The position numbers and the translations under genes are program-made. Of a stretch of 64,000 nt of DNA, positions 1 to 64,000 are shown piece after piece; the stretch's first letter is position 1; the number at the start of each line of letters is the position of its first letter. The notes beneath the pieces are model-generated. The model saw nothing but the letters and a program-made list of their open reading frames with translations. It was not told where the DNA came from and did not search any database. Source of the stretch: Candidatus Gottesmanbacteria bacterium (lineage in GTDB: Bacteria > Patescibacteriota > Microgenomatia > UBA10105 > UBA927); NCBI GenBank assembly GCA_963790805.1, contig CAWBPL010000002.1, positions 448,696-512,695 of the forward strand, read 5' to 3'.

Positions 1-562
1 CTTGATAGACAATTGGCGTTGCGTAAAACCAAATCATCACCGCCGCCTGTGTGAGAAAATTTATATCCCGACTTTTTACGTCCAGCGCCGAAGTAATGAA
101 GGAAAGGCCTGCAGTAAATAAAAATAGCAGAATACTACCGACGCAAAGCGTCCACAGAGTTATATGAAACGATATGTGGGTTATGCTGACAAAACAGATA
201 AAGAGCACTAATGATGATACAAAATGGATTGCTTCACAACAAACGATTGATAATGGAATGACAACATATGGAAATTTTGCCTTTTTTATAATTGTTCTAC
301 TTCGAACTACCGACGAAGTTGCAAATTCGAGAGCACGGGAGAAAAAATTCCATATAAGTAAATTGAGAAAGAGTGAATATGTATAATTTACATCCGATTC
401 TTTATATAAATATCGAAAGATATACCCGATGATAGCTGCCTGAAGAATTGGGTAGAGAAAAGCCCACAGAAAGCCTAATGTGGTATTTTTATACCGCACT
501 TTCAACTCTTTTACAGTCATTTCCCACAGGAGGTCCATAAAATGTGTCATGGTATAATTCAT
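1..562 (-). CDS. ABC-2 type polysaccharide/teichoic-acid export permease (Wzm/TagG-like); C-terminus cut by window edge
   Basis: Not in the ORF track, probably because it runs off the edge. My manual minus-strand translation from the ATG at 562 is open to position 1: MNYTMTHFMDLLWEMTVKELKVRYKNTTLGFLWAFLYPILQAAIIGYIF... This is the typical ABC-2 permease N-terminal signature followed by hydrophobic helices. Confidence 0.7.
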   Translation of the reverse strand, partial: MNYTMTHFMDLLWEMTVKELKVRYKNTTLGFLWAFLYPILQAAIIGYIFRYLYKESDVNYTYSLFLNLLIWNFFSRALEFATSSVVRSRTIIKKAKFPYVVIPLSIVCCEAIHFVSSLVLFICFVSITHISFHITLWTLCVGSILLFLFTAGLSFITSALDVKSRDINFLTQAAVMIWFYATPIVYQ

Positions 563-644
563 GGGTGGTTTATTATACCGTATTATATAATGTATATGAA
601 TTTTGCGATTTGACGAGATAAAAACGGTAAAAATATCAGTTTTT

Positions 645-1625
645 ATGGAATATATTATTTTGGGAAAAACAAAATTGCGCGTTTCTCGGATTGGTTTTGG
701 CGGCTGGGGTATAGCTGGGGGCGCGCCGATTCATCCGTGGAAAGATATGTGGAAAGCCGACGATACGACTTCAAAACAGTCGTTACAATTGGCATATACG
801 GAAGGGATAAATTTTTTTGATACGGCATTAGTGTATATAGATGGTCATAGCGAACGGTTAATTGCACATACGTTAAAAGGGAAAAACATTATTATAGAAA
901 CAAAAGTTCCCCCGCTTGACGGTCATTGGCCGGCATTTAACAAGGACATACGTCAAGTTTTTCCAAAAAAGCACATTATCGACAAAGCGATGGAAAGTTA
1001 TGTAAATTTAGGGAGACGAACAATAGATATTCTCCTTCTGCATGGGTGGCTTGATGACTGGTATTATTCAGATGAATGGAGAGAAGCGTTTTCTGTTTTA
1101 AAAAAAGAGCGAATAGCCAGATATTTTGGCGTTTCAGTGAATGAACATAATCCCGCCTCTGCATTGTTGATTGCGGATTCAGGCGAAATCGACGTTCTTC
1201 AGGTGATTTACAATATTTTCGATCAATCGCCGTACGACGTTCTTTTTCCGATAGCACGAAAGAAGGGTGTCGGAATTATAGCCCGTGCGCCTCTCGATGA
1301 AGGGTCGTTAGCGGGCGCTTTTCATGCAAATACAGTATTTGATGATTGGCGGAAAGACTATTTTACAAAAGAGAGATTACCGCAGACCGTTGAGAGGGTA
1401 AACAAAATAAAAAAAGAAATGGAAAATAAACAAAGAACAATGACACAAATTGCTCTGAGATTTTGTTTAGAAAAAAACGGAGCAGATGTTGCTATTGTCG
1501 GGATGCGCAATCCTTTACATGTGAAACAGAATTGCCAGAGTGTCTTGGTGCATTTTACAAAAAAAGAATTGGATTTTTTAAAAAAACAGCGGTGGATACG
1601 AAATTTCTATCCCCCGATTTGGTAA
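645..1625 (+). CDS. aldo/keto reductase family oxidoreductase
   Basis: MEYIILGKTKLRVSRIGFGGWGIAG... and FDTALVYIDGHSERL match AKR N-terminal motifs. I chose the internal Met at 645 as the start of ORF 603-1625. Confidence 0.75.
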   Translation: MEYIILGKTKLRVSRIGFGGWGIAGGAPIHPWKDMWKADDTTSKQSLQLAYTEGINFFDTALVYIDGHSERLIAHTLKGKNIIIETKVPPLDGHWPAFNKDIRQVFPKKHIIDKAMESYVNLGRRTIDILLLHGWLDDWYYSDEWREAFSVLKKERIARYFGVSVNEHNPASALLIADSGEIDVLQVIYNIFDQSPYDVLFPIARKKGVGIIARAPLDEGSLAGAFHANTVFDDWRKDYFTKERLPQTVERVNKIKKEMENKQRTMTQIALRFCLEKNGADVAIVGMRNPLHVKQNCQSVLVHFTKKELDFLKKQRWIRNFYPPIW

Positions 1626-1634
1626 CTCGCTATT

Positions 1635-2981
1635 TTAGCGGTTGTTTGTTTTCTGAACCGATTGTTTGATAGAGAAAACAATATCATCAACCGCCTTTTT
1701 TGTAATATGCGGGAGAAAGAAAAACTTATATATTCTCATATTGCGTGTTTTACCGTTACTGAATACAACCGGTTTTTTCTTCGCATAAATCCAGTAGCGC
1801 TCCTCTATCTGTTTTGGTAATGCCTGATCATATTTTTTATTGAGAAGAATTCCGCATGTAAGACTGTACGGACCACTCATTATTTCTGCATTCGGAAATA
1901 TACCCAACATTGTCTGAATGAAATGATTTTTTATTTTTAATTGATTCTCAATAATTTTTTTATAGCCGGCAATACCGTTTTGATGTAGTGTCGCCCAAAT
2001 TGCAGCGACAGATGCGCCAGGACGGGAGCCCAGTAATGTATTGTCAGGCATAGAAAAGACCGGAACGGACCGTTCGATGCTTCGGCGTAATTGCGTTCTG
2101 TATATCACAGCACCGGCAGGATACGGCACTGCAGTAAATTTGGAAAAATCAACTGATACTGCATGTACATCTTTACTTATAAATGGTTGAAAATTGTTGT
2201 TAATAAAAGGTTCAATAAGGCCATCACATGCGGCATCGATGATAATTGAAACTGTCATTTTCTTATATTGTTTTTTCAGTTTTTGAATAACTGCACTAAT
2301 TGATTGAACATTGTCACTCGAACCTGTTTCCGTATATCCAAACGTGAGAGAAATGATAAATCCATAAACTCCCCGTCGTATTTGTTTCTCCATTTCAGTT
2401 TCAAGCGCGAGAGGATCCATGGTCCATGTTGTTGGATTTAACGGTATCGTTATTTCTTTTACGGAACACAGGGAACACGCCTTATCAATCGAATAGTGCG
2501 TAAGGTTTGTTTTACATAAACATATCTCATGAAGACTGTTGTGTTTCGTGACGAAGGATTTTCCAACCCAGACGCTATAGAGATTCCCCTCTGTTCCTCC
2601 TGAGGTGACATATCCTTCAAGATTTTGATCTTCTCCATGATATAAATTAATGAGCTTGTGAATAACTTCGTTTTCTAATTGTCGTGTGCCGTATTCTACG
2701 GGAGTCGTTGACCAGTTTCCGATATTATTTGGATTGGCTGAAATAAATTTTTGATACACGCGTACGGCATACCGGTTTGCTTTGGGACTTAACGAACCGA
2801 TGTTGTGTTTAAAATCACTCGTTACAATATCTGTATACGCCGCGAATAACCGTGAATTAATTTGAAATTTTGAATATCCCCGTTTCGGGAAAGACGACCG
2901 TGTTAATTCACGGTAGAAGATGGATGGATGTTTTATTTTATAGAGCGTCCCTGCAGCGATTTTTTTGATATGCAATTTCAT
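1635..2981 (-). CDS. PLP-dependent (fold type I, group II decarboxylase-like) enzyme
   Basis: SGGTEGNLYSVWVGK resembles the (S/T)GGTE(S/A)N motif. IIIDAACDGL and SVDFSKF are a candidate PLP-lysine region. The start is moved to MKLHIKK at 2981, so the gene abuts the upstream stop at 2983. Confidence 0.55.
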   Translation of the reverse strand: MKLHIKKIAAGTLYKIKHPSIFYRELTRSSFPKRGYSKFQINSRLFAAYTDIVTSDFKHNIGSLSPKANRYAVRVYQKFISANPNNIGNWSTTPVEYGTRQLENEVIHKLINLYHGEDQNLEGYVTSGGTEGNLYSVWVGKSFVTKHNSLHEICLCKTNLTHYSIDKACSLCSVKEITIPLNPTTWTMDPLALETEMEKQIRRGVYGFIISLTFGYTETGSSDNVQSISAVIQKLKKQYKKMTVSIIIDAACDGLIEPFINNNFQPFISKDVHAVSVDFSKFTAVPYPAGAVIYRTQLRRSIERSVPVFSMPDNTLLGSRPGASVAAIWATLHQNGIAGYKKIIENQLKIKNHFIQTMLGIFPNAEIMSGPYSLTCGILLNKKYDQALPKQIEERYWIYAKKKPVVFSNGKTRNMRIYKFFFLPHITKKAVDDIVFSIKQSVQKTNNR

Positions 2982-2982
2982 A

Positions 2983-3666
2983 TTATATTTTTTGGATAAT
3001 ACCCAACCCTGATTCTTTTGGGTAGGGAAATAGTATTTTCTGTTTTGTTTTGAGTTCATTCCAGAATTTCCAAACCCCGAACGACCCGAGATCCTTGGTA
3101 TATTTTACTGCAACGTCATGCCATACCATAAATCCATATTTGGTTAATTTTGGCCAGAAGAGCGTGTAGTCGAGTTTTATGCCTTCATAGGAGTGATCGC
3201 CGTCAATATAAATATACTGGTATTTTTTTTTGGGATGCAATTTTTCATAGTCGAGTGTTGTCGTAATGTATGATGTGAGCCATGTATTAACTCCTAAAAA
3301 TGAGTAATGTTCTTCCGGTTTAATTTTTTTCCACCACCCTATTCCCGACCAGTGATTTTTGTCGTCCTGATCATATCCGGCATCGACGAAATCGACATGG
3401 CCTTTCTTGTTATCTTTGCACGCCAGAGCGCATATGGCGGGAATATATCCTTTTCGAGACACGACGCAGAGAACGTGATCCGGTTTGCAATTTTTGATTA
3501 ACGCGTAATGTATATATCCAAACCCCAGATCGCCGCTTACGCGATTTGTTTGGTGTCCGCTGTCCCCGTTATAGTAGTCAATAATTTGTTTCGTTACGCC
3601 ATTGTTTACAATATTGGGATTAAACTTTGCATATACATGAGACAGTCGTTTTTTGAGATTCAACAT
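2983..3666 (-). CDS. class I SAM-dependent methyltransferase (CmcI / Methyltransf_24-like)
   Basis: YIYIDGDHSYEGIKLDYTLFWPKLTKYGFMVWHD is typical of the CmcI/cephalosporin-hydroxylase-like methyltransferase family. Confidence 0.55.
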   Translation of the reverse strand: MLNLKKRLSHVYAKFNPNIVNNGVTKQIIDYYNGDSGHQTNRVSGDLGFGYIHYALIKNCKPDHVLCVVSRKGYIPAICALACKDNKKGHVDFVDAGYDQDDKNHWSGIGWWKKIKPEEHYSFLGVNTWLTSYITTTLDYEKLHPKKKYQYIYIDGDHSYEGIKLDYTLFWPKLTKYGFMVWHDVAVKYTKDLGSFGVWKFWNELKTKQKILFPYPKESGLGIIQKI

Positions 3667-3795
3667 AGGTATATAAAAATACTGTAATTCCCCTCGTGGC
3701 TTTTTCCCCAGCAGAGTATATCAAAATTTACATACAATGCGATAGAAAAACTTTTGTGAAGATGTATTCAGGTAATTATTTTGATATGTTCCCTT

Positions 3796-4638
3796 TTACT
3801 CTGCAAATATTCCCCTGCTTTCCGTTAAAAATTTGTCATACTGTCGCATCAGTTCTTTTACTGTTGACGGAATTTCAGGAAACTTGAGGGAATCAATTTG
3901 GACTAACGGTATGATGTTTGCGCTTGTACACGTTAAAAAAGCACAGTCAAAATTTCCTAACGTTTTAACGGGAATGGGTTCTTCCTTTACACGATATCCG
4001 CTTTTTTTGGCGACTGCAATGACGGTTTGCCGCGTGACGCCCTCTAACACCTGCTCTTTTGGCGGCGTGACGAGGGTTGTTCCTTTTATGACAAAAAAGT
4101 TTGTTCTGGAACCCTCTAACACATTGTTTTGTTTATCGAGAAAGAGCGCATCGTAATGTCCGTGTTTGCTGGCTTTTGTGTAATATATATAACTTCTGAG
4201 CATATTGAGCGTTTTGGCGTTTGGTAAAAAACGCTCATAGCAAACTGTTTCTGCCGTTATCCCTCTCGTATACAATTTTTTATCCGGATAAAGAGGATTG
4301 AGAGGGAGAATATAAAGAAAAGCATCTTTGGCCTCTTTTCCGCCAATTAAGAGTATTTTCAAATTGCAGTTTTCAACACCATTTTTTTGAATGGCCTCTT
4401 GAAGAGAGAGGTTGATTGTTTGCGGTGTCCATGTGTGTTGAAGGCCAATAATCGTTGCCGATTGGAGCAATCGCTTGGTGTGTTGTTGTGTAAAATAGAC
4501 GATCCCCTTTCGGAGTTTGAGGGTTTCATATACTCCGAAACCATACTGATATGCAATATTTTCCAAAGGAATAGTTGCATGAGAGAAAGGCAAGAGTGTT
4601 CCGTTTTTCGAAAAGTATTGAATAGTCATATGGTTCAT
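3796..4638 (-). CDS. class IV PLP aminotransferase (branched-chain / D-amino-acid aminotransferase family)
   Basis: N-terminus ...ATIPLENIAYQYGFGVYETLKLRKGIVYFTQQHTKRLLQSA and EGSRTNFFVIKG are family hallmarks. Confidence 0.75.
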   Translation of the reverse strand: MNHMTIQYFSKNGTLLPFSHATIPLENIAYQYGFGVYETLKLRKGIVYFTQQHTKRLLQSATIIGLQHTWTPQTINLSLQEAIQKNGVENCNLKILLIGGKEAKDAFLYILPLNPLYPDKKLYTRGITAETVCYERFLPNAKTLNMLRSYIYYTKASKHGHYDALFLDKQNNVLEGSRTNFFVIKGTTLVTPPKEQVLEGVTRQTVIAVAKKSGYRVKEEPIPVKTLGNFDCAFLTCTSANIIPLVQIDSLKFPEIPSTVKELMRQYDKFLTESRGIFAE

Positions 4639-4779
4639 CGGTAAGTCAGAGTGATGGACATCGTTTACTATGGGAAGTATTATACCATTTGATTATCATG
4701 GGATGCCGGACAATTTTCCTTCCCACGTTCTCCTTCTAGGTTTTTTGAATATGTAGATATAAAATAGGGTACATATTTT

Positions 4780-5376
4780 ATGAAACGGGTATTCTATAGT
4801 TTTGGAATACTTATTGTATTTCTTATTTTTCTTCCCATAATGGCGATTATTGCGCTTTGTGTGGTTGTTGACAGCGGCTTACCCATTCTTTTTCGTCAAC
4901 AGCGCATAGGAAAAAGCAGCAAACCGTTTCGTCTGTATAAGTTTCGCACTATGCAAAACGGAGCCGAGCGAAAACAATCAGCCCTACGGCATCTCAACGA
5001 AGCAGACGGCCCTGCGTTTAAAATTTACAACGATCCCAGATATACAAAAGCGGGTAAATTCCTTGCACATACGGGTTTAGACGAGCTCCCGCAGTTATGG
5101 AACGTTATTCGCGGCGATATGGCGCTTATCGGTCCCAGACCGTTGCCGGTTTTCGAAGCGGCAAAACTCAAGACGTGGCAACAGAAACGTCTTATGCTGA
5201 AGCCCGGCATCATCTCACCGTGGATTCTTGAGGGGTATCATACACAGACATTTACCGCGTGGATGAAAAGCGATATCGCCTATGCCAAAAAGAAAAACTT
5301 TTTGTATGATTTTGCACTGACGGGAAGGTCAGTGGTGTTTCTTTTCCGGCTTTTTGTAAAAGAACTTGCCCGTTGA
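4780..5376 (+). CDS. undecaprenyl-phosphate sugar phosphotransferase (bacterial sugar transferase, WbaP/PglC-like)
   Basis: N-terminal TM helix; LPILFRQQRIGKSSKPFRLYKFRTM and DELPQLWNVIRGDMALIGPRP are conserved motifs. Confidence 0.85.
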   Translation: MKRVFYSFGILIVFLIFLPIMAIIALCVVVDSGLPILFRQQRIGKSSKPFRLYKFRTMQNGAERKQSALRHLNEADGPAFKIYNDPRYTKAGKFLAHTGLDELPQLWNVIRGDMALIGPRPLPVFEAAKLKTWQQKRLMLKPGIISPWILEGYHTQTFTAWMKSDIAYAKKKNFLYDFALTGRSVVFLFRLFVKELAR

Positions 5377-5569
5377 CGAGCAGGGTTGACAAATTAGAGT
5401 GTATGGTATCATACTGAAGGTATAATGGTTGAAGTAGTTTTTTGGGATAGAATATTTATATATAAAAAATGGGTAAATGGATTGTTATATGGCTCCAAAT
5501 AGGAGCCTTTTTTATAGCTGCGCTAAAGAGCTTGACAGAGGTGTTATAGAATGATACTATAGGTTAGTT

Positions 5570-8134
5570 ATGGATGCGATAGAAAACACGGCATCGCTTA
5601 ACAACGAACAAGCACATGCCGCGGGTTACCAAGAGGAATATTTAACAGTCGCTACTCAGGATTTGCTTCCCTCGGTATCGCTCACGCTAAATGACATATT
5701 TTCCGATACGCCCTCAGCGGAAGCTCATGATATCCGTCAATCGATTACGCACATTGTTGGCGCTGAACTTCTCGGACAGGCCGTGTGGGGTACAAAAGAT
5801 TCCGAAGAATTGAAGGATCTTCTTCGAACGCGCGGTATCAATGTAGACGAGATTGATGAGCACGCAACGGCGGCTGTCGAACAGATGCTTGGCATTGATC
5901 GCTTGGGTGGTGCGGTTGAGAGGCTTCTTCAAAACAACAAAGATCCGCTTGAGGTTCAAGGCAGAGTAAGCGAAGGCGTACATAACGCTCTTTTTGCACT
6001 GGTGACAGACAATTTCGCGGCAAATTTCTACTCCGCCGCTGCGGATAGTCACTATGATGTCCTTCGCGATATTATTTCGGATGTTCGTCAAAACAAATTA
6101 AATATGCAGGATGCGATGATAGAGGCCGGTCAGGTTATTGAGGGCCTCCTGTTTACATCGGGCAAAGAAGCGCATGCAATCTCTGATGCTGTGGATAGTG
6201 CGCCGTCAGCGGTTGCCCTGCGGGACAATTTTCAATTGCTAAATGGACATCTACGTACAAATTCGATGCAATTTCGGGAATTTATCGGCGGCGCAACGAT
6301 AAAATGGGGTGCAGCAGAACTTCTAGCTCAAAAATATAAAACCGTCGTCGATGGCAAGGAAACAACTGTTCGATCGCTCGCTGATACTATTATCGGGACA
6401 ATCGACAGTTCGCTTTCCGCTGAAGAGCGCGGTGAATGGCAAAGTTTTTCAACAGAAAATAAAATAAAAGCTGCACTCCTTGTCACATATAACAAGGCTT
6501 CAATGGCCCAAAAATTGCGCATGGTAGTCGAAGATCCCGCGGTTTTGCATGTATTTAAAGCACTTCCGGACACTCTTCGGGGTGAGTTAAAGTCATGGGA
6601 GATCGTCGGAGCGGCTGTTCAAGCGATGAATAAAGCCGCTGATACATATGCGCTTCAAATGACTGGTGCGAGCGGATTAGTTGATAAAGGTGTAAAAATG
6701 TTCCAAAAAGCCCGAAGCGACGTACACCATTATTATACGGTTCCCGGTGACGAGAATCAGCCAAACGGCCCAGACAGAAAGCCGAACTGGAAACGGATAG
6801 CAATTACTGTAGGAGGTGTTACTGTTCTTTTTACAATAGCCGGAGTTCTCCTTGCCGCCTGCGGTACGAGCCCCAGTCAGCAAAAAGATAAGACGCCGGT
6901 ACCCGGAGCGGGGAATGTGAACTTGGTTACCGCGCTTCAGCCGTCCTTAGTCAGTGAGCTTTCCACTATGCATGTCGCTATCGGCAGCGGATGTACGATT
7001 CCGCAGGCTATGTACAACACGATGCTTACCTCGGGTTTATCTACTGCGATGCATAGTCAACTAACCATGCTTGAGTCTGCCGTCCAGTTACAGCAATTTA
7101 ACCAGTACAATCTTTCAAGTGACGCAACGGTTGTGTGTGTTGTTGATACGACGCAAAACAAATCGGCAATCTACGTAGAATCCGGTGGCACAATTCTCAT
7201 GCCTACAGCGGCAGGGCCTACGCCCGCCGCCCTTGAGAACGGATTTCCGATTCCCAAGGCAGAAATACAACCAACACCCACCTCAGCGCCAACCCTAGAG
7301 CCAACGCCGACTGTTGATCCCCGCCTTGGGCCGCCGCCGACGGTAGATGCAGGGTATACATTGGGTCAAAATCCGGTACGTTTGATGTATACGGAAACAA
7401 ACAAAAGTAACGATACTAAATACTGGTCGCCGGAATTGCATCAGTGGACGGACTTGCATGGCAGTTTTAATTTAATTGATAAAAATATAACATTCGAACA
7501 AATAGCCCATTCCACAGTCCCGTTTACTTTATTTGTGGATCCTGGTTTAAATTGGAGTCAAAACGTGACTCAGCGTGATGAATCTGCCTTTTTTTCAAGT
7601 CACCCAAATACAAAATTATTATCACTATCTGAACAAGTATTAATTCAATTAGCAAATCGTTCGGGTAAGGATACAAATGCGATGCTCTATCAGGATTGGA
7701 TTAGCTTTGCGTCCGATGTGTCCAGCGGAAGGGTAACTATCCCGTTTACGGTGGGGGGCGTTCAATACAATTGGAATCCAGCAGACGGCGCTGATGAGTA
7801 TTTGGTAAAGAGCGGTACGCTTGCGAAAATGGAAGGTGTGACTATCTATAATACCAACGGGACTATCTGGACCGTTTTTGAAAAGAATAAAACGCTCAAA
7901 TATATTGTTGAGGTGTCGGATTTAAGTAAGGTTGGTATAAATGATTTAGTCAATGATTTATTTGCTCCCATGTTTGAAGTAACTCTACATGGAGATAAGG
8001 GTGGAGTGATGCCAGATAAAATATCCAGTTTCTATAATGGTCAGTATAATGCCGGTAATCTGTGTGGATTTGCAGCTCCGGGAGAAGAAGACGGAATGCC
8101 AGAATCCGGTTTTGTTCAAGTAGTAAATAAGTAA
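5570..8134 (+). CDS. large hypothetical membrane-spanning protein (N-terminal ~400 aa cytoplasmic, one TM, Pro/Thr linker, C-terminal external domain)
   Basis: 854-aa ORF with a central hydrophobic segment IAITVGGVTVLFTIAGVLLAACGTS, then PTPTSAPTLEPTPTVDPRLGPPPTVD. I recognise no family. Confidence 0.5.
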   Translation: MDAIENTASLNNEQAHAAGYQEEYLTVATQDLLPSVSLTLNDIFSDTPSAEAHDIRQSITHIVGAELLGQAVWGTKDSEELKDLLRTRGINVDEIDEHATAAVEQMLGIDRLGGAVERLLQNNKDPLEVQGRVSEGVHNALFALVTDNFAANFYSAAADSHYDVLRDIISDVRQNKLNMQDAMIEAGQVIEGLLFTSGKEAHAISDAVDSAPSAVALRDNFQLLNGHLRTNSMQFREFIGGATIKWGAAELLAQKYKTVVDGKETTVRSLADTIIGTIDSSLSAEERGEWQSFSTENKIKAALLVTYNKASMAQKLRMVVEDPAVLHVFKALPDTLRGELKSWEIVGAAVQAMNKAADTYALQMTGASGLVDKGVKMFQKARSDVHHYYTVPGDENQPNGPDRKPNWKRIAITVGGVTVLFTIAGVLLAACGTSPSQQKDKTPVPGAGNVNLVTALQPSLVSELSTMHVAIGSGCTIPQAMYNTMLTSGLSTAMHSQLTMLESAVQLQQFNQYNLSSDATVVCVVDTTQNKSAIYVESGGTILMPTAAGPTPAALENGFPIPKAEIQPTPTSAPTLEPTPTVDPRLGPPPTVDAGYTLGQNPVRLMYTETNKSNDTKYWSPELHQWTDLHGSFNLIDKNITFEQIAHSTVPFTLFVDPGLNWSQNVTQRDESAFFSSHPNTKLLSLSEQVLIQLANRSGKDTNAMLYQDWISFASDVSSGRVTIPFTVGGVQYNWNPADGADEYLVKSGTLAKMEGVTIYNTNGTIWTVFEKNKTLKYIVEVSDLSKVGINDLVNDLFAPMFEVTLHGDKGGVMPDKISSFYNGQYNAGNLCGFAAPGEEDGMPESGFVQVVNK

Positions 8135-8214
8135 TTCAGCGATATTATTTTTACCTGTAATGCACGTTGATGCTGTCTTGTTTTTTCCTCTTATTTCCTC
8201 TACGCTGAAAATAT

Positions 8215-8883
8215 ATGCGGCAAACTCCGGCATGGGCAAAGGTACTCCTCATAGCGAGTCTTATTGTCGCGGTTTTGTTACCCCTTGCGATGAGTGCGCT
8301 TTCAAATCCCATGATTGCGACTTTTTTACCGCTCCCGAGCGGCTTGAAACCGGCGACAAAGATATCATCTCGTTATAGCGTCCAAAATGACCTGTCCGGA
8401 TATACGCTTACTTTAAGCGATACACAGTTTCTCGATTATCTTACCGCAAAGTATAAAATTTTTGGTCAGAAGGCGATCGCAGATCGACGCATATACAAAG
8501 GATTTAACGATATAAAACTCCGGTACACTGTCTCTAAAGTACAATTTGTTTTAACCGGCGATCTGGAAAACCCAATTTATGCTGTAATGGTGCCGAACGT
8601 AAAGCCTCTATCATTTCTCGCAAAGTCCGAATACGACGTAACAGGAGATACGCTCATCGTGCGGGTTTCCCTTAACATGGACAAGATTACCGGCGGCGTA
8701 CTGGTCCCCAAGTTTGCACTGGAAAATCAATTTTTGCAGATGGTTTCTTTTGCTCTTTATTATGCAGAGGGCAATTCATATTTAGATGTAAATGCGCAAA
8801 CAATGGGAAATATAACTATGGATATTCAGAGTTATTTATATAGCGGTATATTCCCATGGCCGTTTCGGATTGTAAAAAACTAG
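8215..8883 (+). CDS. hypothetical membrane-anchored/secreted protein
   Basis: 222-aa ORF with an N-terminal hydrophobic helix (KVLLIASLIVAVLLPLAMSAL). Only 4 nt separate it from the next gene. Confidence 0.45.
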   Translation: MRQTPAWAKVLLIASLIVAVLLPLAMSALSNPMIATFLPLPSGLKPATKISSRYSVQNDLSGYTLTLSDTQFLDYLTAKYKIFGQKAIADRRIYKGFNDIKLRYTVSKVQFVLTGDLENPIYAVMVPNVKPLSFLAKSEYDVTGDTLIVRVSLNMDKITGGVLVPKFALENQFLQMVSFALYYAEGNSYLDVNAQTMGNITMDIQSYLYSGIFPWPFRIVKN

Positions 8884-8886
8884 CGT

Positions 8887-10410
8887 ATGAAGAAAATAAT
8901 TATAATTTTAGGTATTATAGTGCAGCTTCTCTTTATGCGGCCGACAGTAGTATTTGGATGCGGGGCTGATGAGCAAAGTTGTACAACATATACCACAGTG
9001 TGTCACAGAGATTCGTATAACAATAATATTTGCGCAACACGAACTAATACAGGTGAATGTTGTCCGGTTTATATTTGGCCAGATGGTACACACAGTTGCT
9101 GCGATACTACGGTAAACGGGTCACAAGTTTGTCATACTGGCAATACGGGGTGTAGTGGCTCAAATGGAAATGGCAATAATAACCAAGGTAATACAGCGAC
9201 ATGCGGAGACGGAACGTGCAACGGCTCGGAAACCTGCGGTTCATGTCCACAGGACTGCGGTGCCTGTCCGGTGGGAAATGTACAGATACGGGCGATAGTT
9301 ATACCTTCGAGTATCTCGACGTGTTCGCAGGTTAACAGTGCAACGAACTATATTGCCGAATCCGTAGCACTATCGAGTAATCCTGCGGCACCACAAATGA
9401 CGCCTACTGACGGTACATATGCCACATGGACGGATGTTGAAGACGGTACGATTGATTATATTGACAACCCGCCCGCGGGAGACGTACTGAAACTTGCCTG
9501 TTACACAACCGACGGCGGGTTAACGTGGGGTACGGGTTACGAGGCGACATTGGGAGCAGGACAAACACTCACATGGAATTTAGGGTATACGGTCGGAGCT
9601 CCATGGATACAGACAGGCGGCGGCGGAGACGTCTACGGAGCAACGAACGTTCAATCTTATATACCCGCCGGTGCAGTACCGCGATATTTTGCGTTGGACG
9701 GCGCAGGTGGAACACCCGGTGTCGTTACGTACGGAGCGGGCTATGATTTCGATTCAACTCTTTTGGGCTTAGGGGAAGCATATGTTTCTTCTCAGGGGTG
9801 GCTCGTCAACGAAACCTATCCGGCGACGGATTATTATGCCGTAATGTATCACCGTTTCGGTTCGCCAGCTGACGCAGATGCGGACTATACGGGCGAGACG
9901 ACGCTCACAGCTATTCCGTCGCAGCCTCCGAAAAACGGAAATGCCTATTACGTGAGCGGGGACCTGACTATCGGTACCAACCCGTGGGTCGTAGGAAGCG
10001 GGCAAAGCATTGTTATTTTGGTGAGCGGGAATTTAACCATTAACGAGCCCATTAACATAACACCGGGCGGATTTATCGCATTTATCGTTAACGGCGATGT
10101 CACGGTCGATCCATCCGTCGGCGTCCCCTACTCTTCCAGTGCGCCGGTTGTTGAAGGGGTCTATATCACATCCCCGACCGGCACATTTCATACAGGACTC
10201 AGTAGCGGTGTCGGAGTTGAACGGTTTGTCGGGAAAGGCACATTCATCGCAGGCAATTTTTCGTTCGAGCGAAATTTGGAAAAAGCAAATAATGTAAATC
10301 ACAACGGAGATACCTCAGCAAACCTTTTTATCTATAATCCGCAGCTTCTTCTTACCATGCCCGATATGATGAAAGACATCCCCATTACATGGCAAGAAGT
10401 AGCGCCGTGA
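8887..10410 (+). CDS. secreted Cys-rich surface protein, probable beta-helix C-terminal region
   Basis: Signal-peptide-like N-terminus MKKIIIILGIIVQLLFMRPTVVFG. Cys-rich block including CGDGTCNGSETCGSCPQDCGACP. Repetitive G/N/T-rich C-terminus. Confidence 0.5.
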   Translation: MKKIIIILGIIVQLLFMRPTVVFGCGADEQSCTTYTTVCHRDSYNNNICATRTNTGECCPVYIWPDGTHSCCDTTVNGSQVCHTGNTGCSGSNGNGNNNQGNTATCGDGTCNGSETCGSCPQDCGACPVGNVQIRAIVIPSSISTCSQVNSATNYIAESVALSSNPAAPQMTPTDGTYATWTDVEDGTIDYIDNPPAGDVLKLACYTTDGGLTWGTGYEATLGAGQTLTWNLGYTVGAPWIQTGGGGDVYGATNVQSYIPAGAVPRYFALDGAGGTPGVVTYGAGYDFDSTLLGLGEAYVSSQGWLVNETYPATDYYAVMYHRFGSPADADADYTGETTLTAIPSQPPKNGNAYYVSGDLTIGTNPWVVGSGQSIVILVSGNLTINEPINITPGGFIAFIVNGDVTVDPSVGVPYSSSAPVVEGVYITSPTGTFHTGLSSGVGVERFVGKGTFIAGNFSFERNLEKANNVNHNGDTSANLFIYNPQLLLTMPDMMKDIPITWQEVAP

Positions 10411-10449
10411 CGCGCGAAATACGGTATTAGGGGTTTCGTATTAGGCAGT

Positions 10450-10821
10450 ATGGATGACAGGATTACTTCGTTTACAAAACTCGACGCTTGGAGAGAAGGT
10501 CATATACTTGTTCTTCTTGTTTACAAATATACGAAATTGTTTCCCAAGGATGAGATATTCGGATTGATAAGCCAAATGAGAAGATGTTCTGTGTCAATTA
10601 CATCAAATATAGCAGAGGGATTTAGCCGGAATTCGTGGAAAGAAAAGCTGCAATTTTATTCTATGGCGCTTGGGTCTTTAACTGAATTGCAGAATCAGTT
10701 CATTATTTCTCGGGACGTTGGATATCTTACAACGGAGAAGTTTAAGGAAGCTGCGTGGCATACGATAAAGGTGAGTAAAATAGTTAACGGGTTAATAAAA
10801 AAATTTCGGAGTATGATTTAA
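10450..10821 (+). CDS. four-helix-bundle protein (23S rRNA intervening-sequence protein family)
   Basis: FTKLDAWREGHILVLLVYKYTKLFPKDEIFGLISQMRRCSVSITSNIAEGFSR...LGSLTELQNQ matches the family signature. Confidence 0.8.
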   Translation: MDDRITSFTKLDAWREGHILVLLVYKYTKLFPKDEIFGLISQMRRCSVSITSNIAEGFSRNSWKEKLQFYSMALGSLTELQNQFIISRDVGYLTTEKFKEAAWHTIKVSKIVNGLIKKFRSMI

Positions 10822-10894
10822 AGTATTTCCCTAATACCAAATACAGTTTCCCTGCTACGAAATAAGAGTGGTGTGCTACCATAGGATCACAAAT

Positions 10895-12220
10895 ATGCGT
10901 TTTATGAGGATTATGTTGTTTTTTTGCGTGGCGGTTTTAGCCCTCTGGCGCATCGTTCCGGATTACAAAAATCATCCGCTTTTCATTGATGAGCATGAAT
11001 TTATCAGAAAAACGTATTATTTTGACCTTCTGTTTCTCAAGCATTCTCTTGGCGACAAACGATGGTACGATGGAAAAGAAGACGACGTTGCCCAGCCGAA
11101 ACTCGGACCGTATATTTATGGATTCAGCCTTCATATTGCCGGCATCCGAGACATAGAATCGGCGCTTGCAAAAACGCGGTTTAATACGATAAAGATCAAC
11201 GGAAATGTGTGGTGGTCTGAGCTTTGGCTTAAAAATCCAGATACATTTCCCAAAGAGCTTGCTGAGAGCATGAAGCTTATTTTTATCGGGCGCCGCGTCG
11301 CGATGGGATTTACGGTGGGATCGGTCTTGCTTCTTTACATTCTTTGCGCCTTGGTTGGCTCCGTAGAATGTGCCTATGTGGTTTCGCTTCTTGTTCTTAT
11401 TAATCCTTTATGGAATTGGGAGGGCCGATTTGCCATGACCGATACGATGCAAATATTTTTCTTTATCTTAGGACTTATTATTCTGGTTTTCTGGCACAGG
11501 GCATGGCAAAAGAAAGAGACACGCATGATGTTTCTCCAAAGCGCGGCATTAGGAGTCGTTTGCGCTCTCGCCACAGGGGTGAAGGTGACGGGAATCATGT
11601 TGGTGTTTTTTATTCTTCTGTATCATGTGATTCTTTTTGTTTTCGATGCGTCCGAGAGAAGCCGCATACATGAATTATTGTGGAGCGCTTTTATCGTAGT
11701 CACTGTGTTTTGCGGGTTGTTTTATGCCATGAACCCGTTTTTGTATGCTCACCCCATTACCAATTTTATATACATGTTTCAGCATCGGCTTGAAGCGGCA
11801 AGAACGTATTACGTTAAACTGTACCCCGGAAGCGCCTTGAAAACGAGAAGTCAGGCACTATGGTTTATTCTGGTCCGAACGTTACTTCCCGGCGCATGGT
11901 ACGGAAATTTTTCAATGACCACACTCCCTGCGGACCTTTTGTTGTTTTTGGGCGGCATAACAATGCTTCTGCGTCGAAGTGTCCTTATGTTTCGGTCATC
12001 AAAAAGACTGCAACCGTTTGCAATATTACCTCTGTGGATCGGATTTGTCTTTTTTTGTTTATCGTTGTATTTGACGAACGACTGGTCGCGTTATTATCTT
12101 CCGTTTGTTTACAGCATTTGTATTGCGGAAGGATATATGATGTATGTTGTGATGATATCGGTGATCAATGCGATGATATCGGTATTTCAAAAGCCGGTGC
12201 CACCCCGCGAGGAACGGTAA
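10895..12220 (+). CDS. polytopic membrane glycosyltransferase (GT39/ArnT/PMT-like)
   Basis: About 10 predicted TM segments over ~440 aa with an extracytoplasmic loop after TM1. The family call rests on topology only. The start is ambiguous (10868 GTG or 10895 ATG). Confidence 0.4.
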   Translation: MRFMRIMLFFCVAVLALWRIVPDYKNHPLFIDEHEFIRKTYYFDLLFLKHSLGDKRWYDGKEDDVAQPKLGPYIYGFSLHIAGIRDIESALAKTRFNTIKINGNVWWSELWLKNPDTFPKELAESMKLIFIGRRVAMGFTVGSVLLLYILCALVGSVECAYVVSLLVLINPLWNWEGRFAMTDTMQIFFFILGLIILVFWHRAWQKKETRMMFLQSAALGVVCALATGVKVTGIMLVFFILLYHVILFVFDASERSRIHELLWSAFIVVTVFCGLFYAMNPFLYAHPITNFIYMFQHRLEAARTYYVKLYPGSALKTRSQALWFILVRTLLPGAWYGNFSMTTLPADLLLFLGGITMLLRRSVLMFRSSKRLQPFAILPLWIGFVFFCLSLYLTNDWSRYYLPFVYSICIAEGYMMYVVMISVINAMISVFQKPVPPREER

Positions 12221-12282
12221 ATACCGCGTTCTAACACTATTTGTGCGTAGACTTTTTATGAATAATCTTCTATACTACGCTT

Positions 12283-12420
12283 ATGCCAAAACGAGTATAT
12301 CAACCCAAAAAACTCAAACACAAACGCGTACACGGTTTTCGGGAGCGCATGAAAACAATAACCGGTAGAAGAGTGCTTAAGCGAAGACGTTCAATCGGTA
12401 GAGTTCGATTGACCGTCTAA
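12283..12420 (+). CDS. rpmH: 50S ribosomal protein L34
   Basis: Below the ORF-track size cut-off. Manual translation: [45 protein letters not shown] (45 aa), directly upstream of rnpA. Confidence 0.95.
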
Positions 12421-12429
12421 TTATCTATC

Positions 12430-12765
12430 ATGCTTTCGCGGCCACTTCGTATCCCCTCTTTCGAAATATCATCTGTTATCCGTGGCGGGCGAAGGATCAC
12501 GGCAGAGAAGTTTATATTGGTGACCAGAAAAAACACATCAGACATCAACCGGTTTGCTCTCATTGTTTCAACAAAGATTGACAAGCGCGCGACAAGAAGA
12601 AACAGAATAAAACGTATTATAAGCGAATCGCTTACCCATATCATTCCCCTACTTCACGGATCCGCCGATTGCATCGTTATCGCTCGCTCGGATACGAGTC
12701 TTCTTTCCCAACGCAGCGTCGAACCGATGATTCGCGAGCTATTCGCCAAGGCGCACATGATATGA
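12430..12765 (+). CDS. rnpA: ribonuclease P protein component
   Basis: [27 protein letters not shown] motif, and position between rpmH and yidD. Confidence 0.85.
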
Positions 12766-12998
12766 AACGACTTATTTTAGCTTCTATTCGTTTTTATCAA
12801 CGGTATCTGTCACTTGATACCGGATGGGCAAAACACCTCTATATTACAGACAAAGTATGCCGGTTTAGCCCAACCTGCAGCGAATATACATATCAAGCAA
12901 TCGAGCGCTATGGTATAATCTATGGATCGTGGTTAGGACTTAAACGGATCGTACGGTGTCATCCATGGAATGAAGGCGGATACGACCCTATTCCATGA
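12762..12998 (+). CDS. yidD: membrane protein insertion efficiency factor YidD
   Basis: [17 protein letters not shown]...[19 protein letters not shown]...RCHPW. ATGA overlap with the rnpA stop. Confidence 0.9.
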
Positions 12999-13054
12999 TT
13001 AACTCAAAGCACAAAGCTCTAAATTAGGATTATATTTACGATTTTAACGCTCTT

Positions 13055-13879
13055 ATGAATACTCCGAATCTTTGGAATCAAATATTGGTGTGGCCCATTG
13101 TGAATATTCTTATCGGTTTGTACAAAGGATTCACCGTGCTGCACGTTCCCGGTGCCTTGGGGTTTGCGGTTATCGGGCTTACCATCCTCATCCGTTTACT
13201 TCTCTACCCTCTCATGCAGGCGCAGCTTCGAAGTGCCAGAAAAATGGCAGCGCTCAAACCCCATCTCGATGAATTGAATGCAAAACATAAAAATGATAAA
13301 CAGGCGCTTCAGCAGGCGCAGCTCGCGCTTTACAAAGAGCACGGCGTCAACCCTGCAGCTGGGTGTCTCCCCCTTCTTATTCAGATGCCGGTACTTATCG
13401 CTTTGTACAGTGTGTTTTATCAGGTGCTCAATAACGGGAATCTGACGAAAGAGCTCGCGATTATCAATAAAGTCCTCTACAGTCCGGCGCTTAAAATTAC
13501 CACGCTCGACCTTTCGTTTTTTGGCGTGAATCTGGCCGTTAAACCGGCGTCTTGGCAAACGCACGGATGGTGGCTTTTGTCTATACCTGTTATTACTGCG
13601 GCGCTTCAGTGGTATCAAAGCAAGCTGATGATGCCGCAGATGCCGCAAAAAATTGCCCCTCCAAAAGTCGAAAACAAGATCGTAAAAAAAGGTGAGGAAA
13701 AAAAGGAAGCAACGCCGGAAGATACGGCTATGGAAATGCAAAAACAGATGGCAATCATAATGCCTCTGATGTTTGGATGGTTTGCCCTGCAGTTCCCTGT
13801 CGGACTCGCGCTTTACTGGAATGTTTTTGGACTTTTTGGTATCATGCAACAACTTCGTATAAACGCAGAGAATAAATAA
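13055..13879 (+). CDS. yidC: membrane protein insertase YidC (short, Gram-positive-like form)
   Basis: LTILIRLLLYPL...KMAALKPHLDELNAKHKND...YKEHGVNPAAGCLPLLIQMPVLIALY are YidC/Oxa1 motifs. Confidence 0.9.
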   Translation: MNTPNLWNQILVWPIVNILIGLYKGFTVLHVPGALGFAVIGLTILIRLLLYPLMQAQLRSARKMAALKPHLDELNAKHKNDKQALQQAQLALYKEHGVNPAAGCLPLLIQMPVLIALYSVFYQVLNNGNLTKELAIINKVLYSPALKITTLDLSFFGVNLAVKPASWQTHGWWLLSIPVITAALQWYQSKLMMPQMPQKIAPPKVENKIVKKGEEKKEATPEDTAMEMQKQMAIIMPLMFGWFALQFPVGLALYWNVFGLFGIMQQLRINAENK

Positions 13880-13887
13880 AAAACAGT

Positions 13888-14340
13888 ATGGATCAACTCA
13901 AAACAGTTCAGGCAGTTACCGAGGATCTTCTTACCCGTTTGGGCATAACAGGAACCGTTTCTGTTGATGTTGATGAAACAGAAGCATTTCGGGTACACAT
14001 CGAAACAGAAGAAACAGGACTTCTTATCGGGTTTCATGGAAAGACGCTTGAGAGTTTGCAGATTATTTTAGGTCTTATCGTTTCTCATCAATTGGACGCG
14101 TGGGTGAAGGTCTATGTGAACGTCGGTGATTACCGCGAAAAGCGCGAGGAAGCGCTCATGCTTATGGCGCAGCGTGCCGCCGAACGGGCCATCACCATGG
14201 GAAGACCGGTGGAGCTTGCGAATTTATCCGCATCAGAGCGAAGGGTAATACATCTGACGTTAAGCGGGGACGAGCGGGTGGAAACCGAATCAATCGGCGA
14301 AGGGTCTCACCGCGTGCTTCTCGTGAAACCGAAAAGTTAA
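13888..14340 (+). CDS. jag: Jag/KhpB-type RNA-binding protein (KH + R3H domains)
   Basis: GLLIGFHGKTLESLQ (KH-like) and SASERRVIHLTL (R3H). Conserved position after yidC. Confidence 0.8.
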   Translation: MDQLKTVQAVTEDLLTRLGITGTVSVDVDETEAFRVHIETEETGLLIGFHGKTLESLQIILGLIVSHQLDAWVKVYVNVGDYREKREEALMLMAQRAAERAITMGRPVELANLSASERRVIHLTLSGDERVETESIGEGSHRVLLVKPKS

Positions 14341-14389
14341 CTTCGCTTCCCCGTTTGCATTTTATTCCTATTCCTGATACATAGACCTC

Positions 14390-15682
14390 ATGCGCGTATT
14401 TCGTCACCAGTATTTTTTTTATCTCACGCTTATGTTTCTTCCGACGCAACTGGGGTATCATCTGTGGCCACAGTGGGCGATGGTGTTGGGGCGTCGCGTG
14501 GATTATCTGTCCCCTACTCTATTTTTTACCGATATACTTATTGCCCTAACGCTTATCAGTTGGTTTATTGAATATTGTTTTGTTGGGCGGAAAACACTTA
14601 TTAAACCTCACGTCCCTTTCGTCGTTGCCATCGTTCTTTTCGCACTCGTGAATATTTGGTTTGCCGCCAGCAAGCCGGTAGCGATTTCTGGATGGATAAA
14701 AGCCGGTGAATTATTGCTATTCGGCTGGTATATATGGAAGACGCAAACAAATTTCAGCCGGCTTGTTCCGTGGCTATCCATCGGCATTCTGTATTCATCA
14801 ATCCTTGCGATCATTCAGTTTATTTTTCAGCGATCGGTGGGCGGGGTTCTTTGGTTTTTGGGAGAGCGGACATTTACGCTCGAAACGCCGGGGATAGCAA
14901 GAATTCCTTTGTGTGTTACGGGTATGAACAATTGTCCGCTTATCCTTCGCTCCTACGCCACGTTCCCCCACCCTAACGTGCTCGGAGGATTTTTAGCAGT
15001 AACTATTCCGCTCCTATTTCTTCCCTTCACAAAACAAAACAACCCGTATTCTCGGTTGTTTTACCTCACAACTATTCTATTGGGGATTATCGCTCTTGCG
15101 GTAACATTCAGCCGGAGCGCTTGGGTGATTGGTATCGTCGGATTCATTTTTGCGTTTGTTTGGACGAAACAATTAAGTACAAAACTGCATGCAAAAAAAA
15201 AGAAAAGCTTTCCGACCCCGCTTGTAATATCAATAAGTTTTTTAATGATTATTTGTTTTTTGCTGGTGTCCCAGATTCACGATACTGATGAATCCGTCGT
15301 TGTCCGGCAGCAACTCAACACATCGGCCATCCATTTATGGCGAGTATCCCCTATCGTTGGCATTGGTCTTGGAAACTTTCTCGTAAAACTACCGGAGGCA
15401 CTCCCCATTCGCTCGGTTTATTTTTTGCAACCCGTTCACAATATTTATCTCCTTCTTCTTTCGGAAACCGGAGTTGTCGGATTGGGTGTCTTTTTGGCGT
15501 GGTTCATTTGGATGGTTCGCCACGTTGATAAATGGAACATAAGTCAATGCACATTGTGTATATCTTTTTGTTTGCTTCTTCTATTGGGGTTTATTGATCA
15601 CTATTCCCTTACGCTTCAGCAGGGCAGGCTTCTTTTTGTACTCATGGCGGCACTCGCCTCAAATCCGCGCCTCGCATGGTAG
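14390..15682 (+). CDS. O-antigen ligase (Wzy_C) family membrane protein
   Basis: Polytopic, with the FSRSAWV motif typical of the O-antigen ligase family. Confidence 0.65.
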   Translation: MRVFRHQYFFYLTLMFLPTQLGYHLWPQWAMVLGRRVDYLSPTLFFTDILIALTLISWFIEYCFVGRKTLIKPHVPFVVAIVLFALVNIWFAASKPVAISGWIKAGELLLFGWYIWKTQTNFSRLVPWLSIGILYSSILAIIQFIFQRSVGGVLWFLGERTFTLETPGIARIPLCVTGMNNCPLILRSYATFPHPNVLGGFLAVTIPLLFLPFTKQNNPYSRLFYLTTILLGIIALAVTFSRSAWVIGIVGFIFAFVWTKQLSTKLHAKKKKSFPTPLVISISFLMIICFLLVSQIHDTDESVVVRQQLNTSAIHLWRVSPIVGIGLGNFLVKLPEALPIRSVYFLQPVHNIYLLLLSETGVVGLGVFLAWFIWMVRHVDKWNISQCTLCISFCLLLLLGFIDHYSLTLQQGRLLFVLMAALASNPRLAW

Positions 15683-16998
15683 GATCAAATATCCGTGATA
15701 CAATGGGAAACATGGAAACCCCGAATATCGTAAACCAGTCGCTTCATAAAAAACTTTTTTTTAATACATCGGCGCAAATTATCGCCCGGGCAATTAGCGC
15801 ATTAACGACATTTATCATGACGATTCTCATTGCCCGCCGATTTGGGGCAAACGGATTTGGTGATTTTGTCAAAATTACGACGTACGCCGCGTTTTTTTAT
15901 TTGCTTACGGATTTTGGATTTAATGCGATTTATTTACAACGCAGTCCCCCGCACGCGTCAAAAAACGGAACTGTTTCTGATCGATCATGGGAAGATTTAT
16001 TAACGCTTCGTATCGTTGTCAGCTGTGTTCTTGTTCTTTTGGCCAGTGCAATTCTTTACATTATTCCGCAAGGGACGAGTCAGGGATATACGGATTTCGT
16101 CCGTTTAGGAATTTTACTTTTTGCCCCCTCAATAATTTTTCAGGCGCTCATCACGACCGCAAACGGATTGTTTCAAAAATATTTGCGGTATGATTATGCA
16201 ACAATCGCAGTCGCGGTGGGTTCGTTTGTTTCATTGGTGTTGGTCGGCCTCGTAACGTTTAATATTATTTCTTCACAAAATATTATTTCCACCACAACAG
16301 CTCTTCTTGTCGGGGCAGCAGTAACCGCAGCAGTTTCTTTGTATTTGACCAGAAGACTTGAGCAAATGACGCATCCGCAAATCTCACTTACTCGTATGTG
16401 GTCTTTGTTTGCATCAAGTATTCCATTGGGATTAACACTTCTTTTTAATCTTGTGTATTTTCGGGTTGACAGCATTATTTTGACGCTTACACGATCAACG
16501 TCAGAAGTTGGTATTTATGGACTGTCGTATAAAGCGTTTGAACTGACACTCGTTTTACCGACCTTTTTTATGAATGCGCTCTATCCCGTTCTGTTAGGAA
16601 GCGATAATAAGAAATTTAAGTCACTTATCCGGCAATCGTCCGTGTTATTATTTGTTGGTTCGTTTGTCGTCATGGGGTGTCTTTGGCTCGCTGCCCCGAT
16701 TATTTCGCTGGTTCGCAGTGATTTTATTCCCGGAATACCGGCACTTCGCGTTCTTTCATACGGGCTTCCGTTTTTTTTCCTTTCAAGTCTCACGATGTGG
16801 ATACTTATTGCCCGCAAAAAACAGACCTTTCTTGCCGGCATTTATGCGTTGAGCATGGTGTTGAATATTGTTTTGGATGTCGTCTTTATCCCGACGCGCG
16901 GGTATATGGCTGCAGCATGGATTACTGTGGTATCTGAGGCGGTTGTATTATTTATGAGTGGAGGAGCAGCTCTTAAAGAGTTGTCAAAAAAAGAATGA
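15676..16998 (+). CDS. oligosaccharide flippase (Wzx / MOP superfamily)
   Basis: About 12-14 TM protein with N-terminus ...FFNTSAQIIARAISALTTFIMTILIARRFGANGFGDF, typical of polysaccharide biosynthesis flippases. Confidence 0.65.
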   Translation: MVGSNIRDTMGNMETPNIVNQSLHKKLFFNTSAQIIARAISALTTFIMTILIARRFGANGFGDFVKITTYAAFFYLLTDFGFNAIYLQRSPPHASKNGTVSDRSWEDLLTLRIVVSCVLVLLASAILYIIPQGTSQGYTDFVRLGILLFAPSIIFQALITTANGLFQKYLRYDYATIAVAVGSFVSLVLVGLVTFNIISSQNIISTTTALLVGAAVTAAVSLYLTRRLEQMTHPQISLTRMWSLFASSIPLGLTLLFNLVYFRVDSIILTLTRSTSEVGIYGLSYKAFELTLVLPTFFMNALYPVLLGSDNKKFKSLIRQSSVLLFVGSFVVMGCLWLAAPIISLVRSDFIPGIPALRVLSYGLPFFFLSSLTMWILIARKKQTFLAGIYALSMVLNIVLDVVFIPTRGYMAAAWITVVSEAVVLFMSGGAALKELSKKE

Positions 16999-17438
16999 AA
17001 CTACGAATTCACACCGATGGGGGCGCTCGAGGAAATCCGGGGTCCGCAGCGGTTGGTGTTGTTATTGAAGAAGTATCTGATGCGGGGGAAAGCACCATTG
17101 CGTCATTTGGAAAAACGATAGGGGAGACAACAAATAACGTCGCAGAGTACACCGCTGTCGTTGAAGCATTAACATGGGTGCGAGACCATTTGAGCAAACG
17201 AACAAACAATAAAAAGAATCAACCGATATTCATACAATTTTTATTGGATTCACTTTTGGTGGTCAACCAACTCAATGGAAAATTTAAAATTAAGGAACCG
17301 CATTTACGTGAGCTCTTAACGAAAGTTCGTATACTTGAACAGGAAATTGCCTGTACAGTGGAATATGGTTCCATACCCCGCGAACAAAATAGACGCGCTG
17401 ATTTGCTCGTGAATAAAGCACTCGATGAGCAACTGTAG
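16995..17438 (+). CDS. ribonuclease H (RNase HI-type)
   Basis: IHTDGGARGNPGSAAVGVVI, NNVAEYTAVVEAL and NRRADLLVNKA carry the DEDD-type catalytic motifs. ATGA overlap with the upstream gene. Confidence 0.8.
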   Translation: MKLRIHTDGGARGNPGSAAVGVVIEEVSDAGESTIASFGKTIGETTNNVAEYTAVVEALTWVRDHLSKRTNNKKNQPIFIQFLLDSLLVVNQLNGKFKIKEPHLRELLTKVRILEQEIACTVEYGSIPREQNRRADLLVNKALDEQL

Positions 17439-17567
17439 ATGTGTATTCGTCGTGTATAATCTCCTCATGTTGGGTGGCGTGTATAATACATGAATACTGT
17501 CAATAATTTTTAGTTGTTTTCGGGCAATCTATTTGCCATAATACGATAACGACAATGCCCGCATTGT

Positions 17568-20222
17568 ATGAACCCTGCCGATCTTCCATCATGGATTGAC
17601 GAAACCTCATCGCTTCCGATAGCGCGCATTGATGCGCAGGAGGAAGAATTTGTCGGACCCCTGCGGGAATACCTTGAAACCAACGGCTGTCAGGTGTTTA
17701 CCAACAAACCACTTGAACAATCCGTGGCATATCATATTGTTACCGGCGATGTCGGATATGTGAAATCTATTCTTTCAAAATCTTCAAATGTCGACATTCC
17801 GACACTCGCGATTATTCTTGGTTCTTCTTCTGATGACGTGCCAAACGATGTACTTGCGTCGTGTCGAATTGTTGTTGTTGATCCCGTTCATTTAACAAAT
17901 GTTGACGTTTCTGAAATATTTTCATTTTTCTTTGCGGGGAATGAAACCGTCCTTGATAAAAGACGAAACATACATGAGCCAGCTCCATATGGAGCGACTC
18001 CGGAATCTCGTCAATCATCAAATCAGCATGATCAACGGGCAGAAGTTTCTTTTGCTCCAATAGCTTCGGAAGCATCATTTCGTAAAGAAGTCACGAATCA
18101 ATCATTATTAGATGAAAAAGTATTGACTGATTCTGATCGGGCACGAATCGGCAACATCATATCGGATGTTTTTCAGGGAGATGAAAATAAGAAGCATGAA
18201 GATAAGGAGATGAAACAAAAACGACGAAGGAAAAGAAAAATGAAAATTGGTTTAGGGGTCATTCTCGGTTTTGTTTTTCTTGTATTTATTTTTCCCTTGA
18301 TTCTTTATGGAATAAGTATGACCGTTGCCACCGCCTCGTTTGTTTTTTGCGGGACTCAGTTAAAAAAAGGTAACATAACTGAGGCGCAACAAATAAACGG
18401 GATGGGGGAATATTGGTTACATCAAGCGCAATTTTCTTTTTTGTTTGTGGCAGCCCCATTTCGTCTAATGGGAATTGATCAAGTTGTCCGAGGACAAGAA
18501 CGACTTGTTTCATTGTTATCTGATGTATCGTCAGCATTTGATGATACACTCGCCATCGCAACGACAGGCAAAGATGTCGCAAATAAACTTCTTGCGAGTA
18601 ACGGGGGCACCGGCTCTACAGAGTCACCAGCGTCCGACGTCAATCAGTTGCACATACAGGTGATATCGGTTTTTGGAACGCTTGGATTAGCACAAGCAGA
18701 ATTAACGACTCTCCTGCGGGATCAGCCGTTTCCGTTTTCGATTCCGATTGTTTTAAAACTTGCGAGTCAGTCAGAAAATACATTAGAAACTCTGAGGGGT
18801 ATTCTTTCGTACGTTGATGAATTGTTAACGTTGTATCCGAGACTTGCAGGGTATAAAAACCCGGTAACATATTTGGTGTTATTACAAAATAGTGATGAAC
18901 TTCGCCCGACCGGAGGATTTATCGGAAGTGTCGGCACTGTCACATTTCAAGACGGAGTCGTTAACGATTTTTCCCTACAAGATGTTTATGCGCTTGACGG
19001 GCAGTTGAAGGGACATGTTGATCCGCCTGGTCCGTTAAAAGATCTGATGGGTACCGAACATTGGTATTTACGTGACAGCAACTGGGATCCGGATTATGAG
19101 AAAAGCGCAACACGCGCTGCGTGGTTTTATCAAAAAGAATCAGGGAATCAAGTTGATGGGGTAATCGCGATTAACGTACCTGTCGTTATCGATATATTGT
19201 CAGCGATAGGTCCGATTTACCTTCCTGATTATAACGATCGGATTTCCGCGGATAATTTTTTTGGCAAGTCGTTTTACTATACGCAAAATAATTTTTTTCC
19301 CGGCTCGACACAAAAAAGTGATTTTCTGGGTACGCTCTCACGAGCAATGCTTGCTAAGTTGACGCAGGAAAAAAGTGTCAGCCCTATTGAGGTTTTCCGC
19401 GCGATTGCGGCCGGACTTATGCGGAAAGACATACTGTTTATGTTTAACGATCCTGACACAGAACAGCTGGTCGAACATTTTGGATGGGGAGGTCAAATGT
19501 TTATGGAAACAGGTTGTGAGGGAGTGGACAAAGACTATTGTTCCTTTGATCCCTTAGCAGCAGTTGAAGCGAATGTCAGCGTCAGTAAAGTGAATTATTT
19601 TATCAAACATTCAGCTGTTCGGGATATCTCCATTGAACCGGACGGTACGCTAACTGAATCCCTTTCTTGTACACTTCGAAATACAGCGAACGTCTTGCCT
19701 GCAAGTCAGGTACGCGGAGTGGGTGGCGCCTATATATCCTATATCAGATTTTATATGTCAAATGATTCATCCGTTGACGACGTGACGCTTGACGGTCAGC
19801 CAATTCCAACACGGAATTCAAAGCAAAAAGGTCCACCGACTGTGCCTTATATAGAAAATACGGATTCTTCCGTGAATGCTCGTGCTATAGGGGTTGCCGT
19901 AAATATTCCAGCCGGAACCGAGCATACAATACGAGTGACGTTTAAGCGGGGGAGTAAGATATCATTCGGTAGAGGCGGATCTGTGTTGGACCTTTTGTAT
20001 TACAAGCATCCTGGAGTGAGCGATCAAACAATGAAGACGCTTATTCATTATCCTTTATATTGGACAGCGTCGGATGAAAGTAAGGATTTTGGGCGCGGGG
20101 TCATGTCTGCCGTTTCCTTGCAAGGTCAAACGGGCCAATCATTCCTTGCAAAAGAAGGTCAACTCGAGTACAATAACACAATCTTACAGGATCAAGTTAT
20201 TCGCGTTCGATTCGTACAATGA
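17568..20222 (+). CDS. DUF4012 domain membrane protein
   Basis: LLQNSDELRPTGGFIGSVG is the DUF4012 signature. Single TM after an N-terminal cytoplasmic region with a K/R-rich stretch. Confidence 0.65.
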   Translation: MNPADLPSWIDETSSLPIARIDAQEEEFVGPLREYLETNGCQVFTNKPLEQSVAYHIVTGDVGYVKSILSKSSNVDIPTLAIILGSSSDDVPNDVLASCRIVVVDPVHLTNVDVSEIFSFFFAGNETVLDKRRNIHEPAPYGATPESRQSSNQHDQRAEVSFAPIASEASFRKEVTNQSLLDEKVLTDSDRARIGNIISDVFQGDENKKHEDKEMKQKRRRKRKMKIGLGVILGFVFLVFIFPLILYGISMTVATASFVFCGTQLKKGNITEAQQINGMGEYWLHQAQFSFLFVAAPFRLMGIDQVVRGQERLVSLLSDVSSAFDDTLAIATTGKDVANKLLASNGGTGSTESPASDVNQLHIQVISVFGTLGLAQAELTTLLRDQPFPFSIPIVLKLASQSENTLETLRGILSYVDELLTLYPRLAGYKNPVTYLVLLQNSDELRPTGGFIGSVGTVTFQDGVVNDFSLQDVYALDGQLKGHVDPPGPLKDLMGTEHWYLRDSNWDPDYEKSATRAAWFYQKESGNQVDGVIAINVPVVIDILSAIGPIYLPDYNDRISADNFFGKSFYYTQNNFFPGSTQKSDFLGTLSRAMLAKLTQEKSVSPIEVFRAIAAGLMRKDILFMFNDPDTEQLVEHFGWGGQMFMETGCEGVDKDYCSFDPLAAVEANVSVSKVNYFIKHSAVRDISIEPDGTLTESLSCTLRNTANVLPASQVRGVGGAYISYIRFYMSNDSSVDDVTLDGQPIPTRNSKQKGPPTVPYIENTDSSVNARAIGVAVNIPAGTEHTIRVTFKRGSKISFGRGGSVLDLLYYKHPGVSDQTMKTLIHYPLYWTASDESKDFGRGVMSAVSLQGQTGQSFLAKEGQLEYNNTILQDQVIRVRFVQ

Positions 20223-20962
20223 AAAAATATTCTCTCAGCGCAGAACACAGAGACGTCGTTGGTAAAAAGGTTAAAAACCTTCGTAAAGAGGGCAAAATAC
20301 CAGCAACCATCTACGGAAAAACAGTAAAAAGCGTTTCTATTAGTGTGGCGGGTGATACATTTGATCAGATATACAAAAAAGCCGGAGAAACAGGACTGAT
20401 CGAGCTTCAAGTCGGCAAAGACATGCATCCGGTACTTATTCATTCACTTCAGGTAGATCCGGTTTCCAACAAACCGCTTCACGTAGAGTTTCATCAGGTT
20501 GATCTCAAGGAAAAGGTGCACGCAAAAGTGCCGATTGAGCTTGTGGGCGCGAGTCCCGCCGTTGCCCAAAAATTGGGCGTTCTTCTTACCATACTTGATG
20601 AAATTGAGGTTGAAGCGCTTCCGGCTGAGTTGCCGGAAAAGATCACGGTGGACATATCAAGTCTTGCAGAAGTTGATCAGGAGTTTAAAGTTAGCAACAT
20701 TAATCTCCCGACAGGTGTTACTCTGTTAACAGACAGCACGCTTACCGTTGTCAAAGTTGGGCCTCTGGTTACTAAAGAAGCAGAAGCGCTTGCAGCCGCA
20801 GAAGCAGCCGCAGCCGCAGAAGCAGCCGCAGCCGCAAGTGCTGCAGCAGCGCCCGCCGAGGGAGCTCCCGCGGTTACTCCAACTGAAGGACAGACGCCCC
20901 CAGTACCAGCAGAAGGCGCAAAGCCAGCCGCCGCTCCGACAGAAAAGAAGTCAACTTCCTAA
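20219..20962 (+). CDS. rplY: 50S ribosomal protein L25/Ctc with Ala/Pro-rich C-terminal tail
   Basis: GKKVKNLRKEGKIPATIYGK...HPVLIHSLQVDPVSNKPLHVEFHQV. C-terminal AAAEAAAAAEAAAAASAAAAPAEGAP... low-complexity extension. Confidence 0.9.
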   Translation: MKKYSLSAEHRDVVGKKVKNLRKEGKIPATIYGKTVKSVSISVAGDTFDQIYKKAGETGLIELQVGKDMHPVLIHSLQVDPVSNKPLHVEFHQVDLKEKVHAKVPIELVGASPAVAQKLGVLLTILDEIEVEALPAELPEKITVDISSLAEVDQEFKVSNINLPTGVTLLTDSTLTVVKVGPLVTKEAEALAAAEAAAAAEAAAAASAAAAPAEGAPAVTPTEGQTPPVPAEGAKPAAAPTEKKSTS

Positions 20963-20970
20963 AGTTTTGA

Positions 20971-21540
20971 TTATTGCGATATCCGTTGAAGAAGATTTGT
21001 GGTTGGTGGATAATTTGGATCCATTGCATATGCGTGTTGTAAAAGTGTTTTGGCTTCTTCCCGTTTTCCGAGATTGTAGGCGTTCATAGCTGTCATGATA
21101 TACCCATCCCGATAATCCGGTTTTTGCGCGATAACTGATTTCCAAAATTCATACGCTTGGGTTAATTCTTGTGGTTGTGATTCCCATTGGGATAAAAGCG
21201 TCGATGGGTCGGTAGAAGCGCCCAACACGTTACCAGAATTTTCATTATATAAATCTTGGGCGAGAAGAAGCTCGTTTTTGGCAATCGCGTGATAACCCTG
21301 GTCCCAAAGATTGATTGCTGTTTGTTTGTGAATTTCCGCTGAAAAAGGGTGGGTAAGAGATGGGAGTGTGATGGACTGTGTGGGATTCGATTTGTGCAAC
21401 ATCCATGATATATTCATATAAAAAAGTGCGATCAAAAGGGCCCACAGAGTAATTCGTTCTGCCCAAAAAAACACGCCGGTAAAAAAAGATGCGGAGAATA
21501 ATCGGGAAATTTGCGGGAATGTAGACTTTGCTTGGGCCAT
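20971..21540 (-). CDS. membrane-anchored TPR-repeat protein
   Basis: TM helices, then TPR-like AYEFWKSVIAQKPDYRDGYIMTAMNAYNLGKREEAKTLLQHAYAMDPNY. Start moved to MAQAKS to avoid overlapping nth. Confidence 0.45.
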   Translation of the reverse strand: MAQAKSTFPQISRLFSASFFTGVFFWAERITLWALLIALFYMNISWMLHKSNPTQSITLPSLTHPFSAEIHKQTAINLWDQGYHAIAKNELLLAQDLYNENSGNVLGASTDPSTLLSQWESQPQELTQAYEFWKSVIAQKPDYRDGYIMTAMNAYNLGKREEAKTLLQHAYAMDPNYPPTTNLLQRISQ

Positions 21541-21579
21541 GTGTGGTATATTGTAGGGAGCCAAAAGGGGAAATGCAAC

Positions 21580-22299
21580 ATGGACAATGCGAATAAAACG
21601 AAACAACAGCAGGCCTTGAATGTTATTCAACTTCTTCGCCAAGCTTATCCGAAGGCAAAAATAGTCTTACACTATTCCAACACATGGGAACTACTGGTTT
21701 CCGTCATTCTTTCGGCGCAGTGCACCGATGTCATGGTAAATAAAGTGACGGAGAAGCTGTTTGCGAAATACAAAACGCTCGACGAGTATGTAAAGGCGGA
21801 TATCAGAGAATTTGAAAAAGATATAAAATCCACAGGGTTTTACCATAACAAGGCAAAAAATGTTTTGGCCGCCGCCAAAATGGTAAAGGAAAAATATAAT
21901 GGAACGGTACCCCGCACAATGGATGAAATTTTAATGCTTCCTGGGGTTGCGAGAAAAACCGCAAATGTAGTACTCGGAAATGCATACGGTGTGGTTGAAG
22001 GAATTGCGGTTGACACCCATGTTCACCGGTTGAGCCAGCGGTTGCGGCTTGTTGATCTCACCAAAATCGGCGGCAAAAAACTCATGGTGTTTGAGCGGGA
22101 TAATAAACCGGTCATCGATTACACGAAAGACGCCGATCCGGTAAAAATTGAGGATGAGCTTATGATGGTGTTACCCAAAGACAAATGGTTTCAAACAACG
22201 TATCTATTGATCGATCACGGGCGCGCTGTTTGCAAGGCGCAGAATCCAGACTGTTTACACTGCGTTCTTAATAAACTCTGTCCAGTGTCGCGACTCTAA
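21580..22299 (+). CDS. nth: endonuclease III
   Basis: ELLVSVILSAQCTD, LPGVARKTANVVL (HhH-GPD) and the C-terminal 4Fe-4S ligands CKAQNPDCLHCVLNKLC. Confidence 0.9.
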   Translation: MDNANKTKQQQALNVIQLLRQAYPKAKIVLHYSNTWELLVSVILSAQCTDVMVNKVTEKLFAKYKTLDEYVKADIREFEKDIKSTGFYHNKAKNVLAAAKMVKEKYNGTVPRTMDEILMLPGVARKTANVVLGNAYGVVEGIAVDTHVHRLSQRLRLVDLTKIGGKKLMVFERDNKPVIDYTKDADPVKIEDELMMVLPKDKWFQTTYLLIDHGRAVCKAQNPDCLHCVLNKLCPVSRL

Positions 22300-22303
22300 T
22301 GTC

Positions 22304-22891
22304 ATGAATCAATCTATCGGTATTAAAGTCGTTCCTTTTAGTGTCATTGACGGCAAACTGAAAACTTTTGCGCTTGGCGGTCATCTGCCGTCGAAGGTGT
22401 GGCGCAGGGGAATGGTTCTTGATGCTGAGGTCTCACACACCATTACAACCTCCATAGGTTTATCCCTACAAAAAGGATATATAGAACAGCTTTATACAGT
22501 TTCGCGCCCCGAAGAAAAAGATTTTGATATCGCCATTGTGTATTATTTTTTGGTGCCCACTATTCATATAAAAAATTATGAAAGGTGGGTTGATGTGAAT
22601 GAGTCGCCAGATCGAACGCTTGTCGAATATGCCTTGCAACGGCTCCGGTGGAAAATAGAATATACCAATGTTGCATACGCGTTGTTGCCGGATGAGTTTG
22701 TTTTCGGAGATTTACAAAAAGTGTACGAGGCGATTTTAGGCAGATCTATTGATAAACGGAATTTCAGGAAAAAAATTTTTTCGCTCAATATTCTTAAAGA
22801 TTCCGGAAAAAAACGAACGCTCGGACGTGCAAGACCCGCAGAAGTGTATACATTTAAAGAGCGAAAGCTTTCGATCGTCGAAATCCTCTAA
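22304..22891 (+). CDS. NrtR-like regulator (degenerate Nudix fold + C-terminal winged helix)
   Basis: The C-terminus LLPDEFVFGDLQKVYEAILGRSIDKRNFRKKI resembles the NrtR wHTH. No intact Nudix box is visible in the N-terminal half. Confidence 0.45.
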   Translation: MNQSIGIKVVPFSVIDGKLKTFALGGHLPSKVWRRGMVLDAEVSHTITTSIGLSLQKGYIEQLYTVSRPEEKDFDIAIVYYFLVPTIHIKNYERWVDVNESPDRTLVEYALQRLRWKIEYTNVAYALLPDEFVFGDLQKVYEAILGRSIDKRNFRKKIFSLNILKDSGKKRTLGRARPAEVYTFKERKLSIVEIL

Positions 22892-22971
22892 AACGCCTTA
22901 TTTTCCGTTTGACTGACAGAGCCTGTTAGTGTATAGTGAGCACTATCTATTAAGTGTAAATAGTACACTAA

Positions 22972-23967
22972 ATGACTATGGACAGTGAGCTTGGTATTTT
23001 TCCTGATAAGGATTTAGAACATTTTTCAGTTGCACCCGCATGGAAAATCTGCGGTGAGATGCTCGCGCAAAATCTATTTGAAAAACCAGGAGTTCTTATT
23101 CTTGATTGCGATGGTGTCATTTTTCTATCAGACAGCCTTGATGCTGTACGCGTTACAACGCCGACGATCATTTCCACTCTTTTAGCGGTAGAAGAAGAAG
23201 GCGGGAAGATTGGGCTTGCAACCGCAAGATCGAAGGGAGTACGAAAAGTCCTGCGCGAGTACGGTTTTCGCCTTGATGGACCTTTGATTCTTGAAGGAGG
23301 ACACGTCATTATTGACGGGGGCAAGAAGACTGTTTTAGCACCAGATTCGTATCAGAATTTTGTTGCTCATGTAAGAGAAAATCTTGGTACGTACGTAACA
23401 GTCAGAGATACTTGGCAGGAAGTTGTTGATAGGCCGTACGATGATCGCGGCACCATTTCGATTTGTCACGGCGACGGGCAATGGAATGGTATTTGTCGGG
23501 CGACTTTCTGGTATAACACGAGAGGGGAAGCGACTCTTGGAGACGCCGATAAGGAAGTGGAAAAAAACGTCATACCGCATCTTCAAAGAATTGCGAGTCT
23601 CTCACATTTAAGCAAAGATGACTATGATATTAAATTAACGCATATGGATAACGGTTTAGGGATTATCCGTCTTGCTGCAAAAATTGAAGGATACCCCGTG
23701 AATAAAGGAATGGCTGCCCAGTTTATTTGGGATGGTTTTATCCCTATTTCTATTGCTGATGGAGAAGGAGATGCGGAGTTTGAAGCCGCTGTTCAACAAC
23801 ATAACGGGAAGGTTATTGCGGTGGAAGGAAGCCACGACCTCACTCCCGATGTCCCTCAATTTATTTCGCGTGCCGATTTTCGAGTCAGAAACCCTGACGA
23901 ACTAGAACTGGCATTGACGTATGCTGTAGCAATTAAACGGCACAGATTAAATTTTCAAAAAAATTAA
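22972..23967 (+). CDS. HAD-superfamily hydrolase (Cof/MPGP-like)
   Basis: Motif I LILDCDGVIF, and a late acidic motif IADGEGD. Confidence 0.5.
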   Translation: MTMDSELGIFPDKDLEHFSVAPAWKICGEMLAQNLFEKPGVLILDCDGVIFLSDSLDAVRVTTPTIISTLLAVEEEGGKIGLATARSKGVRKVLREYGFRLDGPLILEGGHVIIDGGKKTVLAPDSYQNFVAHVRENLGTYVTVRDTWQEVVDRPYDDRGTISICHGDGQWNGICRATFWYNTRGEATLGDADKEVEKNVIPHLQRIASLSHLSKDDYDIKLTHMDNGLGIIRLAAKIEGYPVNKGMAAQFIWDGFIPISIADGEGDAEFEAAVQQHNGKVIAVEGSHDLTPDVPQFISRADFRVRNPDELELALTYAVAIKRHRLNFQKN

Positions 23968-23978
23968 CTACGTACGGT

Positions 23979-24764
23979 ATGAACAATATAAACTCACCAA
24001 TAATAGCAAAAAATCTTATTACGTTTATTGGTTCATCTTTTCAAAGGGAGGGTTATACAGTGGCTCTTGTTGCCGTATCTGGAGGCATTGATTCGGCAAC
24101 AAGCTTGATGCTTACCGTCAAAGCGCTGGGACCAACGCGCGTCCATACCGTGCTATTGCCGTATGGGCAACTGAATGATGCGGGAACGAAAGACGCAAAA
24201 AAGATTATTGCGTCGTTGAGTATTCCCCCAAAAAATATTCACCTTGTTGACATACAGCCGATGGTCGACGCCGTGGTTGCCTATGATAAAGAGATGGATG
24301 AAGGACGGCGGGGGAATGTGATGGCGCGGATGCGGATGGTGGTACTCTTCGATTTTGCAAAAAAAATGGGAGCATTGGTTGTTGGGACGGAAAACAAAAC
24401 GGAACACCTGCTTGGGTACTACACGCGATTTGGTGATGAGGCAAGCGATATTGAACCTCTCCGTGAGTTGTATAAATTTCAGGTGTATGATTTGGCGAAA
24501 TATCTTGGTATCCCCAAATACATCATACAGAAAGCCCCAAGCGCCGGTCTCTGGCTGGGACAAACCGACGAGGGGGAGTTCGGGTTTACGTATAAAGAAG
24601 CTGACGAAGTTTTGTTTCTCATGACGGAAAAAGGATATACGCAAAAGCAATTGCTCGCGAAGGGATATCCTCAGTCTCTTTTAAAACGATTGCAATGGTG
24701 GATAGATAAAGGTTCTTTTAAAGCGCGTTTGCCAAAAGTCATTGCGAAAGACACACCCGTGTGA
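23979..24764 (+). CDS. nadE: NH3-dependent NAD+ synthetase
   Basis: PP-loop VAVSGGIDSA; VVGTENKTEHLLGYYTRFGDEASDIEPL. Confidence 0.9.
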   Translation: MNNINSPIIAKNLITFIGSSFQREGYTVALVAVSGGIDSATSLMLTVKALGPTRVHTVLLPYGQLNDAGTKDAKKIIASLSIPPKNIHLVDIQPMVDAVVAYDKEMDEGRRGNVMARMRMVVLFDFAKKMGALVVGTENKTEHLLGYYTRFGDEASDIEPLRELYKFQVYDLAKYLGIPKYIIQKAPSAGLWLGQTDEGEFGFTYKEADEVLFLMTEKGYTQKQLLAKGYPQSLLKRLQWWIDKGSFKARLPKVIAKDTPV

Positions 24765-24812
24765 TATCCTTTGCAGGTATTAATCGTACTGCCAATTTAA
24801 AAGGAGAAGACT

Positions 24813-25529
24813 ATGCCGCGAAAATCCAAAAAATCCAAAACAACCCGTCAGGCCAAAACAGCCGCAGCGCGTCACGAAATGATTGACACAAAAACAGAAA
24901 ATTTGATGCCGGTTTCTCCGTCACATCCCTCTGATATGCTTTTGGATCCAAGTAAAGCGGCGTCGTTTCGTTGGGGGGTATTTGTCGTACTTCTTGTTCT
25001 TATTGGCGCCGTGTATCTTGCGACGCGGGGATTGATTGTTTCCGCAATAGTTGACGGAAAGCCGATTTTCGGATGGGACGTTGCAAGTACCGTTATGTCG
25101 CAATACGGCCAGCAAACACTGCAAAGCATGATCAGTCAACAACTCATTACTGAGACTGCGCAGAAGCAGAAAATTGTTATTTCAGATGCCGATGTAAAGA
25201 ATAAAATTGATCAATTGGTAAAATCATTGGGGCCAAACGTGACGCTTGATGACCTTTTGAAATATCAGGGTGTAACGCAAAGTCAGTTTAACGATCAGGT
25301 TCGACTGCAACTTACGGTCGAAAAGATTTTAGGAAAAGATATCACCGTGAGTGATCAGGAGATTTCTGATTATATAGATAAAAACAAAAGCACCATGACG
25401 TCAACCGATGATGCATCGCTTCAGGAAGAAGCGCGACAGGCGGTTTTTTCGCAGAAATTGAGCGCGAAGATTCAACCATGGTTTGATGCCCTGAAGCAAA
25501 AAGCGAAGATTACGCTTTTCTTGAAGTAA
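24813..25529 (+). CDS. membrane-anchored SurA N-terminal-domain chaperone-like protein
   Basis: Single TM, then ...QLITETAQKQKIVISDADVKNKIDQL..., SurA_N/PpiD-like. No parvulin domain is evident. Confidence 0.5.
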   Translation: MPRKSKKSKTTRQAKTAAARHEMIDTKTENLMPVSPSHPSDMLLDPSKAASFRWGVFVVLLVLIGAVYLATRGLIVSAIVDGKPIFGWDVASTVMSQYGQQTLQSMISQQLITETAQKQKIVISDADVKNKIDQLVKSLGPNVTLDDLLKYQGVTQSQFNDQVRLQLTVEKILGKDITVSDQEISDYIDKNKSTMTSTDDASLQEEARQAVFSQKLSAKIQPWFDALKQKAKITLFLK

Positions 25530-25539
25530 CCCGAGAGTC

Positions 25540-26232
25540 ATGAATAAAGTTTTTTTGGCAATCGTATTTGTGGTGGCGTTGGCGGGAATAAGCTTTTTGG
25601 TGTTTTCTCGTTTTCCCAATCCGCCAGAGGAGAAACAACCGGTAGAGAAAGAGACACAATCTATGAATTCACCAACGGCAAGCCCGTCTGCAACAGTCAA
25701 CCCGAAGACATTTACGAGTCCTCCTCCTATGACGATTGATGTGAACAAAACGTATAAAGCAAAGCTTGTTACATCAAAAGGCACGATGATTGTAACGTTA
25801 TTTTCCAAAGAAACGCCGATAACAGTCAATAATTTTGTTTTTTTGGCGAAAGCGGGATTTTACGATCAGACAACGTTTCACCGGATTATCAAAGGGTTTA
25901 TGATTCAGGGCGGCGATCCCAAGGGTGACGGAACGGGAGGGCCGGGGTATTCATTTGCTGACGAGCCGATTACCCGTGATTACGCCCGCGGGACGATTGC
26001 GATGGCCAATTCAGGTCCCAATACCAACGGGAGCCAGTTTTTCATTATGCACGCCGATTATTCGCTTCCAAAAAATTACGTAATTTTCGGTGCCATTGAT
26101 CCCACGGACTCAGCAAGTATGGCAACGCTTGATGCGATCGCCAATACTCCGGTGGAAGATAACGGTATGGGGGAGGACAGCAAGCCACTTGAACCGGTGA
26201 CCCTCACGTCTGTTACAATAATTGAGGGGTGA
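25540..26232 (+). CDS. cyclophilin-type peptidyl-prolyl cis-trans isomerase (membrane-anchored)
   Basis: FHRIIKGFMIQGGDPKGDGTGGPGY...GTIAMANSGPNTNGSQFFI. Confidence 0.9.
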   Translation: MNKVFLAIVFVVALAGISFLVFSRFPNPPEEKQPVEKETQSMNSPTASPSATVNPKTFTSPPPMTIDVNKTYKAKLVTSKGTMIVTLFSKETPITVNNFVFLAKAGFYDQTTFHRIIKGFMIQGGDPKGDGTGGPGYSFADEPITRDYARGTIAMANSGPNTNGSQFFIMHADYSLPKNYVIFGAIDPTDSASMATLDAIANTPVEDNGMGEDSKPLEPVTLTSVTIIEG

Positions 26233-26237
26233 TATCT

Positions 26238-26498
26238 ATGCCATGGTTTTTAGGCAATAATCGTGCGTGGGGTTTCAGAGGATTTTGGCCGATAGGTGGT
26301 TTGCTCCCGCTTGTCATCTGGTCGGCAATCTGGACAGGGCTCGCATTGTGGCACGCCGCCAAACGGGGGGAAAAGTGGTGGTTTATTTTTTTCCTTTTAG
26401 TCCATACGGCCGGTATTGTTGAAATATTGTATCTCATCTTTGTTGCAAAAATTTTTGCAAAAACCACAAAACCCGCGCGAAAACGTAAACGGTCATGA
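26238..26498 (+). CDS. small two-TM membrane protein (DUF5652-like)
   Basis: WSAIWTGLALWHAAKRGEKWWFIFFLLVHTAGIVEILYL. ATGA overlap with epmA. Confidence 0.5.
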   Translation: MPWFLGNNRAWGFRGFWPIGGLLPLVIWSAIWTGLALWHAAKRGEKWWFIFFLLVHTAGIVEILYLIFVAKIFAKTTKPARKRKRS

Positions 26499-27541
26499 AG
26501 ACGTGGAAAAAACTCAAGGATAATCCTGATTTGTGGGATCGGTATCTGGTCCGCGAAAAAGTTACACAAGCGATCCGTGCGTTTTTTGAGACTGAACGCT
26601 TTCATGAGGTGGAAGTGCCTACCATTGTTGCTCACCCTGCTGCCGAGTCGTACATTGACGTTTTTGAAACAACGCTTCTTAACCGCCAGCGCCGCCCCAC
26701 CAGCGCCTATTTATCTACGTCTCCCGAAGTTCCGTTAAAAAAACTCCTTGTTGCCGGCATCGGCAACTGTTATTCCCTGACGAAAAGTTTCCGCAATATG
26801 GAAACGCAAAGCGCCTTGCATAATCCAGAATTTACGATTCTTGAATGGTATCGGGTGGAAGCCGATTACACCGATACCATGCGCGACTGCGAACGGCTGG
26901 TTTACCATATTTGCAAAACACTCAACGCTGCTGATACGTTTGTGTATCAGGGAAAAATGATAACGATGACACCGCCGTGGGATCGGATGTCGGTAGCCCA
27001 AGCATTTAAAAAATATGCGGATATCAATTTTGACGAGTTTTTCTTTGAGGTGAAAGCCAGAGAAATAGCGGCAAAAAAGGGGTATAGAGTGGAACGGAAA
27101 ACCACATGGGAAGAGCTGTATAATCAGATCTTTTTAAACGAGATTGAACCGCATTTGGGAATGGTGAAACCCGTACTTCTGTATGATTTTCCGGCAATCA
27201 CAGCGGCACTTTGCAGGAAAAAGCCTTCAGACCCGCGGTATAAAGAACGATTTGAATTGTATATCGCCGGATTGGAGCTCGGTGATGCCTATAGCGAACT
27301 GACTGACTGGAAAGAGCAGGAAAAAGAATTTAAAAAAGAGCTCGAGGGAATTAAACGCACTGGTAAAACGCAGTATGAATATGATCGTGATTTTATTGAA
27401 GCGCTGAAAGCCGGTTTGCCGGTGTCAAGCGGCATGGCGCTGGGCGTTGACCGGTTGATAATGCTACTCACCAATGTCACAAATATTGCCGACATACTCT
27501 TTTTCCCTGCGAAAGAGTTATTTGAGGATGGGAACGTATGA
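26495..27541 (+). CDS. epmA: EF-P lysyl-(beta-lysyl) ligase EpmA/GenX (truncated class II LysRS paralog)
   Basis: Class II motifs FRNMETQSALHNPEFTILEWY and GLPVSSGMALGVDRLIMLL. At 348 aa there is no anticodon-binding domain. It sits next to efp. Confidence 0.75.
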   Translation: MKTWKKLKDNPDLWDRYLVREKVTQAIRAFFETERFHEVEVPTIVAHPAAESYIDVFETTLLNRQRRPTSAYLSTSPEVPLKKLLVAGIGNCYSLTKSFRNMETQSALHNPEFTILEWYRVEADYTDTMRDCERLVYHICKTLNAADTFVYQGKMITMTPPWDRMSVAQAFKKYADINFDEFFFEVKAREIAAKKGYRVERKTTWEELYNQIFLNEIEPHLGMVKPVLLYDFPAITAALCRKKPSDPRYKERFELYIAGLELGDAYSELTDWKEQEKEFKKELEGIKRTGKTQYEYDRDFIEALKAGLPVSSGMALGVDRLIMLLTNVTNIADILFFPAKELFEDGNV

Positions 27542-27618
27542 TGCGGGAACAATCGTAAAGACTAGCATGGCGCGACGTTATCATTATTGCTGTTCCAAAA
27601 CATTTCCCTTCGATTAGG

Positions 27619-27647
27619 TTGTCAATGCCTTATAAATTGATTATAAT
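27619..27647 (+). promoter_or_regulatory. sigma70-like promoter upstream of efp
   Basis: TTGTCA (27619-27624), 17-nt spacer, TATAAT (27642-27647). Confidence 0.55.
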
Positions 27648-27688
27648 AGCTTTAGTCCCCACAAAAACGGGGGTTTTCTTTTTTCTTT

Positions 27689-28252
27689 ATGTCAACGATT
27701 ACGACAGCAAATTTTTCCAAAGGCATATTTATCGAGTTCAAAGGTGAAGCGCACCAGATTGTGGATTTGACGTTTGTCAATCCCGGCAAAGGGTCGGCGT
27801 TTGTGCGAACGAAATTAAAATCTCTCAAAACCGGAAAAGTGCAGGAATTTACCTACAAATCCGGTGAATCGGCTACTGAGATTGCCATTAATACGCGTGA
27901 AATGCAGTATCTCTATAAAGAAGGGGATAAATATATATTCATGGACAATCAATCGTATGAACAATTTCCGATTTCTGAGATTATGCTTGGGAATTATGTC
28001 CATTACCTGAAACCCAACGATATTTATCAGATCCTCGTAAACGAAGATGATGCGGTGGGCATTCGATTTCCCAAAAAAGTACACCTTCGTGTAACAGAGG
28101 CTGATACGGGTGCCAGAGGCAATACTGTTGCAGGCGCAACAAAGACAGTCGTTGTTGAGACGGGAGCTGTTATTACCGTACCGCTTTTTATTAAACAGGG
28201 CGAAATGATTGCCGTTGATCCTGAAACCGGCGAATACATCGAGCGCGGATAA
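27689..28252 (+). CDS. efp: translation elongation factor P
   Basis: FIEFKGEAHQIVDLTFVNPGKGSAFVRTKLKSLKTGK, with the modifiable Lys in the PGKG loop. Confidence 0.95.
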   Translation: MSTITTANFSKGIFIEFKGEAHQIVDLTFVNPGKGSAFVRTKLKSLKTGKVQEFTYKSGESATEIAINTREMQYLYKEGDKYIFMDNQSYEQFPISEIMLGNYVHYLKPNDIYQILVNEDDAVGIRFPKKVHLRVTEADTGARGNTVAGATKTVVVETGAVITVPLFIKQGEMIAVDPETGEYIERG

Positions 28253-28273
28253 CGTTTGGAGTACAATATCCAC

Positions 28274-29026
28274 ATGGAGGAGAAACGCATTGTCTTGTCT
28301 TCAGGATCCATAACATATCTTCAGCACGGGAATGGGCCCACACTTCTTTTTCTTCACGGAGGTTTCGCAACTCCCCGAGGATATACACCTCTTATTGAAC
28401 GTTTGGGACAAAACTATACGGTGATAGCACCGACGCACCCAGGACACGGAGATTCCTTTGTGATACCCAGCGGGTGGACGCTTACTGATTTCGGCGTCCT
28501 GTATAAAGAATTTTTTGAGGCGCTGCACTTATCGCCAATGACCATCGTCAGTCATTCGTTTGGCGGAGCCATTGGATTTCTTCTTGCTTCGTACGGACTG
28601 GCGACAAAACTTATTGCTTTTGACTCTGTCGGGCTTCCAATTCCGTTATCGCCAGAACAATATGTTCGGGCACTGACGGGAGAAGCCAAATCGACGCTAG
28701 TTGAAATAAAAAAACTGAAACAATTTAACGAAATGGTTTCTTCAGCGTCGACAGTTCTTTATACCACCATCAAACATCCTGAAAATCATTTCTGGCTCCT
28801 GCAAAACTGCTCAACGATGGATTTAACCTCACTTCTTAAAACCATTACGATACCCGTTGTTTTATTTTGGGGAGAGGATGATGCAATTGTGCCTGTGTCG
28901 GTTGGGAAAAAGCTTCAAGCGTGTTTAGCGCATGCGACGCTTACCATATTTCCCGGAAAGGGGCATGCATATATTGCCACAAACCCCGAGTTTTCATATC
29001 AGGAGATTATGAAAGTGCTTTCATAA
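28274..29026 (+). CDS. alpha/beta hydrolase
   Basis: LLFLHGGF oxyanion region, nucleophile elbow SHSFGG, late GKGH histidine. The track start at 28256 is TTG; I took the ATG at 28274. Confidence 0.7.
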   Translation: MEEKRIVLSSGSITYLQHGNGPTLLFLHGGFATPRGYTPLIERLGQNYTVIAPTHPGHGDSFVIPSGWTLTDFGVLYKEFFEALHLSPMTIVSHSFGGAIGFLLASYGLATKLIAFDSVGLPIPLSPEQYVRALTGEAKSTLVEIKKLKQFNEMVSSASTVLYTTIKHPENHFWLLQNCSTMDLTSLLKTITIPVVLFWGEDDAIVPVSVGKKLQACLAHATLTIFPGKGHAYIATNPEFSYQEIMKVLS

Positions 29027-29074
29027 AACGGCACGCTGATTGTCGTTGTCTATAAATCCCGCTACACTATTCGT

Positions 29075-30262
29075 ATGAAGATAAAACTGCCCAACAAACC
29101 GTTTCAGCGGTTCACGGCCGTCGTTGTCGGAAGCGTTGTTTTTGGTTTTAGTGCACTTGCACTTTTCCTTGCGACATGGATCACTCTTCAAAAGAAACTC
29201 ACAACAACCATGGGGGAGCGCACAGTTCTTCAAAAGTCAGTGGCTTCCATATCAGCAGAATTAACGAGATTAAAAGATGAAGATCAATATAAGAAAAATC
29301 AGACGCTTCAAAGTGACATCGGGAACATTGAATCGACGTATGCAAAAACTGTTGCCGTTTATGAAGATCTTCTTCGTCTGAAAGAAAACGAGAAAGATAC
29401 GCAAAAATTTGACGATGCCTTCGCTAACGTGCTTACCCTTTTGTCGAAACGCGAGTATGAACAGGCGGAAACGGCCCTTTCAACGCTTCAGAACGATATA
29501 GCCACAGAGCAACAAAAACTCACTTCATCCTTTGTCATACCCAGTGATGTTGCGGCAAGCAATACGCCGCCGACTAACGGATTTTCAAGCCAGAGCGTAC
29601 AAACGGATATCGGTACGTTTCTTGTCGACATGATTGCCGGTGATCTTTCAACCACCCGCGTCCTTGTGGATACTGCATCGGATGCGACGTGTACAAACAA
29701 TTGCCCCGCATTGCCACTTGGTGATTACGTATCGCGGACCGGTGCGTATGCCGGCGTCAATGGGGGATATTTTTGTCCGCCGGAATATCCAAGCTGTGCC
29801 GGTAAGACCAATTCGTTTGATACGCTTCTTATGAATAAAAATAAAGTTTATTTTAATTCCGACAATAATAAATACAGCGTTGTGCCCGCCGTGATTTTCG
29901 GCAGCGGATTCATCCGGTTTGTCGGGCAGTCGCTTGAATGGGGGAGGGATACGAGTATCGACAGCATGATTGCCAATCAGCCGCTCGTTTTGTCAGGGGG
30001 AACAATTAATTTTAACGGCAACAGCGATCCCAAAATGAGCAGTAAAAGTACGCGCGGGTTTGTTGCGAATCATGGCAACACCGTGTATATCGGTATGGTT
30101 TTTAATGCGTCGGTTGCCGATATGGGTCATGTGATGAAAACGCTCGGGATGGATAACACGTTGAATCTTGATGATGGAGGTTCGGCTGCTCTTTGGTTTG
30201 GCGGGTATAAAGTGGGTCCCGGCCGAAATATTCCCAACGCTATCGTGTTTGTGAGAAAATGA
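29075..30262 (+). CDS. phosphodiester glycosidase (NAGPA/DUF2233) family protein, membrane-anchored with coiled coil
   Basis: N-terminal TM, coiled-coil segment, C-terminal ...GVNGGYF... and LNLDDGGSAALWFGG. Confidence 0.6.
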   Translation: MKIKLPNKPFQRFTAVVVGSVVFGFSALALFLATWITLQKKLTTTMGERTVLQKSVASISAELTRLKDEDQYKKNQTLQSDIGNIESTYAKTVAVYEDLLRLKENEKDTQKFDDAFANVLTLLSKREYEQAETALSTLQNDIATEQQKLTSSFVIPSDVAASNTPPTNGFSSQSVQTDIGTFLVDMIAGDLSTTRVLVDTASDATCTNNCPALPLGDYVSRTGAYAGVNGGYFCPPEYPSCAGKTNSFDTLLMNKNKVYFNSDNNKYSVVPAVIFGSGFIRFVGQSLEWGRDTSIDSMIANQPLVLSGGTINFNGNSDPKMSSKSTRGFVANHGNTVYIGMVFNASVADMGHVMKTLGMDNTLNLDDGGSAALWFGGYKVGPGRNIPNAIVFVRK

Positions 30263-30302
30263 AACGTTGACAAGAGGTCTATAAGAATGAAAAAATGTCT
30301 AT

Positions 30303-31295
30303 ATGGATGAACCTGCCGTACCGCCAACAAATCCACCGTTACAACCAGCACCCCAAGAACCGGCGCCGCAACCCGTAACGCCATCAGTGCAAAACGCACC
30401 TTCACCGTTGCCCATTGAGGAAACACCCGAATTATCGCCGATTGTTGATGCGCCACAAGGTGCTTCGCCGATAAGCCCGAGTCCAATTCCTTCTTCGCCT
30501 CCGCCATCGTCGGCGAAACCAGTAACTTCAGCGACAAAAAAATCGGGTTCAGTTCTCAAAACGGTAGGAATTATTCTTCTGTTTGTCGTTCTTTTTGTGG
30601 CGGGAGTATGGCTCAGCAGCTTTGTCCGGCAGTTTTTACCGGGGGCAGGATCATCTCAAAATCAAAAATCGACGACAGTCTCAACACCCACGCCCAGCAC
30701 TGTTCCTACCGATCTCTATGCTACATGGAAACTCTATACTGTTATAAGCGGCGTCACGAAAACAGCCGTGCCCGGCATTAGTTTTAAACTTCCCCCTGAT
30801 GTTCTTGCACCGATTTGCGACGGGTCCAGTTGTGTTTCGCAGGGAACGTATTTGCCCGGTGGGACGCGATTTACTGTAGCAGCGCGAGGACTCGGACAGA
30901 GCCTTCGGGATTTCCGCGGTTCGCTTATTACCGATGCTGCCGGAACGCCATTCACGACGACTCAAACAACGATAGCTGGTTTGCCGGTGATCGAATATAG
31001 CGGGACGTTTACCGGTCAGACGCTTTCCGGCTATTCATTTACCCAGATGCATGGGTTTATGATCGGAGTGACCAATAGCGTATCGTTGGAAGTAAATCAC
31101 TTTACACCGAATGGCGTTACCGCGGATTTTGCGGCTGATGATACGCTATTCACATCTATTGTTAACTCATTCACATTTGCCGGAGCCACCCCATCGGCAA
31201 CGATTACACCGATTGTAACGCTTACTCCATCGGCTAGCGCTACCGCGTCTCCCACGCCGACACACGCGTCAACAGCAACTAGCTCAGGATATTAA
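30303..31295 (+). CDS. hypothetical Pro-rich membrane-anchored surface protein
   Basis: PPTNPPLQPAPQEPAPQPVTP low-complexity N-terminus, TM (VGIILLFVVLFVAGVWL), T/S-rich C-terminus. Confidence 0.45.
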   Translation: MDEPAVPPTNPPLQPAPQEPAPQPVTPSVQNAPSPLPIEETPELSPIVDAPQGASPISPSPIPSSPPPSSAKPVTSATKKSGSVLKTVGIILLFVVLFVAGVWLSSFVRQFLPGAGSSQNQKSTTVSTPTPSTVPTDLYATWKLYTVISGVTKTAVPGISFKLPPDVLAPICDGSSCVSQGTYLPGGTRFTVAARGLGQSLRDFRGSLITDAAGTPFTTTQTTIAGLPVIEYSGTFTGQTLSGYSFTQMHGFMIGVTNSVSLEVNHFTPNGVTADFAADDTLFTSIVNSFTFAGATPSATITPIVTLTPSASATASPTPTHASTATSSGY

Positions 31296-31298
31296 CTC

Positions 31299-33476
31299 TT
31301 ACGGCCACGAGGCAATGATAAGCGGTTTTCCATCCCACCCCAGAATTTTTTGATAGAGAGATTCTGTGACAAACGGCATAAACGGATGGAGAAGTTTCAA
31401 AATATTCATAAAAATATGCCGAAGTACGGCGAGCGCCTGCGGGTCGCCCGTTTTAAACCGCTCCTTGTTTTTTTCAAGATGCACATCGGCAATTCTGTGC
31501 CATGTAAAATCATAGAGTTTTTTGGCGGCATCGGAATACCGGTAATTTTCCATATTTTTCGTTACCGCCGCCTTCATCATGTTGAATTCCGAAATAATCC
31601 GTTTGTCATGGGCGTCCTTCAGTTTGGCGTGCATAGTAGCATCGTACCACGGGACATCTTCGTTCTTTGTTTTTTTGTATTCTTCAAAATTCATCGTCAA
31701 AAATCTCCCGATATTCCACAATTTGTTGGCGAAATTCCTCATGCCACGGATTTTATCTTCAGACAGCGACTGGTCGTTGCCGGCTGCAGTTCCAAATATC
31801 AGCGCCATGCGAAGGGCGTCAGCGCCATAGAGGTCAACCATTTTTAGAGGGTTAATGACATTCCCTTTACTTTTGCTCATTTTCTGGCCTTTAGCATCCC
31901 GTACGAGGCCATGAAGGTAAACGGTTTTAAAAGGTACCTTTCGGGTCATGTAAAGCCCCAGCATGGCCATTCGGCATACCCACCAAGGGAGTATGTCATA
32001 TCCTGTCTCCATGACGCTTGTAGGGTAGAAGTACTCATAGTCTCCTTCAAAGGGACTTGCCTGAAGCGTCGCAAACGGCCACTGGCCGGAGGAAAACCAT
32101 GTATCAAAGACATCCGGATCCTGTTGCAGGTTGGAGCCGTGACATTGAGGACATTGAGTGGGTTTCGTTCCGTCTGTGACGATCCAGTCTTCTTTTTTTC
32201 CATCAAAGCAATCGACGCAAAACCACGCCGGTATTTGTATGCCCCAAACAATTTGTCTTGAAATGTTCCAGTCATGAAAATCAGTAAGCCAGCGCAAGCC
32301 ATGTTTCTCGAACCGTTTCGGGACAAATGCAATTTTTTTCTCTTTTATTGCCTGCTTTGCGGCGTCGGTCAACGGTTTTACTTTCACGTACCATTGTTTG
32401 AGTGGTAACGGTTCGATTGCTCTGCCGCATTTGTAACAGGAGGCTTTCACCATCGCGTGCGCGCTGTCGATATGATCCAATGCATTAATTTCCGGTTTGG
32501 ATAAATCAGCAACCACCGCTTCGCGTGCATTGACGACCGAGAGGTTGTGGTAGCTAACAGGCACTTCGGAAATCGCCATCATTTTTCCGTTGAGACCTAT
32601 GACTTGTATGACGCGAAGCCCGTGTTTTTTGCCGGTTTCAAAATCATTGTGGTCATGGGCCGGAGTAATCTTAACGGCGCCGGTACCGAAATCCTTTTTT
32701 ACCACCGAGTCGGCGATTATTGGAATTGGCCGGTTGGAAAGGGGAATGAGTGCGGTTTTTCCGATGAACGTTTTAAATCGTTTATCTGTCGGATGAACGG
32801 CTATTGCTTCGTCGCCGAACATGGTTTCCGGTCGGGTGGTAGCGACAGTGATGGAATTGTTTTCGCCCGTTATGGCATACCGGATATAGTAAAGCTTGCC
32901 CATTACATCTTCATGTTTGACTTCAAGGTCGGAAAATCCTGTACCATCCTTGGTACAGTAGTTGACGAGTCGTTCTCCGCGATAGATAAGCCCGTCGTCG
33001 TACAGCTTTTTAAACGTTTTATAAACAATCGCGACTATTTTGGGATCCAGCGTAAAGATATTTCGCGACCAGTCAAGCGAAAATCCGAGTCTCCGGAGCT
33101 GGTTTTCCATGTTACCGCGATTATTTTGCACAAAATCCCAGATATTTTTATAGAGCGTTTCGCGGTCAAAATCAAAACGGCTTTTGCCTTCTTTTGCCAA
33201 CTGTTTTTCGTAGACATATTGTGTCTCAAACCCCGCGTGATCGGCGCCCGGAAGCCAGAGCGTCGGGTCTCCCTTCATGCGGTGGTAGCGGATCATAATA
33301 TCCTCTACCACGTACATCGCATGACCCAAATGCAAATCGGCATTGGCATTGGGGGGAGGGAGGATAACAGTAAATGGAGTTTTGGTTTTATCAATTTTCG
33401 GCGCAAAATATCCACCCTGTTCCCAGAGTTGGTACATATCACTTTCCGTTGCGGCGGGATTATATGCTTTATCCAT
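31299..33476 (-). CDS. valS: valine--tRNA ligase (short form, no C-terminal coiled coil)
   Basis: PPPNANADLHLGHA (HIGH), KMSKSKGN (KMSKS), a CP1 region with a Cys cluster. Start set at MDKAYNPAATE. Confidence 0.9.
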   Translation of the reverse strand: MDKAYNPAATESDMYQLWEQGGYFAPKIDKTKTPFTVILPPPNANADLHLGHAMYVVEDIMIRYHRMKGDPTLWLPGADHAGFETQYVYEKQLAKEGKSRFDFDRETLYKNIWDFVQNNRGNMENQLRRLGFSLDWSRNIFTLDPKIVAIVYKTFKKLYDDGLIYRGERLVNYCTKDGTGFSDLEVKHEDVMGKLYYIRYAITGENNSITVATTRPETMFGDEAIAVHPTDKRFKTFIGKTALIPLSNRPIPIIADSVVKKDFGTGAVKITPAHDHNDFETGKKHGLRVIQVIGLNGKMMAISEVPVSYHNLSVVNAREAVVADLSKPEINALDHIDSAHAMVKASCYKCGRAIEPLPLKQWYVKVKPLTDAAKQAIKEKKIAFVPKRFEKHGLRWLTDFHDWNISRQIVWGIQIPAWFCVDCFDGKKEDWIVTDGTKPTQCPQCHGSNLQQDPDVFDTWFSSGQWPFATLQASPFEGDYEYFYPTSVMETGYDILPWWVCRMAMLGLYMTRKVPFKTVYLHGLVRDAKGQKMSKSKGNVINPLKMVDLYGADALRMALIFGTAAGNDQSLSEDKIRGMRNFANKLWNIGRFLTMNFEEYKKTKNEDVPWYDATMHAKLKDAHDKRIISEFNMMKAAVTKNMENYRYSDAAKKLYDFTWHRIADVHLEKNKERFKTGDPQALAVLRHIFMNILKLLHPFMPFVTESLYQKILGWDGKPLIIASWP

Positions 33477-33539
33477 GAGGCTATTGTATCGCAGAAGATC
33501 GCGACGGAGCAAGCTGAGATCGAAATTAGTTTCTGAAGT

Positions 33540-34400
33540 TTACAGTTCGTCTAATTTGACGTTATCGGTTTTCTGGTCTTTGACGAGCTCAAGATACCGC
33601 TCGGTTGTGGAAAGGCGCTTATGACCGACGAGTTTAGAGAGCGTCGTAATCGGCGTTCCCGCCATCAGATGATGGGCAATAAAGGTATGGCGAAGGTCGT
33701 TGACCTTGGCTCCCTCAATGCCGGCAATTCTGAAATACCGGTCAATGGCGGTTCTGATGTTTCGAATAAGAAGCGGCCGGCCGGTTTTGGTAATAAACAA
33801 TGCCTTACTCGTTGCGTTATTGCCGCGTACTTCTATATAGCGGTCCAGCGCTTCTTTAGCAGCTTTATTCAAAGGCACGTTTCGTTCTGCATGACCTTCC
33901 TGCGCTGCGACATGAAGTTCGGTCGGTTTTATATCATCAAGCGTTAACGCGGCAAGTTCGCCGATTCGGACGCCGGTTTGTAAAAAGAGCTCAACGATGG
34001 CATAAATCCGGAGGTCTCCGCGGCACGCATCACGAAGCGCCCGATATTCAATTTTCGATAAAATTCTCGGAGGCTTGACCTCGTATTTCGGATGTTCAAT
34101 TTCGATCGCCGGATCGGAAGTGATGATTCCTGCGGCCTTTAGGAATCTAAAAAAGGTTTTAATGGAATTAATCTTTCGTGAAATTGACTTAGGGGTATAG
34201 TTGTCGCTTGCGAGCTTTTTTAAGAACGCATCCAACTCGTCACGGGTAATGTCCGTAATCGTCTTTTTACCCATGTTGCCCAAAAACAGGGTCAACTGTT
34301 CAATGTCTTTTCCGTATGCTACGATGGTAGCGCGCGCACGTTTGCGGCTTTCGAGATACTCAGTAAATTGTGTATGGGCATCTTTCAATGTAACGGCCAT
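33540..34400 (-). CDS. tyrosine recombinase, XerC/XerD family
   Basis: N-terminal SAM-like core-binding domain (ARATIVAYGKDIEQL). Catalytic box LRHTFIAHHL...LVGHKRLSTTERYLEL. It could be the chromosomal dif recombinase or an integrase, and lies about 0.8 kb from the island edge. Confidence 0.8.
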   Translation of the reverse strand: MAVTLKDAHTQFTEYLESRKRARATIVAYGKDIEQLTLFLGNMGKKTITDITRDELDAFLKKLASDNYTPKSISRKINSIKTFFRFLKAAGIITSDPAIEIEHPKYEVKPPRILSKIEYRALRDACRGDLRIYAIVELFLQTGVRIGELAALTLDDIKPTELHVAAQEGHAERNVPLNKAAKEALDRYIEVRGNNATSKALFITKTGRPLLIRNIRTAIDRYFRIAGIEGAKVNDLRHTFIAHHLMAGTPITTLSKLVGHKRLSTTERYLELVKDQKTDNVKLDEL

Positions 34401-34499
34401 GGTATTTTAGTTTTGGGCAGGTTTAGAGCGAGATATCACTCTAAATGGTTTAAGGATACCCTATAATATCACGAAAAAAGTCGCATTGCAAGTGGGAAT

Positions 34500-34853
34500 A
34501 TGAACCGTTTTATAGAGAATCCGATTATCCGATGGAGCATCATTCTCGTAAGTTTTTTCATCAGTATCGAGCTCATAAGCTCAATTATCGGCAATTTACA
34601 CCGTAACGATACACTTTCGCAGCGCCAAATGGTGCTTCATGAGGAACAATCCCAAAATCAGACATTAAAGAAAGAACTAAAAGAGGCGACCAGTGCCTCG
34701 TTTATTGAACGAATAGCACGCGACAAACTGGGGCTGGCGCGTGAAGGTGAGACAATTATTTTTATGGCCAAACCGCAGGTTTCCGATAATCAAACAGAGT
34801 CTTTAGGGCCACCACAATCGTTATGGGAGCGCTGGTGGAAGTTGTTTTTTTAG
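34500..34853 (+). CDS. septum formation initiator (FtsB/DivIC-like)
   Basis: N-terminal TM, then coiled coil ...QNQTLKKELKEATSASFIERIARDKLGLAREGETI. Confidence 0.65.
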   Translation: MNRFIENPIIRWSIILVSFFISIELISSIIGNLHRNDTLSQRQMVLHEEQSQNQTLKKELKEATSASFIERIARDKLGLAREGETIIFMAKPQVSDNQTESLGPPQSLWERWWKLFF

Positions 34854-34887
34854 AGTTTAGCTTGCGCTGATGAGTGAAGCGACGAAG

Positions 34888-34959
34888 TGCCAGCGGCAGG
34901 AATCGGACCTGCTGCCCATGCCTTATGAAGACACTGCTCTACCAATGAGCTACGCTGGC
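34888..34959 (-). tRNA. tRNA with CAT anticodon (elongator Met or lysidine-modified Ile2); CCA not encoded
   Basis: The reverse complement folds by hand. Acceptor GCCAGCG/CGCTGGC. D arm GCTC-ATTGGTA-GAGC. Anticodon arm GTGTC-TTCATAA-GGCAT. Variable GGGCA. T arm GCAGG-TCCGATT-CCTGC. Discriminator A. 72 nt. Confidence 0.85.
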
Positions 34960-35009
34960 CTCTGAGACAGAAACTACGTTTCTTTCCCAGCGATACTTTC
35001 TACCAATGA

Positions 35010-35048
35010 ATTGCGACGGGTTCAGGTCATAAAGCACACCGTCGCAAT
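35010..35048. repeat. perfect 10-bp inverted repeat with 19-nt spacer
   Basis: ATTGCGACGG (35010-35019) and CCGTCGCAAT (35039-35048). Confidence 0.8.
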
Positions 35049-35131
35049 GGATTTTAGCCTTTTATGAACCCGTTTATTTTATCGGTTTTGAAATCAAAAG
35101 GCAATGAAGCTTTCCGCGTCAGTATTTCAGA

Positions 35132-35161
35132 TTGACCATCAGGATGCTCTCCGAGTATAAT
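35132..35161 (+). promoter_or_regulatory. sigma70-like promoter aimed at the tRNA-like gene
   Basis: TTGACC (35132-35137), 18-nt spacer, TATAAT (35156-35161). It ends 24 nt before position 35185. Confidence 0.55.
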
Positions 35162-35167
35162 GATCAT

Positions 35168-35184
35168 GTTCTGATTTCAAGAAC
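35168..35184 (+). repeat. diverged copy of the island repeat block (palindromic ends GTTCT/AGAAC)
   Basis: GTTCTGATTTCAAGAAC directly abuts the tRNA-like gene. It shares GTTCTnAnTTCnnGnAAC with the copies at 45788, 46589 and 47730. Confidence 0.5.
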
Positions 35185-35254
35185 CGCGGGGTAGTGTAGA
35201 GTAGCACAGAAGGCTCATAATCTTCTAGACCAGGCGCGACTCCTGGCCCCGCAA
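35185..35254 (+). tRNA. non-canonical tRNA-like gene, anticodon CAT (possibly an element-borne or hybrid tRNA)
   Basis: Hand fold. Acceptor CGCGGGG/CCCCGCA (C1xA72 mismatch plus 6 bp). D stem GTGT/GCAC with loop AGAGTA (no GG). Anticodon arm GAAGG-CTCATAA-TCTTC. Variable TAGA. T arm CCAGG-CGCGACT-CCTGG (no TTC). Discriminator A. 70 nt. Confidence 0.5.
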
Positions 35255-36970
35255 CAAGCTAGGAATTGAAGCAAACATTTCGTCCGTTTGAGCCGTTGGA
35301 ATGCTCTGTTTATCGGGTGCGAGTAATTCCTGAAGTATTGGTGCTTCTTTTTTCATCTTCTTGATCACAATAAACGGCAACGGGCTTTCAATACGCAGTG
35401 TTTTATCTTGTAATTTTAGGTGCGAACCTAACTTTGATAATATCTCCCGTTTCACTCCGAGGTCGGGTTCTGCGAACCGCTCACGTGCATGAGCGGCAAA
35501 ATTGAATTTCTCGTTTATCTCGTCTGCGGCTTGGAGCATACGTTCGTCTATACTGCCCATCTGCTTCCCTAATCCTTTAATTTCAGCTTCCAGTTTGAGT
35601 TTCTGTTCCTTGAATTGTTCGTCAGATAACATGCTTCCATCACTATTGAGTGGTGAAATTTTGAGTTTGACGAGATTATCAAGTTCTTTCCGGGCGTCAG
35701 AGTGGGCACGAGTCACCGATTGTATTGCTTCCTCTCGGAAATCCCGCTCACCGTCATTCATTACATTGATTTGTCTGATAGACCAATCTACGAAGCACTG
35801 TGGTATTTCAAGAGATGAAATTTCAGCATCAATCTGCTTTTCAAATAGATCAAGTCGTATGCCTTTTTGTGTACACCGTAGGTCTTTCCGGCGTTTACAG
35901 CGATAGTAAATGTAATGCAGGATTTTTGGCTCTTTCATTTGGTCAATACGAGTTTTGCACTGTGGACACGCTTCTTTATTTTTCTTCGTTAAAGAAAACT
36001 TGAGCTTACAGGTACGGCAAATACACTGCCATTTCTCCTCTGCGGTGATCGTGGAGCCACAAAACCCGCATTTTAGCAGTGACGTATATGCCCACTCGTG
36101 ATTTTTGAGATGATATTTGCTTTTATGACCGAGTATTACCTGCACTTCTTCAAATAACTCATCACTGATGGCGGGTTCATGTTTTCCTTCGTGCCATTCT
36201 CCGCTCCCTTCGGGGTACTCAAATTTGCCTGTGTAGAAGGGATTGCCGAGGATTTTATAGATATTGCTGATAGACAACGGTCGCCCCCCCATTCGTTTTT
36301 GTTGCCTTGTCCTGTAGCCCCATTCCTTTTCCGCTAACCGGTGTATCTCAGTCACCGGCGTACCTTTTCGGAATAGCTCAAATATCCTTTGAATGAACGG
36401 GAGCCGTTCTGGATCGGTTAAAACACGCCTAAAACCGCTTTCCGTGCCTTTATCATTGAGATACCCCTGTGGTGCAACACCTGGACGCCACCCATCACGG
36501 CATTTTTTATCAAGACCACGTTTCACTACAATCGCCTTATCATCACTGTCTTTTTTGGATAATCCAAACTCCAAAGTTAGCATAAACTTATCTTCCGGCG
36601 TGTTGTGATATGTCCGGGATGGTGTACGGACTTCAAGCAATTTTCCCATATCAAACAGGTCAATAATTCGTCCGCCGTCAGTCATATTACGAGCTAATCG
36701 GTTAGGATGCCACGTGACTATCGCATTCGCTTCACCCTGTTCTATCCGCGTAATCATTGATTCAAAAATAGGACGTCCTTTTACATGGGCTGATTGTGAT
36801 TCATCTAACACTTCGATAACTCGCAGATTATGGCGTGATTTCAGACCTTCAAGGATATAAAGTTGCTCCGGGAGAGAAGCAGCCTGCCGTTCCTTGTTAT
36901 CCTCGCTAGACTTGCGGGCATATCGAAGTATTTTAGTTGAACAGTTTTGAATCCATAATAAAGCCCCCAC
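35225..36970 (-). CDS. large serine recombinase (resolvase/invertase N-domain + recombinase domain + zinc ribbon + coiled coil)
   Basis: N-terminus ILRYARKSSEDN (catalytic Ser region), NAIVTWHPNRLARN, and a Cys-rich zinc-ribbon block CGFCGSTITAEEKWQCICRTCK...CPQCK. The 3' end overlaps the tRNA-like gene by 30 nt on the opposite strand. Confidence 0.85.
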   Translation of the reverse strand: MGALLWIQNCSTKILRYARKSSEDNKERQAASLPEQLYILEGLKSRHNLRVIEVLDESQSAHVKGRPIFESMITRIEQGEANAIVTWHPNRLARNMTDGGRIIDLFDMGKLLEVRTPSRTYHNTPEDKFMLTLEFGLSKKDSDDKAIVVKRGLDKKCRDGWRPGVAPQGYLNDKGTESGFRRVLTDPERLPFIQRIFELFRKGTPVTEIHRLAEKEWGYRTRQQKRMGGRPLSISNIYKILGNPFYTGKFEYPEGSGEWHEGKHEPAISDELFEEVQVILGHKSKYHLKNHEWAYTSLLKCGFCGSTITAEEKWQCICRTCKLKFSLTKKNKEACPQCKTRIDQMKEPKILHYIYYRCKRRKDLRCTQKGIRLDLFEKQIDAEISSLEIPQCFVDWSIRQINVMNDGERDFREEAIQSVTRAHSDARKELDNLVKLKISPLNSDGSMLSDEQFKEQKLKLEAEIKGLGKQMGSIDERMLQAADEINEKFNFAAHARERFAEPDLGVKREILSKLGSHLKLQDKTLRIESPLPFIVIKKMKKEAPILQELLAPDKQSIPTAQTDEMFASIPSLLRGQESRLV

Positions 36971-37120
36971 CGGGTGGACTCAGATCGGTGAAGACCTGTC
37001 CCAATGGGGGCATTAAAAATCTCCACCTAAATCTCTGAGTCCATATTTATTATATGACCAGTCATAAAGTTTTATCAAGTTTTTGAAGCTATTTTTAATA
37101 CATAGACTTTTCGGCAAATG

Positions 37121-37681
37121 TCAGTGCGTGCATAGTTTTATTGCTTTTTTTAAGGAAGATTCGATATTTTTTCGCATCTTGCCCGCATACCATTTCCGCT
37201 TCAATTTAGCTTCCATTTCATCCAGTTCTGGTGCACTCGTAACGTTTCCGAACGTTTTCCAGATTCCGCTTAATTTTTGGCTTTCATACGTGAGGTTGTA
37301 ACAGTGTCTACAGGCGAAGTGTTTACCTCCGAGATATAGAACGCCTACTCTCCTGCCGCAATAGACACCGTTGGCATACCAAGGGCACTGAAACCAGTAG
37401 CGAAAGCCCCCAAAGTGACAAGGAGTCGTAATTAACGGAACTTTATAGTCGAAGTCCTGTTTCTCGCCTGTATCACGGTCAGTTTGAGTATAGGTAAATC
37501 GAATGTATTGCTCGCTGTCATCTATGTTCGATTGAATACCAGTGCTTCCTGTTTTTTCCCCATTTCTCGACCATGTCATTGTTCCTGATATCCCGCTACT
37601 AAAGTAGCCGTGTTTTTTAAGAAAATACACACTTACTTGTTTGAGGCTATCTGCTTCTTCTTTAGATGACCATCTACTCAT
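37121..37681 (-). CDS. hypothetical zinc-ribbon protein
   Basis: CHFGGFRYWFQCPWYANGVYCGRRVGVLYLGGKHFACRHCYNLTYESQ (a CxxC-type four-Cys arrangement). Family not recognised. Confidence 0.45.
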   Translation of the reverse strand: MSRWSSKEEADSLKQVSVYFLKKHGYFSSGISGTMTWSRNGEKTGSTGIQSNIDDSEQYIRFTYTQTDRDTGEKQDFDYKVPLITTPCHFGGFRYWFQCPWYANGVYCGRRVGVLYLGGKHFACRHCYNLTYESQKLSGIWKTFGNVTSAPELDEMEAKLKRKWYAGKMRKNIESSLKKAIKLCTH

Positions 37682-37898
37682 ATATTCTCCTACATACCGA
37701 AATCATTAGAGATTCTCATAATTTAGCCTCAACTACATGTTACAAAACCACCATTTATTCATCATTTTTCTGGTTTTATAGCCTTTGTAGATCATGTAGA
37801 GGGTGTTTCCGGTACTGCCAACAAGGATTTTTGAGCATCAAGGTTATTTTTTGATACGCCTGACGCTTCCCTAGGAAACTCTACATCCTCTACTACCT

Positions 37899-39173
37899 CT
37901 ACTTGTTTATCTTGCGGGATGCCGTAGCGCTCGCAGAGCGTGTGTCCCTTATATTATCCCACAGAATTTCGGTAACTCCATTGATTCGCCGGGTATTGAA
38001 GTTAAATAGTGATGAGTTTATCTTTCCAATTTTTGCCGGTGATACAAGATATTCTCCCTGTTCTCTGCTGCGTTCGCTGTTTATACGCTTGGCGATTTCT
38101 TTACATCTCAACTCAACGCTTTCGGTTATCATCGCAATCATTGTCCGAAGCACCTGCGCCGGTAGCTCATCGCTCCTCTGTGAAGTCAAATTATCTGCAT
38201 ATCCTTTGACAAACCGTATAATTTCGTCCCGCGCTACATTATCTTCGGCAATACTCAATATCGGAAGAATAATTTGATTGATTCTTGGTTCTACACCCGA
38301 TAATGCAAGTTTTAGATCAACCTCAAGTTGTCCGTAGTGTTCTAGGCGAAAGCCTAAAAGGATATTTCTAAGCTCTAACGCTTCTTTATTAAACACTTTG
38401 GGTAAGTGGATAGGAATATCACTCCGGAGCTTATTTGACATAATTTCAGTGAGGCAACGACTTTCTAGCGCTGAATCATCGAATCGTTTTCTGGTACTGA
38501 TGAGCTTGGGACCGTAGACGATATAGCTTGTCGGCACCCTATCTTTGGCGTCTCCTTCTGTCCGAAGGATTGGTATGCCCTTACAGTAGCCACAGTTGAG
38601 TATTTTTATGATCTCTGCGGACGCATCCGAAAAGCGAAAATCCGCCTCATCAATGATGAGTGTCCCACGATAGAGATTGATAATGCGGAAAATGGGGGAT
38701 GGTGTCGTTGCACCGGCTACAAACATCGGTTTATAACAAAGGCTCCCTATAACCTTCTGAAACCGTGTTTTGCCGGTCCCGTAGTCTCCTAGCGCCCGGA
38801 GATAAGGGAGCACCTCGAAGCAGTCATAGACCCACGTGAGAAGCACGTAATAACTTGCGAGCTTGCGGTAGGAATCGGACACATCGAGGTATCGGTAGAT
38901 AAAATCCTCAATTTCATTGACCAGGTCAGCTACGTTTGCTCCAAACTTCGGGTATTCTGGAAGTAAGATGGTTCCGTTGGCAGTCAGATCGTCTTTTGGC
39001 GGGATGTACGTTACATCTCCAAACTCGTATTTATCCGTAACCTCGTTTTTTTGGGTTAGCAAGTTATAAACCACAAACATTGATGCCTGGTTATTGCCGA
39101 TAAGCTCCACGACATCACCGTTGCCGGGATCGAGAAAACTGGTCTGCTTGAATTTTGTTTTTTGGTCTGTCAT
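37899..39173 (-). CDS. P-loop NTPase, putative element replication (primase/helicase-like) protein
   Basis: Walker A GDYGTGKT and Walker B TLIIDEAD. 4-nt overlap with the upstream small gene. Confidence 0.45.
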   Translation of the reverse strand: MTDQKTKFKQTSFLDPGNGDVVELIGNNQASMFVVYNLLTQKNEVTDKYEFGDVTYIPPKDDLTANGTILLPEYPKFGANVADLVNEIEDFIYRYLDVSDSYRKLASYYVLLTWVYDCFEVLPYLRALGDYGTGKTRFQKVIGSLCYKPMFVAGATTPSPIFRIINLYRGTLIIDEADFRFSDASAEIIKILNCGYCKGIPILRTEGDAKDRVPTSYIVYGPKLISTRKRFDDSALESRCLTEIMSNKLRSDIPIHLPKVFNKEALELRNILLGFRLEHYGQLEVDLKLALSGVEPRINQIILPILSIAEDNVARDEIIRFVKGYADNLTSQRSDELPAQVLRTMIAMITESVELRCKEIAKRINSERSREQGEYLVSPAKIGKINSSLFNFNTRRINGVTEILWDNIRDTRSASATASRKINK

Positions 39174-39385
39174 ATAGGTTTAGGTTGAGATAAAAGCTTG
39201 CTCACTCGTTCGGTTTGCTGTCTTATTTTGTTATCGATGGTCGGCAAGATGCGCTCGTTGATAAACTTAGCCTTGTTTTTATCGCCGGTTCGCATAAAAT
39301 CTAGTCGTTTACAAAATAAGTCAGTGCTTTCGTCCAAATAAGCAACAAGCGTGTCTAGTTCAGCCAGTAATTCTTTTTTGTCCAT
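39170..39385 (-). CDS. hypothetical small protein
   Basis: 71-aa ORF in operonic overlap with the P-loop gene. Confidence 0.35.
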   Translation of the reverse strand: MDKKELLAELDTLVAYLDESTDLFCKRLDFMRTGDKNKAKFINERILPTIDNKIRQQTERVSKLLSQPKPI

Positions 39386-39542
39386 AAACCCCTAGTTTCG
39401 TTAATCGCTTTGGGAAATACACCACTCTCACCAAATCCACTAGCCTCGTGCCTTCCTCAAGCGCTTTTTCGTAGGATATTTCTTTCCCGAACGTTTGTTT
39501 ATAAAGTTTTTGATATTCCATAATGGCTTGTTGGGATAACAT
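39360..39542 (-). CDS. hypothetical small protein
   Basis: Start placed at MLSQQAIMEYQKLYKQTFGKEISYEKALEEG, which abuts the stop of the DUF5659 gene at 39545. Confidence 0.35.
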   Translation of the reverse strand: MLSQQAIMEYQKLYKQTFGKEISYEKALEEGTRLVDLVRVVYFPKRLTKLGVYGQKRITG

Positions 39543-39544
39543 AT

Positions 39545-39796
39545 TTACCCCCCATAAATGCGTGATTTTGCCTCTCGTAATGCGTAAAAATACTTTTTGG
39601 GGGTAACTGTTCCCGTGTCGTTCCAATACGCCTGAATTGCTTTTTGAAGCTCCGTGGTATTGGAAAAAACGAAGGTAACTTTTCCGGGATTAGATTTGTT
39701 GATAGAAACAAGAGGAAAATTCCATGCAATAAGCGCCGCAATTAGCGAAAGCTCTTGTGAAACAAAAACATTTTCTCGTAATTCTTTCTTAATCAT
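39545..39796 (-). CDS. DUF5659 domain protein
   Basis: SLIAALIAWNFPLVSINKSNPGKVTFVFSNTTELQKAIQAYWNDTGTVTPKKYFYALREAKSRIY resembles the DUF5659 pattern seen in phage or CPR mobile elements. Confidence 0.5.
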   Translation of the reverse strand: MIKKELRENVFVSQELSLIAALIAWNFPLVSINKSNPGKVTFVFSNTTELQKAIQAYWNDTGTVTPKKYFYALREAKSRIYGG

Positions 39797-39897
39797 GAAT
39801 TCACTAAGGCTTGATTACGAGACCCTGTCAAGCGCAATTTTCGTAGCTAATTCGTGAGAAGTATATGGTATGCCGTAATATGAAGTTGGATTACGAC

Positions 39898-40422
39898 CTA
39901 TGTTATCTTAAAAATCCAGTTTTTCTTTTTTCTGTTGAACGTCAAAAATAATCGCTCTTCTAACTTTGGTTTTTGTCTGTGTCGTTTGCGGATAGCTGTA
40001 GTACAACGCGATATAGGGGCATCTGGTCTGTTTTTGTGGAGCTCAATATAAATACTCATAACCTCTTCTGGAGTAAATTCTGTTTTCCCAGGGTTCCTTA
40101 TCCGCAAATTCCAAAAGGCTTCAAAGACTTTTCGTTCTTGAGGCGCAGAGCTAAAGTTGATTACATCGGACGATCCGTCTCCGAGCTTGAAAAATACTAC
40201 TCCATTTTGATACATCACCCTCTGCCCTGGAAGAAATTGTACAATCTTTCCAGTGTCTCTGAATTGTTGCAATAAGGGGATGTTGACGCCATTGAAGATG
40301 ATCTCGGCTTGATAAACGTCTTTGTACGGATTTGTAGACCAACCACGCAAACAGCCAGCAGCTTTCAGCTTATTTAGAAAAGCGCTAAATAATCGCCATT
40401 CCCCAAAATAATAATTGAACAA
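39898..40422 (-). CDS. hypothetical protein
   Basis: 174-aa ORF with a basic C-terminus (RKRHRQKPKLEERLFLTFNRKKKN). Family not recognised. Confidence 0.4.
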   Translation of the reverse strand: MFNYYFGEWRLFSAFLNKLKAAGCLRGWSTNPYKDVYQAEIIFNGVNIPLLQQFRDTGKIVQFLPGQRVMYQNGVVFFKLGDGSSDVINFSSAPQERKVFEAFWNLRIRNPGKTEFTPEEVMSIYIELHKNRPDAPISRCTTAIRKRHRQKPKLEERLFLTFNRKKKNWIFKIT

Positions 40423-40471
40423 ATTGTATTTATTGTTCCACTACCTGCTTCTGTCCATTGAAAAGTCATAT

Positions 40472-40672
40472 TTATTCCATGCGTTTCCTATCTTCTTGAG
40501 TACTTGCAATTTTTCGTTGGATAACAAGATCGTAATCTTTTTGTTTTTGATCAAGTTGGTTTTGATGAAGATTGATCGCCTTGTTTATATTTTCAATGTT
40601 ATCCGTGAGAGTATCAGGTATAACTGTCGGATAATAGATTTGTTGCGGTAACTGCTTTGATTTCTTTTTCAT
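40472..40672 (-). CDS. hypothetical small protein
   Basis: 66-aa ORF, first gene of the minus-strand module. Confidence 0.3.
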   Translation of the reverse strand: MKKKSKQLPQQIYYPTVIPDTLTDNIENINKAINLHQNQLDQKQKDYDLVIQRKIASTQEDRKRME

Positions 40673-40775
40673 TTTAATTTTAATAGTGAGCCTATTATAT
40701 CAGGAAAAACGACACGGTGGCTTCCAAAGTTATTCTATTTCTGGTATCGTACAGGGGACAATTTAATTGCCTAAA

Positions 40776-40880
40776 CTACCGAAAGGTAGCATGGCAGAAA
40801 AACCGGTAAAGAGCTGTAAGCTCTCGTCAGAGCATCTTTACCGGTCATGCAAGGAAACTTGCATGGGTGACGCAAGTCAT
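40776..40880 (+). ncRNA. candidate structured RNA leader (four consecutive hairpins, three with GNRA tetraloops)
   Basis: CTACC-GAAA-GGTAG (40776-40789). 11-bp helix ACCGGTAAAGA...TCTTTACCGGT (40802-40845). CATGCAAG-GAAA-CTTGCATG (40846-40865). TGAC-GCAA-GTCA (40868-40879). The GNRA loops exist only on the + strand. Confidence 0.45.
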
Positions 40881-40900
40881 CACTGGCGGGAGCTTTCTGT

Positions 40901-41269
40901 GTGAAATACATATCTAATTTATTCAAAGGTAGGCTGGGTGTAATTAACTACTGGATTGGTTGGATTATTCCAATAATACTATTTGGCGTTCTAGGCAACG
41001 CAATAATAGGGATTTCAAAGACCCCGGTTGGATTCATAGTTTTGATGTTTGTAGAGCTCGTATTATTTATATATTTCTTTTCTCTCTTTGTAAGGAGACT
41101 CCATGATAATGGCAAGAGCGGATGGTATCTGTTATGGAGTTTTGTTCCGTTGGTAAACTTATATCTCCTTGTGTTGCTATTTTATATTCCCGGAAACAAA
41201 AAAACTAACAAATTTGGTTCTCCTAATAATAAGGCTCGTTTAAGAAATATATTCGCATTAGAATCTTAA
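40901..41269 (+). CDS. DUF805 family inner-membrane protein
   Basis: RRLHDNGKSGWYLLWSFVPLVNLY is the DUF805 hallmark. GTG start. Confidence 0.7.
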   Translation: MKYISNLFKGRLGVINYWIGWIIPIILFGVLGNAIIGISKTPVGFIVLMFVELVLFIYFFSLFVRRLHDNGKSGWYLLWSFVPLVNLYLLVLLFYIPGNKKTNKFGSPNNKARLRNIFALES

Positions 41270-41299
41270 ACACGGAAGTGGGCTAAAATTTACATAAAA

Positions 41300-42055
41300 A
41301 TGAAAAGAATAATTTTAATAGTAATACTTCTTATAGGAGTTTCCCTTATAGCTATAGCGTTGAGCTATCCGATCAGAGAATACATCTTCAAAGAACAACA
41401 ACTTGGAGACCTCAATACCAAAGGTGGTGCAGAAATCACATTTCAATTTGACATGACAAATATACCAGAGGCTGAAAGAAATAAAGTATTTAATGAAAGC
41501 AAGGGTATTCTCTCTAGACGGATAGAATTCTTCGGACTCTACCCTTTTATGCAAGATTCTTCTAACTACGAAGTGGTTGTTCGGCTTGCTAATGTCAGGA
41601 ATCTTGATTTATTAGCGACTTTATTGGGAACTACAGCACAGTTGGATTTCCGTGAGTATACAAACCCGAATGCTTCAATCAGCGCGACAACAACAGTTGC
41701 GGATCTATTGAATATGACAAAATCCGTCGGTATAACCGGTAACGATTTGACGCATGCGCAGGTTACGTTTGACAATACAACTGGCGCACCGCAGGTAGCA
41801 ATCACTTTTAATGCTGCGGGCACAACAAAGTTGGCTAACGTTACACGACGTCTTGTTGGAAAGCCACTTGCTATATTTTTGGATAACAAATCTATTACTT
41901 CCCCGGTGATAAAACAGGAAATTACTGATGGATCTGCGGTTATCAACGGACAATTTACCCAGGATCAGGCAGAAACACTTGCTCTGCAACTTAATGCTGG
42001 CGCTCTCCCTACACCCGTTTCAATCCTTGAAAAACATATCATTAAAGCAAAATGA
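41300..42055 (+). CDS. SecD-like protein consisting only of TM1 plus the periplasmic P1 head/base domain
   Basis: GDLNTKGGAEITFQFD, LLGTTAQLDFRE and GKPLAIFLDNKSITSPVIKQEITDGSAVINGQFTQDQAETLALQLNAGALPTPVSI match SecD N-terminal motifs. The protein ends before the 5 C-terminal TM helices. Confidence 0.6.
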   Translation: MKRIILIVILLIGVSLIAIALSYPIREYIFKEQQLGDLNTKGGAEITFQFDMTNIPEAERNKVFNESKGILSRRIEFFGLYPFMQDSSNYEVVVRLANVRNLDLLATLLGTTAQLDFREYTNPNASISATTTVADLLNMTKSVGITGNDLTHAQVTFDNTTGAPQVAITFNAAGTTKLANVTRRLVGKPLAIFLDNKSITSPVIKQEITDGSAVINGQFTQDQAETLALQLNAGALPTPVSILEKHIIKAK

Positions 42056-42369
42056 AAACGATTTTAATAATCATCGCCTGCATATCCCTGATCACTATTT
42101 CTCTATCTGCTTCTTACTATTTTGTTATCTTTCTTCCTAAACAGGAGCGCGTTAATACCGCAACGCTTAAAAGAATTGAACAATCAACGGTAAATACTGA
42201 GGGGAATACCCAACCAATTATAGATACAACTGATATTCAAAATAAGCTAGACGATATAAATAACTCGTTACAAGAACAGCAAAGAGATACCGAATTGCGG
42301 AATAATTGTGAATCAAACGGAGGGGTTTATAGAGGGAACGGCGTATGTTGTCTTACCAACTGTCAATAA
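42052..42369 (+). CDS. hypothetical membrane-anchored protein with Cys-rich C-terminus
   Basis: N-terminal TM and C-terminal CESNGGVYRGNGVCCLTNCQ. ATGA overlap with the upstream gene. Confidence 0.4.
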   Translation: MKTILIIIACISLITISLSASYYFVIFLPKQERVNTATLKRIEQSTVNTEGNTQPIIDTTDIQNKLDDINNSLQEQQRDTELRNNCESNGGVYRGNGVCCLTNCQ

Positions 42370-42404
42370 AAAATAATTGGTGTCTGTGATTTTTTGAGTA
42401 ACCC

Positions 42405-43184
42405 ATGACTAAAACTTGTCCCTTTTGTAAAAAGCACGTAGATAAATCAGCGGCAGAATGTCCTCACTGTAAACGGGTACTGATTGAGTACATCGGTAAC
42501 CGTTCTTCTGTACCGAATCCTCATAAGACTACGATACTGGAAAGCATCAAAAAGCGCTTAGCTACCTTCCATAAACGTATACATAATACCCATATTAGGC
42601 TTCACAAGCCTTCTTTCAATAAGAATTATCTATGGATCATTCCGGTTATCATTTTTCTTGTTATTCTTGCGTCCGGGCACACCGGCAATCTCACAAGTAC
42701 GGATAGTTCTGAAAATATCCCGACCAGCACAACGGAAAACTCATTACCCACGAACTACAACAGACTATCAAACGGATCGGTACTGTCTTCCCGTATTGTT
42801 AGCAGTTCGGGGTTAGGTACCTTTGAGATTGATAACGGCACAGAAGATGATGCCGTTGCAAAATTAGCGAATACAAAAATAGGTGTATCGGTATTTACCG
42901 TATTTATCCGAGCAAACTCAAAGTTTACCATTACGAAAATACCCGATGGAACGTATATGCTCTATTTTCAAACGGGAAAAGATTGGGACAATACCGCGAA
43001 GAAGTTTTTGTACTACCCGTCTTTTTCACAGTTTACCGATGATTTTCAGTACACGACGACCCATATAGAGACGTACGATGCCATCAATACGAGATACTCA
43101 ACCTATCAAGTGACGCTCAACCCTGTAGCCGGTGGAACAGCGAAAACGAACGCCGTTTCAGAGAGCGAGTTTGAAAAGTATTAG
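42405..43184 (+). CDS. zinc-ribbon / TM / extracytoplasmic-domain protein
   Basis: CPFCKKHVDKSAAECPHCKR, TM (LWIIPVIIFLVILASG), C-terminal beta-rich domain. Confidence 0.45.
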   Translation: MTKTCPFCKKHVDKSAAECPHCKRVLIEYIGNRSSVPNPHKTTILESIKKRLATFHKRIHNTHIRLHKPSFNKNYLWIIPVIIFLVILASGHTGNLTSTDSSENIPTSTTENSLPTNYNRLSNGSVLSSRIVSSSGLGTFEIDNGTEDDAVAKLANTKIGVSVFTVFIRANSKFTITKIPDGTYMLYFQTGKDWDNTAKKFLYYPSFSQFTDDFQYTTTHIETYDAINTRYSTYQVTLNPVAGGTAKTNAVSESEFEKY

Positions 43185-43198
43185 CGCGATCAATACGT

Positions 43199-43498
43199 AT
43201 GTACCAATTTGATAAATATGCACGTCCCTATTGCACAACTTGTAAGTTGTTTTGGGGAAAACAGAATATAGGAACCCTCTTGAGTTGTACGAAGTTCGGT
43301 CGACGGTTGATCTTAAAATCTTTTAATCCCTTTGCCCAATGCGTGAAGGGGTTAGGAATAATGAGCTTAGGCGGATTATCTATGGTACTCGGGCTTCCCA
43401 TTATTTGGATCGGTGGTTTCCTATGGGGAGGTCAACAGATCCTTCACGCATTTAAGCAATGGGGCGACGTAAAGGCGTTGGATAATAAGACGTTATGA
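43199..43498 (+). CDS. hypothetical small membrane protein
   Basis: 99-aa ORF with a Cys pair near the N-terminus and a G-rich TM hairpin. Confidence 0.35.
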   Translation: MYQFDKYARPYCTTCKLFWGKQNIGTLLSCTKFGRRLILKSFNPFAQCVKGLGIMSLGGLSMVLGLPIIWIGGFLWGGQQILHAFKQWGDVKALDNKTL

Positions 43499-43654
43499 TG
43501 CCTTGCTTGAAACTGATTGATCATGCGTTATTCGACGAATTTTACCACTCAGGATAGGGATTACATCCCTAAGGGCAATCCTAGCTACAGCTGAGGCTGT
43601 GTAATGCCGTAAAACGATCGGAAAGGTGAGAGGTGACGTTATATAGCTTCAATT

Positions 43655-43683
43655 TTGACAAGCTGCCGTGTGACTGTTAGTAT
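43655..43683 (+). promoter_or_regulatory. sigma70-like promoter upstream of the NUDIX gene
   Basis: TTGACA (43655-43660), 17-nt spacer, TAGTAT (43678-43683). Confidence 0.45.
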
Positions 43684-43793
43684 AAATATAGCTTTAGCGA
43701 TTCGAAAGAATGTCCATTGCAGCTACCAGTATTTTGGGGCTGCATTTTTTGTGTTAAGCCCCAAAAATATAAACAGTAGATTGGAGGTGGAAT

Positions 43794-44192
43794 ATGGAAA
43801 ACAAAATTTATGTATCAGTCTATGCGCTGATAAAAAACACTAACGGGCGTTACCTGTTTATTCAAAGGGCAAATAATGATTCCATGCCGGGCGTCTGGGA
43901 AGTGCCCGGGGGTAAAACGGAGTATGGTGAAGACCCGAAAGAATCCTTAAAAAGAGAGGTGATGGAGGAGGTTGGGTTAAACATTGAGCCATTAAACCCC
44001 TTTTGTGTGGTCTCCCATATAAGTCTGGAGAAGCAAGCCGTAAGAATTGTTTATACGGCTAATTTAATAAAATCCGGTGATGTTAAGCTAAGTTCGGAAC
44101 ACGCAGCGTTTAAGTGGGCTGATTTCTCTGATCTCGAAGTTAGCAGCTCGCTTTTTTTACAGCAGGTATATAAAAATTTGAAGGAATCTTGA
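43794..44192 (+). CDS. NUDIX hydrolase
   Basis: Nudix box GVWEVPGGKTEYGEDPKESLKREVMEEVGL. Confidence 0.85.
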   Translation: MENKIYVSVYALIKNTNGRYLFIQRANNDSMPGVWEVPGGKTEYGEDPKESLKREVMEEVGLNIEPLNPFCVVSHISLEKQAVRIVYTANLIKSGDVKLSSEHAAFKWADFSDLEVSSSLFLQQVYKNLKES

Positions 44193-44294
44193 TTGATTTT
44201 ACCCTTGGGATAGAGAAGCCTTGAATAATAATCTTTTCCCTATCAATCAGGTTAATCTAAACTTAATTGATAGGCGTTTTTGGTGAGATAATAG

Positions 44295-44316
44295 GTTCTG
44301 ATTTTTTAGATCTGGG
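44295..44316 (+). repeat. diverged copy of the island repeat block
   Basis: ATAATAG|GTTCTGATTTTTTAGATCTGGG shares ATAATAGGTTCT with copy A and GTTCTGATTT with the copy at 35168. Confidence 0.4.
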
Positions 44317-44322
44317 AATGCT

Positions 44323-44352
44323 ATAAAAACAAAGACCCCGGCTTTCGCCGGG
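44323..44352 (-). terminator. rho-independent terminator of the NYN gene
   Basis: GC hairpin CCCGGC-gaaa-GCCGGG on the minus strand, followed by GTCTTTGTTTTTAT. Confidence 0.6.
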
Positions 44353-44454
44353 TGAAGTAATTAACTGCATCTTATATCATCAAAAACTGTTTGTCAAGAG
44401 ATAGCCCATTCTGACCGCTAAAACAGCATATTCCGTCATTTACGCAGGGCAAAT

Positions 44455-45177
44455 TCATGCCGATTTTTTCTCGTATTTCAATATTCTTTCCAAATCCTCA
44501 AGCCGGGTATATGTTACATAGGGGGACTGGAATGCAAGCACCTTAAGCTCATGTGATATTCTAGTTTCAAAACTGAAAATATGAACAGGCTTCCCAATAC
44601 TAGTTGTTTGTTTTACGAGTTTTTCAAAGTCTGAATCCCCAGCGAAGAGAATAAGTTCGTTCCATTGCTGCTGTTCTATTATGGCGTCAATCATCAGGTC
44701 ACCATCAGTCTTATTGGATGGTTTATGCTCGTCCCCCAAGATAAACTTCAATGGTTTGGAAACGACGCGTATACCGATGCCTCTTAATCCGTTCTCAAAT
44801 CTTAATGCCCCTTCGTTCAAAATATAATTTCCTTTAGCATCTTTTTGGTATTTGCCGTTTGCGTCCTGCTTGTAGCCAGTGCAGTTATAGTAACTGATAA
44901 TCGCAATTGAGTATTTTCGTTCGATGAATTGACGAAGACTCGCGTAGTTTACTTGCCAACCCGCTATTTTCCCTCCATGGTAAACGTTTGACCCATCAAT
45001 ATACAGGCCCACCTTGGACTTCACCTTTCCGGTAATCGAAGCGAACGGGACAAGCCAAGTTTTCCCTTTTTTAACAGCACCGGGTATCTGGTCGTTTTGG
45101 CAACGTTTTTTCAATGTTTCTTGATCTATTTCTGAGAGCTGTTCAGCCTCGATTAAGGTAATTAGAGAATCACTCAT
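44455..45177 (-). CDS. HTH (excisionase/MerR-like) + NYN (LabA-like) ribonuclease-domain protein
   Basis: N-terminus LITLIEAEQLSEIDQETLKKRCQNDQIPGAVKKGKTWLVP (HTH_17-like). Then VGLYIDGSNVYHGGK...LILFAGDSDF, the acidic NYN motifs. Confidence 0.6.
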   Translation of the reverse strand: MSDSLITLIEAEQLSEIDQETLKKRCQNDQIPGAVKKGKTWLVPFASITGKVKSKVGLYIDGSNVYHGGKIAGWQVNYASLRQFIERKYSIAIISYYNCTGYKQDANGKYQKDAKGNYILNEGALRFENGLRGIGIRVVSKPLKFILGDEHKPSNKTDGDLMIDAIIEQQQWNELILFAGDSDFEKLVKQTTSIGKPVHIFSFETRISHELKVLAFQSPYVTYTRLEDLERILKYEKKSA

Positions 45178-45325
45178 GAATATATTTTACCGGTATCGGT
45201 AATTGTTGTCAAGTAACATGCTCAAATTCTCTGTTCGTGTCAGAAAATGATTATAGTTATTATGTGGAAAATATCATCAAAATCGACTAAAATAGCCATA
45301 CTCCAAGAGATAGAAAGAGAAGGAT

Positions 45326-45736
45326 ATGGATACTTACAAATACATCGGAACAGTGAGCTATACGGTGTTAGATAGTAATTTTGGCACTGCTCAGTGGCAA
45401 CCAAAGACTTTTTATGGCGCACCTTTGGGAACCATAATCACTCTCCCGCCTATGTTTCTGAGTGCATTCGGTTCCGCCGGTACATCTTTACCCACCATTT
45501 CTTCATACGGGCAGCCGTACGTGGCTGCGGTGAATATAGTGAGGCAAGATTATGAGTTTGGTAAACCAGTTTTTGACTTGGATCGTTACATTGTTAAGCC
45601 GACAAATTACTACGGAATCGTGTTGAAGGAGCGACCAGATAGTCAACATCATCTAAATCCCGAAAGTAAGCTTATAGATTTTCTTGAGCCGAGGTTACAA
45701 GTTAATATTAAAAAAACGCTTAAATCGAACAGGTGA
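45326..45736 (+). CDS. hypothetical protein (cassette 1)
   Basis: 136-aa ORF followed by repeat copy A. No recognisable family. Confidence 0.4.
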   Translation: MDTYKYIGTVSYTVLDSNFGTAQWQPKTFYGAPLGTIITLPPMFLSAFGSAGTSLPTISSYGQPYVAAVNIVRQDYEFGKPVFDLDRYIVKPTNYYGIVLKERPDSQHHLNPESKLIDFLEPRLQVNIKKTLKSNR

Positions 45737-45780
45737 TGAAATCAACTGATAGATTGATATTGCTTGGGATGTATAATCAA

Positions 45781-45814
45781 ATAATAGGTTCTAACTTCTT
45801 GTAACCCCCGCAAC
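45781..45814 (+). repeat. island direct repeat, copy A
   Basis: ATAATAG GTTCTAACTTCTTGTAACCCCCGCAAC (core 45788-45814). Confidence 0.85.
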
Positions 45815-45981
45815 TTAAGATAAATAGTCCGTCAATACAGACCATATTACAGCTGCCCTCCTCATCCTATTAAATTAGTGGATTAACTTATGTCACTAAT
45901 TTAATAAAAGTTGTTAGCCTAACCATTGTCGTTAATAATGTTTGAAGTATAATAGCTTCAAATAAGGTAAATAAATTTACT

Positions 45982-46449
45982 ATGGTTGAAGACGTTAATA
46001 ATCCCACTCCAGAACAGGAAGTTGGTACTATAGAGACGGATATTATTAAATTAGTTAATCAATTAGAGCTAACAGATCAACTAACTGATGTTAGTCAAAC
46101 CGGTCTTTTCAAACAAACACGGTCATACCAGCATGATGTAGGTGAACGTATATCTGCGGGATTATTTGTTGAAGCGGAAACACTTAATCAAGTAGTTGGT
46201 GGCCTTTTGGGGAAAGATATAGCTGATAAAACAGTCGGAGAAGATTTAGTCACAGAAGTTGGAATTTGGCTTAACGGTGAAAAAGGTGCAGAACAGTATG
46301 TTATTCGATCAGGTGATCTTTGGCTTCAAAAAAATGGAGGAAAAAATAAAAAAATTATCCCAACCACAGATGACACGTTGAACATAAGAAATATATTGGA
46401 AACTATTCGTGCAGAGATCCCACGAGAAACATTAAGCCAAAATTCTTAG
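45982..46449 (+). CDS. hypothetical acidic protein (cassette 2)
   Basis: 155-aa ORF. A TATAAT at about 45948 lies upstream. Followed by repeat copy B. Confidence 0.4.
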   Translation: MVEDVNNPTPEQEVGTIETDIIKLVNQLELTDQLTDVSQTGLFKQTRSYQHDVGERISAGLFVEAETLNQVVGGLLGKDIADKTVGEDLVTEVGIWLNGEKGAEQYVIRSGDLWLQKNGGKNKKIIPTTDDTLNIRNILETIRAEIPRETLSQNS

Positions 46450-46588
46450 CTTCATATTGCTTTTTGTACGTTACCATTATCCATCGTTTTAATATAAAAT
46501 TTTAGTAGCTCTGCGTTATTTGAATTATTGTGTTCCACGTTCGTAGCTGGTTTTCAAGGTATTTTAGATTTATATTGTAAGCAAATAT

Positions 46589-46633
46589 GTTCTAACTTCT
46601 TGTAGTCCCCGCAACCAAAATTAGTTTAGGCTG
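46589..46633 (+). repeat. island direct repeat, copy B
   Basis: GTTCTAACTTCTTGTAGTCCCCGCAAC CAAAATTAGTTTAGGCTG. Confidence 0.85.
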
Positions 46634-46700
46634 TAAATACCTTCTATTTAATGTGTCATCGCCTTGATCAAAATCCCAACTAGTCCTATAATACCAATTT

Positions 46701-47360
46701 ATGGCGACTCCCTATCTGGAGACGGGACGATTTCGTCCTGACGTTTTATCATTTGTAAACGTGGAATTCCGTCATGGCGTGAAAGATGATAGTTACGGCT
46801 ACCATGGAACAAGCATTTACGCACTTCTTACCATGCTTCGCACCGGAGTTATTCCATGAAGGACAAGACCTGAAGCGCCTCGGATTGCTGGACATCCCCG
46901 CGAGGGTGATCTCTATATTTGGAAAAGCGACCCGTCGGATTATCGCTCTAAAGACGCGATTCATTACGCGACAACGTACGCGAGACTTGCCGCTCAAAAG
47001 CATAGTTTTATGAGTGAACTGGGTTTATCTTTCGATGATGAGAGCAATATGTATGCTGCATTGCAATTAACCGATCCATACGGTCAGGGTAACGATCGGG
47101 ACCGCCAACTTGAATTTCTGGAGCAAAAGGGTCTATCCGAAGCTCAGATTAACAAAGCGGTTACACATGCACGCGGGATGAAAGGGGTGCTTATCGGGTT
47201 ATCTGCGAGCGTAGCTACTCAATTTCCTATCGTTGATTGTTCCCCTGACGATGGATGGAAAATTGAAACACAGAACGGTCTACCGTTCCAGTTTGTTGAA
47301 GGCATTCGATTTTTAGGTCATCAGGACGAACAATTGTTTCGTCAAAACCTAACACAATAA
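46701..47360 (+). pseudogene. 219-codon reading frame interrupted by one in-frame TGA (cassette 3); the track shows only the distal 116 aa
   Basis: ATG at 46701, TGA at 46857-46859, and the same frame stays open to the TAA at 47358-47360. TTGATC-17-TATAAT promoter at about 46662-46690. The N-terminal part contains YGYHGTSIYALLTMLRTGVIP. Confidence 0.5.
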
Positions 47361-47375
47361 TTATTAAGGCAATAG

Positions 47376-47410
47376 ATTCCAAGTTTTTTTGTAACCCCCG
47401 CGACGAGGCT
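47376..47410 (+). repeat. island direct repeat, copy C (more diverged)
   Basis: ATTCCAAGTTTTTTTGTAACCCCCGCGAC GAGGCT. Confidence 0.75.
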
Positions 47411-47412
47411 AA

Positions 47413-47439
47413 ATGGAGCGTACTAACGCTCCATTTTTT
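47413..47439 (+). terminator. rho-independent terminator
   Basis: ATGGAGCG-tactaa-CGCTCCAT followed by TTTTT. Confidence 0.75.
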
Positions 47440-47456
47440 GTGATACACTGTAGTCA

Positions 47457-47729
47457 ATGATTAAAACAAAAAAACAGGTCGTGGTTGGTGGCATCTATAG
47501 ACATTGTCACGGGCTTCATTATCGCATTAATTCAATTGGTCTTAATGTTACCAACTATGAGAAAGGCAACAAAACGTTTCCCCGATTTGTTGTATATACG
47601 CAGCTTGAAGCGGGAAAGTTTCCCGCAGGAACGATATGGGTTTGTGATGAACACGATTTTTTGGGAACAACCAAAGGGGAAAAAGGTCAAGTGGTAAACA
47701 TATTTGAGCTTGTTGAAGATAAAAAATAA
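47457..47729 (+). CDS. DUF1653 domain protein (cassette 4)
   Basis: GGIYRHCHGLHYRINSIGLNVTNYEKGNKTFPRFVVYTQLEAGKFPAGTIWVCDEHDF fits the DUF1653 pattern (YRHyKG..Y...VvY..l...W.R....F). Confidence 0.6.
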   Translation: MIKTKKQVVVGGIYRHCHGLHYRINSIGLNVTNYEKGNKTFPRFVVYTQLEAGKFPAGTIWVCDEHDFLGTTKGEKGQVVNIFELVEDKK

Positions 47730-47770
47730 GTTCTAAGTTCTTGTAACCTCCGCAACCAAATTTGAGGCTG
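47730..47770 (+). repeat. island direct repeat, copy D (starts the nucleotide after the stop codon)
   Basis: GTTCTAAGTTCTTGTAACCTCCGCAAC CAAATTTGAGGCTG. Confidence 0.85.
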
Positions 47771-47774
47771 ATAT

Positions 47775-47803
47775 TTGACAAAAGAGCCTATAAATGCGAT
47801 ACT
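47775..47803 (+). promoter_or_regulatory. sigma70-like promoter of the T-box leader
   Basis: TTGACA (47775-47780), 17-nt spacer, GATACT (47798-47803). Confidence 0.6.
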
Positions 47804-47809
47804 TTTACC

Positions 47810-48127
47810 CTAAGTGAATACAGGCGATGTGGAGTGAGGATGGAGCCCACTTCATGAAAGAAATGTCGAACTTTCATGACGCTGACCCTAATCAGGTACG
47901 GAGGCGAAACCGTAAAAAGTCTGTCAACATATGTCGCAAGTAGCGGAGTATGTCATAAACAAGACTTCTTACATGACGTGCTTCCTTAAAGGGAAGCATT
48001 TTTTGTAGGCAAGTGAAACCCTCTTTCGTTGAAACTACGGAGGGTAAACAAGGTGGCACCGCCCTCAATAAGAGAGCCCTTGTAAGTCTTTCAGGACTTT
48101 TTCTGGGAGATTTGCAAGGGTTTTTTT
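47810..48127 (+). promoter_or_regulatory. T-box riboswitch leader (transcription attenuation type)
   Basis: T-box sequence AACAAGGTGGCACCGCC (48047-48063). Antiterminator: A1 CAAGG/CCTTG, 7-nt bulge TGGCACC, A2 GCCCTC/GAGAGC. Competing 13-bp terminator CCCTTGTAAGTCT...AGATTTGCAAGGG (48077-48120) plus T7. Stem III ACCCTC/GAGGGT. Upstream GCGATG/AGTGA elements. Confidence 0.8.
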
Positions 48128-48222
48128 ATAGCGATAGTTCAGTTGGCAGAACGCGTGTGCGGAATGCGTGAGCGCTACGCGGTTGGGGCTTGAATCGCCG
48201 GTTCGATTCCGGCCCCGCCTGC
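48128..48222 (+). ncRNA. tRNA-like element of unclear status (canonical D arm and T arm, no foldable acceptor or anticodon arm)
   Basis: TA-GTTC-AGTTGGCA-GAAC (48135-48152) and GCCGG-TTCGATT-CCGGC (48197-48213), followed by CCCGCCT-G. The 44 nt between them gave no 5-7-5 anticodon arm with U33, and no AGGCGGG 5' strand is present. Confidence 0.35.
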
Positions 48223-48257
48223 ACGGTAAAAATTATTTGATACAATAAGGAGGTTGT

Positions 48258-50123
48258 ATGAAAGATCGAATAGTTCAAAAATATAGTGAAGAGTTAACGA
48301 AACTCGGAATTCATCACGAGGTATTTGAGCATCCGCAACTTATTTCTGTTGAAAAAGTGCAAAAGTATCTGGGGTATGGAATGGATGATTCTGCGGCAAC
48401 GCTGGTGATGAAAGCAGGGGATCGATTTGTCGCAATTATTCGTAGGGGAGACACGAAGCTCGATAGCGAAAAAGTCAAAAAATTATTAAACGTTACGACG
48501 CTTCGTATGGCGACGGAAGAAGAATTTTCCGATGTTACGGGTGTGCCAAGTGGAGCGGCGAGTGTGTATATTCCCAATATTCCAACGTTTATTGATAAGC
48601 GGATTTTTGAAAAACAATACATTAATGCAGGATCCGGCAGTCTTTTATATACCATTCGATATAAAGCAGAAGATTTAAAAAAGATTCCAGGGATAACCGT
48701 TGTTAATGTAACAAACGCAGATAACGCTTTAACCCCTGTAGAAAAATTAGAGGTGCCTAAGGGTAAACGGCTCTATTCTGCTATTACGCCCAGTGGTGAT
48801 GGGACACTCCATATCGGCAACTATCTCGGTGCGGTGCGGCAGTTTATTGAACTTGCAAAATACAATGAGTGTTTTTTTCAGCTGGCGACCATTCACGGAC
48901 TCACAACCATTCAGGATCAAAAGCAACTGGCTGGAAACATCGAGCGGTTAACTCTCAACGAACTGGCGCTTCTTGGAGAAAATCCTAATATTTATTTCTG
49001 TTATCAATCAGATATTCCCTATCACACCGAGCTCCAATCGATTCTCAATAATGTGACACCCTTGGGACTGCTTAAGCGTGCGCATGCGTATAAAGACAAA
49101 CTTGGTAAAGATGTCATGGAAGATGATATAAACGTCGGTTTGTTTAGTTATCCTATGCTCATGGCTGCTGACATATTGATTTATAAAGCCACGCTCGTGC
49201 CGGTGGGGAGGGATCAAAAACAGCACGTGGAAATAACGAGAGATATAGCAGAGCGGTTTAATAGGATTTATAAGAAGAAAGTATTTCCGCTTCCTGATCC
49301 TTATATACCCGAAGAAGTAGCGGTCATTCTCGGTACCGATGGGCAGCGAAAAATGAGTAAAACGCTTGGAAACATCATAAGTATTTTTGAAGATGAGGAA
49401 GTTATTAGAAAACAGGTAAACGGAACGTTTACCGATCCGACCCGGAAACACGTGACTGATCCTGGTCATGTTGAGGGAAACATGGTATTCACCTACCTCG
49501 ACTTTTTTGGTGAAAAGGAAAAAGTCAGTGAACTCAAGGAGCTCTATAAAGCAGGTAAAGTAAGCGACGTCGAAGTGAAAAAATATTTATTCGAAGCACT
49601 TATGAAGACATTCGCTCCCGCGAGGGCCCGGTATGCGGATCTCGTTGCCAACCCTGAAAAAGTGAAAAAGATTTTAGATCGGGGACGTGGGCACGCACTA
49701 GAGGTAGCATCCAAGACGATGGCAGAAGTGCGTGAGGCGGTCGGGTTTACGAATCGATATTCATTGGGACAACCATCAACGCAGGTTACTGGTAATAGCA
49801 AAATCACAATCGATGATTTTGCCAAAGTAGATGTACGGGTAGGAAAAGTTGAGGCAGCGGAAAATGTCGAAAAGAGCGAAAAACTCATCCGGCTGCATGT
49901 GGATTTCGGGAGTGGCGGCAAGCGGATTATTTTTACCGGCGTCCGGCAGTTTGGCTATACGGCGGAATATTTTACCGGTAAACAATTTTTCTTTGTGTTT
50001 AACCTTGAGCCGCGAAAGATGATGGGGGAGGAAAGTCAGGGAATGATTGTTGCGGTTGATGGCTCTCAAAAACCCATCTTCTTGTCAGGTGAAGGAATGC
50101 CGCTGGGGGCACGAATTCGATAA
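48258..50123 (+). CDS. trpS: tryptophan--tRNA ligase fused to an N-terminal YbaK/ProX-like editing domain and a C-terminal Trbp111/EMAPII-like tRNA-binding domain
   Basis: aa 1-165: ATLVMKAGDRFVAIIRRGDTKLDSEKVKKLL...GVPSGAASVY (YbaK-type). Core: ITPSGDGTLHIGNYLGA (HIGH), VPVGRDQKQHVEITRDIAERFN, KMSKTLGN. C-terminus: IDDFAKVDVRVGKVEAAENVEKSEKLIRLHVDFG (OB-fold tRNA-binding). AGGAGG RBS at 48249-48254. Confidence 0.8.
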   Translation: MKDRIVQKYSEELTKLGIHHEVFEHPQLISVEKVQKYLGYGMDDSAATLVMKAGDRFVAIIRRGDTKLDSEKVKKLLNVTTLRMATEEEFSDVTGVPSGAASVYIPNIPTFIDKRIFEKQYINAGSGSLLYTIRYKAEDLKKIPGITVVNVTNADNALTPVEKLEVPKGKRLYSAITPSGDGTLHIGNYLGAVRQFIELAKYNECFFQLATIHGLTTIQDQKQLAGNIERLTLNELALLGENPNIYFCYQSDIPYHTELQSILNNVTPLGLLKRAHAYKDKLGKDVMEDDINVGLFSYPMLMAADILIYKATLVPVGRDQKQHVEITRDIAERFNRIYKKKVFPLPDPYIPEEVAVILGTDGQRKMSKTLGNIISIFEDEEVIRKQVNGTFTDPTRKHVTDPGHVEGNMVFTYLDFFGEKEKVSELKELYKAGKVSDVEVKKYLFEALMKTFAPARARYADLVANPEKVKKILDRGRGHALEVASKTMAEVREAVGFTNRYSLGQPSTQVTGNSKITIDDFAKVDVRVGKVEAAENVEKSEKLIRLHVDFGSGGKRIIFTGVRQFGYTAEYFTGKQFFFVFNLEPRKMMGEESQGMIVAVDGSQKPIFLSGEGMPLGARIR

Positions 50124-50187
50124 TTGACTATTCAGCCTTTGTACCGTAATCTAGTGCTAGAAGGGAAATCATTTCCCATCTTATTCT

Positions 50188-51030
50188 ATGGATTCCGTTC
50201 CTTCATCAGTTGTGCCTCCAGCGAGCTCTTCCACCTCATCGCCGCCGGCTGATATGCCGACGCCTCCTGTCCCCCCCACACCGTCGGATTCTTTGGTGGT
50301 CCCCCCAGAACCCCCTCCGGCGCCCGCTGAAGCAACAAATCAACAAAGCTTTTCAGTATCACGTGGAGGAAAAAGAATTGGCAAAAAGCCGTCAGTCGGA
50401 GTAATTCTCACGATTATCTTTCTTCTTTTTGTTACGTTACCCTTAACGGTCATGTTTGTGGGAAATAAAAATCAATCGACTGATGTGCGAAGTAGAGCGG
50501 CGTATGCCCTTGGTCACACCTGTGATCCTTCAGCCGGTTCGGATGGCGGATGCGGGTCAGGAGAAGGATGTTCCTGTAGAAACGGTTCGTGTGCGTGTGG
50601 TCTTACCGGCGGACAGCAACCGTGTTATCACACGATATGTCCAGTAAACTATTCGTGTAATGGTTCGGGCGATGGTTCATATTGCAGTCCGAATACTCCG
50701 ACATCTCCTAACAATCCTCCGTCAGGCAGCACATCAACTCCGACTCCCACGTCCACTACAGCGCCCTCTTGTCCGGCGGTACAAGTGTATAGAAATAATG
50801 TCTTAGTAACTGATTTAAACACCTTGGCGGTCGGGGATACTATAACGGTTGTAATACCGGGTGGCACCGCAACACAGGCGCAGGTTCGTCTCAATGGCGG
50901 AGGGTGGAATGTTCAAACGACAAAAGATGCAAACGGAAATTTTGACATCACCTTCCCGATTTTAGTAAACGCCGGTGTTACCACAGGTACCATCGAATAT
51001 CAGGTGTATATCAATGGAACGTGGTATTAA
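50188..51030 (+). CDS. hypothetical Pro-rich / TM / Cys-rich surface protein
   Basis: PPADMPTPPVPPTPSDSLVVPPEPPPAP, TM (VGVILTIIFLLFVTLPLTVMFV), then a Cys-rich segment. Confidence 0.45.
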   Translation: MDSVPSSVVPPASSSTSSPPADMPTPPVPPTPSDSLVVPPEPPPAPAEATNQQSFSVSRGGKRIGKKPSVGVILTIIFLLFVTLPLTVMFVGNKNQSTDVRSRAAYALGHTCDPSAGSDGGCGSGEGCSCRNGSCACGLTGGQQPCYHTICPVNYSCNGSGDGSYCSPNTPTSPNNPPSGSTSTPTPTSTTAPSCPAVQVYRNNVLVTDLNTLAVGDTITVVIPGGTATQAQVRLNGGGWNVQTTKDANGNFDITFPILVNAGVTTGTIEYQVYINGTWY

Positions 51031-51041
51031 GCTATTTGTGG

Positions 51042-51437
51042 TTAGCTATTGAGGTATTGTTTCACTTTATTCACTACCTGATCCGGGGTCTGATCGCTTT
51101 TGATCATATAGCCTCTGGCCCCGAGTGCTATGGCCCGAACGACTGCGGAGTCATGATCCATATTGGATAAAATGACGATAGATTTGTTGGGTTTCATTGG
51201 TGGCGTTTCCTCTTTAAGTTTTTGAAGAATCTTTAAGCCGTCAATTTTTGGAAGCATAATATCCAAAAGCACCAGATCATAGCCTCCTGCAAACATTTTT
51301 TGATATCCTTCTTCGCCATCTGCCGCATGGTCAACGTCTAACCCTTCAGATTCGAGAATTTCGATATAGAGATCACGCAGGAATTGATCGTCTTCAACGA
51401 TAAGGATTTTTTTTGCGGGTATGGGTTGATCAGTCAT
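51042..51437 (-). CDS. single-domain response regulator (CheY-like receiver)
   Basis: ILIVEDDQFLRD..., phospho-acceptor region DLVLLDIMLPKIDG, conserved K in GARGYMIKS. Confidence 0.85.
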   Translation of the reverse strand: MTDQPIPAKKILIVEDDQFLRDLYIEILESEGLDVDHAADGEEGYQKMFAGGYDLVLLDIMLPKIDGLKILQKLKEETPPMKPNKSIVILSNMDHDSAVVRAIALGARGYMIKSDQTPDQVVNKVKQYLNS

Positions 51438-51489
51438 GGAGCTATTGTTAGTGTAGCGTACTTATTTTGTAGTGTAAAGGAATATACAG

Positions 51490-53637
51490 TTAACCAACCG
51501 GTAACGTAACGGTAAACGTTGATCCCCTCCCGAGCGTTGATTGAACGGATATCGTTCCGCCATGAAGCTCGACATATTGTTTTGAAATATATAATCCCAG
51601 TCCCGATCCGCTTCCGGTGATAGTCACATAAGAGCCTTCAAGTCGACCGAATTTGGAAAATAATTTCGGCATATCATCGGGATGAATTCCTCGGCCAGTA
51701 TCGATGACAGAAAATTCTATGAATTTATCCCTGGGTATAATCCGTAGGGTTACCACTTGATTCATCGGAGTAAATTTAAAGGCGTTTCCGATAAGGTTTT
51801 CCAATACCTGATGGATTTTTTCCCGATCCATCGATATGAGAGGTAATACGTCGGGGACTTCGAGAGACCATGAAAGGTGTAGTTCGGTGGCTTTCGCCTG
51901 AAATTCGTTTTCTATATCACGGCCGAGCTGTACTACATCAACCGGTTCTTTTTTGAGTTTTACCTTGCCGCTTTCGATTCTTGATATATCAAGCATTTCA
52001 TTGACAAGATGAATGAGGCGTTCCGTAGAAATATAGACGCGGTTAAGATATTCTTTTGCTTTAGGTTCAAGAGGGCCAGCTTTATCGTTTAACACAAGCC
52101 ACGCATAGCTTTTGATTGCGGTCATGGGCGTGCGAAGCTCGTGGGAGGCAAGTGACACAAACTCGTCTTTGAGTTTATCGACAAGCTCGAGTCGTTCGTT
52201 GACTGTTTTGAGTTCGCTGGTTGCCTTGTCGATTTCCTCTTTTAAGGTGACATTAAATCTTCGAATTTCCTCAAACGCAAGCGCATTTTCAATGGCAACT
52301 GCGACTTCGGGAGTAAGTATTTCAATTACGTCTAGATCCTGAACAGAATATATATCACCGGACGATTTTTCTCCGAGAATGAGAATTCCAACTTGTTTGC
52401 CTTCTGTTCGAAGATGGGCCACCACTGAAACATGGAGTTTGCGCAATATATCTTTTTCCTGTCCTTCTTTTAATTCTTCAAACACCAGCATGTTTCTTGT
52501 TTGGCTGATGATTTTTATTTCTTCCTCGTCGAGAGTGGGCGGTGTTTCAAATCCTTCACTTTTTACGTCAGCAATAAGATCGTCTTCAAAAAGAATAAAG
52601 GCAGATTTTGTAATGCGAAGATGACTGTTTAATTCCTGAAGAACCCCATGGGTGACATCATCAAGGCGGAGCGTAAATGCCATGATTTTACTAAGATTTC
52701 CCAATAAATCATCGGTGTTATAGCGATTTTTGAAAAAAATTCTATCAGTGATTCGTTCCAGAAAACGTTGGAGCGGGTGAAATGAAAAACTTGCCGTAAT
52801 TGTGATAAGAGACAGAATGATAAATTGAGAAATTGTCAGATTGAGCTTGGCAAATTTATCGCCGATGGTAAATAAAAGCCCGATATACGCACTGATCACC
52901 AAAAAAAACAAAAGTGTGTACGAAGCGGTTCTTGCAACCAAAAACCGAACATCCATGAGCCGATGCTTGATGATTGCATATGAGGTGAGCCCGAGAAACG
53001 CGAGCGCATAGAGCGGGGCCAACGGTTCGAACGATAAATTATTGGCTACCATAACAGGGATAAGAACCGTAATCGTCAGAAGTCCGAGCATGGTAAGAAT
53101 ACCAAGCATGACATAGCGAAGTTGTTCTTTGACTATTCCCGTTGTTTGTCTCCATCGTTTTAGGAGTATATATATTGCACACACGCTGCAAAAAAGCGCA
53201 TAGAGCGCAAAAAGTCCCATACCCCAGCCGGGAACGGGTATTGCTTTGCCGCCTGTCGTATCGACCGCTATGAACGTAAAGGGCGAAACAGCAAGAGGAA
53301 GAAGTAAGATAGCAATAAAAAGAAGTACGGTAAGCGCCGATTTTTTTAAAGGAATCTTATCATTCGGGAGCGTGTGAGCAAGAAGAAAAAAAAGCGTTAC
53401 CTGCGGCACCGCAAAAAATATACTGAGTCTGCCCAAGAGGAGGCTGTAGCGAAAAAAAATAGGGACGACGCCGAGAATACTGACAATTAACCATATTGAG
53501 GTAATCCATGAAAGTGCGCTTAATAATTTATTGCTGGCGCTTTTGGGGTTGTTTTTTGTAACGATGATCGCAACAAATGAGTTAGCTCCAACGACAAAAG
53601 CGAGGATGATTAATTGTAGGGCAGTTAAGACATTCAT
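51490..53637 (-). CDS. sensor histidine kinase (polytopic N-terminus, GAF-like, HisKA, HATPase_c)
   Basis: About 8 N-terminal TM helices. H-box SHELRTPMTAI. N/G boxes NLIGNAFKFT, DTGRGI, GSGLGLYISK. Confidence 0.85.
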   Translation of the reverse strand: MNVLTALQLIILAFVVGANSFVAIIVTKNNPKSASNKLLSALSWITSIWLIVSILGVVPIFFRYSLLLGRLSIFFAVPQVTLFFLLAHTLPNDKIPLKKSALTVLLFIAILLLPLAVSPFTFIAVDTTGGKAIPVPGWGMGLFALYALFCSVCAIYILLKRWRQTTGIVKEQLRYVMLGILTMLGLLTITVLIPVMVANNLSFEPLAPLYALAFLGLTSYAIIKHRLMDVRFLVARTASYTLLFFLVISAYIGLLFTIGDKFAKLNLTISQFIILSLITITASFSFHPLQRFLERITDRIFFKNRYNTDDLLGNLSKIMAFTLRLDDVTHGVLQELNSHLRITKSAFILFEDDLIADVKSEGFETPPTLDEEEIKIISQTRNMLVFEELKEGQEKDILRKLHVSVVAHLRTEGKQVGILILGEKSSGDIYSVQDLDVIEILTPEVAVAIENALAFEEIRRFNVTLKEEIDKATSELKTVNERLELVDKLKDEFVSLASHELRTPMTAIKSYAWLVLNDKAGPLEPKAKEYLNRVYISTERLIHLVNEMLDISRIESGKVKLKKEPVDVVQLGRDIENEFQAKATELHLSWSLEVPDVLPLISMDREKIHQVLENLIGNAFKFTPMNQVVTLRIIPRDKFIEFSVIDTGRGIHPDDMPKLFSKFGRLEGSYVTITGSGSGLGLYISKQYVELHGGTISVQSTLGRGSTFTVTLPVG

Positions 53638-53645
53638 AATTGATG

Positions 53646-55595
53646 CTACGTATCAAGAAACGAAATAACAAGTTTATTGAACTGTTCGCTTTGTTCAATG
53701 GAGGGTATGTGGCCGGCATCGGGGATAATGACGAATCGACTATGAGGAATACGACGTACCACCGGTTGAACGATGTCAGGTGACGTGAGTTTGTCATATT
53801 TGCCCCAGAGAACGAGTGTTTTATTCGAAAGACGTGGTAATGCGTCAGCCATGTCGAGCTCTTTCGGTATGCCGGTGAAACCCGAAAGCCGGCTGATAAA
53901 TAACAGATTGTGAGAGGTTTTCATGGTTTCGTAAAAATATTCTATAAACTCCTGAGGGAACGGAAATTTTGGATTATGGAAGACATCTCGCATAAACATT
54001 TCGACGTTTTTATTGGAACGCACGGGGTTCAGCATAGTTTTGGCCATGATTCGGGCAAATGCATGGATCCCCATAATGCGATCGGGAATTTTCAGGCGAT
54101 TGGTAAATCCAATAGCGTCAACGAGGACCAGTTTATCAATGAGTTCTGGGTGTTTCAGTGATACATTTATTGCCGTCCAGCCTCCTATCGACGATCCCAC
54201 GATGTGCGGCTTTGTAATATTTAATTTTTGGACAAACGCATCAACAACATCGACAAGATCTTTTTGAAGATCCATCGATGCAAAATCAATGTGGGATGAC
54301 CTTCCAGCGCCGGGAAGGTCAATTGCATACACCAGAAAGTGCTTTGCGAGTTCTTGAATATTTGGATACCATTGTCCCCACCCGATATTGCCGCCGTGGA
54401 TAAGAAGAAGAGGCTTGCCCTTGCCGGCGATTGCATAATTGATGACGTGATTGTCGATATTCATGTGTCTGGTCGCAATGGGCGTTTGAATAATTTCTCT
54501 AAGCGCCTGTTCGGTGTTTGTGGGTTCAATCACATGTTCAACAGGTCTTCGTGGTGTGTGATACGGCGACGTTTCACTATATCCCATACGGAAAAAGAAT
54601 CGCGCGTTCATGTTGTGAAAGTGAAAAGTCGAAGCAAGAAATTCATGTGCTTTTGGATAATAGGTGATTGAATGCATGGGTGTGCATGAAATATTGTGTG
54701 AAGTCAGATACAGGGTAACGCGTTCATACAGTCTTCCCGCGGATAAAGATGAGACCGTGGTATTACCGGTTACCGCAATGACTCCAATGGCAGGACAATT
54801 GTATAAAGCTTCATAATCTTTTTTGCCTAAAATGGTACTGATGGCCCGCAATCGAGGAATGAGAAGTTTTCCCGCAACGGAAGCAGGCGGTGGCAAACCA
54901 ACGACAAACCCCGGCATACCATCGAATGCTTTGGAATTATTGAGCTTTAACCATTGACCTAACTCGCGGCCAAACAGGGGGTGGCTCGCTTCGTTTGTTA
55001 CCGCTTCCTGTTGTAAAACGGCGGATTTATGAATGGACATCGGATTATGAGTTACGAATACCCGTGACTGGCCATTTTGCATTCGGGATAGTGCAGTAAG
55101 AATTGTTGAAGGTAAAGGTGCGGGAGAATAGAGAAGCTTATTTGAATAGCGTTTCGTGATATATGGGGCGAGCCGTGAAAGATCAGGGTTCGGTTTGCTT
55201 GTTATGTTAAAAAGAAGGCGGATAACGGGTTTTTTCGCGACGTTCGTCACGTGTATGGTTACTGCGTAATCCCATCGCGCTGCTGCCACTTCGATATTGG
55301 CAATACAACAACCGATACCTAAAAGAAGATGGCGTCCGGTGGGATCGGTATGTTTCAGCTGTCGCGTCCAGTCCGGATGTATGGTGAGCGTATTCTTGTT
55401 GATTGTAAAATTCCACGGCTGTGTGTTGTGAAGCGACGGCGCGAGTATTCCCGCTTTAACAAAAAATGCAATTTTTTCACGTGTGCTACTGGTTTTGGGG
55501 AATGCCCGATAATCCCAATTCCATGCTTCATAATTCGGTTGTTTTGCCATAATGCCCTCGATTTCTATTATGTCTATTTCATCCGGATTTCTCAA
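53646..55595 (-). CDS. fusion protein: Acg-family tandem nitroreductase-like FMN domain + C-terminal alpha/beta hydrolase
   Basis: N-terminus AGILAPSLHNTQPWNF (Acg/nitroreductase signature) over about 370 aa. C-terminus PLLLIHGGNIGWGQW, nucleophile elbow GSSIGGW, late DAGH. Confidence 0.6.
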   Translation of the reverse strand: MRNPDEIDIIEIEGIMAKQPNYEAWNWDYRAFPKTSSTREKIAFFVKAGILAPSLHNTQPWNFTINKNTLTIHPDWTRQLKHTDPTGRHLLLGIGCCIANIEVAAARWDYAVTIHVTNVAKKPVIRLLFNITSKPNPDLSRLAPYITKRYSNKLLYSPAPLPSTILTALSRMQNGQSRVFVTHNPMSIHKSAVLQQEAVTNEASHPLFGRELGQWLKLNNSKAFDGMPGFVVGLPPPASVAGKLLIPRLRAISTILGKKDYEALYNCPAIGVIAVTGNTTVSSLSAGRLYERVTLYLTSHNISCTPMHSITYYPKAHEFLASTFHFHNMNARFFFRMGYSETSPYHTPRRPVEHVIEPTNTEQALREIIQTPIATRHMNIDNHVINYAIAGKGKPLLLIHGGNIGWGQWYPNIQELAKHFLVYAIDLPGAGRSSHIDFASMDLQKDLVDVVDAFVQKLNITKPHIVGSSIGGWTAINVSLKHPELIDKLVLVDAIGFTNRLKIPDRIMGIHAFARIMAKTMLNPVRSNKNVEMFMRDVFHNPKFPFPQEFIEYFYETMKTSHNLLFISRLSGFTGIPKELDMADALPRLSNKTLVLWGKYDKLTSPDIVQPVVRRIPHSRFVIIPDAGHIPSIEQSEQFNKLVISFLDT

Positions 55596-55620
55596 TTACT
55601 CTGTTGTGCCCAGATGTGTT

Positions 55621-56703
55621 TTAGAAGAATTTAGAAAATTCAATGCGGTAGCGTCCGGAAGGAAGATGTTCATTCAGTATAATTTTCCGTGCAAAATACG
55701 CGCCTAAACCGGCGCTTACCGTGACAGTGCTTGATACTTGAGGTCTTCCAACGAGTGTTTTTCCGATGAGAGCTACAGACGAGAGTGCTTTTGCAGGGAC
55801 ATTATGTTTTCCGACGAGAGCAACCGCGTATTTGTGCTTGTCTTCTTCAGGGTGCTGTAAGATGGTTTCCGGCAGTTTTCCGATGACTCCATTAAAGAGT
55901 GAAAGATTAGGAGTGGAATCATATCGCTCAACATCAATAAGTATGCTGTCTGCGAGATTTGCCATGGAGATAACGGGTACGTTCGATGCTCTTGCGGCAA
56001 GGCGCAGTTTAATTTTCATCGCAAAATCATCGATGATTTCAAATACCACGCGCGGTTTGGGTGAGGCAGAAACGAACGATGACACATTGTTCTCGTCTAA
56101 TCCGGTGGGGAAGAGATGAAGATGAACATATGGATCGACTTCATAGATCTGTTGAGCGGCAATAGTGATTTTTGGTAAACCGACGTGATGAAGGCCCGCC
56201 CGTAATCTGTTAAGATTTGTCGTTTCAAGGCGGTCAAACTCAGCGAGTTTGATTTGCCCGCCGATTCCCTGATATGCCATGCCGACCGCAAGACTGCCTC
56301 CGACCGACAATCCAATGATACCAATGCATGAGGAATATAAACGCTGTTGTTCTGTTTCTGTAATAATATTTTTATTTCTGTTGGTCCGAAGAAGAAAATA
56401 CTCTTTCGCGTTGACGGAATGGATTAAATTGCCGTTCCAAGGGCAATAGACCCAGTTACCCCGTTTGTTAAATGGAAGATTATTTCGTCGATGGATAAAC
56501 TGTCGGCATTGTTTTTGATAATCCGATGAGTTTAACAGCGAGGGATGCGTAATTTTAAACACTTCTTCACTTTGTTGATCGTATAACTCATGCGTATGCC
56601 ACACACGATATCTGGATTTAAGCATACGAACGTCACGGTCCGTATATGTGCCCTCAAAGAGTATCAGCGGTTTCGAGTTTATTTCCGTTATTTTTTTACC
56701 CAT
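55621..56703 (-). CDS. ThiF/MoeB/E1-like adenylyltransferase-fold protein with N-terminal extension (Rv1355c-like N-half)
   Basis: IGIIGLSVGGSLAVGMAYQGIGGQIKLAEFDRLETTNLNRL is the ThiF-family nucleotide-binding motif. Confidence 0.6.
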   Translation of the reverse strand: MGKKITEINSKPLILFEGTYTDRDVRMLKSRYRVWHTHELYDQQSEEVFKITHPSLLNSSDYQKQCRQFIHRRNNLPFNKRGNWVYCPWNGNLIHSVNAKEYFLLRTNRNKNIITETEQQRLYSSCIGIIGLSVGGSLAVGMAYQGIGGQIKLAEFDRLETTNLNRLRAGLHHVGLPKITIAAQQIYEVDPYVHLHLFPTGLDENNVSSFVSASPKPRVVFEIIDDFAMKIKLRLAARASNVPVISMANLADSILIDVERYDSTPNLSLFNGVIGKLPETILQHPEEDKHKYAVALVGKHNVPAKALSSVALIGKTLVGRPQVSSTVTVSAGLGAYFARKIILNEHLPSGRYRIEFSKFF

Positions 56704-58205
56704 TTTTGTTTCCCTCCCGGCTGGAAATGCGTTGGATGTTCATACGGCCAGAATGTGAGTTTCGGTATGGTTTGTTCGGGATATTCTTCACGGGTTTTCC
56801 GATATTCGGAATTTTCCGCAACCAGCCTTCGGATAATTGCCTCTGCAGTGGAAGATCGGAGGGTCAGAGATTCTTTGGTATTTGGTCTTAATTCAATGTG
56901 AATATTGAGTTGTTGATGGGCCTTTATATCATAGGAAACAATCATGGTAAATTTGCCCGTAAGTTGTTGTTCAAACTGTTTTTCCTGAAGGGCTTTGCGT
57001 ATAGTTTCCGGATAAATCTGGAATGCAAAAAAACTTACGGAGAAGTCACTTCGTTCATAAACGTATACAAACGGAAGATTCCAGATGGTATTTGTGATGC
57101 CTGCATTTTTTGCTTCCTGATTCAGATTCACATCAAGTTGTTTCAAATTCGTTGTGACAGAATCAAGTGTAAAGACGCCGCCGTGATCCTTAAGATCATA
57201 GCGAACGAGTGGAATTCCGCTATAGGAAGAGCACAGAAGATTTTTTTCCTGGCACTCAAAATAAAACATTTCGGGCAGATATTGCGTCAGTGTCGGAAGT
57301 TTTGTGCTTTGCCCGAAGAGCGCTTCGTATATGCGTTCGTCTTCAATTGCCCGTCGCCGAAGAAGAATTGACAAGGGAGTCTCGTGAGACATAGTTCCTA
57401 AATCTACAGTTCCATAATGGTTGAGTGTTGAAGTGTATGGGTTTGTTAGACCGGCAGTTTTTATAACATAATCCCGGAATGTTTCACTGAAGCCTTCGGC
57501 GGAAAAAATAAACCCCAGATTATAGTTGTTCCAGTTGACGCCATATGTTTTTGCATCATCGAGTATATCTTTGAGAAACGGAGCGTAGCTGCCTATTATT
57601 GTTTGGTCAAAGTGAGGTCCGAGATTTTTGACTGCCTTAATAATTTCCAGCTTATTAATTCCCGGAGAAATAATAGTTAACGGATACTTTCGCTCCTGCA
57701 GTATCGAAAGCGCCTTGAATGTAAAAACGCCGCCGATCCACGCTCCCATAGGGAACCCGATGATATACAGAGTCGACCGTTTGTCGATGTGAAAATTGTT
57801 AAGAAGATACATCTCAGCCGTTGCGGCGTATTGTAAATCCTGTTCCTGTTGCCGGGGAAAGTAAAACGGTTCACCGGTAGAACCGCTGGTCGAGGCTACT
57901 GTCCAGCTTTGATCGTTCATTTTCCCGTCCCAGCAGAGGGCTTCAAGCGGGTATTTCCGAAGGTAACTATTTTTATCAACTGCCGGAATCTGTTGGAAAT
58001 CGCGTATCGTTCGGATCAAGGACGCATGAATGTTGTGTTGTTTGAGAAAGTCTTTATACGCAGGTACGCGGTCGGCCATCGAATGAAAAAGCGTGAGTAC
58101 CCGTTTTTCTCCACGGCGTATCCAATACTGTTCAGGTTTTGTTTTTAATTGTCGCAGCAAAAAAGGAACGGTATGAAGGGATGTTGGAAATGCATCGGTC
58201 CTCAT
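56688..58205 (-). CDS. PaaK/F390-synthetase-like adenylate-forming enzyme (ANL superfamily)
   Basis: VASTSGSTGEPFYFPR matches the phenylacetate-CoA ligase type AMP-binding motif. 16-nt overlap with the downstream gene. Confidence 0.6.
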   Translation of the reverse strand: MRTDAFPTSLHTVPFLLRQLKTKPEQYWIRRGEKRVLTLFHSMADRVPAYKDFLKQHNIHASLIRTIRDFQQIPAVDKNSYLRKYPLEALCWDGKMNDQSWTVASTSGSTGEPFYFPRQQEQDLQYAATAEMYLLNNFHIDKRSTLYIIGFPMGAWIGGVFTFKALSILQERKYPLTIISPGINKLEIIKAVKNLGPHFDQTIIGSYAPFLKDILDDAKTYGVNWNNYNLGFIFSAEGFSETFRDYVIKTAGLTNPYTSTLNHYGTVDLGTMSHETPLSILLRRRAIEDERIYEALFGQSTKLPTLTQYLPEMFYFECQEKNLLCSSYSGIPLVRYDLKDHGGVFTLDSVTTNLKQLDVNLNQEAKNAGITNTIWNLPFVYVYERSDFSVSFFAFQIYPETIRKALQEKQFEQQLTGKFTMIVSYDIKAHQQLNIHIELRPNTKESLTLRSSTAEAIIRRLVAENSEYRKTREEYPEQTIPKLTFWPYEHPTHFQPGGKQKWVKK

Positions 58206-59254
58206 ACAAAGGTTTGAGATATTTCCTGCGCAAGAGCATCAGCAACAACATTTGTTGATTTGTGGCTTCGTTTGCTTTTTTCAATAATCGAAGTTAAGGT
58301 TTTTTTAATCGTCGCAACTTTGCGTTTTACCCGATCGACATCTGGTCGTTTTTGTTCAAACTCGTCAACGACCGCCATGAGCCCTCCGGCATTGATGACA
58401 TAATCAGGCGCGTACAAAATGCCCATTTTATAGAGCTCGTTTCCGACTTTTTCACTTTCGAGCTGACTGTTGGCGCTTCCGGCGATGATGCGCGCATGGA
58501 TTGAATGGATGCTTGTATGATTAAGGACGCTACTTAATGCGCAGGGAGAAAATATATCAACGCGCTCTGAAATAATGGCGTCAGGTCTAACAGGTTCCAC
58601 ATCGGGAAAAGAGTGCTTTACTGTTTCAATGGCCCTATCGTTAATATCAGTTACATAGATTTTTTTGGCTTTTCCGTAGAGAAATTTCAGAAGTCCGGTT
58701 CCCGTTTTTCCCAGCCCCTGAATGGCGAACGTTCTTTCGCGAATATCTGATGTCCCGAATATTTCTTTACAGCTCACCTGTATTCCGTAAAAAACTCCAA
58801 GCATGGTAAGGTCGACAACTTCATAATGCACGCCGACCATATACGGACTGTAGCGCGCCATAATGGCAAGATCAGCGTTATTTACTCCGACATCGGCGCC
58901 GGTAATAAAATGCCCGCCCAAATAATTGACGTGTTGGGCATACGATTTAAGAAGTGCCGTGCGGGAAATTTTGTCACTTTTATTGACGATGACGGCTTTT
59001 GCTCCGCCATGATGAAGGCCGGCGAGGGCGGATTTGTACGTCATAATTTTAGAAAGCTTTAGGGCGTCCCTCAGTGCGTCAGCGTCTGATGCATATTTCC
59101 AGATGCGCGTTGCCCCAAATGCGGGTTGTTTTAACCCTCCCCGATGAATTGCAATGTATGCGGTAAGATTGACAGATTTGTCCATGATGCAGGATACAAA
59201 ATGGTGATCGTCATATTCAGGTAATTCGCTGATAGTAAGTAGATCGGGTTTCAT
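58202..59254 (-). CDS. Glu/Leu/Phe/Val dehydrogenase family enzyme (Leu/Phe dehydrogenase-like)
   Basis: GATRIWKY...KSALAGLHHGGAKAVI (catalytic Lys region) and the Rossmann motif FAIQGLGKTG. 4-nt overlap with the PaaK-like gene. Confidence 0.75.
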   Translation of the reverse strand: MKPDLLTISELPEYDDHHFVSCIMDKSVNLTAYIAIHRGGLKQPAFGATRIWKYASDADALRDALKLSKIMTYKSALAGLHHGGAKAVIVNKSDKISRTALLKSYAQHVNYLGGHFITGADVGVNNADLAIMARYSPYMVGVHYEVVDLTMLGVFYGIQVSCKEIFGTSDIRERTFAIQGLGKTGTGLLKFLYGKAKKIYVTDINDRAIETVKHSFPDVEPVRPDAIISERVDIFSPCALSSVLNHTSIHSIHARIIAGSANSQLESEKVGNELYKMGILYAPDYVINAGGLMAVVDEFEQKRPDVDRVKRKVATIKKTLTSIIEKSKRSHKSTNVVADALAQEISQTFV

Positions 59255-59358
59255 GGGCTTGAATGAATGTTTTTATAATTACATGCTTTCAAGAAGAACA
59301 CAAGCTATCGGTACCCATGTCTTCGTGATATAATTTACTCTTACACGAGAAGATTTTT

Positions 59359-61245
59359 ATGGCAGACAAACCTCAAGTAAAACCAAAGCGGGCAACCAAT
59401 GGGAAAAAGCCGACAAAAATGTTTCAGTTCCGGTTCCAATTGAACCTCAAAAACATTATTATTGGACTTTTTATTCTGTTTCTTGTTTTTTCTCTCATCG
59501 GAAGTTTTAGCGGTCAAAATACCTCATATCCTGAAAAACCCCTTTCGAGCGTCGTTGGAGATATTAAAAACGGAAAAGTAACCAATGTCGGAGTGGAAGA
59601 CACCAAGCTGACGCTTGACTATAAAGACGGCGAACATTTTACTTCCCACAAAGAGTCGCAGGATTCGATCTATACGATTCTCAAGGACGCAGGAGTCGAT
59701 CCGAGCAAAACACAAATCACCGTGAAAGACACGTCAGCCGGGCAGTTGTGGGCCGGTATCATCTCCAATGTTTTGCCGCTTGTGTTAACGGTTGTCTTTT
59801 TCCTTTTCCTATTCCGTCAGGCCCGTGGGGCGCAGGATAATATTTTCAGTTTCGGGCAAAGCAAGGCGCGTATTTTTAGCAAAGATCTTCCCAAGGTCAC
59901 GTTTGCCGATGTGGCTGGTGTCGATGAAGCGAAAAAGGAGCTGGAGGAAGTTGTCGACTTTTTAAAAAACCCCGCAAAATATAAGGCATTAGGTGCCAGA
60001 ACGCCGAAGGGAGTTATCCTTGTTGGTCCCAGCGGTACCGGAAAAACGCTTCTTGCCAAGGCCATGGCAGGGGAAGCGAAAACCGCGTTTTTCAGCATTG
60101 CCGGAAGTGAATTCATGGAGATGTTGGTAGGTGTTGGTGCCGCTCGGGTTCGCGATCTTTTTGCCAATGCAAAAAAAAGCGCGCCGGCGATTATATTTAT
60201 CGATGAGATCGATGCAATTGGCCGCATGCGAAGTGTCGGCATTATGGGCGGTCATGATGAACGCGAACAGACGCTCAATCAAATACTTGTTGAAATGGAC
60301 GGATTTGAACCAAATACTGCAGTTCTTATTGTTGCTGCGACAAACAGGGGTGATCTTCTGGATCCGGCGCTTCTTCGGCCGGGTCGATTTGATCGCAGGG
60401 TTGTGTTGGATCTTCCCGATATGGCTGGAAGAAAAGCAATTCTTGGCATTCATGCGAAAGGAAAGCCCTACGCAGTATCGGTTGACTGGGATAAAGTGGC
60501 CAAACGAACCGTTGGATTTTCTGGGGCCGATTTGGAAAATATGCTCAATGAGTCAGCAATTCTCGCGGCCCGCGAAGATAAAAAAGAAATTGATATGAAA
60601 GATCTGGAAGAAGCGGCAACGAAAGTAAAGTTGGGGCCGGAAAAGAAACGGTTACAAAGTGATCTGGATCGTAAAATGACGGCATATCATGAAGGGGGAC
60701 ACGCGGTTGTGTCGTACTTCTCTCCGAATTTGGATATAGTTCATCGAATCAGCATTGTTTCGCGCGGCATGGCATTGGGATATACATTGTCTCCTCCAGA
60801 GAAAGATAGACTTCATGAGACGAAATCCCGACTTATAGATGAAATTGCCATGACCATGGGGGGACGTGCTGCCGAACAGCTTATTTTTAATGAGATGACA
60901 TCAGGCGCTGCGAATGACATCGATCAGGCAACGCGGATTGCCCGCTACATGGTTATGGAGTTTGGCATGAGTGATCTGGGTCCCATCAACTTCGGTCCGC
61001 AGATGGATATAACCGAGTGGGGACAAAGCATAATGGATCAAAGCCCGATTTCCCAGGATATGCAGGGGGCGATTGATCGGGAAATCAAGAAGTTCTTAGA
61101 TGAGGGGTATAAAAAAGCTCTCGATACATTAAAAAAACACCGCAAATACTTGGATCTCGTTGCCGAGGCGCTTATTAAAAAAGAGACGCTCGAGAGTGAA
61201 GAATTCGAAGCACTTATGGGCGGACCAAAAGTAAAAGCGAGCTAA
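59359..61245 (+). CDS. ftsH: ATP-dependent zinc metalloprotease FtsH
   Basis: Walker A GPSGTGKT, Walker B IIFIDEIDA, SRH region, zinc site HEGGHAV. Confidence 0.95.
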   Translation: MADKPQVKPKRATNGKKPTKMFQFRFQLNLKNIIIGLFILFLVFSLIGSFSGQNTSYPEKPLSSVVGDIKNGKVTNVGVEDTKLTLDYKDGEHFTSHKESQDSIYTILKDAGVDPSKTQITVKDTSAGQLWAGIISNVLPLVLTVVFFLFLFRQARGAQDNIFSFGQSKARIFSKDLPKVTFADVAGVDEAKKELEEVVDFLKNPAKYKALGARTPKGVILVGPSGTGKTLLAKAMAGEAKTAFFSIAGSEFMEMLVGVGAARVRDLFANAKKSAPAIIFIDEIDAIGRMRSVGIMGGHDEREQTLNQILVEMDGFEPNTAVLIVAATNRGDLLDPALLRPGRFDRRVVLDLPDMAGRKAILGIHAKGKPYAVSVDWDKVAKRTVGFSGADLENMLNESAILAAREDKKEIDMKDLEEAATKVKLGPEKKRLQSDLDRKMTAYHEGGHAVVSYFSPNLDIVHRISIVSRGMALGYTLSPPEKDRLHETKSRLIDEIAMTMGGRAAEQLIFNEMTSGAANDIDQATRIARYMVMEFGMSDLGPINFGPQMDITEWGQSIMDQSPISQDMQGAIDREIKKFLDEGYKKALDTLKKHRKYLDLVAEALIKKETLESEEFEALMGGPKVKAS

Positions 61246-61272
61246 ATCGTTCCTTCTTGGTATAATACGCCC

Positions 61273-62235
61273 ATGAACCGATTGATCCTCATTGATGGTA
61301 ATGCTGTACTTCATCGGGCGTATCATGCTCTGCCTCCGTTGACTGCTCCTGATGGATCGCTGGTGAATGCGGTCTACGGTTTTGCGGCGATGCTTATACG
61401 TCTGTATTATGATTTGAAACCAACGCACATGGCAGTCGCTTTTGACAGGCCTAAGCCGACATTTCGGAAAAAACTGTTTAAAGAATATCAGGCAACACGT
61501 CCGAAAATGGATGATGAACTGGTCGCGCAAATTGATAAAGTTCACGAATTAGTGACATCATTCGGAATACCGATTTTTGAGAAAGACGGATTTGAAGCAG
61601 ATGATGTGATAGGAACGCTTACGAAAAAAGTTGCACATTCAGGTATTGATCAGGTGATTGTCGTAACGGGTGATAGGGATATTTTGCAGCTGGTTGAAGA
61701 CGATCGGGTACTTGTCTATATGCCAACTAAAGGGTTATCTGAGGCGAAACTCTATCGTGAAGCAGATGTTAAAGAGCGTTTGGGTGTAAGCCCTTCAAAA
61801 ATAGCTGATTATAAAGGCTTGGCTGGCGACGCATCTGATAACTATCCTGGCGTTGAGGGGATCGGGCCGAAAACAGCGGTCACCCTCATCGAACGATTCG
61901 GCAGTGTAGAAAATGTGTATAAAGCACTCAGGAGCAAGGATAAACAGATAGATGCATTGTCTCCTTTAACGGTAGAAAAATTAAAGGCAGGGCAAAAGAG
62001 CGCGATGCTTTCGAAAGATTTGGCAACTATTCGGGCAAATGTTGAATTATCTGTCGATGAGAAAAAATTAGAAATAGATACACTCGATAAACCAGAAGCA
62101 CTGGAGTTTCTCAGCGCAATACATTTTCATTCGCTTCTCAAACGGCTTCAAAATAAGGGAGAAAAAATCAATGTCACTAAAAAAGAAGAACAAAAAGAGA
62201 AATCAAAAAAAGGAGAACAACAACAATTGTTTTAA
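61273..62235 (+). CDS. stand-alone 5'-3' exonuclease / flap endonuclease (Pol I N-terminal domain homolog)
   Basis: LILIDGNAVLHRAYHA, FEADDVIGT, GDRDILQL, GVEGIGPKTA (H3TH). No polymerase domain follows. Confidence 0.85.
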   Translation: MNRLILIDGNAVLHRAYHALPPLTAPDGSLVNAVYGFAAMLIRLYYDLKPTHMAVAFDRPKPTFRKKLFKEYQATRPKMDDELVAQIDKVHELVTSFGIPIFEKDGFEADDVIGTLTKKVAHSGIDQVIVVTGDRDILQLVEDDRVLVYMPTKGLSEAKLYREADVKERLGVSPSKIADYKGLAGDASDNYPGVEGIGPKTAVTLIERFGSVENVYKALRSKDKQIDALSPLTVEKLKAGQKSAMLSKDLATIRANVELSVDEKKLEIDTLDKPEALEFLSAIHFHSLLKRLQNKGEKINVTKKEEQKEKSKKGEQQQLF

Positions 62236-62237
62236 CT

Positions 62238-63362
62238 ATGAAAATCGCAATCGTTCACGATTTTTTACGGGAATATGGAGGGGCCGAACGGGTGGTTGAG
62301 GCGATGCATGAGCTCTGGCCGGAGGCACCTGTCTATACATCGTTTGTCGACTGGGAATCGTTAGGCAATCAGGGGTATCGGTTTCGGGGTTGGGATATTA
62401 GGCCCAGTTGGGTGCAGAATAACTGGATAGTCAAAAAATATCATTCGCCGCTCCGGTTTTTGGCACCTGATGTGTGGGGAAGTTTTGATTTATCTGGGTT
62501 TGATGTGGTGATTTCTTCAAGCGGTTGGTTTATGTGCCGTGGTGTGAAGGTAAATAAACCGGCGGTACATATCTGTTATATTCATCATCCGCCGCGCAAT
62601 CTCTATGGATATGCGACGGGAAGTGACCTTCAAAAATACTGGATTGTCCGCGCATACGCCGTCGTTATCAATTTTTTCCTTCGCCATTACGATTTTGCAA
62701 CAGCCCAGAAAGTGGATTATTTTGTGGCCAATTCAAAGGAAACGGCCCGCCGAGTGCAAAAGTTTTACCGCAGGGATTCTACCGTTATCTATCCGCCGGT
62801 AGAGGTATCAGATGTAAGACTTAAGATGAAAGATTTTCGTAACAGAAAACAAGGATATTTTTTATCAGTCGGAAGATTAACGTACGCAAAGCGCATTGAT
62901 CTTGCTATTGAAGTATGCAATAAGCTGAAACTGCCCCTGAAAATTGTCGGAAAGGGGAAAGAAGAGGCGTATCTTCGTTCTATTGCGGGTCCGACGATTG
63001 AATTCACCGGCGGCGTATCGGATCAGCAGCTCAATCAGCTTTATGAAGGAGCAAAGGCATTTATTTTTAGCGCACTCGATGAAGATTTTGGCATTGTTCC
63101 CGTTGAGGCCATGGCGCATGGTGTACCTGTTATTGCACTCGCTGAGGGTGGTGTTTTAGAAACGGTTGTTGACGGAAAAACAGGAATTCTATTTGGCGAG
63201 CCGACGGTAAAAAATTTAGAGGTAGCGGTAAAAAAGTTTTTACGAACAAAAAAAGACTGGAGTAAAGCGTGTATTCTCCATGCAAAAAAATTCAGCAAGG
63301 CCAAGTTTCAAAAAGAATTTAAGGCGTTTGTGGAAGAAAAATATCGAGCCGCTTCACATTAG
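62238..63362 (+). CDS. glycosyltransferase family 4 (GT-B)
   Basis: MKIAIVHDFLREYGGAERV and the EX7E region EDFGIVPVEAMAHGVPVIA. Confidence 0.8.
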   Translation: MKIAIVHDFLREYGGAERVVEAMHELWPEAPVYTSFVDWESLGNQGYRFRGWDIRPSWVQNNWIVKKYHSPLRFLAPDVWGSFDLSGFDVVISSSGWFMCRGVKVNKPAVHICYIHHPPRNLYGYATGSDLQKYWIVRAYAVVINFFLRHYDFATAQKVDYFVANSKETARRVQKFYRRDSTVIYPPVEVSDVRLKMKDFRNRKQGYFLSVGRLTYAKRIDLAIEVCNKLKLPLKIVGKGKEEAYLRSIAGPTIEFTGGVSDQQLNQLYEGAKAFIFSALDEDFGIVPVEAMAHGVPVIALAEGGVLETVVDGKTGILFGEPTVKNLEVAVKKFLRTKKDWSKACILHAKKFSKAKFQKEFKAFVEEKYRAASH

Positions 63363-63456
63363 CCTCATTTTGATATATACTTTCTCCATCCCCACAGAGG
63401 TTTCCCCGTGGTTGCTGCATGGAAAGAAACTCTCGTATACTAAAGGAAGTTTTACT

Positions 63457-64000
63457 ATGGCGACAAACGTACTTGAGGTTTCCGGACTCACAAAACAATT
63501 CGGAACATTTCTGGCGGTTAATGACATATCCTTTTCAGTAGGTGAAGGGGAGATTGTGGGTTTGTTGGGGCCAAATGGTGCCGGTAAAACAACGACTATT
63601 CAAATGCTCTTGAGCCTCATGCTTCCGACATCAGGTGCTATTACCTATTTTGGTAAATCGCTTTTTACCGATCGGGAGGAAATCCTTCAGAGAGTAAACT
63701 CGTCAAGCGGGTATGCACATCTGCCATGGCGACTTTCCGCATGGGAAAATCTTGACGTTTATGGGCATTTATATCAAGTGCCCGACCGGCGTAAAAAAAT
63801 ACACGATCTTGCGAGACGTTTTGAGGCGGAAGAATTATTGCCCTTTCTGGTGCAGGATTTATCTTCCGGTCAGATGACGCGTATCATGCTTGTTAAGGCG
63901 TTTTTGAATGATCCCGACGTGCTATTGTTGGATGAACCGACCGCATCGCTGGACCCTGACATCGCGGAGAGCATACGAAGCTATATTTTGGGTGAACGGA
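63457..64000 (+). CDS. ABC transporter ATP-binding protein (C-terminus beyond window)
   Basis: Manual translation MATNVLEVSGLTKQFGTFLAVNDISFSVGEGEIVGLLGPNGAGKTTT (Walker A), LSSGQ signature, LLLDEP Walker B. Open to the window end. Confidence 0.85.
   Translation, partial: MATNVLEVSGLTKQFGTFLAVNDISFSVGEGEIVGLLGPNGAGKTTTIQMLLSLMLPTSGAITYFGKSLFTDREEILQRVNSSSGYAHLPWRLSAWENLDVYGHLYQVPDRRKKIHDLARRFEAEELLPFLVQDLSSGQMTRIMLVKAFLNDPDVLLLDEPTASLDPDIAESIRSYILGER

Follow-up and report, generated by a model that had tools for sequence, protein, structure and literature searches.

A tryptophanyl-tRNA synthetase from a Gottesmanbacteria-like bacterium carries an INS-fold domain that lacks the lysine of its superfamily

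The window, the whole stretch of DNA that was analysed, is 64,000 nucleotides long and encodes on its forward strand a tryptophan--tRNA ligase in which a TrpRS core is flanked by an editing-type domain at the N-terminus and a tRNA-binding domain at the C-terminus. The features of the locus are listed in window positions.

47775-48127, + strand: tentative regulatory leader, comprising a promoter-like site, a weak T-box-like match and a terminator hairpin
47775-47803, + strand: promoter-like site
47926-48084, + strand: weak T-box-like match, containing GGTGGCACCGC at 48052-48062
48075-48127, + strand: terminator hairpin, then a T-run
48247-48253, + strand: Shine-Dalgarno sequence AAGGAGG, 4 bases 5' of the ATG, read from the sequence
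48258-50123, + strand: open reading frame of the three-domain tryptophan--tRNA ligase, 621 aa, stop codon counted in
48258-48713, + strand: YbaK/INS-fold N-terminal domain, residues 1-152, member of a lysine-less clade (PF04073, AlphaFold2, Foldseek)
48396-48398, + strand: codon of Ala47, site of the INS-superfamily lysine (AATLVMK against xKTLxxK)
48441-48446, + strand: codons of Arg62-Arg63, residue 62 being the candidate relocated basic residue and predicted cross-strand partner of residue 47
48552-48566, + strand: Gly99-Ala-Ala-Ser-Val103, counterpart of the GXXXP loop, with the Gly invariant and the Pro lost
48714-48764, + strand: flexible linker 1, residues 153-169 (pLDDT <50 at 156-164)
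48765-49757, + strand: TrpRS catalytic core and anticodon-binding region of bacterial type, residues 170-500 (TIGR00233, 2el7)
48804-48821, + strand: HIGH motif TLHIGN, residues 183-188
49161-49178, + strand: MAADIL, residues 302-307, containing Asp305
49206-49226, + strand: GRDQKQH, residues 317-323
49350-49364, + strand: KMSKT, residues 365-369
49758-49799, + strand: flexible linker 2, residues 501-514 (pLDDT <50 at 505-513)
49800-50120, + strand: OB-fold tRNA-binding domain of Trbp111 / MetRS-C type, residues 515-621 (PF01588, TIGR00399, 1pyb)

The tentative leader upstream of the gene scored 29 bits with the T-box model RF00230 relative to a gathering score of 93, left Stem I almost unmatched and held only the T-box core sequence and an antiterminator/terminator arrangement. 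T-box regulation as a feature of the family was set aside as unsupported, given this score and the lack of the core motif upstream of orthologues at 11 loci. A tRNA-like stretch at 48135-48224 was likewise rejected as a functional tRNA, with no ARAGORN call, an Rfam score of 21.6 against 29 bits, no acceptor-stem pairing and a fold z-score of -0.8.

The central region was matched by tRNA-synt_1b (PF00579) over residues 171-452 (E 3e-53, above the gathering threshold) and by TIGR00233 (trpS, NCBIfam) over residues 169-497 with 261.2 bits against a cutoff of 176.75, and its nearest PDB relatives were TrpRS throughout, with 2el7 at 2e-66. TLHIGN, GRDQKQH and KMSKT, the core motifs named in the original prediction, were all present, and the HIGH, KMSKT and GRDQKQH residues were invariant in 52 aligned relatives. 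Asp305 of MAADIL was also invariant in the family alignment and, with the motif aligned by hand, is the residue we take to be equivalent to Asp132 of B. stearothermophilus TrpRS, which confers specificity by reading the NH group of the indole. Judged by its sequence, the core probably aminoacylates tRNATrp.

The C-terminal domain matched tRNA_bind (PF01588) over residues 526-606 with E 2e-17 and 63.4 bits (cutoff 27), and TIGR00399 (metG_C_term) at 1e-28. Residues 6-109 of the 111 in Trbp111 (1pyb) aligned with residues 515-619 (E 5e-18), a span that included the C-terminal dimerisation part. Its pLDDT was approximately 90 throughout in the full-length model, for which pTM was 0.56 and the inter-domain geometry undefined. 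By analogy with the MetRS-C/Trbp111 family, the domain would give the enzyme additional, non-specific affinity for tRNA in cis. In one relative (L026), a tRNA_bind gene of 112 aa stood on its own directly downstream of a plain trpS.

The reading frame was unbroken, with a single stop at its end. A gene identical to it was found on a separate Logan contig, and the N-terminal domain was fused in frame in 84 of the 120 best homologues, drawn from NCBI, JGI, ENA and Logan at 54-78% identity, with inter-domain linkers that could be aligned among them. Gene calls at this type of locus were uneven, and one record of 340 aa (P0343) covered only part of a fused ORF of 503 aa. The possibility that an assembly chimera or a sequencing frameshift had joined separate genes, a concern of the original prediction to which these inconsistent calls and the separate C-terminal gene of L026 lend some colour, is dismissed in view of the uninterrupted frame with its strong Shine-Dalgarno sequence, the alignable linkers, the identical gene on a second contig and the 84 in-frame fused homologues from four data sources. 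The three-domain ORF is a genuine fusion.

The three-part architecture of 621 aa had been predicted correctly in every detail, as judged by Pfam, AlphaFold2, Foldseek and PDB matches. The protein is best explained as the TrpRS of a Gottesmanbacteria-like CPR bacterium, a gene fusion of three independently folding modules on flexible tethers. It contains no Trp residues (P ~3e-4, the other long ORFs of the window having 1.31% Trp), and Trp was also absent from 103 of its 119 listed homologues.

The architecture was rightly described as unusual for a bacterial TrpRS, although within the Gottesmanbacteria/Microgenomates (CPR) it is common, with dozens of orthologues, and the only mention of a TrpRS-YbaK fusion found in the literature was a passing one in a figure legend of Mukai et al. 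2017 (PMC5370408). A genome survey with a narrower N-domain alignment returned 12 loci. The N-terminal domain is facultative, as relatives with 70-85% core identity lacked it or carried another subtype, and relatives variously carried the N-terminal domain only, the C-terminal domain only, both or neither. It was not seen as a separate gene beside trpS in three relatives without the fused domain (L014, L015 and L026). An argument from redundancy, according to which no relative is without an appended domain, was abandoned because the pattern came from the way the full-length query ranks its hits: a search with the core only gave plain TrpRS of approximately 340 aa. That core-only list omits the three-domain proteins and at least one of its plain records is a start-site truncation, and no architecture frequencies are claimed from it.

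The N-terminal region was confirmed to have the tRNA_edit/YbaK fold that had been assigned to it. PF04073 matched residues 25-142 with E 1.7e-19 and 70.6 bits (cutoff 25.5), AlphaFold2 modelled residues 1-152 with a pLDDT of 95.5 and a pTM of 0.88, and the best Foldseek match was 1wdv with a TM of 0.88 and an rmsd of 1.5 A (TM 0.82-0.88 across the family). All 37 significant Foldseek matches were of YbaK fold and nearly all were members of the YbaK/ProX/INS family. Also matched were SadB (9qzk) and 3mem, in which the fold has been reused outside editing. A profile of the N-domain family detected 1wdv (9e-16), the ProRS INS domain (1e-13) and YbaK (3e-9) among PDB sequences, and with TIGR00011, the model of YbaK proper (Cys-tRNAPro deacylase), the domain fell below the cutoff with 24.4 against 153.25 bits.

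Within its subtype the domain was approximately 0.75 identical compared with approximately 0.72 for the catalytic core, a conservation like that of the core which points to strong purifying selection. P26, R63, D65, G99 and G127 were invariant across three subtypes that share only 21-25% identity. Save for the Lys and the Pro, the canonical pocket motifs were kept, namely the Thr beside the lysine position, the GXXXP Gly, D113 and a GSG segment.

A single lysine is strictly conserved in the INS superfamily (K279 of E. coli ProRS, K46 of YbaK and K45 of ProXp-ala; PMC10164551, PMC11286415), and its change to Ala dramatically impairs deacylation in every INS member tested (PMC10164551). Ala47 aligned with this lysine in 5znj, 1wdv, 2cx5, 3op6 and 2j3l, and among 85 fused sequences position 47 held A, S, T, V or P but in no case Lys. 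The catalytic lysine proposed as a check on the original prediction was therefore missing, and the label of editing domain given to the N-terminal region is not established. In the subtype of the query, Pro was also missing from both candidate GXXXP positions, while one Pro was retained in the other fused subtypes (GxVPY or GYVSP). Lys52, five residues past the lost lysine, was K or R in 76 of the 85 fused sequences. Its spacing suggests that it corresponds to K50 of ProXp-ala, which contacts the first base pair (PMC10164551).

For basic residues, no other column of the domain was as discriminating as position 62, which was R or K in all 84 fused homologues as opposed to none of 80 lysine-bearing relatives, where it was Leu, Val or Ile. 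The Fisher statistic for this contrast ignores phylogeny, and the contrast may reflect one or two ancestral events. Position 62 was also R or K in 24 of the 32 top lysine-less representatives. DSSP on the model placed residues 45-53 and 56-63 in the strands of a predicted hairpin, in which residue 62 would pair across the strands with residue 47 and Arg/Lys62, on the adjacent beta-strand, would face the same pocket. The 84/84 versus 0/80 distribution therefore suggests that the charge of the pocket was relocated rather than lost. Arg63 was considered as the compensating residue, being R in all 84 fused homologues, and was set aside since it is also present in the ProRS INS domain and in 20 of the 80 lysine-bearing proteins and, by the register of the hairpin, faces the other side.

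In a search of 1.84 billion proteins, the 37 best-scoring representatives, down to 98.6 bits, had no lysine at this site, three of them being fragments that lack the column. The relatives numbered 4,140 in all. Nearest neighbours agreed in lysine state in 141 of 142 cases with the lysine column excluded. On these sequence comparisons the loss of the lysine appears to be old and to define a coherent clade. This lysine-less INS branch is previously uncharacterised. Its fusions to TrpRS included N-terminal, C-terminal and tandem arrangements, the tandem ones pairing two different subtypes, and one protein combined a B3/4 editing domain, an INS-like domain and TrpRS. INS-like domains were fused also to TyrRS and AspRS-type enzymes. 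Free-standing lysine-less members of approximately 154 aa formed 50 clusters, and a link to tryptophan was observed in only 2 of 6 free-standing contexts, one copy being located beside trpS and TrpB2 (L020) and another beside TrpB2 and a Trp-halogenase-family gene (L021). Tryptophan-synthesis genes adjoined trpS in relatives, and an amino-acid racemase gene was directly upstream of trpS in L015; neither TrpB2 nor a racemase gene was found in the present window. The lysine-less clade is tied to tryptophan via repeated, independent links.

The reading that we favour, with a probability of roughly 0.4, is that the N-terminal domain is a rewired module directed at tRNATrp which proofreads look-alikes of tryptophan. 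The canonical lysine that steers the A76 phosphate would have been replaced by a small residue as Arg/Lys62 appeared on the neighbouring strand, and the domain would still take the aminoacylated 3' end of tRNATrp and hydrolyse the non-cognate products of TrpRS. INS catalysis would be largely substrate-assisted, drawing on the 2'-OH of A76 and the glycine-loop backbone, so that a moved basic residue would reshape the site and yet leave it intact. There is support in the literature for the A76 2'-OH as the mediator of water activation in INS domains (PMC10164551). Candidate substrates, named speculatively, would be D-Trp or substituted tryptophans from promiscuous TrpB2 indole salvage or from halogenases. 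As free-standing members of approximately 154 aa exist, a stand-alone protein with a conserved pocket is more likely an enzyme than a tether. Set against proofreading are Ala47 in place of the canonical lysine and the loss of the GXXXP Pro in this subtype, and mischarging of tRNATrp by TrpRS has never been reported (PMC3680381). The one studied precedent, an AlaX-like domain with mutated catalytic residues on Plasmodium TrpRS, is catalytically dead and serves tRNA binding, being needed for tRNATrp binding and aminoacylation (PMC3680381).

The same observations favour a non-catalytic pseudo-editing helper, an extra handle on the acceptor end or body of tRNATrp that lowers Km alongside, or redundantly with, the C-terminal domain. 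The natural Lys-to-Ala change is the exact inactivating substitution, and the occurrence of either domain, both or neither among relatives is compatible with interchangeable tRNA-binding add-ons. Retention of K or R at position 52, with its spacing like that of ProXp-ala K50, and the use of the YbaK fold outside editing would also fit. We regard such a helper as possible, if on balance doubtful, since it is difficult to picture a tether in free-standing lysine-less proteins, some of them in neighbourhoods of tryptophan metabolism or biosynthesis. Pocket glycines and adjoining motifs are moreover invariant across very divergent subtypes, R/K62 in every fused homologue looks like compensation for phosphate binding in the pocket, and the tandems of different subtypes and the B3/4 combination look like multiple specificities rather than generic binding.

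An improbable alternative is a domain that binds a small molecule (tryptophan, an indole derivative or a ligand resembling an aminoacyl-adenylate) and would serve TrpRS as a sensor, a regulator or a module for substrate capture in organisms limited for tryptophan. Small residues (A47, G99-A-A-S and A124-G-S-G-S) line the pocket, which may be enlarged, the scarcity of Trp in the enzyme and its listed homologues together with the Trp-synthesis neighbours of trpS would be consistent with Trp limitation, and YbaK-like domains are found in signalling proteins. The invariant basic pair 62-63 and the conserved Lys52 nevertheless fit the binding of nucleic-acid phosphates better, and the fusion partners were always tRNA enzymes (TrpRS, TyrRS, AspRS type and the B3/4 domain).

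A proofreader of the ProRS system that acts from TrpRS on Ala- or Cys-tRNAPro in trans, in place of an INS, YbaK or ProXp-ala missing from a reduced genome, is very unlikely. The closest solved relatives are indeed APE2540, the ProRS INS domain, T. thermophilus ProX and YbaK, and N-terminal fusions of ProXp-ala to a synthetase are known, but on ProRS (PMC11286415). The domain is without the Lys and the GXXXP Pro used by all Pro-system members, scores far below the YbaK cutoff, and is missing from close relatives with similar genomes. The proposal that it compensates for lost free-standing editing factors found no support on the proline side, as the gene and fusion associations of the lysine-less clade were with TrpRS, TyrRS, TrpB2 and a Trp-halogenase-family gene and proS was not among them.

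A wider form of the rewired-proofreading reading can also be proposed, which we consider less likely than not. The lysine-less, Arg62-bearing INS-like domains would constitute a new family of proofreaders for the aromatic class Ic synthetases, and genuine cis-editing by a TrpRS would be seen here for the first time, in a protein whose basic residue has migrated and which clears D-Trp-tRNATrp or tRNATrp charged with substituted tryptophans. The free-standing members beside trpS, TrpB2 or the halogenase gene would then provide self-protection in trans.

TrpRS is a textbook case of a synthetase that can do without proofreading, and we know of no editing domains in class Ic enzymes. In the current reviews that we know, INS members apart from the ProRS insertion are described as proteins of a single domain, all of them using one conserved lysine. 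This locus and hundreds of relatives show INS-like fusions to TrpRS, TyrRS and AspRS-type enzymes in uncultivated bacteria, and a whole INS branch without the supposedly essential lysine, in which a basic residue on the adjacent strand is correlated with that absence. An active domain would mean that tryptophan codons have a quality-control step not seen before, possibly proofreading of chirality or of analogues, and would illustrate in a natural protein how a catalytic residue can migrate while the fold is conserved. An inactive domain would join that of apicomplexan TrpRS as the second dead editing domain to serve TrpRS as a tRNA handle, by convergence, and would give a general hint as to how weakly TrpRS cores bind tRNA.

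Among known systems, the C-terminal domain resembles those of Trbp111, MetRS and CsaA (PF01588) and occupies the same C-terminal place on a dimeric class I synthetase as in MetRS, differing in that it sits on TrpRS and not on MetRS or PheRS-beta. The N-terminal domain shares its fold and PF04073 with the INS/YbaK superfamily (ProRS INS, YbaK, ProXp-x / T. thermophilus ProX 2cx5 and A. pernix APE2540 1wdv), together with the Thr after the lysine position, the GXXXP Gly, a conserved Asp and a Gly-rich segment, and has an RGD-like segment in common with ProRS INS; it differs in having Ala47 where the superfamily has its strictly conserved lysine and, in this subtype, no GXXXP Pro. ProXp-ala at the N-terminus of ProRS in P. 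falciparum and T. brucei (PMC11286415) is likewise an INS-superfamily domain on a disordered linker and acts on the tRNA of its own synthetase, whereas it keeps the Lys and GXXXP, is a proven Ala-tRNAPro deacylase and sits on ProRS, whose errors the family normally corrects. The classical substrates of DTD are D-Tyr-, D-Trp- and D-Asp-tRNA (PMC1807948). These match the three synthetase types fused to INS-like domains, which may indicate a functional analogy with DTD1 only, as its fold is unrelated. The AlaX-like domain (AXD) of the apicomplexan cytosolic TrpRS of Plasmodium falciparum (PMC3680381) is also of editing type and joined through a linker to the TrpRS N-terminus, both domains are without the hallmark catalytic residues of their parent editing families, and both enzymes have a dimeric core with peripheral monomeric domains. 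The AXD differs in that its AlaX fold is unrelated to YbaK/INS, it is carried on a eukaryotic-type TrpRS, and its aid to tRNA binding and aminoacylation was shown experimentally (PMC3680381). Unlike the AXD, the N-terminal domain described here has a putative compensating basic residue and free-standing relatives, which suggests that a function of the pocket has been retained.

The reading frame at 48258-50123 (forward strand) encoded 621 residues with a single terminal stop and was preceded by AAGGAGG four bases before the ATG. Its Pfam domains, each above the gathering threshold, and three motifs invariant in 52 aligned relatives were as follows.

Residues 25-142: tRNA_edit domain
Residues 171-452: tRNA-synt_1b domain
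Residues 526-606: tRNA_bind domain
Residues 183-188: TLHIGN motif
Residues 317-323: GRDQKQH motif
Residues 365-369: KMSKT motif

Asp305 of MAADIL was likewise invariant in these relatives. The protein passed the NCBIfam trpS equivalog TIGR00233 (261 bits against a cutoff of 176.75), and sequence searches of the PDB matched its N-terminus to YbaK-type proteins, its middle part to TrpRS 2el7 (2e-66) and its C-terminus to Trbp111/MetRS-C (1pyb at 5e-18). Residues 1-152 were modelled very confidently by AlphaFold2 (pLDDT 95.5, pTM 0.88), and the 37 significant Foldseek matches of this model in the PDB were all YbaK-fold, almost all of them YbaK/ProX/INS proteins, with APE2540 at the top (TM 0.88, rmsd 1.5 A). 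The full-length model (pLDDT 82.6, pTM 0.56) included three well-folded domains with low-confidence linkers at 156-164 and 505-513, and as modelled the domains resemble beads on a string, without any predicted fixed packing between them. These analyses showed that the bacterial-type TrpRS is complete and bears two extra modules from tRNA-acting families, each independently folded and held by a flexible tether. The ORF, three-domain layout and motifs of the original prediction were all borne out, while its reading of the N-terminus as a YbaK-like editing domain was only partly supported.

Among the best 120 database matches (NCBI, JGI, ENA, Logan), 53 had all three domains, 31 the N-domain and TrpRS, and 36 TrpRS and the C-domain, counts that are not usable as architecture frequencies as a full-length query favours long proteins. 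A search list from the core only was unaccountably without three-domain proteins. The fusion is neither an artefact nor rare; an artefactual ORF is next to inconceivable given that a separate Logan contig encodes an identical protein and that the N-domain was fused in 84 of the best 120 homologues. Variants of ~660 and ~780-800 aa carried a tandem pair of tRNA_edit domains. Named hosts were Candidatus Gottesmanbacteria, Roizmanbacteria, Microgenomates or Patescibacteria, and the fusion proteins were labelled in databases as plain 'tryptophan--tRNA ligase'. At least one 'plain' 340-aa record of this name (P0343) came from calling only part of a 503-aa ORF that fuses the N-domain and TrpRS (849-2360 of contig locus L008), and such internal start sites indicate that gene callers sometimes hide the fusion. 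A genuine plain TrpRS does exist (locus L026).

All characterised INS-superfamily members have a conserved lysine and a GXXXP loop in use (PMC11286415). The catalytic lysine expected of a YbaK-type pocket was missing here, as pairwise and profile alignments with ProRS INS (5znj, 2j3l), APE2540 (1wdv), T. thermophilus ProX (2cx5) and 3op6 placed it at Ala47 (AATLVMK versus xKTLxxK). None of the 85 fused sequences with a residue in this column had lysine (A 55, S 17, T 6, V 5, P 2), and the second tandem domain was also without it (GVSTLIF). The GXXXP counterpart was G99-A-A-S-V103, in which Gly99 was invariant and the proline gone in the subtype of the query; other fused subtypes retained one proline (GxVPY, GYVSP). 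The score for YbaK proper (TIGR00011) was far under threshold at 24 bits versus 153.

Within its subtype the N-domain was conserved to the same degree as the catalytic core (identity ~0.75 versus ~0.72). Across three N-domain subtypes sharing only 21-25% identity, P26, R63, D65, G99 and G127 were invariant and T48, D113 and D139 nearly so. Apart from the missing lysine, these residues mark the canonical motif positions of the fold, and the pattern argues against decay of the domain.

Searching 1.84 billion representative proteins with a profile yielded 4,140 N-domain relatives. The best 37, down to 98.6 bits, had no lysine (three being fragments without that column) and included free-standing proteins of 147-161 aa, with lysine-bearing relatives appearing only under 98.6 bits. 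Because the profile itself could bias this ranking, domains were compared pairwise with the lysine column excluded. The nearest neighbour was in the same lysine state in 141/142 cases and lysine-less sequences grouped in coherent neighbour-joining clades, which together indicate that the lysine loss is old and clade-defining. The free-standing lysine-less family (~154 aa, 50 clusters) is real, as it ends in a stop codon of its own and faces a convergent neighbour; its member at locus L020 shared 43% identity with the query N-domain.

Every N-domain column was scanned for gain of a basic residue in the lysine-less group, and position 62 stood out. Arg or Lys occupied it in 24/32 top lysine-less representatives and in 84/84 TrpRS-fused homologues (R 57, K 27), versus 0/80 lysine-bearing proteins, which had Leu, Val or Ile instead. 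The Fisher P of 6e-18 does not correct for phylogeny, and one or two ancestral events may lie behind it; the more robust observation is that R/K62 stays invariant even between very divergent subtypes. Both models had strands 45-53 and 56-63 as a hairpin with a two-residue turn, so placed that residue 62 would pair directly with 47 on the same sheet face. The positive charge of the pocket may thus have been relocated to the adjacent strand. INS catalysis is thought to be substrate-assisted, with the A76 2'-OH activating water and the lysine serving in binding and positioning (PMC10164551), and a relocated basic residue could therefore keep activity.

Fusions of INS-like domains in protein records were of several kinds, and those to TyrRS, AspRS-type enzymes or B3/4 plus TrpRS, all in metagenomic representatives, were found in none of the reviews consulted.

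P0124, P0125, P0135, P0140, P0211: lysine-less domain N-terminal to TrpRS
P0142: lysine-less domain C-terminal to TrpRS
P0262: PheRS-type B3/4 editing domain and INS-like domain (lysine-less clade) in front of TrpRS
P0198: lysine-less domain with bacterial-type TyrRS
P0185, P0199: lysine-bearing domain N- or C-terminal to archaeal-type TyrRS
P0203, P0233, P0265: lysine-bearing domain C-terminal to an AspRS-type class II enzyme

Two of the six neighbourhoods examined for the free-standing gene were tryptophan-linked and the other four were not. L020 had the order trpS (367 bits), TrpB2 (686 bits), the YbaK-like gene and a PLP decarboxylase, and in L021 TrpB2 (691 bits) and a gene of the Trp-halogenase family both lay within 5 kb of the YbaK-like gene. 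The CPR relatives L014 and L015 featured tRNA-Trp, TrpB2, an amino-acid racemase (L015 only), trpS and ftsH, while L026 featured a TrpB-like gene, TrpA, plain trpS, a separate 112-aa tRNA_bind gene and ftsH, and serves as a Rosetta stone for the C-terminal domain. In this conserved tryptophan cluster of CPR relatives (L014, L015, L026) the TrpB2-like gene encoded a PLP enzyme, ftsH was followed by a 5'-3' exonuclease and tRNA_bind was fused or separate; in the window, ftsH (59359-61245) lay 9 kb from trpS.

The gap of 530 nt upstream of the trpS fusion gene contained two features.

47775-48127: leader comprising a promoter-like element, a weak match to a T-box and a terminator hairpin
48135-48224: tRNA-like remnant between the terminator and the trpS start codon

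The promoter-like site was TTGACA-17-GATACT. The T-box match was sub-threshold (29 versus 93 bits) and included the core GGTGGCACCGC, with a UGG-A candidate specifier at 47841-47844 and a strong 20-bp terminator hairpin and T-run whose 5' arm overlapped the predicted antiterminator. The core motif was not found upstream of orthologues, so the T-box is only a candidate. A second exact copy of GGTGGCACCGC (two observed versus 0.06 expected by chance) at 50860-50870, inside the downstream ORF, encodes Gly-Gly-Thr-Ala and is probably coincidental coding sequence. The remnant had D-arm and T-arm sequences that look intact, a disrupted and enlarged anticodon region, and a 3' strand (CCCGCCT-G) closely matching the L015 tRNA-Trp acceptor strand and G73; the 5' acceptor partner was absent from 48135-48224. 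It is probably a decayed tRNA-Trp gene, as relatives have a real tRNA-Trp upstream of trpS clusters.

Directly downstream of trpS, 50188-51030 encoded a 280-aa protein. Its N-terminus was rich in Pro/Ser/Thr and its middle in Cys/Gly, a single hydrophobic segment was predicted, and Pfam gave no significant match; on the independent contig L001 trpS was followed by this gene as well. Other features of the window were as follows.

40768-40881: strong full-length match to the LOOT RNA family (Rfam RF03000) at 87.6 bits (gathering score 46.4)
31299-33512, reverse strand: 737-aa class Ia synthetase matching the LeuRS editing-domain profile only at 84-150 of 185, possibly a LeuRS with reduced CP1 editing domain
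34887-36970: two divergent tRNA-Met (CAT) genes on either side of the point where a 581-aa large serine recombinase (Resolvase and Recombinase) starts, which may be a mobile element integrated at a tRNA gene

The 621-aa TrpRS had zero tryptophan residues, as did 103 of 119 listed homologues. At the 1.31% Trp measured across the window's other long ORFs, the chance of such an absence is ~3e-4. This agrees with the remark of Mukai et al. on CPR TrpRS (PMC5370408) and fits an enzyme that must be made under scarce Trp-tRNA.

The C-domain would add non-specific tRNA affinity, as in MetRS. Purifying selection suggests that the N-domain is functional, repeated independent fusions and the neighbourhoods that it is specific to the TrpRS/tRNATrp system, and R/K62 that its pocket is remodelled rather than destroyed. 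Speculatively, with a probability of about 0.4, the N-domain hydrolyses tRNATrp charged with tryptophan look-alikes. D-Trp would be a circumstantial fit, since TrpRS, TyrRS and AspRS products are classical DTD substrates (PMC1807948) and a racemase adjoins trpS in L015; substituted tryptophans would be another, given the TrpB2 and halogenase neighbours.

By analogy with apicomplexan TrpRS, the N-domain may instead have lost its editing activity and persist as a handle for tRNA, a mundane explanation that is quite possible and only a little less probable than hydrolysis of look-alikes. The Lys-to-Ala change occurs naturally and the domain is facultative in relatives with 70-85% core identity, although the free-standing relatives, conserved pocket, invariant R/K62 and tandem and B3/4 combinations speak against a handle. 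Sensing of a small molecule by the N-domain is improbable, and a Pro-system trans-editing factor slightly more so; no proS link was seen in any fusion or neighbourhood examined.

The architecture joins known kinds of module (TrpRS, the INS fold and Trbp111) in a new way and is present in databases, noticed once in passing and unanalysed; the only mention of a TrpRS-YbaK fusion found in the literature was in one figure legend by Mukai et al. (PMC5370408). A lysine-less INS branch that bears Arg62 and is tied to tryptophan appears undescribed. Specialists in synthetase fidelity would find this surprising. Apicomplexan TrpRS has an AlaX-like editing-type domain with mutated catalytic residues that was found by experiment to be needed for tRNATrp binding and aminoacylation, and the authors of that study note that tRNATrp is not known to be mischarged (PMC3680381). 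The AlaX-like domain is unrelated to the INS-type N-domain described here, yet it is likewise an editing-type domain on a TrpRS.

Follow-up and report, generated by a model that had tools for sequence, protein, structure and literature searches.

The window that we analysed is a stretch of 64,000 nt of Candidatus Gottesmanbacteria (GCA_963790805.1, contig CAWBPL010000002.1, positions 448,696 to 512,695 of the forward strand). Its minus strand carries a six-gene unit (51042-59254) in which four enzyme genes are followed by a 7TM histidine kinase and a receiver-only response regulator (Table 1). In our judgement, there is about an even chance that these six genes are a conserved module of CPR bacteria (Patescibacteria) that makes an oxazolone-type molecule, or the ring-opened N-acyl-dehydroamino acid, and that is coupled to a two-component sensor.

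A gene cluster that is widespread in CPR bacteria

The preliminary description of this DNA had called the operon an orphan, but this is wrong, as many CPR bacteria have the cluster. The best conserved of its genes encodes the PaaK-like ligase, which at least 162 species genomes carry, nearly all of them from CPR. We examined gene neighbourhoods at 80 species-level loci (the denominators below are the loci that were assessable for each gene) and found that the genes co-occur. The ThiF gene adjoins the PaaK-like gene in 77 of 79 loci, and in 62 of 65 the enzyme genes are closely followed by one for a homologue of the 7TM kinase. The nitroreductase-type oxidase is present in 48 of 65 loci and missing from the other 17. 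The receiver-only gene (median 126 aa) was found in 38 of 59 loci, either downstream of the kinase or divergent and upstream of the cluster. The hydrolase, found at only about a quarter of the loci (16/60), is an accessory part.

Natural fusions were also found: DH::PaaK, PaaK::ThiF, ThiF::PaaK, and DH::PaaK::ThiF (where DH is the dehydrogenase), a ThiF::NR fusion of 761 aa in Roizmanbacteria (where NR is the nitroreductase-type oxidase and the hydrolase is a separate gene), and the NR::hydrolase fusion of the window. Between them, these fusions connect all of the enzymes of the cluster. The arrangement was found at 80 species-level loci and its genes are also fused to one another, so it is far beyond chance. 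Both co-conservation and fusion bear out the earlier suspicion of a single functional unit.

Table 1. Features of the six-gene unit (positions within the window)
Feature	Position	Strand	Length	Basis
ELFV-family amino-acid dehydrogenase	58202..59254	-	350 aa	ORF and Pfam
PaaK-like adenylate-forming enzyme	56688..58205	-	505 aa	Fold by structure prediction and Foldseek
ThiF-like cyclase, Rv1355c/TrzS family	55621..56703	-	360 aa	Pfam and NCBIfam
Oxidase::hydrolase fusion ORF	53646..55595	-	649 aa	Length from mechanical TTG start
Flavin oxidase domain (Acg/FDO type), N-terminal half of fusion	54516..55550	-		NF047509
Alpha/beta-hydrolase domain, C-terminal half of fusion	53646..54491	-		Pfam Abhydrolase_1
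Sensor histidine kinase	51490..53637	-	715 aa	Pfam
Single-domain response regulator	51042..51437	-	131 aa	Pfam Response_reg

Within the window, the four enzyme genes are tightly packed and their open reading frames lie where the preliminary description had placed them. The overlaps of 4 nt (58202/58205) and 16 nt (56688/56703) and the 8-nt gap between the hydrolase stop and the kinase start at 53637 were also as described. The 25-nt gap that was given before the oxidase::hydrolase gene holds for the TTG at 55595, but the true start is probably the ATG at 55550, which is preceded by a GAGGG Shine-Dalgarno sequence 5 nt upstream and is where homologues of this protein start in the alignment. Thus, the gap is probably 70 nt and the protein probably has 634 amino acids.

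The enzymes, the kinase, and the regulator

All five enzyme types that were named in the preliminary description hold up by Pfam, NCBIfam, and motifs or, for the PaaK-like enzyme, by structure prediction and Foldseek. It had also remarked that a ThiF gene beside a nitroreductase gene recalls Rv1355c/MoeY, and this proved decisive. The ThiF protein of the window matches NF005901 ("Rv1355c family protein") with E = 1e-80 and 272 bits (residues 35-358 against profile positions 36-337); this score, like all of our NF005901 matches, is under the equivalog cut-off of 476 bits, which is set for the full fusion. The next-best family has an E value of 8e-19 and other ThiF families are around 1e-16. The ThiF::NR fusion of Roizmanbacteria scores 382 bits (positions 11-645 of 722), and in a distant variant of the cluster (locus L091), the separate ThiF (347 bits) and NR (173 bits) proteins jointly span the whole model. 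Rhodococcus qingshengii has an annotated Rv1355c-family protein to which the window ThiF is 34% identical over 279 amino acids (E = 9e-46). The Pfam ThiF domain spans residues 110-248, which leaves a family-specific N-terminal extension of about 110 amino acids, and the predicted structure (pLDDT 89) has the E1/ThiF fold by Foldseek. The adenylation motifs (GLSVG, D157, NLNR at 163-166, K178, and D225) are invariant. By its family matches, the protein belongs to the OxzB/TyzB/TrzS clade, and its adenylation motifs are intact. ThiF/MoeB models score only 30-59 bits, against cut-offs of 150-630, which places it outside the sulfur-carrier class.

The chemistry of this family is known. Rv1355c is TrzS, the tryptazolone synthetase, which uses ATP to cyclise N-acyl-Trp and then desaturates it in an O2-dependent reaction (PMC12856293). 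With Tyr or Phe, TyzB/TyzC and OxzB catalyse the same reactions (PMC10404671; bioRxiv 10.1101/2020.06.11.147165; PMC12596934).

Next to ThiF in the window is a flavin oxidase of the nitroreductase superfamily, with the FMN motif PSLHNTQPW at residue 53. Across the NR proteins of the clusters and the FDO half of the Rhodococcus protein, the positions APS..N.QPW, G95, N100, R149, W215, G287, and R349 are invariant. The window oxidase matches the Acg family (NF047509) with 199 bits, which is equal to the cut-off, and the C-terminal half of NF005901 with 73.5 bits, and it is 26% identical, over 107 amino acids only, to a bona fide member of the Rv1355c family. We place ThiF and the oxidase, as a pair, in the Rv1355c family, but by sequence the window oxidase is nearer to the Acg subgroup than to the C-terminal half of Rv1355c. 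Desaturation is not an obligatory step, since about a quarter of the clusters have no detectable oxidase. It also counts against the pathway proposed below that the oxidases of the known systems require O2, whereas many CPR bacteria live anaerobically.

The dehydrogenase carries both Pfam domains of its family (ELFV_dehydrog_N and ELFV_dehydrog). Its best NCBIfam match is Trp_DH_ScyB (270 bits, under the cut-off of 600) and its best matches in the PDB are the leucine dehydrogenase 3vpx (229 bits) and the tryptophan dehydrogenase 5b37 (205 bits). The equivalents of A113 and V291 of leucine dehydrogenase are G119 and L292, as in tryptophan dehydrogenase, and the cluster dehydrogenases have glycine in 32 of 32 cases and leucine in 26 of 33. 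Judging from these residues, the pocket is of the Phe/Trp-dehydrogenase type (Gly/Leu rather than the Ala/Val of leucine dehydrogenase). We propose that the enzyme supplies a 2-oxo acid, probably an arylpyruvate. The dehydrogenase is present at 32 loci and a class I/II aminotransferase at 37, and no locus has both. At L091, an aromatic ammonia-lyase of the HAL/TAL/PAL type occupies the position of the dehydrogenase. That the first two are mutually exclusive and that the third variant is an ammonia-lyase supports deamination as the first step.

The PaaK-like enzyme has no Pfam match and only weak N-terminal matches in NCBIfam (PaaK/F390/FlxY). It is outside the PaaK equivalog (26 bits to TIGR02155, against a cut-off of 646). 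However, its AlphaFold model (pLDDT 82) has PaaK1 (2y27) as its best Foldseek match (TM 0.77, E = 6e-20), followed by other structures of PaaK1/2, BT_0428, and 2-hydroxyisobutyryl-CoA ligase. At 13-15% identity to the PaaK structures, what they have in common is the fold only. The P-loop TSGSTGEP is at residues 106-113, and G497 and K499 near the C terminus are invariant. The family is large: we found more than 2,590 homologues, with 55-71% identity among the best 120, and 531 cluster representatives at E < 1e-30. Foldseek also matched the model to ClxA (9s45), which was solved with 3-amino-4-hydroxybenzoate and its adenylate. ClxA and NatL2, from benzoxazole pathways, share the PaaK fold with the window ligase, but the identity is about 14% and their substrates and partners are different. 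Enzymes of this type form ester or amide bonds directly: an aromatic acid is turned into its adenylate and then passed on to another substrate molecule instead of CoA, and two such units are joined without CoA.

The hydrolase domain (Pfam Abhydrolase_1, E = 2e-30) is of the serine hydrolase type with GSSIG (GxSxG) at residue 467, and its best PDB matches are the meta-cleavage hydrolases HsaD/BphD (89 bits). The kinase has the Pfam domains HisKA_7TM (residues 13-230), GAF (weak), HisKA, and HATPase_c, with about 7-8 hydrophobic segments in residues 9-280 and the H-box SHELRTP at residue 498. In the response regulator, Response_reg covers residues 11-121, and there is no other domain and no DNA-binding output. 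So, a kinase core with its H-box, a multi-pass sensor, and a receiver are all encoded. Across loci, the cluster almost always adjoins a membrane sensor kinase.

A proposed pathway and its alternatives

We propose that the dehydrogenase deaminates a (probably aromatic) amino acid to an arylpyruvate. Some lineages would use an aminotransferase or an aromatic ammonia-lyase for this step instead, and the lyase variants would yield an aryl-acrylate. The PaaK-like enzyme would then adenylate the acid and attach it to a second amino acid at the amino group, to give an N-acyl amino acid. The ThiF cyclase would close this to an oxazolone-type ring in an ATP-dependent reaction, the fused flavin oxidase would desaturate the bond between C-alpha and C-beta, and the hydrolase domain, where it is encoded, may open or trim the product. 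Finally, the 7TM/GAF kinase would sense the hydrophobic product and phosphorylate the receiver-only regulator. The cyclisation and desaturation steps are modelled on the published biochemistry of OxzB, TyzB/TyzC, and TrzS; we infer the deamination, ligation, hydrolase, and sensing steps. If this is correct, then the conserved gene set would allow ultra-small bacteria to carry out this chemistry from amino acids and ATP alone.

The preliminary description did not recognise the combination as any described pathway, which is only half correct. ThiF and the oxidase together form the core of a described pathway, but in the literature that could be searched we found no case in which they stand with a PaaK-like ligase, a deaminating enzyme, and a 7TM kinase. 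The cluster thus looks like a ligase-based variation on the known oxazolone-synthetase core, and the full set is apparently undescribed. Among the closest systems is TrzA/TrzS (Rv1356c/Rv1355c) of Mycobacterium tuberculosis, M. smegmatis, and Rhodococcus (PMC12856293), which shares the ThiF cyclase and oxidase of the NF005901 family. In TrzS, these are fused, as in Roizmanbacteria, while in the window they are split. The substrate of TrzS is an aromatic amino acid, as we propose for the window cluster, and signalling genes are nearby (c-di-GMP enzymes in M. tuberculosis, GGDEF on the Rhodococcus plasmid), like the kinase here. In contrast, TrzA is an acyl-CoA-dependent N-acyltransferase, where our cluster has the PaaK-like and deaminating enzymes. 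The fusion to a hydrolase and the conserved pair of 7TM kinase and receiver are peculiar to our cluster, and the oxidase of the window differs in being nearer to the Acg subgroup. TyzA/TyzB/TyzC (Rv2336/Rv2338c/Rv2337c) and OxzA/OxzB make 4-arylidene oxazolones from N-acyl aromatic amino acids (PMC10404671; bioRxiv 10.1101/2020.06.11.147165), and TyzB and TyzC are separate, side-by-side proteins, as in the window. However, their acyl group comes from fatty acyl-CoA via an N-acyltransferase, they have no linked sensor kinase, and they occur in large-genome Actinomycetota and Pseudomonadota. The clusters for N-acyl dehydrotyrosines such as stieleriacines, thalassotalic acids, and kyonggic acids contain the same ThiF and nitroreductase pair, but with N-acyl amino acid synthases (NAS) and without a dedicated hydrolase, ligase, or kinase (PMC12479983). 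The products isolated from them are ring-opened N-acyl-2,3-dehydroamino acids, which the window hydrolase might also yield.

We propose that the PaaK-like enzyme activates the deaminated acid and N-acylates the second amino acid, a task that in the known pathways falls to an N-acyltransferase dependent on acyl-CoA. Searches with a TrzA-like protein (from Rhodococcus) and a ThiF-linked GNAT (from Streptomyces) against the window and 87 loci by tblastn gave only noise (E > 1), and no called neighbour in the clusters has an N-acyltransferase Pfam domain of the OxzA/TyzA/TrzA/NAS kind. We favour a ligase because of the lack of a TrzA-like or GNAT homologue, because of the PaaK fold with its match to ClxA, and because the domains of the triple fusion (DH, PaaK, ThiF) are arranged in the order of the proposed steps. 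The enzyme may form the amide directly; a CoA thioester or another acceptor could be used instead. A related possibility is that it is an ordinary acyl-CoA ligase for aryl-acetate or aryl-pyruvate, with the acyltransferase encoded elsewhere or with ThiF acting on another carboxylate, which would lead to a product that is similar but not the same. True CoA ligases are indeed its nearest neighbours among solved structures, and JGI annotates homologues as phenylacetate-CoA ligase. We think that this is quite unlikely, given how far the enzyme lies from PaaK in identity and in bit score, the absence of an acyltransferase homologue in the window or the 87 loci, and the PaaK::ThiF and DH::PaaK::ThiF fusions, which argue that the ligase product is handed straight to the cyclase. 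Another idea, which the preliminary description had raised, is maturation of a RiPP: an E1-like protein and a SagB-like flavin dehydrogenase could modify a ribosomal precursor peptide, as for TOMMs, microcin C, or pantocin. Our ThiF model does resemble the peptide-modifying enzymes AclA, PaaA, and MccB as well (by Foldseek), the N-terminal extension could in principle bind a peptide, and azoline dehydrogenases also use the nitroreductase fold. This seems very improbable because the cluster lacks YcaO (Pfam), because the gaps in the window operon (8-70 nt) are too small for a precursor ORF, because ThiF falls so clearly in a family of small-molecule oxazolone synthetases, and because the partner enzymes (dehydrogenase, aminotransferase, ammonia-lyase, and PaaK-like) act on free acids or amino acids. 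Also, no conserved small ORF was found in or beside the cluster across the 80 loci (the recurrent matches were antisense shadows of the aminotransferase gene). Finally, the resemblance of the hydrolase to C-C hydrolases (HsaD/BphD), the catabolic role of PaaK itself, and the historical name MoeY for Rv1355c might suggest degradation of aromatic amino acids or phenylacetate, or else sulfur transfer of the ThiF/MoeB kind. We give this hardly any weight: the cluster has no other paa or ring-cleavage genes, no small beta-grasp (ThiS/MoaD-type) gene, and no rhodanese domain; the hydrolase is missing from most loci; Rv1355c is by experiment an oxazolone synthetase and not a molybdopterin enzyme; and strict linkage to a sensor kinase would be unusual for such pathways.

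An alternative that keeps the same chemistry, and is consistent with the same chemical evidence, is that the product is not the ligand of the kinase. The two-component system would merely control or accompany production of a membrane, stress, or antimicrobial compound, and the kinase would sense something else, such as a host cue. Biosynthetic operons are often found beside their own regulators, oxazolone production is induced by antibiotics in Proteobacteria, the tyz locus of M. tuberculosis is tied to oxidative stress, and N-acyl tyrosine derivatives can be antimicrobial. Nevertheless, we consider this somewhat unlikely. A receiver-only regulator cannot by itself turn the operon on. Also, the kinase is kept with PaaK and ThiF more strictly than the oxidase or the hydrolase is (62/65 versus 48/65 and 16/60), and it is cotranscribed downstream of the enzymes rather than forming a separate regulatory unit.

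A possible role in signalling

Returning to a product that is sensed by the kinase, the near-constant adjacency of the cluster to a membrane sensor kinase suggests that the pathway product is a signalling molecule. The 7TM kinase is probably its receptor, although gene linkage alone is no proof of binding. There are functional analogies in CqsA/CqsS and LqsA/LqsS/LqsR, where a small synthase set for a hydrophobic molecule derived from an amino acid and an acyl group is encoded beside a polytopic sensor kinase; the Lqs system of Legionella includes a regulator without a DNA-binding domain. The analogy is functional only, as those systems have no sequence relationship to ours and use alpha-hydroxyketone chemistry. 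The authors of the TrzS (PMC12856293) and OxzB papers have suggested that oxazolones may be signals.

More tentatively, it is possible that many CPR lineages share a self-contained form of chemical communication, in which an oxazolone or N-acyl-dehydroamino acid, made by a new ligase-based route from nothing but two amino acids and ATP, is read by a dedicated 7TM kinase. Through the receiver-only regulator, the kinase would influence what the cell does, such as its attachment, its pili, or its interaction with the host. If so, it would be the first autoinducer-type system in such minimal epibionts, and the kinase would be the first receptor to be assigned to any oxazolone.

In Marinamargulisbacteria, a non-CPR relative, the same enzymes adjoin a multi-TM PP2C phosphatase instead of the kinase, which is in keeping with a link to signalling, but homology between its TM region and the 7TM region of the kinase was not found. 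The distant variants L091 and L093 also encode a 7TM kinase beside the enzymes.

Layout and domains of the cluster

Our ORF call placed the four enzyme genes where the preliminary description had them (see the table), with the same overlaps of 4 nt and 16 nt between neighboring ORFs. Also as described, the kinase gene starts 8 nt past the stop of the hydrolase and the regulator gene comes next; the kinase gene is almost certainly cotranscribed with the enzyme genes. (In a scan of 50-60 kb for promoters and terminators, matches were no commoner than in shuffled sequence.) There is a gap between the ThiF gene and the gene for the fusion of a nitroreductase-superfamily flavin oxidase to a hydrolase (NR::hydrolase), but it is more likely to be 70 nt than the 25 nt that was given. 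The mechanically called start of NR::hydrolase, TTG 55595, is probably wrong and ATG 55550 the true one, as the latter has a GAGGG ribosome-binding site upstream and homologues start or align from its position.

Positions of features in the window and in comparison loci from other genomes
Feature	Location	Positions	Strand	Type or size
ELFV amino-acid dehydrogenase gene	window	58202-59254	-	ORF
PaaK-like adenylating enzyme gene	window	56688-58205	-	ORF
ThiF gene	window	55621-56703	-	ORF
NR::hydrolase gene, as mechanically called	window	53646-55595	-	ORF
LOOT RNA (RF03000)	window	40768-40881	+	Rfam match
Trp/Tyr-type tRNA synthetase-like gene	window	48258-50123	+	621 aa
Pro/Ser/Thr-rich and Cys-rich protein gene	window	50188-51030	+	280 aa
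Rv1355c-family gene and neighbors	L088, Rhodococcus qingshengii plasmid pLP1	1692-6016
Oxidase, PaaK-like, ThiF, and hydrolase genes	L090, Marinamargulisbacteria GCA_003265895.1	4842-11799
PF01494 monooxygenase gene	L060, Saccharimonadia	2498-3727		409 aa
Ammonia-lyase variant	L091	4758-7954

All of the domain types that had been named from the sequence were confirmed by Pfam, NCBIfam, motifs, and, for the PaaK-like protein, structure prediction. The first gene encodes ELFV dehydrogenase domains (Pfam). The PaaK-like protein contains the TSGSTGEP motif but has no Pfam match and only weak matches to PaaK/F390. When its predicted structure (pLDDT 82) was compared to the PDB, the best match was PaaK1 (TM 0.77, E 6e-20). 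The ThiF protein is extended at its N terminus by about 110 residues, and the last enzyme joins an Acg-family FMN oxidoreductase to an alpha/beta hydrolase whose motif is GSSIG.

Conservation of the gene set

The cluster had been called an orphan, but it is a recurrent gene set. More than 2,590 homologues of the PaaK-like protein are in the database, with identities of 55-71% for the best 120. (With one representative per 50% cluster, 1,763 match at E < 1e-3, 531 of them at E < 1e-30.) A pattern scan with one genome per species found it in 162 species. The best 80 of these 162 are all MAGs of CPR bacteria (Patescibacteria), treating titles of "uncultured Gammaproteobacteria" as apparent placeholder names, and include Saccharimonadia and Magasanik-, Doudna-, Roizman-, Woyke-, Adler-, Lipton-, Kaiser-, Nomura-, and Paceibacteria.

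To count the parts, we compared the window proteins to these 80 loci with tblastn and used the assessable loci as denominators. ThiF is within 3.5 kb of the ligase in 77/79 loci, and a homologous 7TM kinase is directly downstream in 62/65. The kinase is thus linked to the ligase and ThiF more faithfully than the oxidase (48/65) or the hydrolase (16/60) is; the receiver-only regulator is present in 38/59. As gene order and strand differ among the loci, the linkage is more than inherited synteny. The parts are also fused in several ways: DH::PaaK (847 aa), PaaK::ThiF (863 aa), ThiF::PaaK (880 aa), DH::PaaK::ThiF (1,242 aa), ThiF::NR (761 aa, in Roizmanbacteria), and, in the window, NR::hydrolase. 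Co-conservation, which the preliminary description had left to be checked, therefore favors a single system.

A core related to oxazolone synthetases, with a proposed different acylating enzyme

The ThiF and oxidase core belongs to an already known kind of system. ThiF from the window matches NCBIfam's Rv1355c family (NF005901) with 272 bits (E 1e-80), versus 30-59 bits for classical ThiF/MoeB models; the match spans residues 35-358 and hence the greater part of the N-terminal extension. ThiF is also 34% identical (E 9e-46) to a plasmid-encoded Rhodococcus protein with an Rv1355c-family annotation. The ThiF::NR fusion from Roizmanbacteria matches NF005901 along nearly its full length (382 bits), and in L091, a distant variant in which the two are separate proteins, ThiF (347 bits) and the oxidase (173 bits) jointly span the whole model. 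The oxidase half from the window is a weaker match to the family (199 bits for the Acg subgroup versus 73.5 bits for the C-terminal half of NF005901), and its identity to the oxidase domain of the Rhodococcus protein is 26% over 107 residues (E 1e-5). Given this weak pairwise match, its membership rests on the fusions, on bridging sequences, and on a multiple alignment, where it aligns throughout with the cluster oxidases and the Rhodococcus protein (the invariant APS..N.QPW FMN motif and seven further positions).

The discovery of oxazolone synthetases dates only from 2020-2025. The first was OxzB of Pseudoalteromonas rubra (bioRxiv 10.1101/2020.06.11.147165), followed by TyzB and TyzC of M. 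tuberculosis, which make tyrazolones (PMC10404671). Rv1355c itself, or TrzS, uses ATP to cyclize N-acyl-tryptophan and O2 for the desaturation that follows (PMC12856293). A 2025 review names this type as the sole ThiF-like enzyme with a known small-molecule substrate (PMC12596934). On plasmid pLP1 (L088), a bona fide Rv1355c-family gene is beside genes for a 260-aa hypothetical protein and a GGDEF-domain protein, which echoes the c-di-GMP neighborhood reported for trzAS of M. tuberculosis. (We also considered a defense system, but PADLOC gave only weak, generic E1 matches for ThiF.)

In the described systems, ThiF and the oxidase are always paired with an acyl-CoA-dependent N-acyltransferase (OxzA, TyzA, TrzA, or NAS). 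This cluster has the PaaK-like enzyme instead: a homology search of the window and 87 related loci found no TrzA-like or ThiF-linked GNAT homologue, and within the module the PaaK-like gene, often fused to ThiF, is conserved best. Upstream of it is an enzyme whose kind varies while its function is constant. An ELFV dehydrogenase is found in 32 loci and a class I/II aminotransferase in 37, never together (eleven loci, mostly cut off upstream, have neither), and in L091 an aromatic ammonia-lyase of the HAL/TAL/PAL type takes the dehydrogenase's place. All three convert an amino acid to a nitrogen-free carboxylic acid. (L091 also carries an extra 7TM+GAF protein without kinase domains.) At the positions of Ala113 and Val291 of leucine dehydrogenase, the cluster dehydrogenases align with Gly (32/32 homologues) and Leu (26/33). 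Tryptophan dehydrogenase has the same pattern in this alignment, and the pattern is the signature of phenylalanine dehydrogenase as well. The pocket residues thus suggest that the substrate is aromatic or bulky, in agreement with both the ammonia-lyase variant and the oxazolones described to date, which are aromatic.

We propose that deamination of an amino acid gives an arylpyruvate (in the lyase variants, an aryl-acrylate), which the PaaK-like enzyme would adenylate and attach to the amino nitrogen of another amino acid. ThiF would then adenylate the N-acyl amino acid so that the oxazolone ring closes, and the flavin oxidase would put in the exocyclic double bond. Where present, the hydrolase may open the ring to give an N-acyl-dehydroamino acid, the form isolated from NAS/ThiF/nitroreductase clusters of other phyla (PMC12479983). 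The ring closure and desaturation steps are modeled on the published biochemistry of family members, while we infer deamination, ligation, and hydrolysis. The domain order of the DH::PaaK::ThiF fusion is the order of the proposed steps. Also, the structural matches of the PaaK-like model include ClxA (PDB 9s45), a structural precedent for a PaaK-type enzyme that forms its bond directly.

Some clusters may make other products. In L060, L072, and L079 (Saccharimonadia), an extra FAD-dependent aromatic-type monooxygenase (PF01494) is encoded directly upstream of the PaaK-like gene, which suggests hydroxylated variants. In L019, L025, L038, L040, L045, L057, L062, and L064, no oxidase was detected and the kinase gene comes straight after ThiF, so these pathways may end at the saturated, more reactive oxazolone, or the oxidase may be encoded elsewhere.

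Alternatively, the PaaK-like enzyme may be an ordinary CoA ligase, but this requires an acyltransferase that is not linked to the cluster and fits poorly with the fusions. A catabolic pathway or the activation of a sulfur carrier would each lack its defining partner genes. The preliminary description was reminded of RiPP maturation systems, although it noticed neither YcaO nor a precursor ORF. A RiPP system is indeed unlikely: YcaO is absent, the window operon has no space for a precursor ORF, and a search for small ORFs in and beside the cluster across the 80 loci found none that was conserved, only antisense artifacts. Overall, we consider oxazolone-type small-molecule biosynthesis to be the likely function of the cluster, and we give roughly even chances to the full model, from amino acids to an oxazolone-type product with a link to the kinase.

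The claim that the genes match no described pathway does not hold for the ThiF and oxidase core, but we did not find the full combination in the searchable literature. In particular, we found no report of a ligase with an interchangeable deaminating enzyme in place of the acyltransferase, of the optional hydrolase fusion, of near-obligate linkage to a 7TM sensor kinase, or of restriction to CPR bacteria (plus Margulisbacteria), nor any that linked CPR bacteria with oxazolones, ThiF, PaaK, or 7TM kinases. The predicted route to N-acyl amino acids would be new, with a PaaK-like ligase that is fed by a deaminated amino acid and no acyl-CoA transferase. Such a route would suit organisms that are thought to lack fatty-acid metabolism and much of CoA metabolism.

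The sensor kinase and neighboring features

The kinase, with about seven to eight hydrophobic segments (HisKA_7TM), matches GAF weakly and its catalytic core is normal. The regulator is a receiver without any output domain (Pfam), so it is not by itself a transcription factor for the operon. From the gene linkage, the most economical reading is that the enzymes and the kinase are a synthase/receptor pair for a small molecule that is hydrophobic and hydrolytically labile. That the kinase senses the product of the pathway is a tentative suggestion, to which we give rather less than an even chance. The main alternative is a two-component system that only controls production or accompanies it and does not have the product as its ligand.

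That oxazolones serve as signals is a speculation of both experimental groups (PMC12856293; bioRxiv 10.1101/2020.06.11.147165), and the authors of the oxazolone synthetase study consider the physiological role of the products an open question (PMC12856293). As one membrane sensor kinase family is physically linked to the synthetase genes in more than 60 species, this idea becomes testable with a defined candidate receptor. Also, a six-gene module for a specialized metabolite and sensing is retained even in very small CPR genomes, which bears on how CPR epibionts perceive each other or their hosts.

Outside of the CPR, the Marinamargulisbacteria set (L090) adjoins a multi-pass membrane PP2C/SpoIIE phosphatase and an slr1658-family regulator rather than a histidine kinase. 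Neither BLAST nor hhalign found homology between the membrane region of the PP2C protein and the 7TM region of the kinase.

Elsewhere in the window, the LOOT RNA match is full-length (87.6 bits versus a gathering score of 46.4). In the tRNA synthetase-like protein, a class I Trp/Tyr-type synthetase core comes with a YbaK-type aminoacyl-tRNA editing domain and, at the C terminus, a tRNA-binding domain, which is unusual for synthetases of this class. Finally, the Pro/Ser/Thr-rich and Cys-rich protein, whose gene is convergent with the operon's regulator gene, has one hydrophobic segment and no Pfam match, and it may be a surface protein.
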